NCBI GenBank assembly: GCA_020850575.1 | Contig: JADZEJ010000002.1 | Coordinates: forward strand, 238,511-302,510 | Direction of reading: 5' to 3' | From: Candidatus Uhrbacteria bacterium | GTDB taxonomy: Bacteria > Patescibacteriota > Patescibacteriia > 2-12-FULL-60-25 | DNA: 64,000 nt | Part shown: positions 1-64,000 of the stretch, piece after piece | Position numbering within the stretch: position 1 is the first letter of the stretch | How the letters are laid out: each line of letters begins with the position of its first letter | Made by a program: the position numbers and the translations under genes | The notes under the pieces: model-generated | Databases searched by the model: none | Told to the model about the DNA's origin: nothing | Seen by the model: only the letters and a program-made list of their open reading frames with translations

Positions 1-940
1 GACGAGAATTCGTCCACACTCTCACAGAGGCAGTCGTGGTGGTATAACCGACATTATCTCCGGCAACAAAACGTGGTCCAAAAACCCAATGTTGACTCGT
101 AGTCTGGATAGAACGAATAAAAACATCGTCGCTCGCAATCACCTGAATCCGATACACCCCTGGTTTTGCATCCATTTTATTTATTCGATGTACGACTTTA
201 TTTCCTAAGCGTGTATCGAGGCTTCCAGAAACACTCACAGCCGCTCGATCAATTTCTTCATCACCGTGAAAGACACGAATAACTACAATATCGTTGCCTT
301 TATTTCTATTTGCGGCCTGGAACTCAATATTCCATTCAATTTTCCCATCACTTGGAATAAGATAAAAATCGTGTGAACCTCTAAGAGAAATTGTATAATT
401 CTGCATCTGGTGTGCCGGATCCGTTAGCTGTTCGGCGGTTGTTGTTGCATGCCAAGTTGCCAAACCTTCTGGCTTTGGATCATCAAGGCGAGAATCCGGC
501 GTACCCAGCCGAACAAATCCCTTTCCGGGTATAGCCCTGAAAGACTCTGACATTAATTCGGAAGAATACAGTGGCTGCATTTCTAACTCTTTTCCATCCG
601 CATCTCGTACCATGCCAATTTCGACCAAACTTTGACGAATCGGACGAAATTCTACATAGAGATCGACCCATTCGTACGGTCCGGGACTGCGTGCCGTAAA
701 ATACACCGGGTCGCCTAAAATTCTTTGTCCAATCCACCCATCGGCTTGCTTGCCTGGAGCGGTCGTGCGTTCCGCCGGTAAAAATGGCAGTATCCATGCA
801 TTTTTTCCATCGAGAACCGTTTGAGTTTGAAACTTGCCTGACGGAGGAAATCGTTCCATGCAAAGCCAAATAATGCCCAAGAGACAACAAATCCAAGGAA
901 TCAGTGTAAGTGTTATGCTAAGTGGACGAGGAATGTTCAT
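1..940 (-). CDS. hypothetical membrane-anchored protein (3' end runs off the window)
   Basis: Absent from the ORF track because it is truncated. Hand translation from ATG at 940-938 gives MNIPRPLSITLTLIPWICCLLGIIWLC... and stays open to position 1. It has an N-terminal TM segment. Its start overlaps the stop of 937..2535 as ATGA. Confidence 0.55.
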   Translation of the reverse strand, partial: MNIPRPLSITLTLIPWICCLLGIIWLCMERFPPSGKFQTQTVLDGKNAWILPFLPAERTTAPGKQADGWIGQRILGDPVYFTARSPGPYEWVDLYVEFRPIRQSLVEIGMVRDADGKELEMQPLYSSELMSESFRAIPGKGFVRLGTPDSRLDDPKPEGLATWHATTTAEQLTDPAHQMQNYTISLRGSHDFYLIPSDGKIEWNIEFQAANRNKGNDIVVIRVFHGDEEIDRAAVSVSGSLDTRLGNKVVHRINKMDAKPGVYRIQVIASDDVFIRSIQTTSQHWVFGPRFVAGDNVGYTTTTASVRVWTNSR

Positions 941-2535
941 TCGTCTTGAGAAAAAATTGATCCCGGATCAAATCTTGAATCAATAGCATCTATAGTGTAC
1001 ATGACTTCATTTCCTGCCACGAAATCTGCTTTCGGCATAATCCCTTCGACGACCCAATCAATCACATCATACTCATCTAATTTTCTTCCAAAATATAAAA
1101 TCGTAGTATCCGGAAATTCTTTTTTAAAACGTGCGATTTCGGATATTGGTGGAACAGGTGAAACGGGTTTTGTCTGTGGAGTAAAAAATATTTTGTCACT
1201 TCTTTCTGAAAAAATAACTGTTGAAGATGTCGTTTGGTTTTTTATGATATCACGGATTGATGCGTAGCCACGAAGAGTAGCAGCCGAGTTTTGCACAGAT
1301 TCAGCGCCCCACTGATATGCCATAAGTAAACCGAGTACGGCGAGCGTTACGACATATCCTCCGCTGATAAAAATTAGGAGTGGGATACGTTGTTCTTGTA
1401 TTTTTTTCAGCAAGAGTACGACGGCAAACGGTACAAAGAGACTACAAGGCAAGAGATACCGCAAAAAAGAATTCCCTATCGATACTACATTTAACCCGAC
1501 ATGATCTTGATAAACTCCTTGACCGTACACCAGGATCGTTGTTGATGCAGTCCACAAGAAAACATAAGTCCATGGTGAAGCTTTGATCTTTTTCCATTGA
1601 AACACCGTTGTTGCAAGCAAAATCCCAAGCCATGGCCACAACATTCCAAATACATACTCTCTCACATTAAACCAAACATGCATTGGATGAAACCCAAATG
1701 GAAACCAATTCTTCACCTGTAGAGTTGGAATGACATTAATCGTGGGCGTTACGGTATCAGTCAATTGAATAACCGGATCGCGAAGAAAATACCCGATCGT
1801 GAAAAATGATCCATATGTTTGATATTGAATAGTTGCCATTACAAGAAGAATGACACTGCACGCAATTAACCAAAGATAGATAAAACGATTTTCTTGATGC
1901 GATTTTTTTTCTTGTCTGAAGAACCAAGCACATCCCATCCAAGGCAGCATCCAAAAAATGTCTATTGGACGAACGGCGAGCGCGAGCGCGAATGTTATCC
2001 CGGATATCATTGAACGACTGTTGGTTCGTTTTTCCCACATCAAGAAACCTGCGATAGCAGTTAGACAAATGACAACTAAGTTTGGAAATAAACCACGATT
2101 TGAATATAAAACAACATTTGGTAAAGCAAACCAAGTCAATACAGATAGCAACCGTATCCACATATCTACGGACTTTGTCACTCTCCAAATAAGCATGCCT
2201 ACGATAAGTACAAGAAGCGGTGTCATTAGATGTGCGAACCACGGCATACCTACCAAAACAAATACACCTACAATGAGAGGCATCCCGATAAAGCCAACAG
2301 GAACAGCCGCATCCCCTACGGTTACAAAACTCCGCGCATGCAACCAAGGGAAATGATTCATTCTCACATCTGTTAGCCGCATTGTTCCCGTTTGTGCAAA
2401 CGTCGTCGCTGATTGATAAATTGCCGTTTCATCAGGAGATAGGAAAAGATCTGTCGGACCGACAAATGCCAAACTTGATAGCCATAAAAAAGCCATGCCG
2501 AATAGTGCGATTAGACTGTAGTGTAAACGTTTCAT
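937..2535 (-). CDS. polytopic membrane protein, possible GT-C (ArnT/PMT-like) glycosyltransferase
   Basis: 532-aa ORF with many hydrophobic segments. The function is only a fold-class guess from topology and the neighbouring extracytoplasmic genes. Confidence 0.5.
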   Translation of the reverse strand: MKRLHYSLIALFGMAFLWLSSLAFVGPTDLFLSPDETAIYQSATTFAQTGTMRLTDVRMNHFPWLHARSFVTVGDAAVPVGFIGMPLIVGVFVLVGMPWFAHLMTPLLVLIVGMLIWRVTKSVDMWIRLLSVLTWFALPNVVLYSNRGLFPNLVVICLTAIAGFLMWEKRTNSRSMISGITFALALAVRPIDIFWMLPWMGCAWFFRQEKKSHQENRFIYLWLIACSVILLVMATIQYQTYGSFFTIGYFLRDPVIQLTDTVTPTINVIPTLQVKNWFPFGFHPMHVWFNVREYVFGMLWPWLGILLATTVFQWKKIKASPWTYVFLWTASTTILVYGQGVYQDHVGLNVVSIGNSFLRYLLPCSLFVPFAVVLLLKKIQEQRIPLLIFISGGYVVTLAVLGLLMAYQWGAESVQNSAATLRGYASIRDIIKNQTTSSTVIFSERSDKIFFTPQTKPVSPVPPISEIARFKKEFPDTTILYFGRKLDEYDVIDWVVEGIMPKADFVAGNEVMYTIDAIDSRFDPGSIFSQDE

Positions 2536-2563
2536 ACCTATATGCTACCTGCTCGCCCCAGAC

Positions 2564-4069
2564 ATGACGATATGCTACAGTCAAGCTATGAGTCCTTCTT
2601 TTCTTCGTATCTCACGATTTGCACTGATTATCGGGCTTTTTTCTTGTTCATTTGCCATACCTGGCATAACCTTGATTCCAGTTCATGCGCAAGCCGTACT
2701 TGATCCGGGTTTTGATCCGGATCGGATTTTGGAAGATGAAGATATTTTTGACGTTAATGGCATGAGTTATGATCGTTTGGTTCGTTTTTTGCGTTCTAAA
2801 GGCACTTTAGCTGATCACTTGGTACAAGACATCGACGGCGTTCAAAAACCTGCGGTAGATGTTATTTGGCGGGTAGCGACAAGTTATAAAATGAATCCTA
2901 AGTATTTGATTGCGGTCTTGCAAAAAGAACAGTCATTGGTTGAAGATGCAAACCCGAATCAAAGACAATTTGATTGGGCGATGGGATATGGCGTCTGTGA
3001 TTCTTGCAGTAAAGATGATCCTGCTATTCAAGATTATAAAGGATTTGCTTCTCAGTTAGAATGGGCAGCTAAACAACATCGTGAAAAATACCTATTACGA
3101 ATTCTTGCAACAGGCACTACTCGATCCGGTACAGCTCCGGGTAAATCCATGGTCATCGACGGCGAAGTTGTCACGCCTCAGAACAATGCGACTGCCATGC
3201 TTTATGCGTATACTCCACACACACATGGGAATTTAAACTTGTGGCGCATTTGGCGTCGTTGGTTTAGTCTTAACTATCCAGATGGTACGGTGGTTAAAGG
3301 TAAGAATAGTAATAAAAATTATTTAATCCGGCTTGGTCAAAAACGAGCTTTTACTTCGCGAGCTGTTCTTGAATCCATGGTTGATCCAGAAAAAATTGTT
3401 TTAGTTTCTGATACCGAACTTGCCGCATATCCTGACGGACCAGATATTCGTTTTCCAAAATATGCCTTGTTAAAGGAAGCTACCGGAACAATTTGGCTGT
3501 TAGATGATGAAGGTAAGCGTCGTATAGCTGATATGAAAGCGTTTCATAAGTTCGGTTTTAATGAAGATGAAATTATCGAACTAGATCAGGATGAAGATAT
3601 TTCAGAATACCCAATCGGAGAAACAATCTCGGTTAAAACGGAATTCCCACAAGGAATGCTTTTCACTGAAAAAGAAACAAAAAAATTATGGTATATTGAA
3701 GGATCGGTTAAGCGCGAAGTCCCACATGTTGCTTTTTTGAAATTATATTTTTCTGGAATCAAGTCAAAGGTTACTACAACTAAAAAACTTGCGAGCTATA
3801 CCACGGGTGACCCATATCGTTTTCACGACGGAGAGCTTGTTCGCGGTGTAAAGAATGCTTCTGTCTATGTCGTTGAAAATGGTCTTTTGCGCCCAATCCC
3901 ATCTGCAGAAATTTTTGAATCAATTGGCTGGAAATGGAAAAATGTGATTACGGTAGCCGATAGCGTCATTAAGAGCTATGATGTGGGTGACTATATAACT
4001 CTTGAAAGCGTTAAAACCAGAGCTACGACACAAACTACTCTTGAAAGAGCATCAAATTCTTCATCTTAG
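2564..4069 (+). CDS. secreted protein of unknown function
   Basis: 501-aa ORF with an N-terminal signal-like segment (FALIIGLFSCSFAIPGITLIPVHAQA). It contains a YLIAVLQKEQSL-type motif that I associate loosely with cell-wall-active proteins. Confidence 0.6.
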   Translation: MTICYSQAMSPSFLRISRFALIIGLFSCSFAIPGITLIPVHAQAVLDPGFDPDRILEDEDIFDVNGMSYDRLVRFLRSKGTLADHLVQDIDGVQKPAVDVIWRVATSYKMNPKYLIAVLQKEQSLVEDANPNQRQFDWAMGYGVCDSCSKDDPAIQDYKGFASQLEWAAKQHREKYLLRILATGTTRSGTAPGKSMVIDGEVVTPQNNATAMLYAYTPHTHGNLNLWRIWRRWFSLNYPDGTVVKGKNSNKNYLIRLGQKRAFTSRAVLESMVDPEKIVLVSDTELAAYPDGPDIRFPKYALLKEATGTIWLLDDEGKRRIADMKAFHKFGFNEDEIIELDQDEDISEYPIGETISVKTEFPQGMLFTEKETKKLWYIEGSVKREVPHVAFLKLYFSGIKSKVTTTKKLASYTTGDPYRFHDGELVRGVKNASVYVVENGLLRPIPSAEIFESIGWKWKNVITVADSVIKSYDVGDYITLESVKTRATTQTTLERASNSSS

Positions 4070-4867
4070 TTGCATATGATTATTTTTTCTGCAATTGTTC
4101 CACACTCTCCATTACTTGTTCCGTCGATCGGTAAAGATCAGCGAGAGAAATTATCCGGTACCATTGCGGCAATGCAAGAAATTGAGCAGGCCTTATACAT
4201 CACGAAGCCGGATACGATTTGTATCGTAGCTCCTCACGGTTCACGTTATCCAGACGCTTACTCGATTAACATGTCACCTAAATACGTAGGTGATTTTAAG
4301 ACATTCGGTGATTTTTCCACTACTATCAGCAATAAAGGGAATTTTTTATTAATTGATCATTTGCAGAGAAAGATGCGGGAGGAAAATGTTCCGTTTACTT
4401 TAACTTCAAATGAAAACCTGGATTACGGTTTTAGTGTTCCTATTTTGTTATTAACATCGCATCTTGATCCATGGAAATTAATCCCTATCACACCTTCGAT
4501 GCTGGATGGTAATTCTCATTATCAATTTGGTGCTCAACTAAAACGAGTACTTCATGCGGAATCTTCACGCGTTGCCATTATTGCGAGCGCAGATTTATCA
4601 CACAAGCTTTCTAAAGAAGCTCCGGGCGGTTACTCTGCTGAAGGCGAAGCATTTGATAAAGCAATGACAGAAGCAATTTCTAAAAACGATATCCAGGCGT
4701 TACTTACAATGGATCCAAATTTAGTAGAGAATGCGAGTCAATGTGGCTATCGACCAATCATGACGATGCTCGGATGTTTAGATGGCATAAAAGTTAAGGC
4801 GTCCACACTGTGCTATGAATCTCCATTCGGTGTTGGTTATTTAACTGCACGTTACGATATTGTTTGA
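4070..4867 (+). CDS. LigB-superfamily (class III extradiol dioxygenase / MEMO1-like) protein
   Basis: Motifs AIVPHSP, SADLSHKL and CGYRPI resemble the LigB/MEMO family. The likely ATG start is at 4076. Confidence 0.55.
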   Translation: MHMIIFSAIVPHSPLLVPSIGKDQREKLSGTIAAMQEIEQALYITKPDTICIVAPHGSRYPDAYSINMSPKYVGDFKTFGDFSTTISNKGNFLLIDHLQRKMREENVPFTLTSNENLDYGFSVPILLLTSHLDPWKLIPITPSMLDGNSHYQFGAQLKRVLHAESSRVAIIASADLSHKLSKEAPGGYSAEGEAFDKAMTEAISKNDIQALLTMDPNLVENASQCGYRPIMTMLGCLDGIKVKASTLCYESPFGVGYLTARYDIV

Positions 4868-6626
4868 TTTTTTTTCATCGCTAATGTCGGCACGTTTTGT
4901 TCGATTGATTCCAGCTATCCGCACAATTCATGGCGTGGATTTTTTTGATTATTCTCTTCCAGTAAATCATGATTTCAGCATTGGTGACATTGTCCGTTTT
5001 TACTTTCGTCGTAGATATATCGTGGGAATGATTTATGAATTTCTTGATGATTCACCATTTAAAAAGAAGATTCAACCCCTCGAAAAACAGATACCTTTAC
5101 TACGTTTAGGTGAACCGGCAAAAGATTTGCTTCAACAGACCGCTTTGAGAACCTTAACTTCGCAACCCACCGTATTATTGTCCTGGCTTAGAAAAATTCC
5201 TAAACGTGCGAAAGGCATTGAAACCTCTTCATCTAAAGAGATGATCAAAAAAACTCAATCGGCTACCTCTACGAACTTTGTACTTGACCGTTGGAAGGGA
5301 GAACAAGGTTTACTTGCTCAGTTACCCGCATCATCAGGACCAATTTTAATTTTAACACCGTGGCGTCATCGTACTGAACAAATCGCAGAATTATGTGGTG
5401 CACTTGTTTTACATGCCGATATTACGGATACGAAAGCTTGGAACGTCATTCAAGCTTTTTGTGAACATAAAAAAACCATCGTAGTCTCGACACGAATTGG
5501 CGCTTGGCTAGGTTGTGTTGCTCAAACAATTCTCATCGATGAACCTGAACACGATGATCACAAACAAGACGATGCGAGTCCACGCTACGATGCTCGATGG
5601 ATTGCGACCATGGCAAAAACAATCAGACCTGAAGTAACACTTACTGCTTTCAGTACCACTCCACGATTACAGCATGATCCAATTCATTCAGACGTACCAA
5701 CAATTGAACCCTTGCCAATCCTTGACCCATTGATTCAAGGTCATCGATCCACTCAAGTCCCCGTTTTAACAGAATCGAGTATCTATGAATTAGAACAAGC
5801 TATATTAGAACATAAACCGGCGGTTATCGTTCATCCAACAGAAGGTCTGCGCGGACGTATTTCATGTCGTGATTGCGGTTGGGCGGCTCATTGTGATGAT
5901 TGTGATTTTTTACTCTCGCATACAACTCGTGGCGCCGAATGTCGTCGCTGTGGAAAAACAACATCTATTCCTGATCAATGTCAAAAATGTGGCGGTTTTG
6001 ATTTGTCCAGAGGTCGCATCGGTAGAGATTTACTTCAAACCATGTGTTCAAAATATTTTGGAGAAAATAAAATAGCCATCGTTTCACCTACAGAGCTTGA
6101 ATCAACTCCTATTCATGGGGGCTGCGTGGTTGTGACTGATGTGCAAGGATTTAGTGGAGTTGTTGAAGATATACGTCGTAAAGAGCGCCTTGCAATCAAT
6201 CTTCGACGCTTGGCGGCAAAATGCGCAGTAAATCAAACGAAACTCATTTGGCAAGGTAAGAGCGATGTATTACAGGAATGCTCAGCTTGGTTATCCGCCG
6301 CTGGTTTACACGCTTTATGGAATACTGAACGAAAAGAAAGATCGCTTTTTTCATATCCGCCAATGACTAAATTGGTTAAGATTCTCATCGACGGCACAGA
6401 AGACGAAATTCTTAAATTTAAGAAAAAATTGAAAGATACCCTTGGTGAAACATGGCATATCAGAGGACCTTTTATTATTTTGTTTCGATCAAAAAAACGT
6501 CAACACCGTCAAATCATTCATTTGATCCCGCCGCTTGAATTATCTTCTATGACGATCGTACAAACATTACAACCATTTGCATCTCAAGCTATCTTTGACC
6601 TTGACCCAGTCTCATTTTTCTGCTAA
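4860..6626 (+). CDS. priA: primosomal protein N' (PriA-like), Walker A degenerate
   Basis: Has a DExH-like LIDEPEHDDHKQDD...RYDAR segment and a Cys-rich zinc module CRDCGWAAHCDDCDFLL...CRRCGK...CQKCGG. Sits in the classic priA-def-fmt order. An alternative ATG start lies at 4884. Confidence 0.8.
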   Translation: MFDFFSSLMSARFVRLIPAIRTIHGVDFFDYSLPVNHDFSIGDIVRFYFRRRYIVGMIYEFLDDSPFKKKIQPLEKQIPLLRLGEPAKDLLQQTALRTLTSQPTVLLSWLRKIPKRAKGIETSSSKEMIKKTQSATSTNFVLDRWKGEQGLLAQLPASSGPILILTPWRHRTEQIAELCGALVLHADITDTKAWNVIQAFCEHKKTIVVSTRIGAWLGCVAQTILIDEPEHDDHKQDDASPRYDARWIATMAKTIRPEVTLTAFSTTPRLQHDPIHSDVPTIEPLPILDPLIQGHRSTQVPVLTESSIYELEQAILEHKPAVIVHPTEGLRGRISCRDCGWAAHCDDCDFLLSHTTRGAECRRCGKTTSIPDQCQKCGGFDLSRGRIGRDLLQTMCSKYFGENKIAIVSPTELESTPIHGGCVVVTDVQGFSGVVEDIRRKERLAINLRRLAAKCAVNQTKLIWQGKSDVLQECSAWLSAAGLHALWNTERKERSLFSYPPMTKLVKILIDGTEDEILKFKKKLKDTLGETWHIRGPFIILFRSKKRQHRQIIHLIPPLELSSMTIVQTLQPFASQAIFDLDPVSFFC

Positions 6627-6637
6627 AATTCGGTTAA

Positions 6638-7129
6638 ATGTCGAAATCTCTACCACTCGTCAAAATCCCAGCAATGTCATTACGTGAACGTTCTATTGAA
6701 GTTGATCAGACTCACATCGGTACGTCTGAATTTCAATCATTTTTGGATGATTTGATTGAAACCATGATTGTTGAAGATGGTATTGGAATTGCCTCACCGC
6801 AAGTTGGAAAAAATATTCGGGTCTTTATCGTTAATGAAAAATTTGGTCCAAAAGCGTATATTAATCCAGAAGTGACGCCTATCGGAGAACCAATCATTGA
6901 AAGTGAAGAAGGTTGTTTAAGTGTCCCTGGAGTTTGGGGAATAGTGATGCGAACCAAAAAAGCAAAAGTCAAAGCTCTTGACCGCCACGGTCGTCGAGTT
7001 GAATTTGAGGTTAAAGGTTTTATGGCTATTGTGTTCCAGCATGAATTTGATCACCTAAACGGAGTGTTGTTTATAGATAAAGCAATTCGAACAGAGCAGG
7101 CAAATCAACATACGAAACAACTGGTCTAA
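6638..7129 (+). CDS. def: peptide deformylase
   Basis: Motifs GIGIASPQVG, EGCLSVPG and QHEFDHLNG. Confidence 0.95.
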   Translation: MSKSLPLVKIPAMSLRERSIEVDQTHIGTSEFQSFLDDLIETMIVEDGIGIASPQVGKNIRVFIVNEKFGPKAYINPEVTPIGEPIIESEEGCLSVPGVWGIVMRTKKAKVKALDRHGRRVEFEVKGFMAIVFQHEFDHLNGVLFIDKAIRTEQANQHTKQLV

Positions 7130-7140
7130 ACTACGCAACT

Positions 7141-8094
7141 ATGTACCGCATTCTTTTTTTTGGAACATCCGATTTTGCGGTTCCGAGTTTAAAGACACTA
7201 CTATATGATGATCGTTTTGAAGTCGTCGGAATTGTTACCCAACCTGACAAACCAGTAGGTCGACATGCTGTTTTAACTGCACCACCGGTAAAAAAATTCG
7301 TACAAAATGAGAAATTTTTTTTAGAAAAAACTTCTCTCTTTCAATCTGATTCTTCCAAGAAAAAGAATCTATTTCAACCCAATAAACTGTCTGATCCTGA
7401 TTTTAGATCATGGATTGAAACCATTGGTTTAAACTGCGATGCTTTTGTCGTCATTGCCTACGGTAAAATTATACCGCAATCGATTATCGATTTAACAAAC
7501 AAAGGTGTCGTGAATGTTCATGGATCTTTATTACCACGCTGGCGTGGAGCTTCTCCGATTCAGGCTGCTATTGCAGCAGGTGATACGCAAAGTGGTGTTA
7601 CCGTTATGCTCATCGATGACAAGCTTGACCACGGACCAATTCTTGGAGTTGCCGAGACAGCTATTTTTGATACAGACACAGGAGCTACTTTGCATGATAG
7701 ATTGGCTATACTCGGCTCCCAAATTTTGCCAGATATTCTCGTTAGTTATCTCAATGGAAAGATCCGCCCTCGTGAACAAGACCATGACTTGGCTACCGAA
7801 TGCAAAACTTTATCGCGCGAAGATGGGAAACTTGATTTTACGAAAACTTCGCAAGAATTAGAACGAATGATTCGAGCTTTTCATCCATGGCCTGGAACCT
7901 GGATGATGTACAAGGAAAAACGTCTTAAAATACACGAAGCGAGAGTGGCTCCGAATACAGATCAACAAGCCGGAACTTTGTTTTCAACACCACATGGATT
8001 ATTTGTCGCTTGCGCACAAGGAACCTGTTTAGAACTTGTATGTATTCAACAGGAAGGAAAAAAGAATATCGAAGGTAAATTATTTTTGTTGTAG
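7141..8094 (+). CDS. fmt: methionyl-tRNA formyltransferase
   Basis: N-terminal ILFFGTSDFAVP and the NVHGSLLPRWRGASPIQ motif. Confidence 0.95.
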   Translation: MYRILFFGTSDFAVPSLKTLLYDDRFEVVGIVTQPDKPVGRHAVLTAPPVKKFVQNEKFFLEKTSLFQSDSSKKKNLFQPNKLSDPDFRSWIETIGLNCDAFVVIAYGKIIPQSIIDLTNKGVVNVHGSLLPRWRGASPIQAAIAAGDTQSGVTVMLIDDKLDHGPILGVAETAIFDTDTGATLHDRLAILGSQILPDILVSYLNGKIRPREQDHDLATECKTLSREDGKLDFTKTSQELERMIRAFHPWPGTWMMYKEKRLKIHEARVAPNTDQQAGTLFSTPHGLFVACAQGTCLELVCIQQEGKKNIEGKLFLL

Positions 8095-10353
8095 TATTTC
8101 TTTCATCCTGCTTTTAAGCGTTATATTTCTTTCTTTACTTTCAAATTCTTCTAAAAATGCTTTTACAACTTCAAAATTTTTCTTTTGTTTCATATGCTTT
8201 TCAAAAATTGAAATAATATCCTCTCGTATTTTTGTATACTTTAACGAGTCCTGTTCAAGCAATTCCTGATAGGAAGTATATAAACTTCGAATACCTTCTG
8301 AACCGATAAAGCCTGTTTGTATATCGATCCCTGGTTTATTTTTTATTGTTGGTCTTGATCTTAAAAGATTTATATATTCACTTAACAAGAAGGTTAATTT
8401 TCCGCCACGAGCAATAAATTCATTCACCTTTGTTTCATCAAGATTTTTATACTGATCATAGTTGATACGTAATTCAATTGGTCTCACTACAGATTCCAGT
8501 TCCTTGGAAGAGAATGCTGATGTATCACGTATATCAATAATGGTTATGTGCTTTGGAATATGCTTGAATAACTCAGATCCATTTTTAAATGGAGTAATGA
8601 CCAGTGCTCCATTTACCATCTCTTGTATTCCATTATTAATCTTCAAAACTGTCCCGGTTAACTCATTTCCTTCCCATTTCGGATCGGCGCTTGCTTTTTT
8701 CCATGCTTCAATCAAACGTTGATCAAATACACCGTCTTTACTTGGGTTAATATCAAGACTAATATGAACTTGATAACCTAATTCTTGCACCACTTCATTG
8801 GACCATTTCTCCGTGTCGCCAACATCAAATCTGAGAAGGCCTTGTGCTATAGCTTTATTCGTTGTTTCTTTCAGTTCCTCCTTCGTATTGAAAGTGATAT
8901 CCGTTAGATTTACCGAAGCTTCACTAAATACCAAATGAAGGGTTGAAATCATGACTGCTTCGCGTGCATCTTTGAGTGCTTTTTCAACTTTTGTTTGGGT
9001 ATCGTTTTCTAAAATTTCAACCTGAAAAATATCTTCAGGTTTAGCCGTGTCTTTCCATTTTTTTATCCGTTCTTCCGCTTCTGCGCTTAAATGCACCGGT
9101 TGAACCTGCTCTTTTTCTAATTGTCGTTCATTAAACTCTGCATCCGCTAATTCACCCTGGACGATTACGTTACGTTTAAGCGGTTGATCCGTTTTTATAT
9201 CTATTAACGTATCCAGTGCTTTCGGAGCTGCCGATGTCTGTTTTGATGCACTTACTTCAATTGGTTTGCTTGAAACGAGAGACTTTTTTAACAATTGACT
9301 ATCGATCGTTGCTGACTTTTCAGGTGTATTCCCTTTTTCTTGAGCGATTGGAATAACACGACCGTCCAATAAAAATGATTTTGAAATTGAGCCAATCGGT
9401 ATCGTAACAACCGTCCTTACATGCTGTTTTACTTCATTAGAACCAAAAGAATATTTTTTTCTTTCTTGTTCCGGAAGAGCTTCGATCGCCTCTTCGATGA
9501 TCATTTCTTGAGCGTAATCAACGGAAACGCAATTTCTTTTTTTTGTTATAAAATATTCAGTAACCGATGCTTGTCCCCAATCGTAAACCGTTTCACCTCC
9601 ATACGTTTCTTGAGTCAATTCTCCTAAAAAAGCTTCATCAATTTTTCCTCGTTCTTTTGCTTTCTCTGCATAGCGTTTTGCCATCGCCTCAGCGATTTTC
9701 TTTGCTTGATCAATTTTTTCTGGCGGTGTTCCGGCTAACCGTTCCAATTCAAAAACCATGTCTTTCAGACGTGGCTGTTTTCCTTGTTCCATTTCTCGTT
9801 CAACTTTTTTTTGATATGCAACCATGCCAGCAGGATCTTCGCGCTTCTTTCTTTCTTGAACGTTTTTTTCAACTCTTTTTTTATCTGCTTCACTTTGAGG
9901 TGAATATACTTTATCGTATTGCATCCAATCCAAATGACCCTCTGAAACATTTTTTATTACTTTTTTTGTGGTTTCTATCCCCGTTTTAAACGGTTCCACG
10001 TCTTTCAAAACCGGTGCATGCGCACTTAACGCCGTTGCTAAACCAAGAGCAAACGGTAGACGAGGATATCTTGAGACTACTTTATGAATCCTTTCCATTA
10101 CCGTTTTTCGCTTCTCCTCAAGTTGTTCACCAACGTGTTCTAGTGCACTCTTTGCAGCTTGATCTATTTCAGTTTTTTCTTCACTAGGAGTCATCTCCTT
10201 TATTCGTTGTTCCCATGTCGTTAAAGCATGAGGTACTATTTTTTTTGCTTCATCAAACGTAGCAAGCAATGTTTTTTGCACTTCAATTTCTGGTGAAAAT
10301 TCGGTCGTCTCATTTAATTTCACCATTTCATGTAATTGTTTTACTTCTTTCAT
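8080..10353 (-). CDS. large charged/coiled-coil hypothetical protein, last gene of the glycan operon
   Basis: 757-aa ORF, translationally coupled (4-nt overlap) to the upstream GT2-ligase gene. I recognised no family motif. Confidence 0.65.
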   Translation of the reverse strand: MKEVKQLHEMVKLNETTEFSPEIEVQKTLLATFDEAKKIVPHALTTWEQRIKEMTPSEEKTEIDQAAKSALEHVGEQLEEKRKTVMERIHKVVSRYPRLPFALGLATALSAHAPVLKDVEPFKTGIETTKKVIKNVSEGHLDWMQYDKVYSPQSEADKKRVEKNVQERKKREDPAGMVAYQKKVEREMEQGKQPRLKDMVFELERLAGTPPEKIDQAKKIAEAMAKRYAEKAKERGKIDEAFLGELTQETYGGETVYDWGQASVTEYFITKKRNCVSVDYAQEMIIEEAIEALPEQERKKYSFGSNEVKQHVRTVVTIPIGSISKSFLLDGRVIPIAQEKGNTPEKSATIDSQLLKKSLVSSKPIEVSASKQTSAAPKALDTLIDIKTDQPLKRNVIVQGELADAEFNERQLEKEQVQPVHLSAEAEERIKKWKDTAKPEDIFQVEILENDTQTKVEKALKDAREAVMISTLHLVFSEASVNLTDITFNTKEELKETTNKAIAQGLLRFDVGDTEKWSNEVVQELGYQVHISLDINPSKDGVFDQRLIEAWKKASADPKWEGNELTGTVLKINNGIQEMVNGALVITPFKNGSELFKHIPKHITIIDIRDTSAFSSKELESVVRPIELRINYDQYKNLDETKVNEFIARGGKLTFLLSEYINLLRSRPTIKNKPGIDIQTGFIGSEGIRSLYTSYQELLEQDSLKYTKIREDIISIFEKHMKQKKNFEVVKAFLEEFESKERNITLKSRMKEILQQK

Positions 10354-12836
10354 TTTGTTGGATTCATTTTTGAGATACGTTTTTTGATCTTATCTACTTC
10401 AAGCGCTTCTATTTTTTTACCAAAATGCTGAATCAAACGACTTGTCTCACGCTTAGCTTGAATAATTGCTTTTTGCAAATCAGTATCAATTTCTTTGATT
10501 TGCTCAAGTGCTTCATCTAATTCTTTATCCATTCTTCTATTGTACACCACTTTACCACGTTCAATACATGCTTCAATAAATAAGATTACAGAAATTCCTA
10601 AAGGATGATTCAGATACGGAGTAAAAACATGGATTGCAGAAAGCATCACAACGATCGTTATTCCTGAAATTCTGAGCCAGATATCCCATGAAGATCTCCA
10701 GACACGCCAAGCAATTGAACTTACTATCCACATCATAAGTGGAATCCCGATTATTCCAAATTTTACCCAATGTTCAAGCCAACCCCATTCGAAAGTACTC
10801 GTCGTATAAGTACCACCACTTTGATGAATAATCCTCGGATCCTTGGTTTCGTAGGTAACGGTTGCGCCAAAGCCAGAACCTACTATTGGATGTAAAGCAA
10901 TTTTTTGTTTTAACGAAGATAATAGGTTCCAACGGCTGATGACCGCAGCTTCTCCCCCATCGGTTCGATTTCCGATGACAGCAGAAAGAGAAGCCATGTC
11001 CACCGGTGGTAATGGAAGTATGACACTCCCAATTCCCAAACAAATTCCCAGGATCACCGATAAACTTATCCCACGTGCCGCATATTTCCATTGTTTTTTT
11101 GATATCGAACAAAATTTATACGTCAAACCAAATGCACACGCTACACCAACAACTGTTCCAAGCCAGAAACTACGCGAAAGACCCAATATGCCAACGGCAA
11201 CAGTACCCGCTAATAGCCATGAGATAGAGCGTTTTTCTAAAAAGAGCTGTCTTACACCTAAGACAACAATCGCAAATATGGAATAAATATGTGATTGGAA
11301 AAATATTCGAAAAAAATTTCCTGAAATTATTGTAATTTCGCCAACTCCGGTGCGTCTTATCCAAGGATACAAATATCGTGCGATTCTAAATCCGTGAGAA
11401 AAAATATACGATATGAGTAAGGTTTTTGCCACGATCCATGAAATCCCTATTTTTAAAACAACGATTACGTGTTTTTGAGCACGTTCTCCGTGTTGAGTTA
11501 CGATATCCAATATCGGTAAAAGCAAGATCCAAAATCCCCATGCATTCGCATCTTTCCAAACAGTAGCTCCATTTCCTAGCGCAATACCCCGTATGAGGGC
11601 AAAACAAATGACCACCAATAGACATACGTATGCCCAACGACCCTGTAAGAAACGTACCCAACTTGCTATTCGTTTCAATGCGTTACCCTCAGCCAGTATA
11701 TTCAAGCTCCAACCTACTATAAAAGCGACAAATAATAAGATACGAAAAGAAACTGTTTGCGGATGTTGACCAACAAATAAAATCGCACCCTTTGATCCGA
11801 TCAAAATTTCGAGCAGTAAAGCAGAAATGGCGATCCATGGTCTTTTCCATGCTAAAAATGCCACGAAGCTTGCTGCAATTACCGCCACAAGTGACATGGC
11901 GGTCGGATTAAATACACTTATACATGAAATAAATTCGATACTTAGCAATGCTGCCAACCAACGCCCCCAATATTGTCGCATCGCATAAATACTCCAAACT
12001 GCACCTTGCCCAATCGGTGCAATCATTCGGATTGTCCAAGCCTGTGGACCCGGATGCCATTTATCAAAATATTTTATGAGACTGGTTGTAAAATATTTTT
12101 GTTTACGTGGTTGAAATTCTTGTTCAAAAGATTTACCACGATGATGAATAACGGAAATACTTGGAATATAGCGAACCGTCCAACCTTTCTGTATGGCGAC
12201 TTTACAAAAATCAACTTCCTCCATCCAAATGAAATAGCGCTCATCAAAACCGAGTTTTTGCGTGATTAATTCACTACGAACTAAAAAACAAGCTCCCATG
12301 ACTTGATCTACATCCTGTTCCAGATTTTGATCGAGATCTCGTGCGAAATATTTTTGAAAAATTTTTAATTTTGGAAAAAGATGAACCATTTTTAAAACAA
12401 TCCCCGCTTGATCCAAAAAAGTAGGAAAGCGTCGCACTGATTCTTGAAAAGTTCCGTCAGGATACACCAATTTAGGTCCTAAAATTCCCGCTTCCGGATT
12501 TCGATCGGCTGTACGAACTAAATTTGAAAGACTCCGTATCGGACACTCAGTATCCGGATTTAAATACAAAAAATATCGAACATCCGCATCTTTTGATCCG
12601 AGATTACAAGCCTTGGCAAAACCAAGATTTTCGCCCGCTTCAAGAACTTGTATTCGATCTTGAGCGATTTCTTTTGAAACAGCTTTGGCGACAGCGACGC
12701 TATCATCCTTAGAAGCGTTGTCAACAATAATGCATTCCCAATCTAAGCCTTGGCATGCTTGAGGTATTAATTGTAAGCATTTTCTTAACAACTGAGAAAC
12801 ATTCCATGAAACAATGACGATACGGAGGTCTTTCAT
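10350..12836 (-). CDS. family-2 glycosyltransferase fused to an O-antigen-ligase/polymerase-like polytopic domain
   Basis: The N-terminus (IVIVSWN...DNASKDDS...YLNPD) is GT2-like. The remaining roughly 500 aa are multi-TM, followed by a C-terminal coiled coil. Confidence 0.7.
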   Translation of the reverse strand: MKDLRIVIVSWNVSQLLRKCLQLIPQACQGLDWECIIVDNASKDDSVAVAKAVSKEIAQDRIQVLEAGENLGFAKACNLGSKDADVRYFLYLNPDTECPIRSLSNLVRTADRNPEAGILGPKLVYPDGTFQESVRRFPTFLDQAGIVLKMVHLFPKLKIFQKYFARDLDQNLEQDVDQVMGACFLVRSELITQKLGFDERYFIWMEEVDFCKVAIQKGWTVRYIPSISVIHHRGKSFEQEFQPRKQKYFTTSLIKYFDKWHPGPQAWTIRMIAPIGQGAVWSIYAMRQYWGRWLAALLSIEFISCISVFNPTAMSLVAVIAASFVAFLAWKRPWIAISALLLEILIGSKGAILFVGQHPQTVSFRILLFVAFIVGWSLNILAEGNALKRIASWVRFLQGRWAYVCLLVVICFALIRGIALGNGATVWKDANAWGFWILLLPILDIVTQHGERAQKHVIVVLKIGISWIVAKTLLISYIFSHGFRIARYLYPWIRRTGVGEITIISGNFFRIFFQSHIYSIFAIVVLGVRQLFLEKRSISWLLAGTVAVGILGLSRSFWLGTVVGVACAFGLTYKFCSISKKQWKYAARGISLSVILGICLGIGSVILPLPPVDMASLSAVIGNRTDGGEAAVISRWNLLSSLKQKIALHPIVGSGFGATVTYETKDPRIIHQSGGTYTTSTFEWGWLEHWVKFGIIGIPLMMWIVSSIAWRVWRSSWDIWLRISGITIVVMLSAIHVFTPYLNHPLGISVILFIEACIERGKVVYNRRMDKELDEALEQIKEIDTDLQKAIIQAKRETSRLIQHFGKKIEALEVDKIKKRISKMNPTK

Positions 12837-13660
12837 AGACTATGTTTTATTCGAATCACTTGTTCAGCGTCGCGATAATTTTTTATTTCTTTCGGTATCC
12901 ACCCGATAATATGCCAGGGAAGATGATGAAAAAAACTTGGTAACCAGGTACTCATTCCCTTACCTCTTTTACGAGGTTCAATTTTATATAATTCTTTATC
13001 AATCCAAACTCCAATTTTGCCTTGTTTTGCCATCGTGAGCCATACATCCCAGTCTTGAAATTTCTTTAAACTTTCGTCAAAGCCGGGAAAAGCTGTGCGC
13101 CTTATCAAAGACGAGGTATGAATATAATTCGCTTGTTTTAAAAAATCTGGATCGAAAGTGCGAGACTTAAAAAGACGATTCCCCCAACGAAAATTTGCAT
13201 ACGCATATTCAGCTTCTGGATGATCTTCCAATGCTTGAAGGAAAGTCTCTAGAGCCGATGGCACCAATTCGGCGTCTGCATCCAGAAAAATGATGAAAGA
13301 TGCACGTGAGATGGCAGCTCCGAGATTTCGCGCAACCGGTGCTCCAGAGTTTTTTTCTAGTCGGATATACACAATGCGTGAAATATCTTGTTTTTTTTCT
13401 TCACCTTGAAACAATTTTGGATCGATTTCTGTGACTGATATTCCGTTTGTTCCTGTTTTGTGGAATACAGTTCCTGCATCTATCACTTCAGGAAACGCCT
13501 GTTTCACGAGCTCGAAAGGGTGATCATTTGAACCGTCATCAACAACGATCACTTCTTTTACGGGAATGGTTTGTTTTTTAAGCGCTTCAAGCGTGCGTCG
13601 TAAAACGTTTGTGTGATTATAGCACGGGATAATAACCGCGATATCCGCCGATTGTTGCAT
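12833..13660 (-). CDS. family-2 glycosyltransferase
   Basis: Motifs IAVIIPCYNH, VVDDGSND and FLDADA. I chose the ATG at 13660. The ORF track extends to 13705. Confidence 0.85.
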   Translation of the reverse strand: MQQSADIAVIIPCYNHTNVLRRTLEALKKQTIPVKEVIVVDDGSNDHPFELVKQAFPEVIDAGTVFHKTGTNGISVTEIDPKLFQGEEKKQDISRIVYIRLEKNSGAPVARNLGAAISRASFIIFLDADAELVPSALETFLQALEDHPEAEYAYANFRWGNRLFKSRTFDPDFLKQANYIHTSSLIRRTAFPGFDESLKKFQDWDVWLTMAKQGKIGVWIDKELYKIEPRKRGKGMSTWLPSFFHHLPWHIIGWIPKEIKNYRDAEQVIRIKHSL

Positions 13661-13662
13661 AC

Positions 13663-14748
13663 CTAAATAAGCTTTTGCATTATGATTTGCCACCGACTTT
13701 CCCAATCAAATTGCGACAGTACACGCTCGCGTGCATTTTTTCCAATCTTCGCAGCTTGTTCGGTATCAACGAGCAACGTACGAATCGCTTGTGCAACTTC
13801 CTCTGCACTCGTTGGATCCACAAGAATTCCGGTTTTGCCATCTATCACCGCTTCCATCGCGCCTCCTGAACATCCGGCAATTGTAGGTTTTCCTGCCATA
13901 GCCGCTTCAAGATACACGATACCAAATCCTTCTATATCATCAGCAGTTTCACGTGATGGCATGCAGAAAATGTCGCAAGCAAAAAACCAATCCCATTTTT
14001 GTTCATCGTTTGCAGAAACCCACATCACATCGACACCGACAGTTTTTGCCATTTCTTCCAGGCGTCCACGATCGGTTCCGGAACCGATCACGACATATCG
14101 AACTGATAACTCCGATTGAATCTTTGCCATTGCTTGAATGGTTACATCGATTCCTTTACGAGGAACAAAACGTGAAACCGTAAGCACGATTTTCATCTCA
14201 TCGCCGAGACCTAATTTTTTTCGCGCTTGTTTTTGTTCCTTCTTCTCACGCAAACGGATGCCTGGAGTTATTATGATCGATTTGACATTGTCCGGAGCAC
14301 ATCGTTCTTGCAAAAGGTTGGCCGTGGCCTGGCTATTCACGAAAAGCGCACGAGCTCGTTTACAGATCAAGCGTAACAAAAATCGTTTCCAGGTTGATGA
14401 TGCCAACTTTAAATCCAAACCATGAAACAGAAGACTATACTCTGGACCTCCGAATATCCGTGCAATCCAAGCAGCGAAACCGACTGGAAACACATGACTG
14501 ATTAAAACCTGCTCATCGGTTGCAATTTTTGTCCGAAATAATCGCACAAGCGGCCACCACACAGGCTTTTGTGTTTGAAACATTGGTAGCGCCATCACAT
14601 GACCTGGTCCATCCGTTTGATGTTCTTCTGGAACAACAACACGCATTCTACCAGCTGCCTCCTGCACCAATTCAGACACATAGCGCGCAACACCCCCAAC
14701 TTCTGGCGGATAATCAAGCGTCACAAGAACAAGACGTTTAAGAGGCAT
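13663..14748 (-). CDS. GT-B fold glycosyltransferase (family 4/1)
   Basis: Has the EGFGIVYLEAAMAGKPTIA motif. The MPLKRLVLVTLDYPPEVGG start is at 14748. The ORF track extends to 14805. Confidence 0.85.
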   Translation of the reverse strand: MPLKRLVLVTLDYPPEVGGVARYVSELVQEAAGRMRVVVPEEHQTDGPGHVMALPMFQTQKPVWWPLVRLFRTKIATDEQVLISHVFPVGFAAWIARIFGGPEYSLLFHGLDLKLASSTWKRFLLRLICKRARALFVNSQATANLLQERCAPDNVKSIIITPGIRLREKKEQKQARKKLGLGDEMKIVLTVSRFVPRKGIDVTIQAMAKIQSELSVRYVVIGSGTDRGRLEEMAKTVGVDVMWVSANDEQKWDWFFACDIFCMPSRETADDIEGFGIVYLEAAMAGKPTIAGCSGGAMEAVIDGKTGILVDPTSAEEVAQAIRTLLVDTEQAAKIGKNARERVLSQFDWESRWQIIMQKLI

Positions 14749-16195
14749 GTATTTTTTCAGGAATGCTGGCTCGACGAAAACTAAGAATTCGTCGAATATC
14801 AGCAACGGTAATCAGGCGAAAGAGAAAAGCTGCACACACCGCAACCGCGGCTCCAAACAATACCGTTGGTATTATTGGCATGTATTCTCCAACTTCATGC
14901 CATGCTATCCAAGATGCAACAGAAGCGAATGTTGTTCGAGTCAAAATAGAGGTATGGATTTTCCATCCACCAGCGTCTCTTGCTGTCAAAACGGCACCAA
15001 TGAGATACAAACTCCAAAAACTAAAAATCGCTGCCCAAGCAGCACCTATCGGTCCCATACTCGGAACCAATACTGCGTTCAATAAAACATTAATAAACAT
15101 GGTTGCAACCATGGCTGTGGTTTTCAATCGAGCACGATGTGATGCATTGAGTAGAGAGCCGATTGGAAAATCCAAAAAAATTGGAATTAATACCCATGGC
15201 AAAATTTCGAGGACGGGTATGGTTGCCAAATACGTATTACCATACAATATCTTAATCAAAAATCCCGCCAAGCCCGACAATCCTGCTGCTAATGGAAAAG
15301 AGACAGCTGCCATAAAACGTAACGATCCAACAAATGTTTCTCGTAATTCTTGATGCGACTGTTTTGCCCAGGCTCGAGACAAGGCCGGATACAATGCCGC
15401 TATAAACGTTAGCGGTAAAAACTGTAGGGCATAAGTCAGTTTATAAGCAACGGAATAATATCCAACCGCTTGTTCGCCGTAAAATGCTTGAATCAATAAA
15501 CTATCAACGTAGGAATACACTTTGACTGCAATACCTGCCACAGCAAAAGGCACAGCTTCATGCATAAGTGCCATAAAATCAGCTTTGATCGGACTCGTCC
15601 ATGCAAGTTCTAGTTTTTTAAATTGAACCAAAGCCCAAAATACATTCCACAAACTGCCAAGTAACAATGCTGCAACCAAAGCCACCGGACCAAGATCAAA
15701 ATATGCGACTGAAATTGCAACAATTGTTGTCAGAATTTGTCCGATTAACATGCCTATTGCTTCAGGTTTCAATTTTTCATGCCCTCGCAAAATTCCGTAT
15801 AATACAAGATGAAAAGTGTCTGCCGTCATGACCAAACAAGCTACGCCAATGGTTGCAAGTGTTAGCGCATCGACTTGCTTGAAATATCCGTAAGACAAAG
15901 CACATATAATAGCGATTGGTACCAAAACACATTTAGCCCGAATAGCGGCTGAAAGATAACGTACTGCCTGCTCTCTTTGTCCTGCAATGGCACGAATAAC
16001 CACTGGCGTCATTCCCAGGTCTGCTAACGTGACAAAAATAGAGGTCACGGACACGCCAAAAAAATAGACACCGGTGACCTGCGGACCACTCCAACGCGCA
16101 ACCAAGGTGAAGCTGATAAAAGCTAAAACCTTGTTTAAAGTAGTTGCAATCACCAAATAACTCGCATTTTTAGCGATAATTGCGCTTTGAGACAT
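14738..16195 (-). CDS. Wzx-like MOP-family polysaccharide flippase
   Basis: 485-aa protein with about 12-14 TM segments, first in the glycosyltransferase operon. Confidence 0.75.
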   Translation of the reverse strand: MSQSAIIAKNASYLVIATTLNKVLAFISFTLVARWSGPQVTGVYFFGVSVTSIFVTLADLGMTPVVIRAIAGQREQAVRYLSAAIRAKCVLVPIAIICALSYGYFKQVDALTLATIGVACLVMTADTFHLVLYGILRGHEKLKPEAIGMLIGQILTTIVAISVAYFDLGPVALVAALLLGSLWNVFWALVQFKKLELAWTSPIKADFMALMHEAVPFAVAGIAVKVYSYVDSLLIQAFYGEQAVGYYSVAYKLTYALQFLPLTFIAALYPALSRAWAKQSHQELRETFVGSLRFMAAVSFPLAAGLSGLAGFLIKILYGNTYLATIPVLEILPWVLIPIFLDFPIGSLLNASHRARLKTTAMVATMFINVLLNAVLVPSMGPIGAAWAAIFSFWSLYLIGAVLTARDAGGWKIHTSILTRTTFASVASWIAWHEVGEYMPIIPTVLFGAAVAVCAAFLFRLITVADIRRILSFRRASIPEKIHAS

Positions 16196-16258
16196 GCCCG
16201 TAGTTTAGCGGAAATATTGTATTCTTCCAAATTCTGTCAAAATCTGTAAAGACTATAC

Positions 16259-16287
16259 TTGACAAAAATATATACATATGCTATACA
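16259..16287 (+). promoter_or_regulatory. sigma70-type promoter with extended -10
   Basis: TTGACA (16259-16264), a 17-nt spacer ending in TGc, then TATACA (16282-16287). Confidence 0.6.
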
Positions 16288-16344
16288 ATATTTTCACCTT
16301 GTGAAACTGACTTTTTGGCAGATTCTCGAATGTGCCTAATAGTC

Positions 16345-16391
16345 ACCTACGGACGGCTCATAACACCAAACCAACCCCTAACTCCGTAGGT
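16345..16391 (+). promoter_or_regulatory. 5' UTR stem-loop ahead of the high-GC orphan gene
   Basis: ACCTACGGA (16345-16353) pairs with TCCGTAGGT (16383-16391). The RBS GAGG at 16395-16398 lies just downstream. Confidence 0.4.
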
Positions 16392-16403
16392 CATGAGGTC
16401 AAA

Positions 16404-17639
16404 ATGGTCATCAATTCTCCTTCACAGTTTCTCGCGGCCATGCAGCAGGTCAACCAGGTCGGTATTCCCGAGCTCATCGAAGCCGAAGCTGAGATGAAGT
16501 CGGAAGTCGTCGAGACCAAAAAGCCGGCTCTGCCGGTGGACATGCGTCCCGAGTGCAAACTCGTGACCTGCGGAGAGCGGTTCACGCCCCCCGAGGGTTA
16601 CATCGACGGCTACTGCCGCAAGTGCCATCCCGATGGATGGGCGTTCGCCGAAGATCGCAAGACCAAGGTGCAGGTGCCCTCGGTGAGGATCTGTAGCAGG
16701 ACGGACTGTCTCAAGGCGTTCATTCCGCCTAAGCAGTACCCCTTCGCCGCCAACTGCCCGACCTGCCACGCCAAGGACGTGGCGGAGCGCAAGGCTCTCT
16801 GGGCTAAGCGCACCGAGGAAGACCGGAGGCTTGCCGAGGAGCGCCGTGCAAACGGCGTGATCAAGGCGCGTGACAAGGAGGAAGCGAGGCTCAAGACCGA
16901 GGCCGCCAAGCAGGCGCGTCTCCAGGCTGTGGGCTGCCCATCCTGCAAGACCTGCCATCGGTTCTTCGAACCGGTGTACGCAGGTGCGCTGTACTGTCAG
17001 CCCTGTGCGCGCGAGTACAAGCGCAAGCAAGTTGAGGACTACGCCAAGGCCCAAGCCGATCAGAAGGCTCGGGCAGACGCAGATAAAGCGCTCGCCGAGC
17101 GCGGCATCCTGACGCAGAGCGAGCGCGCGCGCCGCTTCGAGGAGCTGAAGTCGCTCTTCGTCGCTGGGAAGGACATGCCGGAAGGCACGACCCTGACCCG
17201 GAACGGGACGCAGCTCGTCTTCGTCCAGCTGACGAAGGATACGCACCCCGATGGCTCGCCTAAAAAACTGAGCCTGTCGGGTCACTGTTCGCTCACCTCG
17301 ACCGAGTGCGCCGAGGCAGAGGCTCTCAAGGCCAAGGCCGAGGTCGCGAAGCGCAAGCTCGAGACCGAGCGCGCCGAGGCCGAGCGCGCTCGCAAGGTGC
17401 TCGAGGCGAAGAAGAAGGAGCTTGGCGAACGGTACCTCGAGGGCACACTGCCCGCAGAGGTGACTGCGCTGGTCATCACCGAGCAGACCGGAAAGAAGGG
17501 AGAGACCAAGTCTCTCCTCCGGATCAGCTTTGCGGACGGCAGCCCGTCCATCGACATGCCGGTCCCCGTCAAGGAGACCAAGAAGGCTAAGTCGAAGAAG
17601 GACGAGGGCGCCAAGAAGGGTAAGAACAACAAAAAGTAA
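16404..17639 (+). CDS. high-GC orphan protein with three zinc-ribbon-like repeats and a Lys/Glu/Ala-rich coiled-coil tail
   Basis: ATG at 16404 sits 5 nt after GAGG. Strong GC3 codon bias. Repeats are CKLVTCGERFTPPEGYIDGYCRKC, CSRTDCLKAFIPPKQYPFAANCPTC and CPSCKTCHRFFEPVYAGALYCQPC. The ORF track starts at a GTG at 16332. Confidence 0.75.
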   Translation: MVINSPSQFLAAMQQVNQVGIPELIEAEAEMKSEVVETKKPALPVDMRPECKLVTCGERFTPPEGYIDGYCRKCHPDGWAFAEDRKTKVQVPSVRICSRTDCLKAFIPPKQYPFAANCPTCHAKDVAERKALWAKRTEEDRRLAEERRANGVIKARDKEEARLKTEAAKQARLQAVGCPSCKTCHRFFEPVYAGALYCQPCAREYKRKQVEDYAKAQADQKARADADKALAERGILTQSERARRFEELKSLFVAGKDMPEGTTLTRNGTQLVFVQLTKDTHPDGSPKKLSLSGHCSLTSTECAEAEALKAKAEVAKRKLETERAEAERARKVLEAKKKELGERYLEGTLPAEVTALVITEQTGKKGETKSLLRISFADGSPSIDMPVPVKETKKAKSKKDEGAKKGKNNKK

Positions 17640-17665
17640 CAAAGGAAAGGAAAACATCATTCTTT

Positions 17666-17705
17666 AGGGGACAAGCGTCGTGCTTGTCCCCTTTTTCTTT
17701 TTTTA
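17666..17705 (+). terminator. rho-independent terminator
   Basis: AGGGGACAAGC, a 5-nt loop, GCTTGTCCCCT, then a T-rich run. Confidence 0.8.
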
Positions 17706-17730
17706 ATTTCTCCTGTTAGACTAGATTTCT

Positions 17731-17904
17731 ATGTGGACCGTAAGCAATGACATGCTTCTCGACATTAAACCGACACTTTCAGATCAAGAGGCTCTAGACA
17801 TGGCGACTGCGGTTACAAAAAAAGCAGTTGGTGAAGCTGCTTTGATTGATATTCATCGCATTCGCGCGAATAAAATGCGGGTGATCATCTACGTTCAAAA
17901 CTGA
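17731..17904 (+). CDS. possible 57-aa hypothetical protein
   Basis: Hand-found ORF below the track cutoff (MWTVSNDMLLDIKPTLSDQEALDM...VIIYVQN). Host-like composition and no recognised motif. Confidence 0.3.
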   Translation: MWTVSNDMLLDIKPTLSDQEALDMATAVTKKAVGEAALIDIHRIRANKMRVIIYVQN

Positions 17905-17927
17905 ATACGTTTCTTCATATTCAATAG

Positions 17928-18654
17928 CTACACATCTTTTTTTCTTGTCCAGAAACAAATACTCGGAAACAACTGTTCTTTTAAGCGAAGATCTGTGACT
18001 TTTTTTGAGATTTCCGCTTCAATATGAACAATCTCACGCATCAATTCTTCGTTCATATGACTTTTCACCAAACGCACTAAGTTTGGCATATTATTCCAAG
18101 TAACTTCTTCGATATCACATTGTTTTTCTAATAACGATTGAACCCATTCAATTTTGAGATAACGCGCGACTTTATACTCTGGAATAAAACGGATTAATGG
18201 CGTACCGCATAGACGCGTTTGAATCCATTCTTTTGTATTTGATGGATACAGCGCGTGTCCTAAATCATACAAGTGAATCACTTCTCCACCCACCCGTGCC
18301 ATCTTGACAGAAAATTTTAGTAACTATTCTAATTTTTTTACATGCTCAAGAACACTTAAAGAAAAAACAATATCAAATTGTCCTTGCAATGGCTGATCAT
18401 ATCCTAATCCTTGTTGAATACTTGCCTGAGTAAAAGACGATAACCTTGTTTGTGCTTTTCTTGCTGATTGTGGATCTGGTTCAATCCCAATATATTCGAT
18501 ATTTGAAAATTTTTGCAGAAGCTGCTCTGCGATTTCTGATGTACCACAACCAATTTCAAGTATTCGTATTGTCTTTCTATCGTATTTCTGTATTTTTTTG
18601 TATTTTCTCTACAAATGTATATTTTGAAGGTTTTGTTGGAAACATATTATTCAT
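17928..18654 (-). pseudogene. class I SAM-dependent methyltransferase, disrupted
   Basis: Motif I RILEIGCGT. The N-terminal MNNMFPTKPSKYTFVEKIQK is in another frame across an A7 run near 18591-18600. An in-frame TAG lies at 18324-18326 (LEHVKKLE*LLKFSVKMARVGGEV). Confidence 0.7.
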
Positions 18655-18700
18655 TAATACAACTTTCACGAAATCTAGGCTCACTGAAAAATAAGATACC

Positions 18701-19377
18701 TCAGCATTTTGAATTCTCGCTACTATTTTTTGAGGTATTCTTTGCTAAGACTAAAAAAGACAATCCTAACAAACTCGGAAATATTTTAGATAGTCGACGC
18801 ATTAGATACCCAAGTACTCTTTTATCCGTCCAAAATGTATTTGTAACTGTTCTATCAATTTGCCAACCTGTTTTTTTTAATAATTCTTTTAAAACTGTAT
18901 CCGTAAACCAGTACATATGACCTTTCTTAGGATGATTATTTTCTGGTACCCCCCAATAAGGACTTGTAAACGCGCCGGAAGTGAACAAAAATTAGGAACC
19001 GAAATAATAATTTGATCAATATTGCGGGACTGAAGAGTAGACAGAATTTTTTCTGGTTCAAGAAGGTGCTCTAACACGTCTAATAAAACCGCTGTCTTTA
19101 TTTTTTTATCCGGCAATATACCACTCCCAAAATCAAAAAATTCCGCATTCAATTTTTTTTCTCGACAAATATTAACGGAAGAAGCAGAAAAATCTACTCC
19201 CCATGAGTCTAATCCTATCTCTTTCAATTTTTGTAATAAAAATCCGTCTCCACACCCAATATCAACAATTGGCTCATTGTTTTTGTTTAACCATGCAAGC
19301 GCTTGTCGATGACGGAAAACTTCCAGCTGATGGTGCCGCTCCCAATATTGATCTTGAAATGAAGAAAGCATGCTCAT
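18701..19377 (-). pseudogene. class I SAM-dependent methyltransferase, frameshifted
   Basis: Motif I IVDIGCGDG and LLDVLEHL. The frame breaks in a T5 run near 18980 (..IIISVPNF | LFTSGAFTSPYWGVPENNHPKKGHMYWFT). Confidence 0.75.
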
Positions 19378-19420
19378 AATATATTTTTAGTATATCCCGT
19401 GCGATTTACTCGCGCAATAC

Positions 19421-19447
19421 AAAAAACTCGCATACTGTGAGTTTTTT
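19421..19447. terminator. bidirectional rho-independent terminator, probably the ancestral rpsI terminator
   Basis: A-run, ACTCGCA, loop TAC, TGTGAGT, T-run. It lies just outside attL. Confidence 0.7.
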
Positions 19448-19486
19448 GTTCAATATTTCGTTTTGAATATTGTGGATCTTGGCGAT

Positions 19487-19506
19487 TAACGCTTTGACCA
19501 CTAAGG
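19487..19506. repeat. attL direct repeat (relic copy of the rpsI 3' end)
   Basis: TAACGCTTTGACCACTAAGG matches 27885-27904 at 19 of 20 positions. Confidence 0.75.
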
Positions 19507-19633
19507 TTCGCGCGGTTCCTCTTTTCTACGGCCGCTTTCTGGCGGCCTCTATGTATGAAAATTACGTCTCAACCTTGACCCAAGCTTAGCTTGTAATACC
19601 TACTTGGTCAAGTAATCGGAATAAAAAGGGCTT

Positions 19634-19810
19634 CTAGGCAAGTTTCGCCAAGGTTTGACCCTGGCGAGCTTTGCGGCGATGGCGTTGGACGATCTTGTGA
19701 ACCGTTGTCCAATGGAGGTTGAATTCGCCAGCCACCTCCCGAATTGTACTACCCGATAAACATTTTCTCACGATTTGCAGATTCCGCTGCGATTTTTCTG
19801 GCCTGGACAT
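19634..19810 (-). CDS. possible 58-aa helix-turn-helix protein (excisionase or regulator candidate)
   Basis: Hand-found ORF MSRPEKSQRNLQIVRKCLSGSTIREVAGEFNLHWTTVHKIVQRHRRKARQGQTLAKLA. It has an HTH-like core and overlaps the integrase 3' end out of frame by 62 nt. Confidence 0.4.
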   Translation of the reverse strand: MSRPEKSQRNLQIVRKCLSGSTIREVAGEFNLHWTTVHKIVQRHRRKARQGQTLAKLA

Positions 19811-20819
19811 AGGATTGCTCTAAGATATTACCTACTGGCTCAGATGCAGACTGTTTTTTATCCACCGATGCATCGAACGATGCCTCAAACACCTTGCGAT
19901 ACTCATGCTCCACATCCGTGTTTTTGTACCCCATATATATGGTGGTCGAACGGATGTTCGCGTGGCCCATCATGACTTGAAGATATCGGAGATTCACGTT
20001 TCTTTTGACGCCAAGAGATGCGAATCCATGTCGGCATGAGTGAGGCGTGATCCGCTTCTCGATACCTAGCTTCGCCCTGGCCGCACGGAACGTCTTTTGA
20101 ACCGCGCTGCGATCCATGCGTTTTGGCTCCGTGGCCGTATTGAAGCTGATGAATAGAGCTTCGGAACCGCTGTCCTTCCGACCAAGGATACGTTCCCTAA
20201 CTTCGATCCAGCGTGCCAGCAAACGATTCGTTTCATCGTCCCAATACACCTCACGCTTGTGATATTTGCACTTAAAAGTCTTTGCAACTGCTTTTCGCTG
20301 GTTCAGATCAATGTCGTCCACGTTCAGATTGAGCATCTCGCCTAAACGCAGACCCGTGTTGTAAAGGAACGCGACGATTGTCTTATCCCGCAATTCCTTG
20401 GGATACATTTCATCGTACAGGTTTAAGATCGCTTTATATTCATGAGGCTCAAGAAACGGATGGGACTCCTTTTCGACACCCTGCGGAACCGGAATGAGAT
20501 CGTCATTGATTTTAACTTTCCCCTGACGATAGAGCCATTTCCACAACGTCCGGAGTGACGTGATGTACAGAGCTCGCGTACCGCCCCTCAGTCCCCGATT
20601 CTCCAGCCAGATGTGATACCTGGAGAGATCGTCGATATCACAATCGGTCAGTACCTTCCCGAGTTCGTTCAGGTACTTGGTCAATGAATAAAGCGCGAAC
20701 TTATAGGACGAGACTGTAGCCGGAGACCGGCTGCCGCCCAGCCAAACGAGGAAACTGTCGATAATCTTATCGTTATCGATCATATAAACCGCCCACCCTA
20801 CTTCCGCCTCGGATTGCAA
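19749..20819 (-). CDS. tyrosine site-specific recombinase (phage integrase / XerC-D family)
   Basis: Motifs NTGLRLGE, HSCRHGFAS and GHANIRSTTIYMGY (catalytic R..HxxR..Y). An alternative start MIDNDK lies at 20783. Confidence 0.9.
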   Translation of the reverse strand: MQSEAEVGWAVYMIDNDKIIDSFLVWLGGSRSPATVSSYKFALYSLTKYLNELGKVLTDCDIDDLSRYHIWLENRGLRGGTRALYITSLRTLWKWLYRQGKVKINDDLIPVPQGVEKESHPFLEPHEYKAILNLYDEMYPKELRDKTIVAFLYNTGLRLGEMLNLNVDDIDLNQRKAVAKTFKCKYHKREVYWDDETNRLLARWIEVRERILGRKDSGSEALFISFNTATEPKRMDRSAVQKTFRAARAKLGIEKRITPHSCRHGFASLGVKRNVNLRYLQVMMGHANIRSTTIYMGYKNTDVEHEYRKVFEASFDASVDKKQSASEPVGNILEQSYVQARKIAAESANREKMFIG

Positions 20820-21065
20820 GCCTTGGCGGTTTCGGATGGGCGGTATTACTACACTCTCACGATATGCAAGAGTCGGACAACCATATCAAAGTTGCCCGAG
20901 AAAGCAATAACCAACCTACCCGCGCCGTTTGCAATGACATCCCATTGGGACGCCGCCCTATTCGGGCACGATGCGGTTAAAGGGTCGGGAATTAAATTAG
21001 TAAGCCCCGACAAGCGGTTGTACCGTAGCTTGGCTTGGGAAAGCAAGCAAATCAGAAATAACGCG

Positions 21066-22067
21066 TTATTTATCAGAAATTAGCCATGCGATGTTTTGAA
21101 CTTTTTCAGATAGCTTATGAGTGTATCCGTGGCTAAGCAGTCCCACGTAAGATGCGACTGTCTGAGCGTTTGGACTCTGCCTCACTCTTTTCAGGATCCT
21201 CGATTTCGTCTTCTGGCGCGGGACGCGATGGTGTGGGAAATGCACCCAGCCGAGAAAATCCACTCCCGAGGCAAGCGTCTTAATGAAGACTTTATTCGGA
21301 TACAGTTCCAAGTCCAATGGTCCAGCGAGAAATGCGGCGATTTTAGGAAGGCATTCGAGCAACTCCTGTCGGTCGCGTGATAAAAATACAAAATCGTCGG
21401 CATAGCGAGCGTAGTATTTCGCCCTCAATTCATGCTTCACATACCGATCAAACTCATTCATGTAAATGTTAGCAAAGATCTGTGAAGTAAGATTGCCAAG
21501 CGGTATACCTTTCCCCGGGCGAGTCTGAAAGCTCACGATGACGCGTCGAAGTAAATCTAGAAGCCACCTGTCTGCGATTCTCCGATCCAAAATCTCGAGA
21601 AGGATTTGGTGATTGATGCTCGCAAAAAATTTCCGGATGTCGCATTTCAAAACCCAACACGTTTTAGTGCCGTTCTTGCTCGCTTTTCTAGACAGCCTCT
21701 CGAAGCGCTCAAGCGCACGATGCAACCCCTTGGTTTTCTGGCATGAAAAAGAATCGAAAATGAACACACTGGCGAAAAATGGATATAGCTTCCGATGAAT
21801 GGCATGATGCAGCAACCTATCCCGCACGGTCGCTTTGTGGATTTCCCGCGGCTTTGGATCGTTAATGCGGAAATGCGAGTAAGTGCCATGGCAATACGTG
21901 CCATTCATCAAATCCAGATGCAAATTCGCGATCTCGTCCCCGAGACGGAGCATGAACTCCTGCACATCTTTCTTCTTTCGTTTCCCTCGGATAAACTCTT
22001 GCCAAGCTTCACATAAATTTTCCATCGATACGATTTCATCGAAGGAGATAAATAATAATTTTCTCAT
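21066..22067 (-). CDS. DGR reverse transcriptase
   Basis: Motifs GIPLGNLTSQIFANIYM (DGR-type xxSQ motif) and YARYADDFVF (YxDD), about 333 aa from MRKLLFISFDE. A TR and VR lie nearby. The ORF track extends to 22145. Confidence 0.9.
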   Translation of the reverse strand: MRKLLFISFDEIVSMENLCEAWQEFIRGKRKKKDVQEFMLRLGDEIANLHLDLMNGTYCHGTYSHFRINDPKPREIHKATVRDRLLHHAIHRKLYPFFASVFIFDSFSCQKTKGLHRALERFERLSRKASKNGTKTCWVLKCDIRKFFASINHQILLEILDRRIADRWLLDLLRRVIVSFQTRPGKGIPLGNLTSQIFANIYMNEFDRYVKHELRAKYYARYADDFVFLSRDRQELLECLPKIAAFLAGPLDLELYPNKVFIKTLASGVDFLGWVHFPHHRVPRQKTKSRILKRVRQSPNAQTVASYVGLLSHGYTHKLSEKVQNIAWLISDK

Positions 22068-22081
22068 AGAGGAGTATGTTA

Positions 22082-22092
22082 CCCCCCCCCCC
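22082..22092. repeat. C11 (G11 on the minus strand) homopolymer between the RT and avd starts
   Basis: Direct count of eleven consecutive C. Confidence 0.9.
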
Positions 22093-22116
22093 GCAAAAAT
22101 CACGTCAAATCTTCCC

Positions 22117-22464
22117 GTGTTGCAGAAGGTTGTTGATGTATACAAAATCTGGCACGCCCATTATTCAAATTTCCCCCGTCTTTCTAAATTTTCACTCGGC
22201 GCAAAAATAGACTCTCTGTTCACCGACCTGATCGAGCTCATCTTTCTTGCCGGTTATGCCGGATCCGATCAAAAATACACGTTCGTAGTACGCGCATCTA
22301 CAAAACTCGATCTACTTAAATTTTTCATGCAGGCCGCATGGGAAGTAAAGTGCTTGGACCAAAGAAAGTACGCGGCACTCGCTGTACCGCTGAACGAAAT
22401 CGGAAAAGACATTGGTAGCTGGCAAAAATTCCTACAAACGAAACAGCCCCCATCCAAAGAATGA
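22117..22464 (+). CDS. avd: Avd-like four-helix-bundle protein (accessory variability determinant family)
   Basis: KIWHAHYSNFPRLSKFSLGAKI...LKFFMQAAWEVKCLD...IGKDIGSWQKF resembles the Avd / 23S-IVS four-helix-bundle family. GTG start at 22117. The 21883-22116 part of the tracked ORF is antisense to the RT. Confidence 0.75.
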   Translation: MLQKVVDVYKIWHAHYSNFPRLSKFSLGAKIDSLFTDLIELIFLAGYAGSDQKYTFVVRASTKLDLLKFFMQAAWEVKCLDQRKYAALAVPLNEIGKDIGSWQKFLQTKQPPSKE

Positions 22465-22493
22465 GGGCGTTCGTTATAAAAACGTGAAGAGAT

Positions 22494-22624
22494 TTGCGGA
22501 CGAACAGGAACCGGTTGTCGGAGTTCCACTCGTTGTCGAACCAGTTGTTGTCGAGGATGCGCCTGTCGGAGTTGCTGTTCAGCATCGCGACGTTGCGGTT
22601 GTCGTCGTACATCGTGGACGAGCC
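22494..22624 (-). repeat. DGR template repeat (TR)
   Basis: 131 nt homologous to 22998-23131. It is adenine- and AAC-rich on the minus strand (9 AAC codons in the VR frame). Confidence 0.85.
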
Positions 22625-22877
22625 GTCCTGTCCGTGTCGGGAGCCATCCAGATCACCACCGCTTGAATCATCTCGCGGTTGAATTTTATTCGGGGCCGTT
22701 AGCCCGCCAGCTCCCAACACCAAGTATCTTCAGTTCATGAACGAGCCGACGCACGCTGCCGACCGGCGTACCGCCCGGCATTCTGGCAAACGAGCTCATT
22801 CAGATTTCGACCGCCTGCAACCGTAATCGCAAGCTGTTTCGTCTACTATCCGTGTGTAATTTTATCAAAAAGCAAGC

Positions 22878-22929
22878 GACCCCGTCCAACGCGCGAATCC
22901 AAGTTTCGGATTGCGTGTCGGACGGGGTC
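22878..22929 (-). other. long GC-rich hairpin downstream of the VR (terminator and/or DGR homing-associated stem-loop)
   Basis: GACCCCGTCC pairs with GGACGGGGTC, with an imperfect interior and an apical AATCC/GGATT stem. A T5 run follows on the minus strand. Confidence 0.6.
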
Positions 22930-22993
22930 TGAGCGCCAAGAGTCCAAGGTCCCAAGAGCCTTTTTAAGGGCCGAGGGACCGAGGGTCCAAGTG

Positions 22994-23659
22994 CTACTTG
23001 CGGACGAACAGGAACCGGAAGCCGGAGCGCCAACCGCGGGCGAACCAGTCGCTGCCGAGGATGCGCCCGTCGGAGACGCTGCACAGCATCGCGACGAAGC
23101 GGTCGTCGCCGTCGTACCGCGTGGACGAGCCGAGAGCGACGATCCAGAACTGACGCTGCAGCTCCGGGTTGGCCTTGGCGAACGCGTACGCCTCGAGGTG
23201 GGTCGCGGGGCGGTAGCCCAGCTTGTCCATCTCAGCGATGGCGTCCTCGGACTCGATCGCCCGGTTGAAGTGCTTGACGAGCATGATGCGCTCGCCCGGC
23301 GTCTGGTCGATCTCGGCGCACGACGAGTGATTCTTCCACTCGTAGTTGCCGTAGAACAGCTCTGACACGCCGTCCTTCGAGAACTCGCTCTCGAGCTTGG
23401 CCTTGTCGCGCGGCATCTCGTAGCTGACCGGCACGCGGTACTCGCCATCGACGAGCGGTCGCTCCATCTCCGAACCGGCCGGGACGATGAGATCTGCGAT
23501 CTGCTTCTGCAGAGCGCTTTCCTTCACCACCCGCCGCAGGTGCTGCATGGTTCCGCCCTTGGCCATGACGGCGTGAGCGATCACCTTGAAGACCTCGAAC
23601 GCGAAGCCGAGATTGCTGAGTACGTCACCGATCGCCTGATCCTTCTTGTTCTGTCGCAT
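22994..23659 (-). CDS. DGR variable (target) protein, C-terminal VR of C-type-lectin-like style
   Basis: ATG at 23659 sits 6 nt after GGAGAG. The C-terminus is ..GSSTRYDGDDRFVAMLCSVSDGRILGSDWFARGWRSGFRFLFVRK. High GC. The tracked ORF starts at a GTG at 23686. Confidence 0.85.
   Translation of the reverse strand: MRQNKKDQAIGDVLSNLGFAFEVFKVIAHAVMAKGGTMQHLRRVVKESALQKQIADLIVPAGSEMERPLVDGEYRVPVSYEMPRDKAKLESEFSKDGVSELFYGNYEWKNHSSCAEIDQTPGERIMLVKHFNRAIESEDAIAEMDKLGYRPATHLEAYAFAKANPELQRQFWIVALGSSTRYDGDDRFVAMLCSVSDGRILGSDWFARGWRSGFRFLFVRK
22998..23131 (-). repeat. DGR variable region (VR)
   Basis: Aligns to the TR with about 22 substitutions at TR adenines, 2 at other bases and one extra codon. The last 20 nt are identical (CGGTTCCTGTTCGTCCGCAA). 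Confidence 0.85.
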
Positions 23660-23790
23660 GGTCGTCTCTCCGTTTTTCCGGCTCACCTCTTAATCCCGCA
23701 CCATGCAGGACCACAAGGCTTGCCTATCCGTGACCGAAGCTAAGTAGACACTTGGAAATGTAAGGTTCAGAACCGTAGTCTGAATAAAAC

Positions 23791-23819
23791 AAGATAGCAT
23801 AAAACAGGCCTTTTGTCAA
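23791..23819 (-). promoter_or_regulatory. sigma70-type promoter for the DGR target gene
   Basis: On the minus strand: TTGACA, a 17-nt spacer ending in TGc, then TATCTT. Confidence 0.55.
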
Positions 23820-23866
23820 GGGATAAACGCCAAAATTTGGCTAAAATATAATATTTCTACGAAAAT

Positions 23867-25550
23867 TTAGCCAATTCTCTGAATTTCTTCAGTTAACACA
23901 CTGCTAATAGCACGTCTCCACTCAGATGCCTCTTGACTATCACGTAGAATGCAACAGCGATCTAGCAAATCCTTCACGTACTGGACGTTAACTTTGTTGT
24001 TAATAAATTGCGCCTCAAAAAATTCCTTAAACTGGATAAGCGTAAAAGGCACGATATTCAATCGAACCCTCTGTTCGTCTTTGTTGAACCACTCACCTCT
24101 CCGAAAAGTTTCGAGAGTATTAATGTCTATCTTATTCGCGATGAATAATCCGTAGACCGGTTTGGTTGTCCGTTCTGCAATCACAGACACATGACGGCGT
24201 ACCGGCTCACCCTCAACCGCCTCCTGTCTTGAACTCTCAGTCAGCGTAACCTCAACCACCAATATAAAATTCTCCAGTTCAAAAATTAAATCCGGTCCGT
24301 TGCCTGGAGCTGTACCAATTGGAAGAAAATCTTGATCAATTTTAAATCTTCGCGCTTCGTATGGTTTATTGATCAAACTATACTATTGCCAGAAAAGCTC
24401 TCCATAAAACCCATTCAAAATACGCAGCCGCTTCAGCTTTAGGAACCTGAATTTGATTGCCTTCGGAAAGGGTGGCGGAACGGAGTTTCCCTGAGATCAA
24501 ATCCATGTACGTTGCGATCTCTTTCCATTCAGCTGCTTGGTCAATCGCATATTTCTCTTCATTGGCACGACTGAGTAATTCCTCAGCTTGGAATCTTACT
24601 TGTCCGATATCCGCAGGCGTCTTTAGCGATTCCTTTTTGACTTCCAGCTTCAAATTTTTATCTTTCAGGCGTTCGAGTAAGTCGTCGAGTACCACCAAAG
24701 CTGAATCCTTATCGTCAGTTGGCAGCGCGGCTCCATTGCAAAGTGCCGTGAAGTAGGCAATTTCAGACTGAGGCATCTGACTTTGCTGAACGAACTTCTC
24801 AATAAATAGATGCTTCTCTGGGATGATGGAAATTCCCCTTCCAGCACCCTGAACCAAACCAGTCGCCTTTAAATAACGAATATTTGTGTCCGCGTAATCA
24901 TTGAACGTCTGCTCTTTATAATCATGCACTACTGAAGCCTTTTCACGTTCAACTCGATCGAATTTACGTTTATTATCACTCGATAATCGACGTGATCGAA
25001 TATCCAAAACGCGATGAACCACTTCACTGAGATCATCGTCGCTATTTGTCAGCTGTGCTACAACAGCCATTTCGATAAAATTGATTCTGCTATCACCGGT
25101 TTCTCTTTCAAGTTCCAACATGATTTTCAAAATATGCTGCAACGGAGAGAATACAGAAAACTCATAGTCATCTTCCAGCACCGATGGTATGACGTAGGCC
25201 GCAAGCGATCTTAAAAAACACTCCTGCATTGCAGGAACCGTCTCTGCTTTAATGAGTCTTAAACCGTTCGGTGTGATTCTATCGACTTCACCAATTTGCG
25301 CCTGATCAATGCCGAGAGATTTTGGGATCTCTGGATACAAAAAACCGAGCTTGGTTAATGCCGATCGCCACTTCCGTCCGACACTATAGGTTTTATCCTC
25401 GCCCAGCTCCACAATGCCATGCTCCCCGAGGAGTTTACGAAATGCAATGTCCTGCTCCTTACCTCGCAAGTTCCCTTGAAGTTCCGATCCATAGAGCGCT
25501 ACAAGGCCATCGCGCAGGCGAAATGGACTGCGGACGGTTGTGTTTCCCCC
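23867..25550 (-). pseudogene. AlwI-family-like type II restriction endonuclease, frameshifted and lacking its own start
   Basis: Has GNTTVRSPFRLRDGL, GRKWRSALTKLGF and YADTNIRYLKATGL. The frame breaks at 24376-24378. The nuclease core continues as PDLIFELENFILVVEVTL...GEPVRRH. The family call is from memory. Confidence 0.55.
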
Positions 25551-26051
25551 GCCATAGGTCGATGACCGAATGATGGAGCGGTACCAAGTCGAACCAATCT
25601 TGAACAGGTACACGCGACCTACGGTGAAGATCGTCGTTTGGTCTCCTGCGATCGTGTGTTGGTTTGCTGCAGAGACGGTCGTGACGGTTGATTGCAGAAT
25701 CATGCCTTGGGTTACCGGTCCGATCTCGATTTGCATGCCGTCAAAATGCGCTTTCGTGAGATGAAGCTCGATGACGGTTCCTGCGGCGTGCGTAGCGGTC
25801 GTCGTGCCGTTGTATCCGCGCGTATCGATTGTGCATGTGACCGTCCCGCCTGAAATCGACATAGCCGAAAGCAAGATCTGTTCCTGCTCAATCGTGAGAA
25901 TCGCCTTGGATCCAGCCGGCATGTTCCACGATTGCGTACCAAGAACGGACGATGAAGATCCTGTGAAATTGCCGGACGTGAGCGAAGAAAGGAGCTGGGC
26001 GTCCAGCAGGAAAGAAGCGCGATCGAGAATGTAGATGTTTTGGTATGGCAT
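25545..26051 (-). pseudogene. phage tail-fibre-like N-terminal fragment (5' part of chimeric ORF 24378..26051)
   Basis: MPYQNIYILD...TRGYNGTTTATHAAGTVIELHLTKAHF resembles phage fibre N-termini. It is high GC, unlike the AlwI-like part. Confidence 0.45.
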
Positions 26052-26052
26052 A

Positions 26053-26313
26053 TCAGAAATAACGTGAATAATGGATTTCAGTCACCGCGATCGAGAAACC
26101 CGAGCCGGTGAGCGTGATCTTGAAGATATTGGTACCCGCTACGACTTTCGGAAGGATGCCCGTGTAATCAATGTCGACTCCGTTTTTTGTGACTCGTTTA
26201 TTCTCTCCGTCAATGATGACCTGATCGCCATTCGTGAAGCTCCCAGCGATGATGAGCTTGTCGCCATTCGTTGTGTTCTCCCGTGTGATTTGCGATACGG
26301 TGCCGGCCGTCAC
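26053..26313 (-). pseudogene. C-terminal fragment of a phage distal-tail (Dit-like) protein
   Basis: ..DQVIIDGENKRVTKNGVDIDYTGILPKVVAGTNIFKIT.. matches the typical siphophage tail-component C-terminus. Only about 86-95 aa remain. Confidence 0.4.
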
Positions 26314-26318
26314 GAGGG

Positions 26319-26867
26319 TCAGGTACGCGAGAGCATCCGCTTGCCGTTGACGGTCGCGATCGCGTCGACCAAGTCCGCGTATCCGTGGACGCGCGAGTAG
26401 ATGAGCTTTTCGGCGTGTTGGAATCGCACGTCATGTTCGTTGAACCAGCTCAGGAACGCGTTGATGCCGGCACGGACGCGTCCGTCCGAATCGTCCGGAA
26501 TAGACGGAACGTCCGATCGATGGATGACTGCGAGCGCGAATGCTTCCGCGTACGCGTGCACCATGTCTCCGATGGATGCCGCTTGTTCCTTCTTGATCTG
26601 GTGTTGGCGGACGGCTTCCTCGATAACCGGAACGATTTCCTCGACCGTGAACGGTCCGGAATTGGATTCGAGGAATGAACGGAGGTGCTTCTCGGCAAGC
26701 CCAACTGCCCATGGGATGAGGAATCGGGACTTGTCGATGATGCCCGTGCAAGCCGTGACCGAAAGCAGGTATTCTTTCGAACCTTCGATCCGGTAACGGT
26801 GCGAGTCAGGCAGATGCTCGAGCGTGATTTCTCCGCCGTAGAGCTTCTCGGTGATTTTTTCAGCCAT
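26319..26867 (-). CDS. phage PD-(D/E)XK-type exonuclease, apparently C-terminally truncated
   Basis: HRYRIEG..LLSVTACTGIIDKSRFLIPWA..GDMVHAYAE..GYADLVDAI pattern. It ends abruptly where the tail fragment begins. Confidence 0.5.
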   Translation of the reverse strand: MAEKITEKLYGGEITLEHLPDSHRYRIEGSKEYLLSVTACTGIIDKSRFLIPWAVGLAEKHLRSFLESNSGPFTVEEIVPVIEEAVRQHQIKKEQAASIGDMVHAYAEAFALAVIHRSDVPSIPDDSDGRVRAGINAFLSWFNEHDVRFQHAEKLIYSRVHGYADLVDAIATVNGKRMLSRT

Positions 26868-26871
26868 ATGG

Positions 26872-27702
26872 TTAGACGGCTGCCGCGACTTTGGTTCGCG
26901 CGGTTTCGAGTGCCTGATTCGGATCGACTTGCGGTTTGGCTGGCGCGGGCGGAGTCACCGGAGCTTCGGTTTTTGGTTCCGCAGCAACAGGTTTCTTTGA
27001 CCACGCATAGCTTTCCGTGCCATGGACGGCCTTAATGATCTTCGAAAAGTCCGGCTCGATGATTTTCCCGAGCTGGCCAGTCCGATCCTTGGCCGTGAAC
27101 TTGTCCGATGAAGGATCCACGAATATGACGCGCTTCGATTCGCCGTCGGCGGTTTGAACGACCGTCATGTAGCCGACCACGTCAACCATGTTCACGATGT
27201 CCTTCGAGACTTTGGTCGTGATAAGCGGACGCAAAAGAACCCGATCTTCGTCAGGCTTGTCGTCCACGTGGGCGATCAAAAGAACGTGCATGCCGGAGTC
27301 CCGGAGCACCTTCACGTAGTCGCGCATGGTTTTACGGAGCCACCCCAAACCAGCTTGGCTGGGAGAGCCATCCTTTTGTACGAGCTTGGAATCGCCGAGA
27401 GCCCCCATGTGGCGCATGAGCTTTTCCATGAGTTCACCGATAGGGTCGATGACGGCAGTTTCGTACCCGCTCTTTTTGAGAGCTTCGGTGTACTCTCGCA
27501 TGTCGGCCCATTTCTCGACGTGAGCCACGTCGAGTTTGATCCCGCGCAATCCGAAATACTTCGAACCGTTCTCGCAGTCCGCCATGAGCGGCTTGGGAGC
27601 GGTTGATGCAAACGTTGATTTGCCGACGCCGCCTTCGCCATACACGAGCATGACGAGCGGAGGTTTAACCGACGGATCGCCGGTGTTGATGATTTTGAGC
27701 AT
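26872..27702 (-). CDS. Sak4-like AAA_24 phage recombination ATPase
   Basis: LVMLVYGEGGVGKSTFASTAPKPLMADCENG (Walker A plus an AAA_24-style N-terminus). RBS AAGAGGA upstream. Confidence 0.8.
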   Translation of the reverse strand: MLKIINTGDPSVKPPLVMLVYGEGGVGKSTFASTAPKPLMADCENGSKYFGLRGIKLDVAHVEKWADMREYTEALKKSGYETAVIDPIGELMEKLMRHMGALGDSKLVQKDGSPSQAGLGWLRKTMRDYVKVLRDSGMHVLLIAHVDDKPDEDRVLLRPLITTKVSKDIVNMVDVVGYMTVVQTADGESKRVIFVDPSSDKFTAKDRTGQLGKIIEPDFSKIIKAVHGTESYAWSKKPVAAEPKTEAPVTPPAPAKPQVDPNQALETARTKVAAAV

Positions 27703-27804
27703 AGTTTGGTCCTCTTAATGAATGGAATAAGTCCTCTGCCGGATTTACCGCCGGCACGGCCCGACCTTGAGAGGCGATGACGAATTCCATACAAGAGGCG
27801 CCAA

Positions 27805-27841
27805 AAACAAAACTCCCTGGCTGTTCTGCCAGAGAGTTTTT
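27805..27841. terminator. island-supplied rho-independent terminator just downstream of rpsI
   Basis: On the minus strand: AAAAACTCTCTGGC, loop AGAACA, GCCAGGGAGTTTTGTTTTT. Confidence 0.6.
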
Positions 27842-27883
27842 GACCGTAGATTTGGGGTTTCGAGCGACTGTGGAGCGTTGGTA

Positions 27884-28450
27884 CTAACGCTTTGACCACT
27901 GAGGAGCACGACGTGCACCCTTGAGACCAAACTTTTTGCGCTCCTTTTTGCGTGGATCACGCATCAAGTAGCCAAGTTTCTTTAAAGACTTACGGAAGGT
28001 TGGATTGAGTTCAACTAAGGCGCGAGATACACCGTGTCGAACTGCTTCAGCTTGTCCACGAACACCACCTCCTAATACCTTAGCTGAAATATCAATCGAT
28101 GTGTCTTGACCTGTTACCTTGAGTGGATTCACGATTTGCTCGCGAAGATCATAGGTAGTGAAATATTCTTCAAATTTCTTTCCATTGATGGTGATATTTC
28201 CTTTGCCGTTCTTGATCAAACGAACACGAGCGACAGAGGTTTTGCGACGACCGACGGCTGGAATGAATGAACCGCCTTTGCTAACCTTGGCTGCTTCCAT
28301 TTCGCTTGCTTCAAGGGATTCAAGAGCAACTTCTGGCTCAACAGACTTGGTAGCTGGAGCTTTTTTTGCAGTAGCTTTTTTTGCTGGTGCTTTCTTCTTT
28401 TCTTCCGTCGCTACTGGAGCTTCGGATGTCGTTTTTTTAGTGGTTGCCAT
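27884..28450 (-). CDS. rpsI: 30S ribosomal protein S9 with a Lys/Ala-rich N-terminal extension
   Basis: GRRKTSVARVRL...RDPRKKERKKFGLKGARRAPQWSKR. About 55 extra N-terminal residues. Confidence 0.95.
   Translation of the reverse strand: MATTKKTTSEAPVATEEKKKAPAKKATAKKAPATKSVEPEVALESLEASEMEAAKVSKGGSFIPAVGRRKTSVARVRLIKNGKGNITINGKKFEEYFTTYDLREQIVNPLKVTGQDTSIDISAKVLGGGVRGQAEAVRHGVSRALVELNPTFRKSLKKLGYLMRDPRKKERKKFGLKGARRAPQWSKR
27885..27904. repeat. attR direct repeat (functional rpsI 3' end)
   Basis: TAACGCTTTGACCACTGAGG encodes ..PQWSKR plus part of the stop codon. Confidence 0.75.
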
Positions 28451-28451
28451 A

Positions 28452-28832
28452 TTAGGAAATAATGAGACGCTTCATGCGCTCAGCTTGAGTACGATTCTTT
28501 GGCAGCATGTATTTTACAGCATGGCGTAATACTTCTCCCGGACGCTCTTCACGTAACTTTGAAACTGGAATGCGCTTTATACCACTTGGGCGGTTTGAGC
28601 TACGAAAGTGAGCTTTTTGCTCCCATTTCTTACCTGTAAATACTACTTTATCAGCGTTAGTAACTTTAACAAAATCTCCTCCATCAATATGTGGGACATG
28701 ATCCACTTTATGTTTACCCACGAGCAACGTTGCGATTTTAGTCGCTAAACGACCAACTACCATTCCGGTTGCGTCGATCTGATGAGTAGCCCGTTTTACG
28801 GTGGGCATTCCGGGTTGTTTTTTCCACGGCAT
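28452..28832 (-). CDS. rplM: 50S ribosomal protein L13
   Basis: IDATGMVVGRLATKIATLLVGKHK. Confidence 0.95.
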   Translation of the reverse strand: MPWKKQPGMPTVKRATHQIDATGMVVGRLATKIATLLVGKHKVDHVPHIDGGDFVKVTNADKVVFTGKKWEQKAHFRSSNRPSGIKRIPVSKLREERPGEVLRHAVKYMLPKNRTQAERMKRLIIS

Positions 28833-28834
28833 AC

Positions 28835-29191
28835 TTAATCTTTAATCAATTGAAGTTGAGCAATTTCAGCTCCATCTCCTTTACGTTGTCCTAACTTGAT
28901 AATACGGGTATATCCGCCGTTGCGCTTCGCATAACGAGGACCAAGTTCTTCAAGAACTTTGTTAACCGCTGATTCACTCAAAAGCACTGCGAGTAAACGG
29001 CGACGGGAAGTCAAGCTCTTGTCTCGACCAAGCGTAATCAATCGTTCGACGAGTGGTTTGACGGTTTTCGCTTTTGCGAGCGTCGTATTTATATTCTCAT
29101 ACAGAATGGCACTGGTTGCCAATCCACGGAGAAGAGCAATACGTGGTCCGCGCTTGCGACCAAGACTCTTGCGCTTAAAATTATGCTTCAT
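28835..29191 (-). CDS. rplQ: 50S ribosomal protein L17
   Basis: LGRKRGPRIALLRGLATSAILYENINTTLAKAK. Confidence 0.95.
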   Translation of the reverse strand: MKHNFKRKSLGRKRGPRIALLRGLATSAILYENINTTLAKAKTVKPLVERLITLGRDKSLTSRRRLLAVLLSESAVNKVLEELGPRYAKRNGGYTRIIKLGQRKGDGAEIAQLQLIKD

Positions 29192-29879
29192 ATTCGAGTT
29201 CTTTCAATAGATTCAGGTGGTCAAGCAAAATAGCTACCGAATCACGACAAGCATCAAGTGGATCCATCGTGCCGTCAGTTTCAACCGATAAGATAAGCTT
29301 GTCATAATCAGTTTTTTCACCCAATCGAGTGGCTTCAACTTTGTATGAGACGTTAATCACCGGGCTGTACAGGGCGTCTATTGCTATTGTTCCGAGTTCT
29401 AATTTTTCCTTCAACCGTTCTTCAGTCGTACGAAAACCACGGCCTTGAGCGACGGTAATTTCCATTTCGAAGGAAGAAGATTTATCGGTTAATGTTGCTA
29501 TAACGAGATCCTTATTAATGATCTCGACATCAGCGTTTTTTTCAAAATCCGCAGCAGTAACGGTTTTTTCTCCTTTTACTGAGAGTGAAATTTTAACCGG
29601 CTCAGACGAGTGACACTTGAGGCGTAAGGCTTTCAAGTTAAGGATGATTTCGAGCACATCTTCTTTTGCACCATTAATAGTCGAAAACTCATGGTCGACG
29701 CCTTTAATTTTAACGGCAACAACCGCTGCACCCGGTAATGAAGAGAGCAGAACGCGGCGCATGGCGTTTCCAATGGTTGTTCCATATCCTTGCGTACATG
29801 GTTCGATGGTAAGAATTCCTTCGTGAGGACGTTCACCTTTCGAAAAACGAATTTTTGATGGGAGGAGGAGTGATTCCAT
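29181..29879 (-). CDS. rpoA: RNA polymerase alpha subunit, N-terminal domain only (232 aa)
   Basis: GYGTTIGNAMRRVLLSSLPGAAV. The ORF ends overlapping rplQ with no C-terminal domain. Confidence 0.9.
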   Translation of the reverse strand: MESLLLPSKIRFSKGERPHEGILTIEPCTQGYGTTIGNAMRRVLLSSLPGAAVVAVKIKGVDHEFSTINGAKEDVLEIILNLKALRLKCHSSEPVKISLSVKGEKTVTAADFEKNADVEIINKDLVIATLTDKSSSFEMEITVAQGRGFRTTEERLKEKLELGTIAIDALYSPVINVSYKVEATRLGEKTDYDKLILSVETDGTMDPLDACRDSVAILLDHLNLLKELEYEA

Positions 29880-29900
29880 AGTGATGGAATAAAGGTTCGA

Positions 29901-30512
29901 TTAACGCGAGTAAAATTCGACAATGAGTTTTGGGTCGAATGGCTGCTTCAATTCTTCTCCGGATGGTCGACTGACAATTTTAGCTACCATTTCTTTCAAA
30001 TCGATTGTAATCCATGATGGAGTTTCAATCTGTTTTGTGGATTCTCCAAAATTCTTCCAGAGTTTTTTTTCTGCTTTGGTCTTGCGAATAGTGATTTGTT
30101 CACCCGGTTTTACCAAGTATGAAGGGATATTCACTTTTTTTCCATTAACATCTATATGAGCGTGAGAAACAAGTTGGCGAGCTCCAGCGCGTGTTTTTGA
30201 GAGGCCGGCTCGAAATACCGCATTATCCAAACGTGATTCGAGCAAGCGTACAAGATTTTCACCCGTATCACCTTTCATACTTGTCGCCTTTTCAAAATAG
30301 TTACGAAATTGTTTTTCATTCAAACCAAAAACAAGTTTTGCGCGCTGCTTCTCTCGAAGTTGCTTGCCGTATTCTGTCATTCGACCTTGTCCCTTTGGAC
30401 CATGGACGCCTGGTGGATACCCACGCTTTTCGAGGATACGAGCCATTTTATCACGACCGTCGAGATTAATTCCCTCGCGGCGGACACGTTTTGCGGTTAT
30501 TTTCATTCGCAT
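29901..30512 (-). CDS. rpsD: 30S ribosomal protein S4
   Basis: EYGKQLREKQRAKLVFGLNEKQFRNYF..RLDNAVFRAGL. Confidence 0.95.
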   Translation of the reverse strand: MRMKITAKRVRREGINLDGRDKMARILEKRGYPPGVHGPKGQGRMTEYGKQLREKQRAKLVFGLNEKQFRNYFEKATSMKGDTGENLVRLLESRLDNAVFRAGLSKTRAGARQLVSHAHIDVNGKKVNIPSYLVKPGEQITIRKTKAEKKLWKNFGESTKQIETPSWITIDLKEMVAKIVSRPSGEELKQPFDPKLIVEFYSR

Positions 30513-30535
30513 AGAAGTAATTCGCTTAAGAGAGA

Positions 30536-30955
30536 TTAGACACGTCGAGGACGTGGTGGGCGACAGCCATTATGAGGGATTGGTGTGATATCTTTGATCG
30601 TAAGGACATTTACCCCATTTGCATTAAAAGCACGAATTGCCCCTTCTCGACCCTGACCAACACCTGAAATATAAACATTTACTTCTTTTAAGCCGATTTC
30701 TGCAATCTTATCAAGCACATTCTTTACCACAACGGAAGCAGCATATGGTGTTGCTTTTTTAGGTCCTTTAAAGCCTGATGAGCCAGCGCTGGACCAACCA
30801 AGAACATTACCGTTTAAATCGGTCAAAGTAACAATGGTGTTGTTATACGTAGCTTGCACATACGCTTTACCATGTGAAATTGCAGCCTTGGCTTTCGCTT
30901 TCTTTTTGGTGTTGCGTTTTGCAGCAACAGAATTGGTTGTTTTCTTTTCAGCCAT
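30536..30955 (-). CDS. rpsK: 30S ribosomal protein S11
   Basis: NNTIVTLTDLNGNVLGWSSAGSSGFKG. Confidence 0.95.
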   Translation of the reverse strand: MAEKKTTNSVAAKRNTKKKAKAKAAISHGKAYVQATYNNTIVTLTDLNGNVLGWSSAGSSGFKGPKKATPYAASVVVKNVLDKIAEIGLKEVNVYISGVGQGREGAIRAFNANGVNVLTIKDITPIPHNGCRPPRPRRV

Positions 30956-30960
30956 ACGTA

Positions 30961-31347
30961 TTAGGTCTTTTCAAGTTTACGTTTACCAGAACCCATTGTC
31001 TTACGGGCATTACCTCGAATAGTGCGATTATTCGTCTTGGTTCGTTGACCTCGAGCGGGCAAGCCCTTGATGTGTCGTGAACCACGAAAAGAGCCGATAT
31101 CCTTCAATCGTTTGATATTGGACATGACTTCACGTCTAACCTCACCTTCGACTTTAAATTGTTTTTCCACGAGGTCGCGGAGCTTGTTTGTTTGAGCTTC
31201 CGTGAGATCTTTCACACGGATTTCTGGAGAGACACCAGATGCTGCGATGATTTTCTTCGCAGTTGTGGTACCAATTCCGTATATGTAGGTCAACCCGATG
31301 TCGATGCGTTTTTGTGCAGGGAGGGTGACGCCAGCGATGCGTGCCAT
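30961..31347 (-). CDS. rpsM: 30S ribosomal protein S13
   Basis: [26 protein letters not shown]. Confidence 0.95.
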
Positions 31348-31401
31348 AGGTGTTATTTAGGACCGTTCAGCCTGAGTTATTTATGGATGAATTATAATTG
31401 A

Positions 31402-31518
31402 TTAGCCTTGACGTTGCTTGTGTTTAGGAGACTTTTTACAAATAACCACAACACGTCCTTTACGGCGGATTACTTGGCAGTCGCGGCACATGGCCTTTAC
31501 AGATGATCGTACTTTCAT
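31402..31518 (-). CDS. rpmJ: 50S ribosomal protein L36
   Basis: Hand-translated 38 aa, [38 protein letters not shown]. Below the ORF-track cutoff. Confidence 0.9.
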
Positions 31519-31557
31519 AGCACTTCAGAATTTGGGCTGTGGTTACATTAAAGTGGG

Positions 31558-31776
31558 CTAAAGCCTATAGCTAATGCGACCTTTTGTCAAATCGTACGGA
31601 CTCACTTCAACTTCGACCTCATCGCCTGGAGTTAAACGAATGCGATTTTTGCGGAGTTTACCTGCTAAATGACACAGTAAAAACTGACCATTATCGAGTT
31701 TTACGCGGAATGTCGTCGCTGGCAAGGATTCGGTAATTACGCCTTTCACGACGATAAAATCTTTCGTTCCGCTCAT
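31558..31776 (-). CDS. infA: translation initiation factor IF-1
   Basis: 72-aa S1-like protein, [31 protein letters not shown]. Confidence 0.95.
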
Positions 31777-31821
31777 AGGTTGCTCACAACAAATTTCATG
31801 GTTAAGTTAAAATTTTGCCTG

Positions 31822-31849
31822 AGTATAGCATGTACAAGCTAAACGTCAA
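31822..31849 (-). promoter_or_regulatory. sigma70-type promoter of the infA-ribosomal protein operon
   Basis: On the minus strand: TTGACG, a 16-nt spacer ending in TGc, then TATACT. Confidence 0.55.
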
Positions 31850-31880
31850 CATAAAAATATGCTTTATCACAAAAGATGAC

Positions 31881-31905
31881 AAAAAAAGTCGCACTTTCTG
31901 CGACT
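31881..31905 (-). terminator. rho-independent terminator
   Basis: On the minus strand: AGTCGCA, loop GAAAG, TGCGACT, then T7. Confidence 0.75.
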
Positions 31906-31922
31906 TATAGACTTTATATGTT

Positions 31923-32486
31923 CTACATTTCCCTAATTTTAGAGAGCAAAGGTTCCATTGGTTTGCAAACTATTCGCCAACCGGCATGACCTGCTTTTCC
32001 TGGAACAAGGATGCTTCTTTCTTCAAAAGTCTTGCGCAATTTTGGAAGATCTTCGATCACAATAGATAGAGGGTAAAGCTGTGCAGCTTCCCCCTTTTTC
32101 TCCAACAAGAATACCTGTCTGGAGTTTCCATGTTGAAGATTCCGGTTCCAAAAAATGCAAACACCTTTTTCAGGCAAATTAGCTGTTTCCAACCCAGTCA
32201 ATATTTGTTTAATGATTGTTTCGGATTGGAACGGTTCGAAGTAGAGGCTAGGCGTAAAAACCGTTTCTGATTTTCCTTCTGGTTTTGGAAGGGGTGGGAG
32301 AGACTTCGTCGCATCGGTGGACGGAATCGCAACTTCGACGTGAGTAGGTGAAGGATTTGGCTTATGAGCAGAGCATCCCCACAAACCAGAACAATACACG
32401 CTGATAAACATGAAACAGTGATTGAACTTGGTCATGAGTTTCTCCACCGTAAAAGGACCCTCTATAGGTTTACTCAGAGGATTCAT
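31923..32486 (-). CDS. hypothetical lipoprotein
   Basis: Lipobox-like ..YCSGLWGCSA. No family recognised. Confidence 0.55.
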   Translation of the reverse strand: MNPLSKPIEGPFTVEKLMTKFNHCFMFISVYCSGLWGCSAHKPNPSPTHVEVAIPSTDATKSLPPLPKPEGKSETVFTPSLYFEPFQSETIIKQILTGLETANLPEKGVCIFWNRNLQHGNSRQVFLLEKKGEAAQLYPLSIVIEDLPKLRKTFEERSILVPGKAGHAGWRIVCKPMEPLLSKIREM

Positions 32487-32515
32487 ACTGTCAATCTTAA
32501 CCTTTGATGCCTCAA

Positions 32516-34366
32516 TTATCGACCGCTAACACTTGCTTTAATGCGGCGGATACCTGCACTAACCGCTTCTTCTTTTTGTATTTTAAATTTTCCCAAATCT
32601 CCCGTATGAGTTACATGTGGTCCGCCACAAATTTCTTTCGAAAAATCAGTAATTTCATTTCCTATGAAATAGACTTTAACTTTGTCTCCATATTTTTCTT
32701 CAAACAAACCAATAGCACCATGCATTTTAGCTTCAGCGACGGTCATTTCTTTGGAATGTACAGGTAGATCTTGGTCAATTACGGCATTCACCATGTCTTC
32801 AACACGTTTGATCTGCTCAGGTGTCAACTTTTCCGGATGTGAGAAATCAAAACGTAAACGTTCAGATGTAATATTACTCCCCTTTTGTTCAACATGTTCA
32901 CCGAGAATATTTTTCAAAGCTCGATGCAATAAATGCGTTGCGGTATGTAAACGAGTGGATTCGATAGAATGATCCGCAAGACCACCTTTGAACATACCGG
33001 CAGAAGCCGTACGAGATAATTCCTGATGTTTTTTGAATTCGGCTGCAAAAACCTCACGATCTATACTCGAACCACGTTCACGTAACATTTCTTCAGTTAA
33101 TTCTATCGGAAAACCATAGGTCGAAAACAACATAAATGCCTGCTCACCCGTTATCGTACCCATGTTAGCCATTTTTTCAAATTCTTTCGTTCCCTTTTCA
33201 ATGGTTTTTGCAAACTTATCTTCTTCTTTTTGGAGTTCACCTACAATATGCGAACGATTTGTTTCGAGCTCTGTATAATGTGTGCCGTATTGACCAATAA
33301 TTACCGCAGCAATTTTGGCCAAGAATGGATCAGTCAAACCTAAACGATGTCCTTCACGAATCGCACGACGCAATAAACGACGCACGATATATCCTTGCCC
33401 TATGTTTGAGGGCACGACGCCGTGCGGATCACCAATCACAAAGGTTGAGGCGCGAATATGATCGGCAATGATGCGAAATGCGCGTTTTGTATCATGATAT
33501 TTTTTATGACTTACTTGTTCAATGGCAGAAATAATAACTTCAAATTCTGGCGTTTCGAAAACAGTTTCATTTCCATTCAACATGGCGACCATGCGTTCCA
33601 AACCCATGCCAGTGTCAACATTTTTTGATGGGAGCTCTTCAAGTGCACCGCCTTCAGACAAGCGGTTAAACTGCATGAAGACATTATTCCAAATCTCAAC
33701 AAAGCGTCCGCAGTCACAATTTGGATTACATACTTTATCAAAACCAGGCTGATGTGCTTTTCCAGTATCATAAAAGATTTCGGTATCCGGACCACACAAG
33801 CCTTTCATTGTCGCACCTGGCCACCAATTTTTCTTTTTTGGATATGCGTATATACGAGCACCATTTACATCTTGAGTCGGTTCATCCTGATTAACGACAC
33901 CAATTTCAGCTGCTATGCCTTGAATTTCAAATAAACTTTGCCAAATACCGATTGATTCCTCATCACGAATCGCATCTTCATCACCTTCAAAAACAGTTAC
34001 ATAAATCTTTTTTGGATCTAGACCGAGCCATTTTTTATCAGTCAAAAATTCAAATGCCCAGGTTATCGCTTCTGGTTTAAAATAATCACCAAGCGACCAA
34101 TTTCCAAGCATTTCAAAAAATGTTAAATGGCGATTGTCACCAACTTCTTCAATATCATCTGTACGAAGACATTTTTGTGCGCTCACCAAACGACTGCCCA
34201 TTGGATGTGGATTTCCGGACAAAAACGGAATTAGCGGCTGCATTCCTGCCGTTGTAAACAATACCGTTGGATCATTCTGCGGCACAATCGAAGCAGAAGG
34301 AATAACGGCATGCCCTTTTTCCTTAAAAAAATCTAGATACTTTTGGCGTAGTTCGGCGGCGGTCAT
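32516..34366 (-). CDS. alaS: alanine--tRNA ligase, short form without the C-Ala domain
   Basis: MTAAELRQKYLDFFKEKGH.., FTTAGMQP, the editing-domain HTATHLLH and CGGPHV. Ends about 250 aa short of typical bacterial AlaRS. Confidence 0.9.
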   Translation of the reverse strand: MTAAELRQKYLDFFKEKGHAVIPSASIVPQNDPTVLFTTAGMQPLIPFLSGNPHPMGSRLVSAQKCLRTDDIEEVGDNRHLTFFEMLGNWSLGDYFKPEAITWAFEFLTDKKWLGLDPKKIYVTVFEGDEDAIRDEESIGIWQSLFEIQGIAAEIGVVNQDEPTQDVNGARIYAYPKKKNWWPGATMKGLCGPDTEIFYDTGKAHQPGFDKVCNPNCDCGRFVEIWNNVFMQFNRLSEGGALEELPSKNVDTGMGLERMVAMLNGNETVFETPEFEVIISAIEQVSHKKYHDTKRAFRIIADHIRASTFVIGDPHGVVPSNIGQGYIVRRLLRRAIREGHRLGLTDPFLAKIAAVIIGQYGTHYTELETNRSHIVGELQKEEDKFAKTIEKGTKEFEKMANMGTITGEQAFMLFSTYGFPIELTEEMLRERGSSIDREVFAAEFKKHQELSRTASAGMFKGGLADHSIESTRLHTATHLLHRALKNILGEHVEQKGSNITSERLRFDFSHPEKLTPEQIKRVEDMVNAVIDQDLPVHSKEMTVAEAKMHGAIGLFEEKYGDKVKVYFIGNEITDFSKEICGGPHVTHTGDLGKFKIQKEEAVSAGIRRIKASVSGR

Positions 34367-34491
34367 AAAAATAAGCATTCATGCAAACATCAAGCATTTC
34401 CCACTGAATTTTTTGAAGTCTGATAATGTCTTCGTTTGTAATTTTTTGAAATCATAGATTTGAATAAGAGGAAAGTCAAAAAAACGTATAC

Positions 34492-35316
34492 TTATTGTAC
34501 TTCTCCACTTACATTTGAAGTTACTTTTTCAATTGCTTCGAGAGGTTCTTCATTTTCTTGCCCACCTTTACTGATCAAATTATGATAAATCAATTCAGCT
34601 TGATTGGCGAAGACTTTTACTAAAGGTACTTCGAGAGTATCGGTGTGATCTTTTGCTAATACCATCAGAAGATAAGCCTTAATTGGACTATCTTGTTTAT
34701 CGCTAGGAACCACTAAAACGCGGGATCCTTCACTTTGTACTATTTGATGTGAATTTCCTCCTTCATGAAGTTCGCGTAATTCACGATTAGAAATTTTGAT
34801 TACCTTTTTTCCTTCCAAATGATGATACACTTCACGATCAGTGCGTAATTTTTCAAGTTCAACAAATCGTATCAATACAGACTTCGCATTGGTACAGGCA
34901 GCTGCATTTGCCGCTAATGATGCTAAGAGATCCTTCCAATACGCACGCTTTCCTGTAAGTTCCATGCTTGTTTCATTGAAATGCTTTTTTAGCACATCTA
35001 TTTGGCGATTAACTGAACCGATATACCGATACGACTCAACCAATTCTTTCATCGCGCGTTCAGCACTTTGGATCGCATCATCACGTTCTTGAGTGCGACG
35101 CTCCATTAAACGTTCATACAAGGTAAACGTTCCAAGACCACCCAATCCAAACAAAAAGATCAATACTTCTTCAATATGTTGTTGCGGAACCCCGAACATG
35201 TCTTCCGGAACGATGGAAGGTGTCATTACGGCTAAGACGAAAAAAATGAGATATATTAAAGAAATCCATTCGATGCGACGATTATGTGGAAGCTGCTTGT
35301 CTGGTGCCATATTCAA
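34492..35316 (-). CDS. hypothetical membrane protein
   Basis: 274-aa ORF with two N-terminal TM segments. Confidence 0.6.
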   Translation of the reverse strand: MNMAPDKQLPHNRRIEWISLIYLIFFVLAVMTPSIVPEDMFGVPQQHIEEVLIFLFGLGGLGTFTLYERLMERRTQERDDAIQSAERAMKELVESYRYIGSVNRQIDVLKKHFNETSMELTGKRAYWKDLLASLAANAAACTNAKSVLIRFVELEKLRTDREVYHHLEGKKVIKISNRELRELHEGGNSHQIVQSEGSRVLVVPSDKQDSPIKAYLLMVLAKDHTDTLEVPLVKVFANQAELIYHNLISKGGQENEEPLEAIEKVTSNVSGEVQ

Positions 35317-35359
35317 AGGGTAACAAAGTGACTACAATACGACTAGGCGGAATGTCAAG

Positions 35360-36442
35360 TTACACAAACACAGAAATTACACCCCCGCCAAGACATTCAT
35401 TCTCTTGATATAATACTGCGGATTGACCTGGTGCAACTGCTTTTACTGGCTGTGCAAAAATCAATTCGAGTTGTCCATTGGATTTCATTGATGCGTGACA
35501 AGAAATTGGATTTTGACGATAACGTACCTGAACTACGCAATCGAAATTTGCGGTCGGAGGTAAACCGCGTGTCCAATGTAAATCGTTCAAGATCGTTGAA
35601 TTTTGAAAAAGTAATGGATGTTCAGCCCCTTGAACAATCATCAACTGATTGGTTTTCATATCTTTTTTTGCTACATACCATGCTTGTTCACCTTTACTTA
35701 CATGAATACCGTGGCGTTGACCTATGGTATATCCATCCAAACCGGAATGCTTACCTAATATATTTCTCTTTTCATCAACAATATCACCCGGTTTAGCCGG
35801 GATTTTTTTCCGTAAAAATTCTTGCATATCAAGTTTTCCTATAAAGCAAATCCCCTGGCTATCAGGTTTTTCAGCAATCGGTAGACTGAATTCAGTAGCA
35901 AGCTTACGAACTTGAGTTTTGTATAGATTTCCAATAGGAAATAACGTTTTCTGGAGAACATTCTGCGGAACGCGATATAAAAAATAACTTTGATCCTTAT
36001 TCGGATCAATTCCGCGTATCAAATGAACCTCTTCTTTTTTTGGTATTCGATCGATGCATGCGTAATGACCAGTTGCAACGTAGTCCGCACCTAGTTTCAT
36101 GGCTTCGTCGTAAAATAATCCAAACTTGATCGCTTCATTGCATAACACATCGGGATTTGGCGTTTCGCCGGCCTCATACCCACGAAATATTTCTGCGACA
36201 ACTTTTTCACGATAATTTTTTTCAAAATCAAATGTTATGAGCGGAATACCGATACGGGCTGCGACACGCATCGCATCACGACGTTCGCTGCGCCAGGCAC
36301 ATTCTCCCGTCCATAATTCTTTAGAATCACTCCAATTTTTAATAAATCCACCAATGACACGATACCCTTCACGAACCAGTAAAGCCGCAGTGACGCTCGA
36401 ATCAACACCACCCGACATTCCAACAAGAACGGTTTTTTGCAT
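35360..36442 (-). CDS. mnmA: tRNA 2-thiouridine(34) synthase
   Basis: VLVGMSGGVDSSVTAALL PP-loop and conserved length. Confidence 0.9.
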   Translation of the reverse strand: MQKTVLVGMSGGVDSSVTAALLVREGYRVIGGFIKNWSDSKELWTGECAWRSERRDAMRVAARIGIPLITFDFEKNYREKVVAEIFRGYEAGETPNPDVLCNEAIKFGLFYDEAMKLGADYVATGHYACIDRIPKKEEVHLIRGIDPNKDQSYFLYRVPQNVLQKTLFPIGNLYKTQVRKLATEFSLPIAEKPDSQGICFIGKLDMQEFLRKKIPAKPGDIVDEKRNILGKHSGLDGYTIGQRHGIHVSKGEQAWYVAKKDMKTNQLMIVQGAEHPLLFQNSTILNDLHWTRGLPPTANFDCVVQVRYRQNPISCHASMKSNGQLELIFAQPVKAVAPGQSAVLYQENECLGGGVISVFV

Positions 36443-36546
36443 ATACTCTTTTCTCTTTTTCTCATTCCCTCAAACAAGGAAACTGGATTTACTAGTAGAA
36501 GACATGTCCGTATGAAAATTGAAACTAGTTTCACTTGTAAAATACA

Positions 36547-37653
36547 TTATGTCTTTATTGCGGCTTTTGCTTGCTTTTCTGCACGACTCGCTTTTGCCGC
36601 TTGAATGCCTTGTTTTAATTCACCTGAATATTCATTGATTGCCAACTGTCCGCATGCGGCATCAATGTCTTCACCGAAGGTGATGCGATGAGTTACCGAA
36701 ATACCGGCACGTTGCAATAAATGCATAAAGCGTATACGAGAAGGTGTTGCAGTAGACGTATATGCGTCAGTATCGTGATACTTTATTAAATTTATATGGT
36801 ATAAACGTCGATCTTTTTCGAGCAATTTAATCAATGCCTCCGCTTCTGCTTCACTATCGTTAATATCTTTTAACATCAAATATTCAAAAAAAACTTTACG
36901 ATTTGTTTTGCGTGTATATGTCTCAATCGCAGCCATCAGCTTTTCAATAGGAAATGCTTTATTTACTGGCATAATTTTAGAACGAGTTGTATTTACCGCC
37001 GAATGTAGCGATATCGCCAGATTTACCTGAATTTGTTCATCAGCTAAACGTAAAATTCCGGGAATGAGACCACATGTAGAAATTGAAATATGACGAGCAC
37101 CCAAATTTATTCCTTCGTGATCATTTAAGGTACGAACTGATTTCATGACCTCATCGTAATTGTTAAAAGGTTCACCCATGCCCATATACACCACATTTGT
37201 TACATGCGCATTACCATTTTCTTTCAACCAACGTCGCATTTGTACAACCTGTTCCGCAATTTCGTCTGATGTTAAATTTCGATTCAAACCCATTGTACCC
37301 GTCGCACAAAAACTACAAGCCATTGCGCAACCCACCTGTGAAGAAATACAGACCGTATTTCGACCACCTTCGTGACGCATAATGACAGTTTCAATTTTTT
37401 TTCCATCTTTTAATTCAAATAAGGTCTTAACCGTGTCTCCTTTGCTGCTTACTTGCGTTTTAAGAGGTTTCAATTCATCCCATGGTATTTCTCTTGCGGC
37501 TGCGTCGCGGAGTGCTTTAGACCAGGTACTTACTCCATCCCAGGAAGTAATCCCTTCAACATAAAAAGCGCGTTTAACTTGAGATAAACGGAAAATTGGT
37601 TGTTTTTGCTCCTTTAAGAATTGGGTAACGGCTGCAAGTTTCATTAGTTCCAC
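36547..37653 (-). CDS. rlmN: 23S rRNA/tRNA m2A methyltransferase, radical SAM (RlmN/Cfr family)
   Basis: CAMACSFCATGTMG and GEPFNNYD. Confidence 0.9.
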   Translation of the reverse strand: MELMKLAAVTQFLKEQKQPIFRLSQVKRAFYVEGITSWDGVSTWSKALRDAAAREIPWDELKPLKTQVSSKGDTVKTLFELKDGKKIETVIMRHEGGRNTVCISSQVGCAMACSFCATGTMGLNRNLTSDEIAEQVVQMRRWLKENGNAHVTNVVYMGMGEPFNNYDEVMKSVRTLNDHEGINLGARHISISTCGLIPGILRLADEQIQVNLAISLHSAVNTTRSKIMPVNKAFPIEKLMAAIETYTRKTNRKVFFEYLMLKDINDSEAEAEALIKLLEKDRRLYHINLIKYHDTDAYTSTATPSRIRFMHLLQRAGISVTHRITFGEDIDAACGQLAINEYSGELKQGIQAAKASRAEKQAKAAIKT

Positions 37654-38612
37654 TTATACGCTCTTAAAGCCCATTTGGCAAGGGATTCGGCTGCTTGAAA
37701 AGAACCTTGTTTGGTTGGTGCTCCTAAAACTACGACGTAGAGGTCTTTTCCGGTTTGATTTTCTGGGCGCACTTTCATGACAAAGTTGTACTCTGATTCG
37801 TATAAAAATCCAGTCTTTGCACCAAGAATACGCAAATCGGTTTGACCTTTTAACTTATCAGTTGTCAGAATAGTTTTCTGAACCGTTGGATTTTTGGCGG
37901 TAAATTTATACGTTCCTGTACTGGCTGCTTTTTGAATCTCGGAGTACGCAAATGATGCCCGCATTAGTTTTACCATGTCCCGAGCAGTTATGATATTAGT
38001 AGGTTCCATACCGCTTGGATCAGCGTATGAACTAGAGGTCATCCCAATTGCTTTTGCTTTTTTATTCATCAAATTCAAAAAACCTTTTTTTGAATAGCCC
38101 GTTGAACGAGCAAGAGCCATTGTGGCATTGTTCGCGCTACCTACGAGACTTGAATAAAAAGCATCTCGAACCGTAAATCTTGAACCAACCGCCAACCGTA
38201 AACGACCTCCCCCGACTTCATCTGCTTTTGATAATTTAACCACGGTATTCCAGCTTGGTCGTTTTTCAACGAACACTAAAGCGGTCATGAGTTTGGTTAA
38301 ACTTGCTGCAGGCCATTTTTTTGTTGGTTTAAATGCATACAGTTCTTTATTCGTAGCCGCATCGATTACTACCGCCGAAGCAAACATATTTTGCTCTGGG
38401 ATAAAATCCTCTACATTTGGGTCACGTACCGGCTGCTTGTACGCAATAGGTGTCGTTTTTTTTACTGCAGACTTTATTGTTGTTTTAGCCGCAGCGGTAG
38501 CCGAAAAAATTGGAATCAAACTGAAGACTAAACAGCCAAATATCATTTTTTTCCAATAACTTATTTTCATAGACTCTTTTGTATTTTCGCCCATGTGACC
38601 AAGATCCGTCAA
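37644..38612 (-). CDS. serine-type D-Ala-D-Ala carboxypeptidase (PBP5-like, S11)
   Basis: SxxK (ASLTK), SxN (SANN) and KTG motifs, plus a signal anchor. Confidence 0.85.
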   Translation of the reverse strand: MTDLGHMGENTKESMKISYWKKMIFGCLVFSLIPIFSATAAAKTTIKSAVKKTTPIAYKQPVRDPNVEDFIPEQNMFASAVVIDAATNKELYAFKPTKKWPAASLTKLMTALVFVEKRPSWNTVVKLSKADEVGGGRLRLAVGSRFTVRDAFYSSLVGSANNATMALARSTGYSKKGFLNLMNKKAKAIGMTSSSYADPSGMEPTNIITARDMVKLMRASFAYSEIQKAASTGTYKFTAKNPTVQKTILTTDKLKGQTDLRILGAKTGFLYESEYNFVMKVRPENQTGKDLYVVVLGAPTKQGSFQAAESLAKWALRAYKWN

Positions 38613-39418
38613 TGTTCAATATGAATGATTGTTCCAACTGGTGCCCATTCATACATTGTTTTTGCCGGACCTATTCCCAAACGTACACAACCATGTGAAA
38701 CGGGGACGCCAAGATGATTCACTCCTTCTTTTTTTCCTCCCGGCCACTCTGGTAACTCATGAATTCCATGACCACGATCGGTGAACTTCATCCAATATGG
38801 CATCCAGAGTTTTGCCGAACGAGACCAGGCACGTGGAATTTTTTCTTTAATCGCAAAATCTCCGGTCGGTGTGGCCATCCCTTTTTTTCCCGTTGAAACA
38901 CGAAAATTTGCCAAAACAACACCACCTAACTCTTGTTGCATTATTTGTTTAGAAAGATCAATACGTATGCGTTTTTTTAACGGTTTTTTGCTTCCCGAAC
39001 GTGGATCAAAACCTTTCGTAACCTCGTTTCCATCAGTAAAACCATCACCATCAGTATCGGAATTAAACGGATCTGTCTTGAATAACCATTCTAAACGATC
39101 ATCCAAACCATCCTTGTCTTGATCTTCAAAATTTTTAGCAATGTTCTTTTTTAATGGATCAAATATATCTTTAATTTCAGTTGAATCAGAAAAACTGTCA
39201 CCATCTGAATCTTTTTTATTCGGATCAGTTTTAAATACGAATATTTCCCATTGATCAGTCAGTTCGTCGCCATCGGTATCTACGGTTGCCTTGACATCAA
39301 ATGGAATTGTGGTCGATGCCGCAACCGCATTTGTTGTTGGAATTTGTTCTGCCGCTGAAACCAAGGAAACATTAAAAAAATAAAAAAATAACACCAAAAT
39401 AAATCCTAAATACCGCAT
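38609..39418 (-). CDS. L,D-transpeptidase (YkuD) with Asp-rich calcium-binding-type repeats
   Basis: HGIHE...SHGCVRL catalytic motif and repeated DTDGD/DSDGD/DKDGLDD/DTDGDG units. Confidence 0.85.
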   Translation of the reverse strand: MRYLGFILVLFFYFFNVSLVSAAEQIPTTNAVAASTTIPFDVKATVDTDGDELTDQWEIFVFKTDPNKKDSDGDSFSDSTEIKDIFDPLKKNIAKNFEDQDKDGLDDRLEWLFKTDPFNSDTDGDGFTDGNEVTKGFDPRSGSKKPLKKRIRIDLSKQIMQQELGGVVLANFRVSTGKKGMATPTGDFAIKEKIPRAWSRSAKLWMPYWMKFTDRGHGIHELPEWPGGKKEGVNHLGVPVSHGCVRLGIGPAKTMYEWAPVGTIIHIEH

Positions 39419-39419
39419 A

Positions 39420-40094
39420 CTAAATACGGTTCAAATGCTGGAACATCCATGTTGAAATTTTATCCGCTAAGCTTGAGTCCGCATTCAAAATAGCTGTTCC
39501 ATGTCCAGCCACTTTATAAGGCAAAAATATTTTGTCATGAACTGGAGCCATATCGAACAATTCTTTTGTGTCAGCAAATGACTGATTATCATCTTCAGCG
39601 GCTATTATTAACAAGGCTTGATCAATGGACAAATTATCCGCATCAGACAATACTTCCATTCCATTGTAATTTTTTCCGGGAGAGAATAATACAGCTCCCG
39701 CCATCCTCGGTTCTTCTGCTAAAACCGCAACTGAAACATTTGCACCAATTGAAGCACCGATCAAAAATATTCGATCTAAAGAGATGCCTTTTTGTCTCAC
39801 CCAATCAAGCGCACCTTGTACATCTAAGCTGTACATTTGATGCTCATCGTCGGTAAACTTTTTATAATCAAGTAAGCCATCAGCATCTTCAATGCTTTCA
39901 CCATGACCACGCAAATCAATTGCAAGTGAAGCGATATTTTTTCTTGCTAAAGATCGTTGTAAAAAACCCCAAGACTTTCGTGTCTCTGACATCATGTGTA
40001 CAAGAATAGCAACGCCGTCCAAAGTTGGAACCGGTTGCCAATCTCCTACAATTTTCATCATGTCGCGAGTAACAAAGCTAATACGTTCAGGCAT
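39420..40094 (-). CDS. alpha/beta hydrolase
   Basis: GASIG nucleophile elbow, DLRGHGES. Confidence 0.7.
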   Translation of the reverse strand: MPERISFVTRDMMKIVGDWQPVPTLDGVAILVHMMSETRKSWGFLQRSLARKNIASLAIDLRGHGESIEDADGLLDYKKFTDDEHQMYSLDVQGALDWVRQKGISLDRIFLIGASIGANVSVAVLAEEPRMAGAVLFSPGKNYNGMEVLSDADNLSIDQALLIIAAEDDNQSFADTKELFDMAPVHDKIFLPYKVAGHGTAILNADSSLADKISTWMFQHLNRI

Positions 40095-40098
40095 ATGT

Positions 40099-42090
40099 TT
40101 AGTCGTCTTTTGTTAATCGTTCTTTATTTTTTTCAATCGGTTTTTGCTTTGATTGCATAAGCTGTCCAAGTAAACCGTTTTCTTCTTCATTTTTTTCATC
40201 TTCTTCCTTTGCTGATTTCAAAAATGCCGATAAATCACCCAAAATACGTGGTCGATTCGGTGGTTCGGACTTTGATCTGACGTTATCTCCATCATTACGC
40301 TCAAGATTACCTTTTTTGGCTACTTGAGTATGATTAAATTTATTTGAGTTGGTTCTACGCGCCGGCGTATGTATAGCTTCACGTTTTGCTGATTTTATAT
40401 CAAGTTCTTTTACTTTCTTTTCTTCACGGATAATTGGTAAACATTCATTGCAATAAATTGGACGACTAATGTCTAATTGAATAGGCATTTCCCATACTTT
40501 TCCGCAACGGCTACAGGTATGCGCAAACATTGGTTTTTTCTTTTTTGCTTGTTGACCTGATTGTGGTGGTTTTGAAATGGCCGCCAAACGCTCTGCTGAT
40601 ATTTTTAGGTATTCGACCGGCTTTGATTTTTCTTGTACTTCTTTTGTTTCATCCACCATTGCATCCGCTTCTGGTTTTTGCGCTGGTACGTCCTTTAATG
40701 CAACCCGTGGGGTCAATGTATGTGATTCAATTTCTTCTTCACTCAAAATTTTTGGGTAGCTCACACCTTCCGGCTCATCTCCACGCACCATACCACTCCA
40801 ACGCAATACTTTTTCTTCAATATCTGCACGTTTACTTGCGTACCTTTCACGTGATACAGCCACTACTTTTTGCTCAGAGGCTGTTCGTTTTGCAATCGGT
40901 GCCATGGTATTTGAAGAAAATGGTTGAGTCGCAACCCCATCAACCATGAGTTTCAAATAGACTTGATATTTTGCCAAGTTTAGCAAATCTTCCGGTGTAA
41001 ACGTCGGCATGAATTCCTTTTCCATGAAAGCAGCATCTTCGGCACCAACTCGAAACGTTATAATAGTTCCGACGTTTCCGAAAATCGCAGAAGCAACTTT
41101 TTCATCCAACTGTTGAATGTATTGATGCGCTACAATCAAATTCAAATGATATTTTCGTGCTTCTGATAAGATTGATGCAAATGATTCATTTGCAAAATTC
41201 TGAAATTCATCAACAAATAAATAAAAATCGCGACGATCAACCTCATTTTTTATATCAACACGTTCCATGGCAGCCATAGAAAGCTTGGTAATCAACATGC
41301 CACCCAATAGGCGCATATTGTCTTCTCCGATTTTTCCTTTCGACAAATTAACGATCAAAATTTTTCCAGAATCCATGATATCGCGCAAATCAATTGTTGA
41401 TTTTACCTGAGCGACGATATTTCGAATGATGGAAGCTGATAAAAATTGACCAACCTTATTTTGAACCGGCGCAATGGCTTCGGTTGCGTATTTTTCTGAC
41501 CATGATGAAAATTCTGCGACCCAAAAGGTTTTTACGACTGGATCTTTAATGGCTGAAATAACGCGCTTGCGATATTCGGCATCGACAAGCAGTCGATTTA
41601 TCCCAAGCAGAGTCGCACCCGGGTAATCCAATAAAGCGAGTACACAATTTAACAAAATATATTCCATGCGCGGACTCCAAACATCTGGCCATATCTTTTT
41701 AAAGACGCCCATTAAACCTGCCGCAACAAGATGCTTTTTATCGTCCTCAACAGTTTCTAAAATATTAAATCCCAACGGATACGAAAAATCCGAAGGATTG
41801 AAATACACGACATCATTGATCCGATGCGGCGGAATAAAATCCAACAGTTTTTCTGCTGTGTCACCGTGAGGATCAACATAACAACATCCGTGTCCCGCTA
41901 AAATATCCGATAAAACCATGTTTTCAATCAGTGTGGTTTTACCCATGCCAGTCTTACCAATAATGTACATGTGACGACGACGATCATCCGTCTTAATCCC
42001 AAACCGTCGCATTTGATTTCGAAAATTTGTTTGCCCAAAAAGGGTAATCTCGTTTTCGTGGTCGTGATTATATTCGAGGGACATAGACAA
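40099..42090 (-). CDS. VirD4/TraD-like P-loop ATPase with a C-terminal zinc ribbon
   Basis: IIGKTGMGKTTL Walker A, LFVDEFQNF Walker B and C-terminal CSRCGKVWEMPIQLDISRPIYCNEC. Confidence 0.65.
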   Translation of the reverse strand: MSMSLEYNHDHENEITLFGQTNFRNQMRRFGIKTDDRRRHMYIIGKTGMGKTTLIENMVLSDILAGHGCCYVDPHGDTAEKLLDFIPPHRINDVVYFNPSDFSYPLGFNILETVEDDKKHLVAAGLMGVFKKIWPDVWSPRMEYILLNCVLALLDYPGATLLGINRLLVDAEYRKRVISAIKDPVVKTFWVAEFSSWSEKYATEAIAPVQNKVGQFLSASIIRNIVAQVKSTIDLRDIMDSGKILIVNLSKGKIGEDNMRLLGGMLITKLSMAAMERVDIKNEVDRRDFYLFVDEFQNFANESFASILSEARKYHLNLIVAHQYIQQLDEKVASAIFGNVGTIITFRVGAEDAAFMEKEFMPTFTPEDLLNLAKYQVYLKLMVDGVATQPFSSNTMAPIAKRTASEQKVVAVSRERYASKRADIEEKVLRWSGMVRGDEPEGVSYPKILSEEEIESHTLTPRVALKDVPAQKPEADAMVDETKEVQEKSKPVEYLKISAERLAAISKPPQSGQQAKKKKPMFAHTCSRCGKVWEMPIQLDISRPIYCNECLPIIREEKKVKELDIKSAKREAIHTPARRTNSNKFNHTQVAKKGNLERNDGDNVRSKSEPPNRPRILGDLSAFLKSAKEEDEKNEEENGLLGQLMQSKQKPIEKNKERLTKDD

Positions 42091-43434
42091 TTAGCCGAAT
42101 GGAAGATTAATCGGAGGTTCGGTGCGCTTAGCTTCTGTTTTATTAAGTTGCGGCGCTTTGACTTGCAGTGAGTGCGGAAAATGCCATAGCGTAGCGAGTT
42201 CTTCCGTGTTCAGGTGAAATGGCGGAGTACCGAAACCAGGACTGCGTTTTTTGAATGCGGAAATGAGCAAGGTTTTTCGACGACTATTACGATGATCTTT
42301 GAACCACCACAACGATCCATTAATGCCAACGCGTTTGGTTTCCGGCTTTAAAGACAATAAATTATTCGAATTAATTTGTTTTATAGCGCCCATAAACGGA
42401 CTAACCGCTTTTGCTTTATTCATTACTTGTTTCTTTGCAATATAGAGAAAACGCAGCTTACACTTATAGACAATTTTTGAACTCTTGTTTTCGATGGCTG
42501 TAATAATGTCTTTTTCACCCGCTGTCATTGCTATGATTTTTGGTTGACCCGCTTCTTTCTTTGGAGGAGCTTTTGGAGCTCCTCCGATCCCAGTAAAAGC
42601 CTCAACAACATCCATTAAAATGGCGAACGGATATTCTAAAGCATTTTCAATAAAATTCTTCTTAGGAGGCGCTACTTCGCCTTTCATTTTTTTTATGGTT
42701 TCCATCGCCTTTTTTGGGAAATCTCCTTGACCTATTGGAACAAGAATAATTTGCCACCAAATTTGTTCACCGGGACCAAGGCGACCCAATGTTTCAAGCA
42801 TGGCAGCCATCGGATCCTTAAATTCGCCAGAAACCTTATCCTCAAACATCGGGTATGTGCGAAGTGGATATACATCTGACTTTACAGGAATCATTTCAGC
42901 TCCCCATGCATCCCATTCTTCATCTGGATAGTCTTTTGGAACCTTGGTTGTGTAGTCTTCTATTTCATTGATTTCCGCATCCGGATATTGTGAATAAACG
43001 GCAGCTTCAATAATATCGCGGAATTGTCGGATAGCACGAACAACAAAATCGATACGACCATCTATCGAAACAATTTCAAATGACAGTGTATCTTGTGTGC
43101 GCCCATCAATCCATTCTTCACGCCAAGAATTGCCTGAATGCGTACCGGCGATATAGGCGAACATGTTATCTACGGCAAGCGGACCTTGTTCGTGTAAACG
43201 TGGAATCCGTATTGATAGAACAATAAATTTTCGTTTATTGTGGTACAGTTCTTGACGCCAATCTTTCCATAAATGGATTGCGGCCCAGCCAAAAAAAATA
43301 ACAAAAACAATCCAACCGCCATTCACAAAAAAGAACCACATTGCCTCAAATGGGTTGTCACTAAAACTTTTAATCAGTGAGATGTCTAGACCGGAAAAGA
43401 GTTCGTCCATGAAAGTATGTTTAAAGTATAACAT
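42091..43434 (-). CDS. membrane protein partner of the VirD4/TraD-like ATPase
   Basis: Abuts the ATPase gene with no gap. Has an N-terminal TM hairpin. Confidence 0.6.
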   Translation of the reverse strand: MLYFKHTFMDELFSGLDISLIKSFSDNPFEAMWFFFVNGGWIVFVIFFGWAAIHLWKDWRQELYHNKRKFIVLSIRIPRLHEQGPLAVDNMFAYIAGTHSGNSWREEWIDGRTQDTLSFEIVSIDGRIDFVVRAIRQFRDIIEAAVYSQYPDAEINEIEDYTTKVPKDYPDEEWDAWGAEMIPVKSDVYPLRTYPMFEDKVSGEFKDPMAAMLETLGRLGPGEQIWWQIILVPIGQGDFPKKAMETIKKMKGEVAPPKKNFIENALEYPFAILMDVVEAFTGIGGAPKAPPKKEAGQPKIIAMTAGEKDIITAIENKSSKIVYKCKLRFLYIAKKQVMNKAKAVSPFMGAIKQINSNNLLSLKPETKRVGINGSLWWFKDHRNSRRKTLLISAFKKRSPGFGTPPFHLNTEELATLWHFPHSLQVKAPQLNKTEAKRTEPPINLPFG

Positions 43435-43478
43435 GAAAAACGCCCCGATTCATCGGAGCGTTTTTTTGGCTTTTTTTC

Positions 43479-44372
43479 TTATTTTTTATTTCGTTTCGAT
43501 AAACTATTCCAAGCAACCAGAATCGGTGGGGCGATAAAAATGGAAGAATAGGTTCCGGTTGCGATACCCACGATCAACGCCAAGGAAAAATCACGAACGG
43601 ATTCGCCGCCAAAAAAATACACCGAGATCAAGGTTAACATGGTTGTCATTGACGTGTTGAATGAACGTAACATCGTTTGATGTAATGATCGTTCGACAAT
43701 TTCTTCAAATGTTCCTGAGCTTTTTTGAAGATTTTCACGAATACGGTCAAAAATAACAATCGTATCGTTAATTGAGTACCCCATGATGGTCAGAATAGCT
43801 GCTATAAAAGGAGTACCAATTTCCACATTATGGAATTTACCTAAAATCGCAAATAAACCAATCGGCACGATTACGTCGTGAAAAGCAGAAAAAATCACAA
43901 TCAAACCATATTTCCAACTTGCGACAGGTGCAGAAATATTACGAAATGACCAAGCGATAAAACCAAGAATAGCAAGAAATATAATCACCAATGCCGTCAC
44001 TGATTTTTGGCGCAACTCTTCACCGATAGCTGGACCAATTGCATTATATTCAAGTTCTTGAATATTCCCGTACTTTTCTTTCATTACTTTCGTAATTTCT
44101 TGGTGTTCGGCTTCCTCAATATTCTTCAAGCGTAAGTTTATATCTTTTTCTCCAACGGGTTGAATCGTCACACTGCCGAGGTTAAACGGCTTTAGATCTT
44201 CTTCGACTTGAATGACGGTTGGACGTTCACCTTCAAAACGCAAAGACATCAAGGTACCGCCTGTAAAATCAATTCCTTGCTTTAAACCAAACATTGCGAG
44301 ACAAATAATCGAACCGCTGATCAATACAGCCGAGCAGGTAAACCAGAGATTTCGAAGCTTAATGATATTCAT
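43479..44372 (-). CDS. secF: protein translocase subunit SecF
   Basis: GIDFTGGT motif, six-TM pattern, adjacent to secD. Confidence 0.9.
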   Translation of the reverse strand: MNIIKLRNLWFTCSAVLISGSIICLAMFGLKQGIDFTGGTLMSLRFEGERPTVIQVEEDLKPFNLGSVTIQPVGEKDINLRLKNIEEAEHQEITKVMKEKYGNIQELEYNAIGPAIGEELRQKSVTALVIIFLAILGFIAWSFRNISAPVASWKYGLIVIFSAFHDVIVPIGLFAILGKFHNVEIGTPFIAAILTIMGYSINDTIVIFDRIRENLQKSSGTFEEIVERSLHQTMLRSFNTSMTTMLTLISVYFFGGESVRDFSLALIVGIATGTYSSIFIAPPILVAWNSLSKRNKK

Positions 44373-44382
44373 ACAGAAAAAC

Positions 44383-46455
44383 TTAGGACTGAGACTTTTC
44401 TTTTTTCGGTACCAAGAACAGCCATGGTAATTTAGCTGGAATATTCCATCCGGATACGAGGCGCATAAAGGTTCTTGTCACTACAATAGCTGTGAATAAA
44501 GACACAAAAATACCGATCGCTAGAGTTAAGGCAAAACCTTTAATGACTGATGAAGAGAACCAGTACAATACCATACACGAGATTAATGTCGTCGCATTTC
44601 CATCACGAATTGAAGTCCAAGCACGTTTAAATGCTTCTTCAATGGCTTGGCTGTAACCCTTTCCGGTTCGCAATTCTTCTTTTAGGCGTTCATATACCAG
44701 AACATTCGCATCGACCGCGATACCAAGAGACAAAATGAATCCAGCAATTCCGGATAATGTTAGAGTAACAGGCAGGGTCTTGAAAATTGCAAAGGAAATC
44801 GCTATGTACATGATGAGTGATAAAATCGAAATCAATCCAGGCAAGCGATACCAGAACAACATGAATATAATAATCATGATAAAACCATACAGACCGGCAC
44901 GAACAGACTTATCCACAGAGTCTTGCCCAAGAGTTGGTCCAACGGTTTGTTGGGCTATTAATTTAATTGGCACCGGAAGCGCACCCTGCTGCAAGCGCAT
45001 AGCGTTTGCTTTTGCTTCTTGCACAGAATATTGACCCGTAATTACTGCCTGTCCGTTCAAAATCGCCGTTTGCACTGTTGGAGTGACAATTGGTTTTCCA
45101 TCAAGAAAAATTGCAACAGGTTTCTGCAAATTACGTTTTGTAATGTCAGCAAATAACTTGGTTCCTTCTTCATCAAATTGTAAGGCAATTTGTGGAGCGC
45201 CGGTACGCTGGTCAAAATCAAGAGTTGCACGCTTCAATTGCTTACCGCCCAAACCTGTCAATTTCCATTCATCGATCGGAGGAAGAATATCCGTATTTTG
45301 TGTTTTTCTGATAAAAATTGCGCGAACGCGACTATCAATCAACGGACGTTCATCGCTTTTAAAAATCAAATGATATCCGAATTGTGTTTCGGTGACACCG
45401 GAAATTTCGCCTTTCTTTAAATTGAAAGCAGATTTTTCAAAATCTTCAACCATGATGCCCTTACCAAACCAACCTAAATCACCGCCAGTTTCCTTAGCTC
45501 CCGGTTCTTCTGAATATTTTTTTGCTAATTCAACAAAATTTTGTGGATTAACTTCTTTTGCGATTTTTTCAATTTCAGCTTTTGCCTGTTCTTTTGTTCT
45601 TGTTGTGGTTGTCGCTGCACCAGCCGCTCCAGCGTATGTAATTAAAATATGATTTCCTTTTATTTCTTGTCCTGCATCTTTCGTTTCTTCAACCTTCACT
45701 ACCGCATAATAAGTTTTATCTTCAATCAATTTTGGTAAGACTGATCCAGCAGCAATACCTTTTACCGCATCAGCAATGACAGAATATTGTGGTTTGTCTT
45801 TCAAAAAACCTAAATCACCGCCAAGAGCTTTTGATGCGGGGTCATTTGATTTTTCTTTCGCCAATTGTTCCACTTTGGAAGGATCCTTTATGGATTCGGC
45901 AAGCAAAGCATCAGCAGACGCTTTTTCTTTGGCATTCGCCTCAGCTAATTTCTTTTTTTCATCAGCCGTCATTTCACGTGGCTTTTCATCATTCCCTTCT
46001 TTAAATTCCAAAATAGGAGTTTCGCCGATTGTCTTAATAGCCTGATTGACATCCCGAATACCAGCGAGTTCAACGGAAACGCGATACGCCTCTCCGGCAC
46101 GTGCAGTTTGCACAAGCGGTTCAGATACACCAAGCGCATTCACTCGACGTTCGATTAGATCGCGAACGCCAGCTAATTGTGAAGCGCGCTCGCTTTCCTC
46201 GATCTTGCTCATATCCGCCTCGTACTCAAGACGTGTCCCCCCTTGTAAATCCAAACCAAGAACGAATCCTTTTTCAACGGTTGGAATATGGAAACCAAAC
46301 ACTCCATTTACTTTATTAATCAACCAGTTTGCTGGTGGTGGATATGATAAGCCACCCAAGATGAGCGCAAGTAGAACAAGTAGAGTAGTCCGCCGTTTGA
46401 CGCTCGAAAACGGTAAAGACTTCGAAACCGGTTTAGACATAGTAGAATGAGGCAA
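44383..46455 (-). CDS. secD: protein translocase subunit SecD with inserted parvulin-type PPIase module(s)
   Basis: LGLDLQGGT and a C-terminal six-TM SecD core. Residues about 155-372 carry GGDLGFL.. and GNHILI...GGDLGWF...FGYHLI parvulin signatures. Confidence 0.9.
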   Translation of the reverse strand: MPHSTMSKPVSKSLPFSSVKRRTTLLVLLALILGGLSYPPPANWLINKVNGVFGFHIPTVEKGFVLGLDLQGGTRLEYEADMSKIEESERASQLAGVRDLIERRVNALGVSEPLVQTARAGEAYRVSVELAGIRDVNQAIKTIGETPILEFKEGNDEKPREMTADEKKKLAEANAKEKASADALLAESIKDPSKVEQLAKEKSNDPASKALGGDLGFLKDKPQYSVIADAVKGIAAGSVLPKLIEDKTYYAVVKVEETKDAGQEIKGNHILITYAGAAGAATTTTRTKEQAKAEIEKIAKEVNPQNFVELAKKYSEEPGAKETGGDLGWFGKGIMVEDFEKSAFNLKKGEISGVTETQFGYHLIFKSDERPLIDSRVRAIFIRKTQNTDILPPIDEWKLTGLGGKQLKRATLDFDQRTGAPQIALQFDEEGTKLFADITKRNLQKPVAIFLDGKPIVTPTVQTAILNGQAVITGQYSVQEAKANAMRLQQGALPVPIKLIAQQTVGPTLGQDSVDKSVRAGLYGFIMIIIFMLFWYRLPGLISILSLIMYIAISFAIFKTLPVTLTLSGIAGFILSLGIAVDANVLVYERLKEELRTGKGYSQAIEEAFKRAWTSIRDGNATTLISCMVLYWFSSSVIKGFALTLAIGIFVSLFTAIVVTRTFMRLVSGWNIPAKLPWLFLVPKKEKSQS

Positions 46456-46625
46456 AGTCTAGCGGAAAGTGTCAAAAGAAACAAGAGAAAGCTAAAAATG
46501 AGAATTCCAGTGGCTGTAAATTTTTATCTTCTTGCGTATTTTGTGCATGAAGAAATACACAATTTCTTATAAAGAAGGGTAAAATAATCCGTTTTTTTTC
46601 CTTTGAAACCTTCGTCATCTCCAAA

Positions 46626-49394
46626 CTATTTTTCCGCTCCGTGACACTTTTTATATTTCTTACCTGAGCCACATGGACAGAGTTCATTTCGACCAACAGC
46701 TTTTATCGGTTCATTGGTGGAGTTTGTTACATTTGGTTTTTCGACAATGCCTGCAGTGCTCACAAAATTCGTAGCCGATGCTCCTTTTTCAGGCCCGGAT
46801 AAAACTACTTGGGCCGGATTTGCTCCTGCTGTTCTTGCCATTTCACTTTGCATTGAATCGATTGCTGTTTGCATTGCGATTTGTAAACGAAACACCGCAT
46901 GCGCTGACTGTTTATCAATCATTGCCAATAACTCATTGTAAAGACGAAAGGCTTCTTTTTTATATTCAACCAATGGATCACGTTGGCCGTAACTACGCAA
47001 ACCAATTCCACGACGTAAATGATCAATCGCTTCTAGATGCTCCACCCACAACATATCCGTCGCTTGAACGAGTACATTTTTTTCAATTTCACCCATACGT
47101 ACACTGTCACCAACGGATTGCTCAATTGCTTGATATTCATCTTTTGCAACTTTCATCATGCCTTCGATTAAAGCCGTACGACGAAGTACGATATCTTGTT
47201 GACTGTTTTGTTCGATAAACTCTTTTAAAGCTGTATGAACTTTATCTTTTGATGAAAATAAAGCAACGAAAGCATTTTCCAATTCATCCAAGTTCCAATT
47301 TTCAACATTTTCGTCGGCAGTATGAAATAGACTGATTTGTTCTACTTCTCTTTCGATCGCAGTCATCACCATCGCTTTAACCGGACGTTCTCCGTCAATG
47401 GTTGGCGTGTGAGCCAATTTCAAAACCTCGCGACGGTGTTTGTAAACAACCATGCGATGCTTGTTTAGAACATCATCGTATTCAAGTAAGTGTTTTCGAA
47501 TGTCGAAGTGATGACCTTCAACTTTTTTCTGCGCGCCCTCAATGGCTCGTGATAACATCTTACTCTCAATCGCTTCGTCCTCCGGCACGCGAAATAATTC
47601 CATATTCCGCTTCATGCGATCGGTACCAAAAATACGCATTAAATCATCTTCCATTGAAACATAAAATTGAGTTTGACCGGGATCGCCTTGGCGACCTGAA
47701 CGACCACGCAACTGGTTGTCGATACGACGTGATTCGTGACGCTCCGTACCGAGTACAAATAAACCACCGAGAGCACGCACCTCTTCTGCTTCTTTTGGAT
47801 CAACCGGATTTCCACCTAAAATAATATCAACACCACGACCTGCCATATTTGTCGCAATCGTCACGGCACCTTTACGACCAGCTTGGGCGATAAACTCAGC
47901 TTCATGTTCATGATTCTTCGCATTCAATAAATTAAATGGAATACCTTCCATGCGAAGCAATTCTGATAAAATTTCATTTTTTTCTATAGAAGATGTACCA
48001 ACAAGCACTGGTTGACCTTTTTCATGCAATGTTCGGATTTCACGAATCACAGCTTTAAATTTTCCTAACTCGGTTTTGTATACTCGATCTGGAAGATCTT
48101 TACGCTGCGTTTCACGATTTGTCGGAATTTGCAACACCTCAAGTTTATAGATCTTATAGAATTCTTCCGCTTCAGTCATGGCTGTACCTGTCATGCCTGA
48201 CAGCTTTGAATATAATCGAAATAAATTCTGAAATGTAATTGTTGCCATGGTCACCGACTCGCGCTGGATCGTAACGTGTTCTTTGGCTTCTATCGCTTGG
48301 TGCAAACCTTCGGAATATCGACGTCCTTGCATTAAGCGTCCTGTAAACTCATCAACGATGATAACCTCATCGTTCTGTACAACATAATCTTTATCTCTCT
48401 TATATAAAACGTTTGCTCGTAATGCCTGCTCAAGGTGATGAACCATCCGCAAACCGCCTTGCACATATAAGTTTTCGACTCCGAGCCACTGTTCTATTTT
48501 ATTGATACCACTTTCCGTTAACGTTGCCGCCCGTAATTTTTCGTCAATTGTATAATCTGTCGTTATTTCAAGTCGAGAAACGAGTTCCGCAAAACGATAA
48601 TACATCTCGCCCGGATCTTCGGCTGGTGCACTAATAATGAGAGGTGTGCGAGCTTCGTCGATTAAAATAGAGTCTACTTCGTCGATAACCGCGAAATGCA
48701 ATTCACGCTGCACCATATCGGTCACCGAACCAACCATATTATCGCGTAAATAATCAAAACCGAATTCATTATTGGTACCGTAGGTAATATCGGCAGTATA
48801 TGCTTCGTGACGACTAACCGGACGGAGATAGTCCATATCCACACGAAAAGATCCTGTTTGATCACGCTCCTGATCATGTTCAACTTCGTTTTTAAAGCTT
48901 GGATCATAACGAAACCCGCCTTCATGTTGAATGCAGCCAATCGTTAGACCTAATAAGTGATACACCTGACCCATCCAAACTGCATCACGGCGTGCAAGAT
49001 AATCATTCACCGTAATCACATGCACACCTTTGCCGGTTAACGCATTCAAATAAGTCGGAGCCGCTGCGGTCAAGGTTTTACCCTCACCGGTACGCATTTC
49101 TGCAATCATTCCCATGTGTAGAGCAATACCTCCGATTAACTGAACGTCGTATTGGCGCTGTTTCAATACACGAAAAGAGGCTTCTCGCACAATCGCAAAA
49201 GCTTCAGGCAAAATTGCCTCCATTGTTTCACCTTGGAGAAGGCGTTGTTTGAATTCATCGGTTTTTGAACGTAACCCTTCATCAGACAAGGTTTGGATAC
49301 TTGTTTCAAGATTATTTACATTGTCTACTATTTTGCGTAATTTTGCGACTTCTTTTGCATTCGGATCACCGAAAATGTTAGACAAAAAACTCAT
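46626..49394 (-). CDS. secA: preprotein translocase ATPase SecA
   Basis: MRTGEGKT, the DEAD-like motor and a C-terminal CPCGSGKKYKKCHG zinc tail. Confidence 0.97.
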   Translation of the reverse strand: MSFLSNIFGDPNAKEVAKLRKIVDNVNNLETSIQTLSDEGLRSKTDEFKQRLLQGETMEAILPEAFAIVREASFRVLKQRQYDVQLIGGIALHMGMIAEMRTGEGKTLTAAAPTYLNALTGKGVHVITVNDYLARRDAVWMGQVYHLLGLTIGCIQHEGGFRYDPSFKNEVEHDQERDQTGSFRVDMDYLRPVSRHEAYTADITYGTNNEFGFDYLRDNMVGSVTDMVQRELHFAVIDEVDSILIDEARTPLIISAPAEDPGEMYYRFAELVSRLEITTDYTIDEKLRAATLTESGINKIEQWLGVENLYVQGGLRMVHHLEQALRANVLYKRDKDYVVQNDEVIIVDEFTGRLMQGRRYSEGLHQAIEAKEHVTIQRESVTMATITFQNLFRLYSKLSGMTGTAMTEAEEFYKIYKLEVLQIPTNRETQRKDLPDRVYKTELGKFKAVIREIRTLHEKGQPVLVGTSSIEKNEILSELLRMEGIPFNLLNAKNHEHEAEFIAQAGRKGAVTIATNMAGRGVDIILGGNPVDPKEAEEVRALGGLFVLGTERHESRRIDNQLRGRSGRQGDPGQTQFYVSMEDDLMRIFGTDRMKRNMELFRVPEDEAIESKMLSRAIEGAQKKVEGHHFDIRKHLLEYDDVLNKHRMVVYKHRREVLKLAHTPTIDGERPVKAMVMTAIEREVEQISLFHTADENVENWNLDELENAFVALFSSKDKVHTALKEFIEQNSQQDIVLRRTALIEGMMKVAKDEYQAIEQSVGDSVRMGEIEKNVLVQATDMLWVEHLEAIDHLRRGIGLRSYGQRDPLVEYKKEAFRLYNELLAMIDKQSAHAVFRLQIAMQTAIDSMQSEMARTAGANPAQVVLSGPEKGASATNFVSTAGIVEKPNVTNSTNEPIKAVGRNELCPCGSGKKYKKCHGAEK

Positions 49395-49477
49395 ATATTA
49401 GCGTATTCTTGCATAACTTAAACAAAAAAGAAAGCCCCCGTATATGGTTAAGCTTTCTTTTTCTGAGAAGTGTATTC

Positions 49478-49945
49478 TTATTTAATCTCTGAACAAGCTT
49501 TGCTAGCAGCCTGGTGGGCGGCGACAATTTCATTGTGAGTCGCTTTCCATGCATCCACACGAGCTTTTCGTGCAGCTACACGAGCGTCATTTGCGGCTTT
49601 ACGTTCAGCTTTCCAGGTTTCACGAGCTGCTTTGGCAGCAACAGAGTCTTTTGCATCAAGAGCAGCTTTACGTGCGGCTACATATTTATCCCAAGCTGTT
49701 TTCACTGATGCTTGGAAAGTGTCTAAATCCGTTTTTGCAGCAGCCACCCGTGTTGACCATGCTGCTGTTGCGGATTCAATTCGTTTTGCTTGTGCCTGCT
49801 TACGACATTCGAAACGTTGCGTCATGGCACTTGTTCTCGCTTCCATGCGTGCCTGTACTGTGCTTCCGTCCTCCATCGCAAAGGCAGGTGTAGCAACAAG
49901 AGTTAATAAAGTCGAACCAGCGATACAAGCTTGAGTAAGCTTCAT
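49478..49945 (-). CDS. secreted Ala/Lys-rich helical protein
   Basis: The start MKLTQACIAGSTLLTLVATPAFA is a signal peptide. The tracked ORF extends upstream to 50164 across hpf, which is implausible. Confidence 0.6.
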   Translation of the reverse strand: MKLTQACIAGSTLLTLVATPAFAMEDGSTVQARMEARTSAMTQRFECRKQAQAKRIESATAAWSTRVAAAKTDLDTFQASVKTAWDKYVAARKAALDAKDSVAAKAARETWKAERKAANDARVAARKARVDAWKATHNEIVAAHQAASKACSEIK

Positions 49946-50021
49946 ATAGATAAGGTTATGTGAATAATTGAACGAGTTTTTGGGGCTCGATATTGTCTTA
50001 TACCTTCTATTCCATCTTTTG

Positions 50022-50384
50022 TTACACGTCACTCTCTTCTGATAATTCCGATATTTCTGAATCTCTGTCACTTTTACGGCGTGCATCAAGAACCTTTTCT
50101 TTTCGTTGCGACAATGCTTCACGTAAATGATCACGAACTTTGTCGATCGCCTTATATAAATCATCTGCTTCCCGTTCGATCTTCATATCATCACCTGAAA
50201 AAAGCACATGAGCCGAACATACATATACATTGCCATTTTGATGATGATGCGAGCTACGACCTACTTCTATATCAATCATTTGAATTTGAGATTCGTATTT
50301 GTCTAAACTGGAAAACTTTTCTTCAACATACGCACGAATCGCCTCGGTTAAATCAATCTGAATCCCACGAATATTTATTGTCAT
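50022..50384 (-). CDS. hpf: ribosome hibernation promoting factor (HPF/RaiA family)
   Basis: MTINIRGIQIDLTEAIRAYVEEKFSSLDKY.. Confidence 0.9.
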   Translation of the reverse strand: MTINIRGIQIDLTEAIRAYVEEKFSSLDKYESQIQMIDIEVGRSSHHHQNGNVYVCSAHVLFSGDDMKIEREADDLYKAIDKVRDHLREALSQRKEKVLDARRKSDRDSEISELSEESDV

Positions 50385-50455
50385 ATCAGAAATTTCATTA
50401 AGGAATTATGGGTACATTAAGCATAAACCCTTCGTTGGATAAATGCCAACATTTT

Positions 50456-51436
50456 TTAGAATCCCACATATTGAATTTCATCTTCAAGAAGAATGCCATA
50501 TTCATCACGAATTTTCATCTTAATTAGACTAGATAACTGAATTACATCTTGCGCTTTTGCCTGACCAAGATTGACCAAAAAATTTCCATGAATTGGACTC
50601 ACTTGTGCCCGACCAATGGTTTTTCCCTTTAAACCAAGTTTATCAATTAACCAGCCGGCAGGAATTCTTTTATTTTGAAGAAAATCTAACGGAATTTCAG
50701 CTTCATGTTTTAATTTTTCAAGCTCTTTTTCATCTTGAAATGATGCATTTTTAAAGAGACAACCCGCAGTAAAAGCTCCTTGTGGTTGCGTTTCTTTTCT
50801 CTTAGACATTATTTCGGTTATTTTTTCTTTGGCTTTTATTTTGTCTCCCATTTTCAAATTCAGTGTTGTTGACAAAATAATATGTGGTTCGTGCTTAAAA
50901 TGACTATCACGGTACCCAAACCTACATTCGACATTTGAGTATGTCACAAAAACAGCATCCGCTAAACGCAATGCATCGACAGTTTCGATATGATCTTTTA
51001 TCTCGCCACCAAAACACCCAGCATTCCCGTATACTGCTCCACCAATTGTTCCCGGAACGCCGACACCCCACTCAAATCCTTCGAGCCCAGCCTCCACGGA
51101 AGCACGGGCAATAAGTGCAGTGAACGCACCAGCGGCAATACGCACATGATTTCCTTCTATCTTATATGTAGTGTCCGCAACTTGAATTACCAAACCTTCA
51201 TATCCTTCATCTGATACAAGTATATTCGAACCGCCTCCAATTACACTAAAAGGAATACCCGCTTCACGAGAAACAGAGACGGCATGTATTACGTCCTCAA
51301 GTGTTTTTGCAAGGTAAAAAAAACGTGCTGGTCCACCAATTTTTAAGTACGTATGAAGCGACATGGATTCATCCTGTTTAACCTGAGGCAGTGCTTTCAT
51401 AACTGCTTCAATTTGTTGGTCGGTGAGCTGGTTCAT
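50456..51436 (-). CDS. murB: UDP-N-acetylenolpyruvoylglucosamine reductase
   Basis: FAD-binding LKIGGPA, IGGGSNIL, and adjacency to murC. Confidence 0.9.
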   Translation of the reverse strand: MNQLTDQQIEAVMKALPQVKQDESMSLHTYLKIGGPARFFYLAKTLEDVIHAVSVSREAGIPFSVIGGGSNILVSDEGYEGLVIQVADTTYKIEGNHVRIAAGAFTALIARASVEAGLEGFEWGVGVPGTIGGAVYGNAGCFGGEIKDHIETVDALRLADAVFVTYSNVECRFGYRDSHFKHEPHIILSTTLNLKMGDKIKAKEKITEIMSKRKETQPQGAFTAGCLFKNASFQDEKELEKLKHEAEIPLDFLQNKRIPAGWLIDKLGLKGKTIGRAQVSPIHGNFLVNLGQAKAQDVIQLSSLIKMKIRDEYGILLEDEIQYVGF

Positions 51437-52890
51437 ACAAGTGACTGACGTATCGCTGCATCAATATCCCCTGCACCCATCACGATTAAAATATCGCCAG
51501 GTTTTGATAATGTACGAGCGATTTGAACAGCTTGTTTCGGGTTCTCCGCATATTCAACCGTACGACTTTTTCCATGCTCCGCATCACGACGCGCAATAAC
51601 ATCCAAAAAATCTTTCGAAGAAATGTGTTCATCTTCCGCTCCATCACGTCCAGCGACATCGTATATTTCACACAAGACCAGGCTATCGGCTTCATCAAAA
51701 CTAGACTCGAACTCAAAAAAAAGATGCTTTGTTCGATTTCGATGATGCGGTTGAAAGCATAAAATAATTTTTGAGTCAGGAAATGATTCATGCGCAGCGA
51801 CTAATGTTTGTGAAACTGCCGTTGGATGGTGACCGTAATCAGTAAAAATATGAACTCCGTCGTGCAATCCCAAAGATTCGAAACGTCTCCAAATGCCGGT
51901 AAACGTATCCAGTGACGAAATAGCTTTTGTTATATCAGCCCCCAGCGCTTGCGCCATTACGAGCGCACCCATCGCATTAATCGCATTAAAAAGACCCGGA
52001 ATTTGCAGATGGATCGGATACGTTTTTTGTAAAGGTGAAAACAGTTGGAACACTTGTACTCCTTGAAAAACTTGAGCTTCATTAAATTTTGCCGAGATGA
52101 GATCAGTTGATTGAATCACTTTACGTTGTTCAATACGCCATTGAGACTCAGCGTTAAACGGAATTACCTGTATATTTCGTGCAGCGAGTTTTGTCGACAT
52201 GTCCATCAAAAGCTGTTTGACGTTTCTATCGGCAATATTCGCAATAATAATACCATCATGTTGCACGTTATTCAGTAAGTCACAAAAAGCTGCAATCATT
52301 GATTTAAGATCAGTAAAAATATCTGTGTGATCAAGTTCAATGTTATTGATGAGTACGGCATATGGTCTAAACTCCAAAAAATGTTTGGCGTATTCATCCC
52401 CTTCGATAACTACTATATCCGATGAACCACGAAATATGTTTCCTTCTTCAAAATCCGGCACTTTACTTCCCACGATAACCGTCGGATGCATTTCAGCTGC
52501 AATCAAAGCACGACCAAGCATAGCTGTCGTTGTGCTTTTGCCGTGAGTTCCAGTTACTAGTACAACTTTTTTAGTTAAAAACCATTGAGCGATAAATTCG
52601 AAATTCGTGCGTTCAGGAATTCCTCGTCGTTTTGCTTCACGTCTTTCACGATTTGTTTCCGGTGCGGCAGAAGTATAGATTAAAAGTTCTGCATCAGGAG
52701 GAATAAAAGATTCATCTTCTCCAATATGAATTGTCGCGCCTCGATCCGATAATACCTTGGTTTGATCATTTTCTTTTATATCAGAACCTGAAACACGAAT
52801 GCCAGCCGCCAATAACAGCTTAGCAAGCGCTGACATGTTAATACCACCGATACCGGTTAGGTGGACAGAAGAAAGTTGTCGGATATTCAT
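51433..52890 (-). CDS. murC: UDP-N-acetylmuramate--L-alanine ligase
   Basis: HLTGIGGINMSALA and GTHGKSTTT. Confidence 0.92.
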   Translation of the reverse strand: MNIRQLSSVHLTGIGGINMSALAKLLLAAGIRVSGSDIKENDQTKVLSDRGATIHIGEDESFIPPDAELLIYTSAAPETNRERREAKRRGIPERTNFEFIAQWFLTKKVVLVTGTHGKSTTTAMLGRALIAAEMHPTVIVGSKVPDFEEGNIFRGSSDIVVIEGDEYAKHFLEFRPYAVLINNIELDHTDIFTDLKSMIAAFCDLLNNVQHDGIIIANIADRNVKQLLMDMSTKLAARNIQVIPFNAESQWRIEQRKVIQSTDLISAKFNEAQVFQGVQVFQLFSPLQKTYPIHLQIPGLFNAINAMGALVMAQALGADITKAISSLDTFTGIWRRFESLGLHDGVHIFTDYGHHPTAVSQTLVAAHESFPDSKIILCFQPHHRNRTKHLFFEFESSFDEADSLVLCEIYDVAGRDGAEDEHISSKDFLDVIARRDAEHGKSRTVEYAENPKQAVQIARTLSKPGDILIVMGAGDIDAAIRQSLV

Positions 52891-53009
52891 AAGAATAGGC
52901 TACACGGCAAAAACTAAGCAGGCAAACCGATTCATCGTGATGTTCCAGATTGTTGAAAAATTCATATTCAGGTTTGCCTTTCTTCGACGCCCGCATTACG
53001 CTTTTCAAC

Positions 53010-54287
53010 ATGTCACAACTTTCTCATTCCGATCCTCAGCTAGCTCAATTGCTTGATGCTGAACTCGAACGTCAGCGTCATGGTCTTGAGCTTATTGCAA
53101 GTGAAAATTATGTCAGTCCGGCAGTCCTTGAAGCTTTAGGCACTTCGCTGACAAATAAATATTCAGAAGGTTATCCAGGTAAACGATACTATGGAGGCAA
53201 TCAGATTATTGATCAGATAGAAGAACTCGCAATTCATCGAGCAAGAAAATTATTCGATGCGGAACACGTTAATGTGCAACCACATGCGGGATCACAAGCA
53301 AATTTTGCAGTTTACTTGGCTTTGTGTAAACCAGGCGATACGGTTTTGGCGATGGATTTGTCGCATGGCGGACATCTTACGCATGGATCGACGGCAAATT
53401 TTTCAGGAAAGTTATTTCGCATAATACCGTATGGCGTAGACAAGAATACGGAATGCATAGACATGAATGCCGTACGACAGCTGGCTCTCAAAGAAAAACC
53501 ACGCATGATTATCGCAGGTTTTAGCGCCTATCCACGAACGTTAGATTTTACTGCATTCGCTGATATCGCAAAGGAAGTTGGTGCATACCTATTTGTAGAT
53601 ATGGCGCACGTAGCCGGTTTAATTGCCGCGAAACTCTATCCAAATCCAATTCCACATGCAGATGTCGTCACAACTACAACGCATAAAACATTACGTGGAC
53701 CTCGTGGTGCAATTATTTTATCGCGTGTGCAAGATCGTCTTGATCCAGATGGAAAAAAAACGTTGTCGCAAAAAATTGACAGTGCGGTTTTTCCGGGAAC
53801 ACAAGGGGGTCCATTAGAACATGTAATCGCCGCAAAAGCAGTCTGTTTTGGAGAAGCGTTGCAATCTCATTTTGTGACTTATCAAAAACAAGTTCTGAAA
53901 AATGCACAAGCTCTTGCAAAAGTATTACAAGAAGGTGGTGCTCGTTTGGTTTCTGGAGGTACGGATAACCATCTACTCCTTGTGGACTTGTCTCCATTTG
54001 GCATTGGAGGAAAATTAGCCGAAGAGGTCTTAGAAATTGCAGGAATCAGCATCAACAAAAATATGGTGCCTTTTGATACACGAAAGCCGACGGATCCTTC
54101 AGGTATTCGTTTAGGGACTCCTGCGATAACTACCCGCGGTTTTGATGAAATCGCAACACGTACACTAGGCAATCTCATTTTGACCATTCTGAAAAATCCA
54201 ACAGAAATTCAAGCGCTTACAGTCCTCAAGGAAGTAAAAGAGTTAGCTCAGGCTTTTCCACTGTATCCTAAAGATCCTATTATTTGA
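53010..54287 (+). CDS. glyA: serine hydroxymethyltransferase
   Basis: [11 protein letters not shown] and [16 protein letters not shown] at 53010. The tracked ORF starts at 52950. Confidence 0.95.
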
Positions 54288-54411
54288 TCATTTTTAACGG
54301 ACAACGTACAGGTAATTGATATCCTATGTATTTTAGATATTTCTTCTAACAATCCATATTAGGATATGTTACACATTGCAAGGTGTAACAACTTGCCGTA
54401 TCGTGAACTTT

Positions 54412-55278
54412 ATGAAAAGACTTTCGGGGAAAATACTCTCTCAAAAAATCAATGATGAGACAAAAGTCTTGGTACAAAAACTCGCTAAGCCACCTTGTTT
54501 AGCCGTCCTTTTGGTTGGGACTGATCCAGCCTCGCATTTGTATGTTTCTTTGAAAGAAAAAATGGCTCATGAATTAGGTATCAAAACAGTTATTCGTCGT
54601 GTTCCAGCACAGACGCCAGATACGTTATTACTTGAATTAATTGATGAATGGAATCGGAATTCTGATATTCACGGCATTTTAATTCAGGTTCCCTTGCCAC
54701 CAGGACATGATACAGATGCGCTCATCCAAGCAATGAGTCCCGAGAAAGATGTTGATACCTTTCATCCAACCAATATCAAGCGCCTACTTGCCGGTGAAGC
54801 ACAGATACTATCACCAGTACATGAAGGCATTATGCGCTTAATCGCATCAACGGGCATCGCAATTAATCATGCTCGTACTGCTGTAATAATGAATTCTGAG
54901 ACTTTTGCCAAACCACTTGGATATGTTTTAAGCCGTGCCGGTGCCGTGGTTGAATACATGTCTCCAGATACGTTTGATGCTGAACACTGCAGAACATGCG
55001 ACATCATCGTGATCGCAGTTGGGCAAAAGAAATTTTTGAAAAAAAATGCCGTTAAAAATGGCGCTGTCATTATCGATGTTGGAACAAATCGTGAAAGTGA
55101 CGGACGTGTTGTCGGGGATGTTGATTTTCTTGATGTTTCCGAGCTGGATGGTTGGCTCACGCCCGTACCTGGTGGCGTCGGTCCGATGACTATTGCTATT
55201 TTATTAAAAAATGTTGTTACTTTGGCTACTCCATCATTCCCTCGCCAAGAACCGCTGCAATCTTCTTTCGGCGGGTAA
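54412..55278 (+). CDS. folD: bifunctional methylene-THF dehydrogenase/cyclohydrolase
   Basis: LAVLLVGTDPASHLYV, HGILIQVPLP and PVPGGVGPMT. Confidence 0.93.
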   Translation: MKRLSGKILSQKINDETKVLVQKLAKPPCLAVLLVGTDPASHLYVSLKEKMAHELGIKTVIRRVPAQTPDTLLLELIDEWNRNSDIHGILIQVPLPPGHDTDALIQAMSPEKDVDTFHPTNIKRLLAGEAQILSPVHEGIMRLIASTGIAINHARTAVIMNSETFAKPLGYVLSRAGAVVEYMSPDTFDAEHCRTCDIIVIAVGQKKFLKKNAVKNGAVIIDVGTNRESDGRVVGDVDFLDVSELDGWLTPVPGGVGPMTIAILLKNVVTLATPSFPRQEPLQSSFGG

Positions 55279-55636
55279 TATACACTGCCGACAAAATTGC
55301 AATAACATCAATCACGTACTGTACATGTAAATAATAATCTTGAATCAAAAAATAAACATACCCATATTGCATCATTTCAACAGCAACTTGTAAGGAAAAT
55401 GTTGTCACGAACCAGATCGTCAAAAACATTACTCCATCACGTTTTCCCGGTAAGCGTTTTTGAAAAGCCCAAGTGGCAAATCCAAAAGACAGTAGAAAAT
55501 TTATTATCCAAATAGGAAATGCTAGTAATATTCCTCGCAAACCAACAAAAACATATATTGAAAGAAGTGCAAAGACGACATATGAAAATGTCCAATGCAG
55601 AACTGAAATACTAAGAAAGCGAAACCACATACTCAT
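55226..55636 (-). CDS. small integral membrane protein
   Basis: 136 aa with four hydrophobic segments, coupled to the upstream permease gene. Confidence 0.55.
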   Translation of the reverse strand: MSMWFRFLSISVLHWTFSYVVFALLSIYVFVGLRGILLAFPIWIINFLLSFGFATWAFQKRLPGKRDGVMFLTIWFVTTFSLQVAVEMMQYGYVYFLIQDYYLHVQYVIDVIAILSAVYITRRKKIAAVLGEGMME

Positions 55637-56733
55637 GTTAGGTTAAGAATACGTGAAATCAGAATTAAAAGAAAGATACCGCTAATTCCGAGCGGCCAAT
55701 ATATTTTTTTTAATCTAACTACCATCACTGTGGCAAAGATCGCATTCAAAGCATTAAAAAATCCTCCAATAAAACTAACTATCGAAAGAAAATTTCTTTG
55801 CGTAATAAATAAAAGGATTAAAGGTGCCGATAGGGCAAGAACTTTCGCAGTGTTTTTATGAAGCTTTGCATCTGCCACCAACATACGTCTCATTCCTTCC
55901 ATCAAGGTAATAAAAGAAGTTGCCACAGCTAAAAATCCAATTACCGGAATTATGAGACGTGTGCGAGCAGATAAAACAGACGCATACCCAAGCGCTGATG
56001 TGTCGTTACTCGGCGCCGCCGCATAAGCCATGACACCGAATAACCACATTAATAAAGCTGCACCAAGCGTTCCAAATGTAATACTTTGATGCACGGGTTC
56101 ACGTTTACTGCCGGCCAATTCAACAATTTCAGGAATTACCGATAAACCAAATAACGAAAAAACTAAGATACCGATGGGTGACCATGCCCATTCTGCTTGG
56201 ACTTGAAAAAACAAATTAGGATCGGCAATTTTAGAAAAGAGAACTACTGACATTAATAAAGAAGCGACCAATATCCAGGTAAGCCATGATTCAATTTTTG
56301 CAATAAAATTCAAACCAATCAGTACCGTTACTGCGCCTCCCGCCCAAAATACAAACTGCCAAAATAAGACAGATGAAATAATTTTTTCGCCTCCAAGAGC
56401 ATATAAAAACTCTCCACCCAAAACGATATATGCTAAACAAGCCCCGATGATTTGACTTGGATGTGTCAAGAAAGCGATTTTCCCCCAATTTGGTCCCAAA
56501 ATAGAAGACACCATTCCAGGCAGCCTCATTCTTCTAAAGATTGTTTTTTGTAAAATGACTTCAGAAAATAACAAATGTGTTACCAGTACCAAGATAGCGA
56601 TCAACCAATAGATCAAACTTCCCCAACCGATTCCGTACTGTCGGAAGACAGAAGGAATCGCAAACACTCCAGCTCCTATAATGGTTCCTAACATCGCAAG
56701 AGCTGCACGCAAACTTTGTTTATTGATTGACAT
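55633..56733 (-). CDS. amino-acid permease-like transporter
   Basis: 366-aa polytopic protein with an N-terminal GTIIGAGVFAIP motif. Confidence 0.65.
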   Translation of the reverse strand: MSINKQSLRAALAMLGTIIGAGVFAIPSVFRQYGIGWGSLIYWLIAILVLVTHLLFSEVILQKTIFRRMRLPGMVSSILGPNWGKIAFLTHPSQIIGACLAYIVLGGEFLYALGGEKIISSVLFWQFVFWAGGAVTVLIGLNFIAKIESWLTWILVASLLMSVVLFSKIADPNLFFQVQAEWAWSPIGILVFSLFGLSVIPEIVELAGSKREPVHQSITFGTLGAALLMWLFGVMAYAAAPSNDTSALGYASVLSARTRLIIPVIGFLAVATSFITLMEGMRRMLVADAKLHKNTAKVLALSAPLILLFITQRNFLSIVSFIGGFFNALNAIFATVMVVRLKKIYWPLGISGIFLLILISRILNLT

Positions 56734-56801
56734 TTATCATATGATAACACTTTTTTTATCGTTTTTGACATTTCTGTTTTTGATGTCTACGGTATAGCCA
56801 T

Positions 56802-58292
56802 ATGAGCAGTGGTATTGAGCGTATTCCACCCCAAAATTTGGAAGCTGAGCAATCTTTGCTGGGTTCCTTATTGCTCGATAAGGATGCCGTCATCAAAATC
56901 GGTGACCAAGTGAATGAAGAAGACTTTTATGCGGATAAGCACCGCTTGATTTTTGAAGCAATGCTCGACTTATTTCGTCGTCATGAACCAATTGATATTT
57001 TATCTCTCACGAATCGTCTTCAGGAGAAAGAACAACTCGAACGTATCGGTGGTCGCTCCTACTTGATTCATCTTTCTAATGTTGTTCCTACGGCGAGCAA
57101 TGTAATCCACTACGCGCATATCGTACAAAAGAAATCGACTTTGCGCCGTCTTTTGTCCGCTGCGGGTGATATTACTGAACTAGGTTTTCAAGAAGCTGAA
57201 GATATTCATGAAATATTGGATGAAGCAGAACAGAAGCTATTTAATGTTTCGCAGAAATTCCTAAAAACCTCATTTACTCCAATACAAAATATTTTGGATG
57301 GTGCATTTGAACGTATTGATGAACTCCACAAGGAAAAAGGGAAATTACGCGGAACGCCAACAGGATATGTTGATTTAGACCAACTTCTCGGAGGTTTACA
57401 AAAATCGGACTTAATCATTCTGGCAGCCCGTCCCGCTTGTGGTAAGACTTCATTTGCTTTGGATATTGCACGCCACGCGGCAGTCAAAAACAAGGTTGGC
57501 GTTGGTTTGTTTTCATTAGAAATGAATAAGGAACAATTGGTCGATCGCTTGATTTGTGCAGAGGCGAATGTCAATCTATGGAGTTTACGTACGGGTCATT
57601 TATCCGAGTCCGGACCAAATGATGATTTTTCTCGCATTGGTCATGCGCTCGGCGTTTTGAGTGAGGCTCCGATTTATATCGATGATTCTGCAGCGGCAAC
57701 GATTATGGACGTACGAACAAAAGCACGTCGTCTACAGATGGAAAAAGGTCTTGGCTTGCTTGTCATAGATTATTTACAGCTCATGGAATCAAGTTCAAAA
57801 AATTCCGGAGATAATCGTGTACAAGAAATATCCGAAATCACTCGTGGTCTAAAAGCGATTGCTCGTGAACTAAATATCCCAGTTATCGCTTTGTCTCAAT
57901 TGTCACGTCAGGTTGAAATGCAAAAACCAGCAATTCCACGCTTAGCGCATTTACGTGAATCAGGGTCAATTGAACAGGATGCCGATATTGTTATGTTTAT
58001 TTACCGCAAAGCCGCGGATCGTAATTATCGTTTGGAAGATTTATCTCCAGAAGAAAAACATTTAGCTGAAATCCATGTCGCTAAACACCGCAATGGTCCC
58101 ATCGGATTGATTAATCTCTTTTTTGATGACTCACGTGCTTGTTTTCGTAATTTAGCCAAGAAATCACAGAATGCGATTTCGTCTCAACCACTACCCGCAA
58201 ACACTCAAATACATTCACCTTCTAATTCACAAGCTCCAACATTTGATCCAAATACAGTCATCGTATCTACTCCTCCGCCAAATACCTTCTAA
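56802..58292 (+). CDS. dnaB: replicative DNA helicase
   Basis: PPQNLEAEQSLLGSLL, ARPACGKTSF and ESGSIEQDAD. Confidence 0.95.
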   Translation: MSSGIERIPPQNLEAEQSLLGSLLLDKDAVIKIGDQVNEEDFYADKHRLIFEAMLDLFRRHEPIDILSLTNRLQEKEQLERIGGRSYLIHLSNVVPTASNVIHYAHIVQKKSTLRRLLSAAGDITELGFQEAEDIHEILDEAEQKLFNVSQKFLKTSFTPIQNILDGAFERIDELHKEKGKLRGTPTGYVDLDQLLGGLQKSDLIILAARPACGKTSFALDIARHAAVKNKVGVGLFSLEMNKEQLVDRLICAEANVNLWSLRTGHLSESGPNDDFSRIGHALGVLSEAPIYIDDSAAATIMDVRTKARRLQMEKGLGLLVIDYLQLMESSSKNSGDNRVQEISEITRGLKAIARELNIPVIALSQLSRQVEMQKPAIPRLAHLRESGSIEQDADIVMFIYRKAADRNYRLEDLSPEEKHLAEIHVAKHRNGPIGLINLFFDDSRACFRNLAKKSQNAISSQPLPANTQIHSPSNSQAPTFDPNTVIVSTPPPNTF

Positions 58293-58382
58293 AGAAGACT
58301 ATTCTTTTCTACGAAATAATTTTTTGTTTTTTTTACTCACCCTCTCCCCAAAATAGAACACTTCGGGTAAGCTGCAAATCAT

Positions 58383-58715
58383 ATGTTTAATAAACTCAAA
58401 CAATTCAAAGACATTCGTGATAAAGCAAAAATTATTCAAGAAGCGTTACAAGGTGAAACCGCTCTCGGATCTGCCGGCTGGGGTGACAAGGTAAAAGTTA
58501 CAGTGAACGGTCTTCAACAAATTGTCGCTGTTTCGATCGATGCTGATGCAATGAACGATAAAACGAAATTAGAAAACTGGATTAAAGATGCGGCTAATGA
58601 TGCAATGCAAAAAGTGCAAAAAGTTATGGCGCATAAAATGAAAGATATGGGCGGTATGGATTTAGCCAAAGATTTACAAGGTATGTTAGGAAAAGGAGGA
58701 GAAACGTCTGAATAA
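58383..58715 (+). CDS. ybaB: YbaB/EbfC nucleoid-associated protein
   Basis: 110 aa, upstream of recR as is usual. Confidence 0.85.
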   Translation: MFNKLKQFKDIRDKAKIIQEALQGETALGSAGWGDKVKVTVNGLQQIVAVSIDADAMNDKTKLENWIKDAANDAMQKVQKVMAHKMKDMGGMDLAKDLQGMLGKGGETSE

Positions 58716-58717
58716 TC

Positions 58718-59332
58718 ATGTCCGCCATCCCAAAACCGATTCATGATGCCGCCGCGGCTTTTGATACCCTTCCAGGGGTTGGGCCACGAGCGGCTTTACG
58801 ATATGCGTATTGGTTAGCATCGCAACATAAGGACACGATAAAACATTTTGCGCGCTCGATTGAAAGCGTGGCAAATGGGGTCATGCATTGTGAGATTTGC
58901 GGATTGTGGAGTAGCACGCAAATCTGTAGTATTTGTTCGGATTCAAAAAGAGATATTGGTGTCATCTGTGTTGTCGGAACCAGCCAAGATGCCCGTGTCA
59001 TTGAAGAATCAGGTGCTTTTCGAGGTACTTATCATGTTCTCGGCGGACTTCTTGATCCTATTGGCGGTCGCTTACCGGAAAACCTTACTATCTCCAATTT
59101 AGTTAAACGCGTATTCAATCCGCAAAAACTTGTGAGAGAAGTTATTCTCGCGGTTGATCCTGATGTGTCAGGAGATATGACAGCGCACTATATCAGTAAA
59201 CAATTACATGGTAGCTCGGTAACGATTAGCCGTTTGGCTCGAGGCTTACAACATGGCGCTCAAATTGAGTATGCGGATGGTACAACGATTTCTGATGCTT
59301 TAGGCAACCGTAGAGATCTTTCGCTTTCTTGA
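58718..59332 (+). CDS. recR: recombination protein RecR
   Basis: LPGVGPRAALRYA HhH motif, CxxC..CxxC zinc finger and a Toprim segment. Confidence 0.93.
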   Translation: MSAIPKPIHDAAAAFDTLPGVGPRAALRYAYWLASQHKDTIKHFARSIESVANGVMHCEICGLWSSTQICSICSDSKRDIGVICVVGTSQDARVIEESGAFRGTYHVLGGLLDPIGGRLPENLTISNLVKRVFNPQKLVREVILAVDPDVSGDMTAHYISKQLHGSSVTISRLARGLQHGAQIEYADGTTISDALGNRRDLSLS

Positions 59333-59346
59333 CAAGATATAAAAAA

Positions 59347-59378
59347 ATAGCACATGCTTATCCATGGGCTATTTTTTT
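59347..59378 (+). terminator. rho-independent terminator after recR
   Basis: ATAGCACATG, loop CTTATC, CATGGGCTAT, then T7. Confidence 0.65.
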
Positions 59379-59410
59379 AGACCAAATGATCTTTTATAGA
59401 TGAGGTACTG

Positions 59411-59860
59411 ATGCAGAAAGAAGATACCCCTCCTATCAGCACCTTGCCGAACTACTGCCCACGTTGTCGTTCACCACTTCAACTCAATGGTGAATGTGTT
59501 TTGCAACGTATGCGTGGCTGTCCAGGGAACAGAAAGGAACACCTTGAATACCGTTCTATTCAAATTCCTTATAGCGTTACGAGGAGAGAAGCTATTCTAC
59601 GAGGTCAGTCCGAGATTTCAATTCGAGATAATGTTATTGAACCACCTCGAAAAACTGCCGTATTTACACTTGATGACGAACTTACTGATGAGATTGATCA
59701 AGCGCTCGGCGTGATTGAAACCTATCAAAAATCAGAAGTTCCAATACATACGATGCATTCGTCTCAACAAACAACGATCATTCGTTCCGCAACTGATCGG
59801 ATGATGAATGCAACTACTCTAAGGCGTCCAGCTCCTCCAAAAAAGCCAAATTCAGGCTAA
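59411..59860 (+). CDS. hypothetical protein with an N-terminal CxxC zinc-ribbon-like motif
   Basis: 149-aa ORF containing YCPRCRSPL..GECV.. Confidence 0.5.
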   Translation: MQKEDTPPISTLPNYCPRCRSPLQLNGECVLQRMRGCPGNRKEHLEYRSIQIPYSVTRREAILRGQSEISIRDNVIEPPRKTAVFTLDDELTDEIDQALGVIETYQKSEVPIHTMHSSQQTTIIRSATDRMMNATTLRRPAPPKKPNSG

Positions 59861-59861
59861 C

Positions 59862-59891
59862 AAAACTCCGTCTATGCAGACGGAGTTTTTT
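59862..59891. terminator. bidirectional terminator between convergent genes
   Basis: AAAACTCCGTCT, loop ATGC, AGACGGAGTTTT, then a T run. Confidence 0.75.
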
Positions 59892-59908
59892 CGTTCATGT
59901 AAGGCTCG

Positions 59909-60217
59909 CTAGGCGATCTTGGTGATTTTGATTTTAGTGAAGGCTTGGCGGTGTCCGACTCGACGATGATAGTGAGACTTCGCCTTGTATTTAACAACGG
60001 ACACTTTTTCGCCTAAACCATGAGAAATAATTTCAACGGAAACATTTTCACCAAGGCTCGGAGTGCCAAGTTTGACGTCTGATCCGTCTTCCTTAGCAAT
60101 AAGCAAGGTTTCCAAATTACATTTGGTTCCAGCTTCGCCGACCAGCTTTTCGACATTCAAAAGGTCTCCTTCTTGAACGAGATATTGCTTTCCACCTGTC
60201 TTAATGACGGCAAACAT
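59909..60217 (-). CDS. rplU: 50S ribosomal protein L21
   Basis: MFAVIKTGGKQYLVQEGD. Confidence 0.95.
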   Translation of the reverse strand: MFAVIKTGGKQYLVQEGDLLNVEKLVGEAGTKCNLETLLIAKEDGSDVKLGTPSLGENVSVEIISHGLGEKVSVVKYKAKSHYHRRVGHRQAFTKIKITKIA

Positions 60218-60264
60218 AGTGTCGGGATACTAACCGATAAAGCCAGATATGTCAAATATATGCA

Positions 60265-60777
60265 TTACTTGTACAGTAAAATCGGTATTTTTGAGCCAAT
60301 ACCTATCCCCTGTTGTTTCGCTAAACCAGCAGAAATCTCTACAACTCGATCGGCAACTACAAGAGGTGAATAACGTGCCGGCTCTTGTCCAATAACTTCG
60401 GCTGGTAAGGTCACCATGTCCACGACTTCTCCTTGATTTACCCAAAGAATATCCAAGGGAAAACGAGTTCCCTTCATCCAAAAATCGTAGATGCCGGTCT
60501 TAGGAAATATAAAGAGCATACCTTGGTTTTTTTCAAGCTGAGCTCGATTACTCAATCCCCTTTTCCATTGTTCTTCATTTTGAGCAATTTCGAGCTGCAC
60601 CTCAAGCTTTCCAAGCTGAAGCTTAGCGGCTTTCGCTTCAATTACCGATGTTCGATTTGCCAATGCTTGATAAATTTTTATACTCCCTGCAAAAATACAA
60701 AGCAGAAAAAAAAAGCCAATACCAAAATATTTCATATCGACTTTCCACGTTTTTTTGCCAGACTTGATGAAATCCAA
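60265..60777 (-). CDS. DUF192-family protein
   Basis: GMLFIFP...FWMKGTRFPLDILWV pattern with an N-terminal TM segment. Confidence 0.7.
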   Translation of the reverse strand: MDFIKSGKKTWKVDMKYFGIGFFFLLCIFAGSIKIYQALANRTSVIEAKAAKLQLGKLEVQLEIAQNEEQWKRGLSNRAQLEKNQGMLFIFPKTGIYDFWMKGTRFPLDILWVNQGEVVDMVTLPAEVIGQEPARYSPLVVADRVVEISAGLAKQQGIGIGSKIPILLYK

Positions 60778-61868
60778 GATGCAAATACGGTAAATGCGAA
60801 AAGACTACTTATGATGAAAATTTTTCCACGTGTTTGAAAACTTAACGCAAGTATTCCGGCTGTCGCGGATAAACCCCAAAGTAATAGAACAACAAGATGA
60901 GGCGATATTCCTGCGGCTAATAAACGAAAATGCAAATGACTTCTATCGCCTTGATGCCAAGGAACTCCCCGACGCATTCTGCTCCCTATTACAATCATTA
61001 TGTCCGCAATCGGAATCATTAATACACATAAGGCAATTGCTACCTTGGCACTTGAAAGAATTGCTAGTACACCCAACAAAAATCCAGCCATCACGCTCCC
61101 TGACTCGCCTAAAAATTGTTTTGATGGTGAAAAATTGCTTGGTAAAAATCCGATAAATGCCCCACCAACAATCGATGAAGTAATAGCTATCGCCGGCTGA
61201 TAATATGCGATAGATGATGATATTGATGCTACAAGACCTGAACCGATTACAGCGAGTCCGGTTACTAAGCCATCTATACCATCTTGAATCTTGAGTGCAT
61301 ATGTTGCAATCAGTAGCCACACGAAGGTCAAAATATCCGCAGGAAAAGAAATTGCTGACCATTGAAACCATACGACATTCAAGCCGCCCTTTCCAAAAAT
61401 ATTCGTTATTTGAACGAAACCAGTTCCACCGGCAATGACACAAATTGCGGCAAGAGCTGGAAACAGAATCTGAATACGTGCTGGTAATGGACGGACGTCA
61501 TCAATGATTCCTCCGATACCCAAAATTCCAATGGCACATATAATACTTATAAGCTGTTCAAAACGAATATTTCCTTGCAACCAACCCATGTTCCAGGCGA
61601 CATACAACAAAAATATGATAACTAATCCGATGCCTACTCCACCAAAGAGCGGCGTCGTTTTTGCATGTTGCTTTCTACCACCTGGAACATCCATTGCTCC
61701 AAAGTAACGAGCTAATCGACGAGTCAATGGCGCTAAAATCAATGAAAATATACCCGCTAGCAGAAAAGCGATTAGCATGGTCACAAATGTTATGCTGCGA
61801 GACATGGAATATACGGTATCCGTTCTCAGACTAAATGTGAGAGGCTTTTTGAATATCAAGCTGTCCAC
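60732..61868 (-). CDS. polyprenyl-phosphate HexNAc-1-phosphate transferase (MraY/WecA family)
   Basis: GGIIDDVRPL and QDGIDGLVTG motifs in a polytopic protein. Confidence 0.8.
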   Translation of the reverse strand: MDSLIFKKPLTFSLRTDTVYSMSRSITFVTMLIAFLLAGIFSLILAPLTRRLARYFGAMDVPGGRKQHAKTTPLFGGVGIGLVIIFLLYVAWNMGWLQGNIRFEQLISIICAIGILGIGGIIDDVRPLPARIQILFPALAAICVIAGGTGFVQITNIFGKGGLNVVWFQWSAISFPADILTFVWLLIATYALKIQDGIDGLVTGLAVIGSGLVASISSSIAYYQPAIAITSSIVGGAFIGFLPSNFSPSKQFLGESGSVMAGFLLGVLAILSSAKVAIALCVLMIPIADIMIVIGSRMRRGVPWHQGDRSHLHFRLLAAGISPHLVVLLLWGLSATAGILALSFQTRGKIFIISSLFAFTVFASWISSSLAKKRGKSI

Positions 61869-64000
61869 CTGGTAAAAGCGTCACTTGATCTTTACGGCTA
61901 ATTTCACCACGCAAGAGTGCGTCTGCCAAGGCATTATCTACCCGTTCTTGAATAACCCGGCGCAAAGGACGAGCGCCGAATAATGGATCGAATCCGTCTT
62001 TCGCTAATTCTTCAACCGCATCATCTTCTGCGCGAAAAGTAATACCTTTTTCTTCAAGTCGTTTTGTAATGCTATGCATAAATAACCAAGCAATCTGTGT
62101 CACATCGTCTAATGTTAACGGCTTGAAGACAATGACACCATCAAAACGATTTAAAAATTCAGGACGAAAAATTCCTTTTAACTCTTGTTCCAGTAAGCCT
62201 GTTTTTATCCTTTCAAGTGATGTTCCAACCGATATTTCATCTTGAATGAATCGTGTACCCGCATTTGACGTTGCGATAATCATCGTATTTGTAAAATCGA
62301 TGGTGCGACCAATGCCGTCGGTTAATCGTCCATCGTCAAGAACTTGTAAGAATAGAGTCAAAATATCCGGGTGCGCTTTTTCTAATTCATCCAATAAAAC
62401 GATGGTAAATGGACGTTTTCTTACTGCTTCCGTCAATAATCCTCCTCGCTCATCACCTGGAAAACCTATCATTCTTGGGATACTGTCTTTTGATTGATAC
62501 TCCGACATATCCAAACGAATCATTGATTCCTCACTTCCAAAATACTCATCCGCTAAAGCCTTTGACAATTCCGTTTTTCCTACACCCGTCGGACCCAAAA
62601 AAAGAAAATTCGCAATAGGGCGTTTTCCTTCTCGCATATCGGAACGAGCCCGACGTAAGGCCTGAGAGACGGCTGTTACCGCCGCATCTTGACCAATTAC
62701 ACGGCTATGGAGATGTTTTTCCATGTCAAGCAATTTATCACTTTCTTGTTTGTTAATCGCTTCAACTGGGATTCCAGTTCTTTTCGTAATTACTTTAGCG
62801 ACATCGTCGGAGGTTACAAAAGTTCGTTCACCGCGAGTTTGTTTTGCAATCACTGCCGCTTCACGAAGCACCTCAAGTGTTTTTTCCGGGGCTGCTTTTT
62901 CGTGAATAAACTTTACTGAAAGTGACGCCGCTTTTTCTAGAGAAGAATACGAAAAAAAGACACTTTGCTGGTATTCGATCATTGCGCTACGAGCCATCAG
63001 TACTTGCAATGTTGATTCAATATCCGGTTCTGAAATATTTATTCGTAACAATTTTGTTCCTAAACTACGGCGTTCAATATATTTTGTCCACGCATCCGGC
63101 GTAGTGGTTACGATGGCACGAAAATATCCTTTGTCGAGCTCGGAAGAAAAAATTTCAGCTAAATCCATCGTACCGCCTGTTCCTGATCCAACTAAGGATT
63201 CAATATTCGAGAGTACAAGAACGATATTTCCTGAATTACCTACCTCGTAAAGCATGGCTAAAAGGCGCTCGGCAGCCATGCTTGGATCACCGGAAGAAAT
63301 TAATTGAGTCACATTAATCGACACAATACGCATGTCGAACAATATTTTTGGCACATCTTCTTCAACCATGCGACGAGCAATTTGTTCTATAAGCGCTGAC
63401 TTTCCAACACCCGGAGGACCAACTAATGCCACGGAAGACCGACCACTTTCTAAGCCACGTAAAATTTCTTCTATTTCGTCGTTACGACCAATGGTCGGAG
63501 GTACGTATCCATTTCGCGCTAGAATGGTTAGATCTTCACTAAATCGATCCAAAAGCGGTGTTTGTCGCGCGGTCATCGCACGATTCATGATTGTGTTTGG
63601 TTTCAATGATGCGAGTTGAACAAAACGACTATGCTCTTCACGCATTTTTTCACGCAAACGAATCCACGATGCAACATGAATAACGTGTTTTGGCGGATAA
63701 TTTAATTGATCCAGCAAGTCTCTTACTTTTTCTGACGCATTAAAAGCTTGGATAAAGATATCATATACTCCAACATGTTTTCGATTTTGTTGTCGTGCAT
63801 CCAAATAGGCCAATGCAAGGACACGACGCGCATCCAATGACAGTGATATCGGTGGTTTACCAGAACTATCACGATTTAGCAGACGTGCTATCGAGCCTTT
63901 GACATCGTCAAAATGCATACCGAGACGTACCATGAAAATATTTCCAGCAGAGCTTGCAAGCGCTGATGCGAATAACGTTACGGGTGTAATTTCTATACGA
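61831..64000 (-). CDS. clpC: Clp/Hsp100 AAA+ chaperone (ClpC-like), 5' end outside the window
   Basis: Two AAA modules (GPPGVGKSAL, GPTGVGKTEL). The frame stays open upstream of the tracked Met through position 64000. Confidence 0.9.
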   Translation of the reverse strand, partial: RIEITPVTLFASALASSAGNIFMVRLGMHFDDVKGSIARLLNRDSSGKPPISLSLDARRVLALAYLDARQQNRKHVGVYDIFIQAFNASEKVRDLLDQLNYPPKHVIHVASWIRLREKMREEHSRFVQLASLKPNTIMNRAMTARQTPLLDRFSEDLTILARNGYVPPTIGRNDEIEEILRGLESGRSSVALVGPPGVGKSALIEQIARRMVEEDVPKILFDMRIVSINVTQLISSGDPSMAAERLLAMLYEVGNSGNIVLVLSNIESLVGSGTGGTMDLAEIFSSELDKGYFRAIVTTTPDAWTKYIERRSLGTKLLRINISEPDIESTLQVLMARSAMIEYQQSVFFSYSSLEKAASLSVKFIHEKAAPEKTLEVLREAAVIAKQTRGERTFVTSDDVAKVITKRTGIPVEAINKQESDKLLDMEKHLHSRVIGQDAAVTAVSQALRRARSDMREGKRPIANFLFLGPTGVGKTELSKALADEYFGSEESMIRLDMSEYQSKDSIPRMIGFPGDERGGLLTEAVRKRPFTIVLLDELEKAHPDILTLFLQVLDDGRLTDGIGRTIDFTNTMIIATSNAGTRFIQDEISVGTSLERIKTGLLEQELKGIFRPEFLNRFDGVIVFKPLTLDDVTQIAWLFMHSITKRLEEKGITFRAEDDAVEELAKDGFDPLFGARPLRRVIQERVDNALADALLRGEISRKDQVTLLPGGQLDIQKASHI

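Follow-up and report, generated by a model that had tools for sequence, protein, structure and literature searches.

The question raised by this DGR locus is how its template RNA is made when the avd gene lies, reversed, between the TR and the RT. In the window, by which we mean the whole 64,000-nt stretch of DNA that was analysed, the target gene, VR, TR and RT all read on the minus strand, and avd reads on the plus strand, divergent from the RT and convergent with the TR. An earlier note on this DNA had described these orientations, with 29 nt between the avd stop and the TR end, and all coordinates were confirmed (Table 1). The note had gone on to argue that, unless the TR RNA and the RT mRNA are produced separately, a TR-RT co-transcript has to cross avd in antisense; given the confirmed orientations, this logical consequence is correct. 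Below, the identity of the genes is established first, the layout is then compared with that of relatives, and the two ways of making the TR RNA are weighed against each other.

Table 1. Positions of the genes and of the predicted RNA and control elements of the DGR in the window
Feature	Position	Strand	Remarks
DGR reverse transcriptase (RT)	21066..22067	-	333 aa from likely ATG 22067; ORF 21066..22145, open to TTG 22145 across the G tract
RT/avd gap	22068..22116		49 nt; C11 at 22082-22092 (G11 on the RT strand); on the avd strand, SD-like AGAGGAG and ATG 22076
avd	22117..22464	+	115 aa from GTG 22117; TGA stop 22462-22464; divergent from RT, convergent with TR
Terminator-like hairpin and U-tract	22436..22468	-	hairpin GCCCTCATTC-TTT-GGATGGGGGC (22468->22446), then TGTTTCGTTT; antisense overlap with the avd stop and last codons
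Gap from avd stop to TR end	22465..22493		29 nt
Conserved motif just 3' of TR	22482..22493	-	AAATCTCTTCAC; family consensus CTCTCTTCATTT; 3' strand of H4
TR	22494..22625	-	direct repeat; adenine-specific differences from VR; sole TR of the genome
Structured TR RNA leader	22626..22852	-	~230 nt; covariation; helices mapped on the window
Leader helix H1	22786-88/22750-52	-	
Leader helix H3	22770-79/22758-67	-	
Leader helix H4, 5' strand	22727-35	-	
Leader helix H5	22709-20/22634-45	-	
Leader helix H6	22702-05/22693-96	-	
Leader helix H7	22671-79/22658-66	-	
Promoter-like site for TR RNA	22859..22888	-	TGGACG-18-TAAAAT, TGn before the -10; inferred start near 22852
Target-gene terminator	22865..22929	-	hairpin 22929->22878, then GCUUGCUUUUUGA
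Target gene	22994..23686	-	230 aa from GTG 23686; stop TAG; VR at its 3' end
VR	22998..23132	-	

The genes of the element and their surroundings

The RT ORF matches Pfam RVT_1 at 1.2e-24 in the family scan and the PHROG reverse transcriptase at 3.6e-102, and its translation carries LGNLTSQ and YADD, which are the GxxxSQ motif and the YxDD box of a DGR-type RT. A direct repeat of 115 nt (22494-22608 and 22998-23112) extends to a TR/VR pair of 132 and 135 nt. Compared on the minus strand, the two differ by 23 substitutions, 21 of which are at TR adenines, and by a single 3-nt indel; the VR finishes 4 nt ahead of the target stop. Thus, the locus has an adenine-specific TR/VR pair at the 3' end of an ORF, as is required of a DGR, and the 21 VR differences at TR adenines indicate past activity of the element. 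The protein encoded by the target gene gave no family match in Pfam, NCBIfam or PHROG and no meaningful sequence match in the PDB. The genome, which is 1.04 Mb in 7 contigs, has a single RT, one TR, one VR and a single bAvd match, and no second avd, RT, TR or remote VR was found in it. A second avd, co-oriented with the rest of the element, would have undone the earlier description, and the single bAvd match shows that there is none in this genome.

That the plus-strand ORF is an Avd homolog, as the earlier note had it, is upheld both by family matches and by structure. The ORF matches Pfam bAvd (PF22296) at 1.4e-12 with 48.5 bits, against a cut-off of 40, and the PHROG family 'Avd protein of DGR' at 6.6e-14. 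An AlphaFold model made with 45 homologues has four helices and a pLDDT of 93.8, and the top Foldseek matches of this model include the Bordetella Avd structures 4DWL and 8UB7 with TM 0.74-0.87 and rmsd 1.5-2.3 Å (TM 0.80-0.87 for the 4DWL chains and the best 8UB7 chains). The remaining top matches are S23-family four-helix bundles. It could be argued that the ORF is not an Avd, and that the cassette has no accessory protein, because the NCBIfam DivGenRetAVD match, although it spans the whole profile at 1.6e-18, scores 66.9 bits and so falls below the 80-bit equivalog cut-off, and because a search of PDB sequences with the Avd profile gave nothing at E<=0.01. This argument is refuted by the Pfam score above its cut-off, by the PHROG match and by the high-confidence four-helix model with its match to Bordetella Avd; conserved synteny, described below, also speaks against it. 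We give it next to no credence.

The cassette sits in a prophage-remnant island of the ~1-Mb genome. It lies within a GC-richer segment, roughly 20-28 kb in the window, of about 43-57% GC compared with about 40% in the flanks, and on either side it is flanked by one copy of a 20-nt direct repeat, the two copies being identical at 19 of 20 positions. The segment contains a tyrosine recombinase, a Sak4-like annealing protein, an exonuclease, a fragment of a tail protein (Dit) and a frame-broken AlwI-like endonuclease gene.

A published layout and its relatives

The earlier note called the layout non-canonical. This stands when the comparison is with the Bordetella prototype only; otherwise it does not, because the layout is the published architecture B3 and is common to nearly all of the closest RT relatives. 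[quoted passage not shown] The core order found here is TR, avd and RT with avd on the strand opposite to the TR and the RT, exactly as in B3. The features of the Bordetella-type architecture B1, namely, an avd co-oriented with and upstream of the TR and a spacer of ~140 nt, are absent.

The relatives used throughout were the 80 best tblastn matches to the RT in a species-representative genome collection, at 56-88% identity. All 80 are on Patescibacteria/CPR-type MAG contigs, a few of which carry other bin labels, and on the basis of these best matches, rather than of a formal tree, the RT is assigned to the CPR DGR lineage. These 80 closest relatives sit in TR/VR/avd cassettes. By tblastn, avd is directly upstream of the RT and on the opposite strand in 77 of the 80; two of the other three contigs have no upstream DNA and one, L017, is rearranged. 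At the ~60 loci with enough upstream DNA the TR is on the RT strand at a distance of -8 to +42 nt (mode 6-7) from the avd stop, the TR-VR differences are adenine-only, and the spacer from VR to TR is 233-549 nt with a median of 335. As judged from this comparison of sequences, the reversed avd is the inherited and standard layout of this RT clade and not a local rearrangement.

If, on the contrary, the inverted avd were a local rearrangement, an assembly artefact or the sign of a decaying element, the layout would have no functional meaning. Two observations lend themselves to that reading: the element is in a degraded prophage-like island with a frameshifted AlwI-like gene and phage gene fragments, and the ATG upstream of avd is out of frame at the C11 tract. 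Yet the same layout with the same spacings recurs on 77 independent contigs, the RT and Avd reading frames are intact, the leader helices described below are all intact in the window, and a VR that departs from its TR at 21 adenine positions points to past activity. The comparative data contradict a rearranged, artefactual or decaying avd, which we hold to be very improbable. The locus is most probably an ordinary DGR of the kind seen in the Candidate Phyla Radiation (Patescibacteria), complete in its parts and of architecture B3. The layout itself has thus already been described and is typical of its clade; what is more interesting is the RNA organisation behind it.

The template RNA and the neighbouring transcripts

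We propose that the locus would be expressed as four transcription units: the target gene, the TR RNA, avd and the RT. The target gene would have its own promoter, for which the scan gave a promoter-like site at 23819->23791, and a strong terminator. The fold of this terminator has a free energy of -42.4 kcal/mol and a z of -7.8, which no shuffle equalled, and its position is conserved in the consensus of the relatives. The second unit would be the TR RNA, a self-contained transcript of about 415 nt that extends from ~22852 to ~22437. It would start near 22852 at a promoter of the extended -10 type that directly follows the target terminator, continue through a ~230-nt leader supported by covariation, the TR and a 12-nt motif paired with the leader, and end about 22437 with a hairpin and a U-tract, so that it would overlap the last codons of avd only. 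The third unit would be avd on the plus strand, and the fourth the RT on the minus strand, which would diverge from avd over the 49-nt region with a conserved G/C homopolymer. We infer the transcript ends, the roles of the helices and the independent expression of the RT from the evidence that follows.

The -10 box of the window comes directly after the target terminator (TGATAAAAT, hexamer 22864->22859) and is of the extended type. A -10 box with at least 5 of 6 positions matching, often TGnTAnAAT, follows the T-tract of the target terminator in 47 of 58 relatives, and in 30 of those it is at a fixed 130-159 nt from H5. The ~230 nt between the -10 box and the TR are conserved among relatives. 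RNAalifold, run on 60 loci, predicted 36 pairs, 33 of them with compensatory changes. Pairing was counted over the RNAalifold structure and one long-range duplex, and the controls were 500 shuffles and pairings in which the partners were slid. By this count 92.4% of the cells were paired, compared with 67.9% in the shuffles and 40-50% with slid partners, and the covariation score was 0.70, compared with 0.24 and 0.11-0.17, respectively. The observed values on every measure were reached by 0 of 500 shuffles. A search of Rfam gave no match within 20500-24000 at E<=1.

The long-range duplex, H4, is formed between a leader segment (consensus AAAUGAAGA; 22735-22727) and the motif just after the TR (UCUUCAUUU; 22490-22482). 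It is 81% paired across the 60 sequences and all 9 of its pairs have changes on both sides; in L038, for example, CAUACGA in the leader is opposite UCGUAUG. H4 brackets the TR, and H5 ends just 5' of the TR. All of the leader helices are present in the window, where H4 forms 6 of its 9 pairs. The post-TR motif contains the avd stop codon in most relatives.

The hairpin that follows this motif in the window has a free energy of -20 kcal/mol and a z of -3.6, and was picked up by the terminator scan; with its U-tract it looks like an intrinsic terminator and is predicted to be one. Its conservation was examined at 62 loci, with a hairpin scored when it was -9 kcal/mol or better within 60 nt after the TR and a T-tract when 5 or more of the following 8 nt were T. 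On the TR strand 57 of the 62 loci had a hairpin and 51 had a hairpin with a T-tract, whereas shuffles gave 1.3 and 0.1, the 70 nt after the VR gave 15 and 2, and the avd interior gave 0. The avd strand had a hairpin with a T-tract at 0 of 62 loci. The hairpin keeps its register with the TR end (mode 13 nt), whereas with respect to the avd stop it lies anywhere between -20 and +21, and its stems have widely differing sequences among the relatives. Since the hairpin and T-tract also encode the C-terminal tail of Avd, part of their conservation could be coding. The Avd residues opposite them, however, form an unconserved C-terminal tail, and because of this the conservation is better explained at the level of the nucleic acid. 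A bidirectional terminator shared by avd and the TR was also considered and rejected: on the avd strand two G-U pairs of the window hairpin become C-A mismatches and the T-tract is found at 0 of 62 loci, and in most relatives the hairpin is upstream of the avd stop codon.

The comparative evidence thus makes a separate TR RNA, from promoter to terminator, the most likely arrangement, in preference to a TR-RT co-transcript. The rearranged locus L017 bears directly on this choice. In L017 the block consisting of target, VR, TR and the convergent avd is turned round as one piece with respect to the RT, which leaves the TR and the RT on opposite strands, and therefore a TR-RT co-transcript is impossible there. 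Co-transcription is not required in DGRs more widely either, as the TR and the RT are on different strands in some of them (Wu et al. 2018, PMC5758913).

Canonical co-transcription would nevertheless give a coherent account of the window. A single minus-strand transcript would run from the TR through avd in antisense and into the RT, the post-TR hairpin would be only an Avd-binding stem-loop or a leaky attenuator, the RT would be expressed by read-through, and interference with the avd mRNA would be built in. This account is favoured by the finding that the TR and the RT share a strand in 77 of the 78 loci with a detected avd, by an RT/avd gap of 16-82 nt, which has no room for a normal promoter, and by the co-oriented, adjacent TR and brt of Bordetella (PMC5758913). 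It is also favoured by the imperfect, partly paired U-tract of the window: the tract (TGTTTCGTTT) is weak and pairs back to an upstream ACGAAC, and therefore termination could be partial and read-through could supply RT mRNA. It is at odds, however, with a hairpin and T-tract at 51 of 62 loci on the TR strand and at none on the avd strand, with the opposite strands of the TR and the RT in L017, and with the DGRs noted by Wu et al. (PMC5758913) in which the two are on different strands. Moreover, a transcript antisense to the whole of avd would make about 350 bp of dsRNA with the mRNA of an essential partner protein, and promoter-like sites are enriched just upstream of the RT. Promoter-like hits on the RT strand number 27 in 75 loci at 21-80 nt upstream of the RT start, compared with about 2 per 20-nt bin elsewhere, and the window has one such hit, at 22188->22160. 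The RT may thus have a promoter of its own, but the predicted hits are within the avd coding sequence and are possibly by-products of codon usage, which makes them weak evidence. On balance we consider co-transcription unlikely, though a reading to be taken seriously.

A separate TR RNA also changes what can be said about avd. The earlier note had seen in the layout a built-in antisense coupling between the production of TR RNA and the expression of Avd. Should the TR RNA stop at the predicted terminator, this coupling would shrink to an overlap of the 3' ends that covers the last ~28 nt of avd. In the other direction, the terminator scan found no terminator-like site for avd on the plus strand anywhere in 20700-24000. 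Since avd has no evident terminator of its own before the TR, its transcription could read into the TR in antisense. Antisense regulation between the TR RNA and avd is speculative.

The inverted layout also creates a control region, the gap between the RT ATG and the avd GTG. The earlier note had suggested that promoters be sought in these 49 nt; the scan detected no sigma-70-like promoter there, and the gap is too short for two ordinary promoters. In the relatives promoter-like hits on the avd strand cluster 161-220 nt inside the RT coding region, where they may reflect coding bias, and the window has no such hit at that distance inside its RT coding region. The gap itself contains the C11 tract, and nowhere else in the 64-kb window is there a G or C run that reaches 8 nt. 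Of 78 relatives, 75 have a tract of G6-G15 (mode 9-10) in this position, and the other 3 have (GT)n or (GA)n. On the avd strand the SD-like AGAGGAG and ATG 22076 precede the tract, and GTG 22117 and TTG 22120, both in frame with avd, come after it. With C11, as assembled, ATG 22076 is out of frame with avd, and C12 or C9 would restore the frame. A literature search on homopolymers or phase variation in DGRs found no mention of DGRs among the best-ranked papers.

Comparison with known DGRs and retrons

The closest match among known systems is B3 of Wu et al. 2018 (PMC5758913). The locus shares with it the order and orientation of target-VR, TR, reversed avd and RT, the one adjacent target gene, the CPR host and the VR class, the VR here having no match in the domain libraries searched. 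That study classifies architectures only, and transcription units, a leader RNA, a terminator-like hairpin after the TR and a G tract are absent from its description.

The mechanism has been studied in the DGR of Bordetella phage BPP-1, which is arranged mtd-avd-TR-brt (architecture B1) and whose RNA consists of the avd 3' end, the TR and a 140-nt Spacer (Handa et al., NAR 2018, PMC6182149; bioRxiv 10.1101/2023.10.23.563531). This RNA depends on a stem-loop, just 3' of the TR, to which Avd binds and on a duplex of sequences upstream and downstream of the TR (bioRxiv 10.1101/2023.10.23.563531). According to the same report, the five elements of the spacer are the Avd-binding stem-loop after the TR, a priming strand that pairs with the TR 3' end, a 'cPRT Stop' strand that pairs upstream of the TR, a thumb ring and a bRT-binding stem-loop. 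Putative Avd-binding stem-loops and upstream/downstream duplexes were found there in 207 of 278 Avd-containing DGRs, CPR included (bioRxiv 10.1101/2023.10.23.563531).

By analogy with these elements, the hairpin after the TR in our locus may correspond to the Avd-binding stem-loop, and we infer that H4 fits the duplex that bridges the TR. The elements for RT-Avd docking and for cDNA priming and stop would then be mostly in the 5' leader, rather than in a 140-nt downstream spacer as in Bordetella, and such a location would explain why avd can abut the TR. From this comes a tentative proposal, for which we would claim less than an even chance, that B3-type DGRs use a circularly permuted DGR RNA. 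H4, as the candidate primer strand, and H5, as the candidate stop, would be carried in the ~230-nt 5' leader, and downstream of the TR there would be only the Avd-binding hairpin, doubling as terminator. The permutation would let avd abut the TR convergently, and the avd mRNA, having no terminator, would extend into the TR and hold back the template RNA as a natural antisense brake. No description of a permuted DGR RNA of the B3 type was found in the literature searched.

With avd directly against the TR, there is no place between TR and RT for the 140-nt spacer of the Bordetella RNA plan, which is therefore closed to this very large clade of DGRs. What the comparative data suggest in its stead is a template-RNA gene that is autonomous, about 415 nt long and provided with a folded leader that is conserved. 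If confirmed, this would show a re-wiring of the best-studied DGR mechanism in the most DGR-rich branch of bacteria, and would offer a compact and portable template unit for engineering.

Compared with BPP-1, then, our locus is the same in its adenine-specific transfer from TR to VR, its four-helix-bundle partner Avd, its stem-loop immediately 3' of the TR and its duplex joining sequences upstream and downstream of the TR. It is different in that its avd lies downstream of the TR and is read from the opposite strand, in that TR and RT are separated not by a long non-coding spacer but by 29 nt followed by antisense avd, in that a conserved structured RNA of ~230 nt is upstream of the TR, and in that a terminator-like U-tract follows the 3' stem-loop. 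There may also be a likeness to another kind of element, the retron. Retrons belong to another RT clade, lack Avd, a VR and a target gene, and do not mutagenise adenines. Nevertheless, as in the msr-msd of retrons, the template would be a discrete, structured and promoter-driven non-coding RNA in which pairing of the flanks brackets the region that is reverse transcribed.

The homopolymer tract between RT and avd

The gap between the RT and avd genes of the window holds a C11/G11 tract (see the table), and a tract of G6 to G15 was found at the same position in 75 of the 78 relatives when the gaps of L001-L080, the loci of the 80 best RT relatives, were compared. (GT)n or (GA)n takes its place in L039, L042, and L064. 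An ATG at 22076 with an SD-like AGAGGAG is not in the avd frame at C11 in the window; six close relatives have its ATGTTA-Cn context, and of these six it is in frame with avd in L001 (C15) only.

At the RT side, no ATG, GTG, or TTG start was found either before or after the G tract in the RT open frame of L012, L015, L037, L047, L048, L061, L067, L069, and L075. The RT start in these nine relatives may be non-canonical or may be set by tract length. The sole departure from the common layout, in which target-VR, TR, and RT share one strand and the reversed avd is convergent with TR, is L017 (L017:4100-7010), where the target-VR-TR block and its convergent avd are in inverted orientation relative to RT. 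No G or C run of at least 7 is present across the whole L017 locus.

Sequence elements at avd, the TR leader, and the target 3' end

The final ~9-12 residues of Avd show no conservation at the protein level in the C-termini of the Avd alignment (A3). The stretch encoding this tail (window 22436-22464) forms, in antisense, a hairpin and T-tract that are conserved as structure. The RNA element dictates the Avd protein tail.

The leader, a structured RNA 5' of TR, carries inserts in some relatives. Three unrelated loci, L021, L041, and L059, have in common a conserved ~60-nt insert (CGACCAaTTTtTCTTcACGG...GAAGCACCCTTGTGGTG) in the loop of helix H7 (columns 405-461 of the leader alignment, A2), and both L003 and L006 have a ~30-nt insert (GGTGGGC.AACCCGCCTTCGCTAAAGCTAC) near H5/H6 (A2 columns 311-340), a sequence resembling which was found at another place in L008. 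Each of these inserts could represent either a small mobile hairpin or an RNA domain that is optional.

When the minus strand of the window and the post-VR sequence of L003-L079 were compared, a run of CTTGG/CTCGG/TTTGA-like motifs at ~9-11 nt spacing was seen directly 3' of the target stop codon (cgcaaGTAG) in every locus. The run is not present 3' of TR. One possible role is that of a recognition element on the VR side, by which recipient would be told from donor.

The AlwI-like gene and the repeat-bounded segment

An AlwI-like restriction endonuclease gene (window 23867-26051, minus strand) is broken into two ORFs by a frame break at 24376-24378; a profile search found no endonuclease match in its initial ~230 residues. 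Two 20-nt direct repeats flank a GC-richer segment in which the integrase and the DGR lie together with remnants of phage genes (Sak4-like, exonuclease, and a Dit fragment). This fits an integrated, degraded prophage-like island.

Coordinates of features in the window
Feature	Position	Strand	Remark
C11/G11 tract	22082-22092		RT/avd gap
20-nt direct repeats, TAACGCTTTGACCACT[A/G]AGG	19487-19506 and 27885-27904		19/20 identical
AlwI-like ORF, profile positions 1-317	24378-26051	minus	profile match
AlwI-like ORF, profile positions 321-440	23867-24376	minus	profile match
CTTGG/CTCGG/TTTGA-like run	22930-22992	minus	reads CACTTGGACCCTCGGTCCCTCGGCCC...CTCTTGGGACCTTGGACTCTTGG
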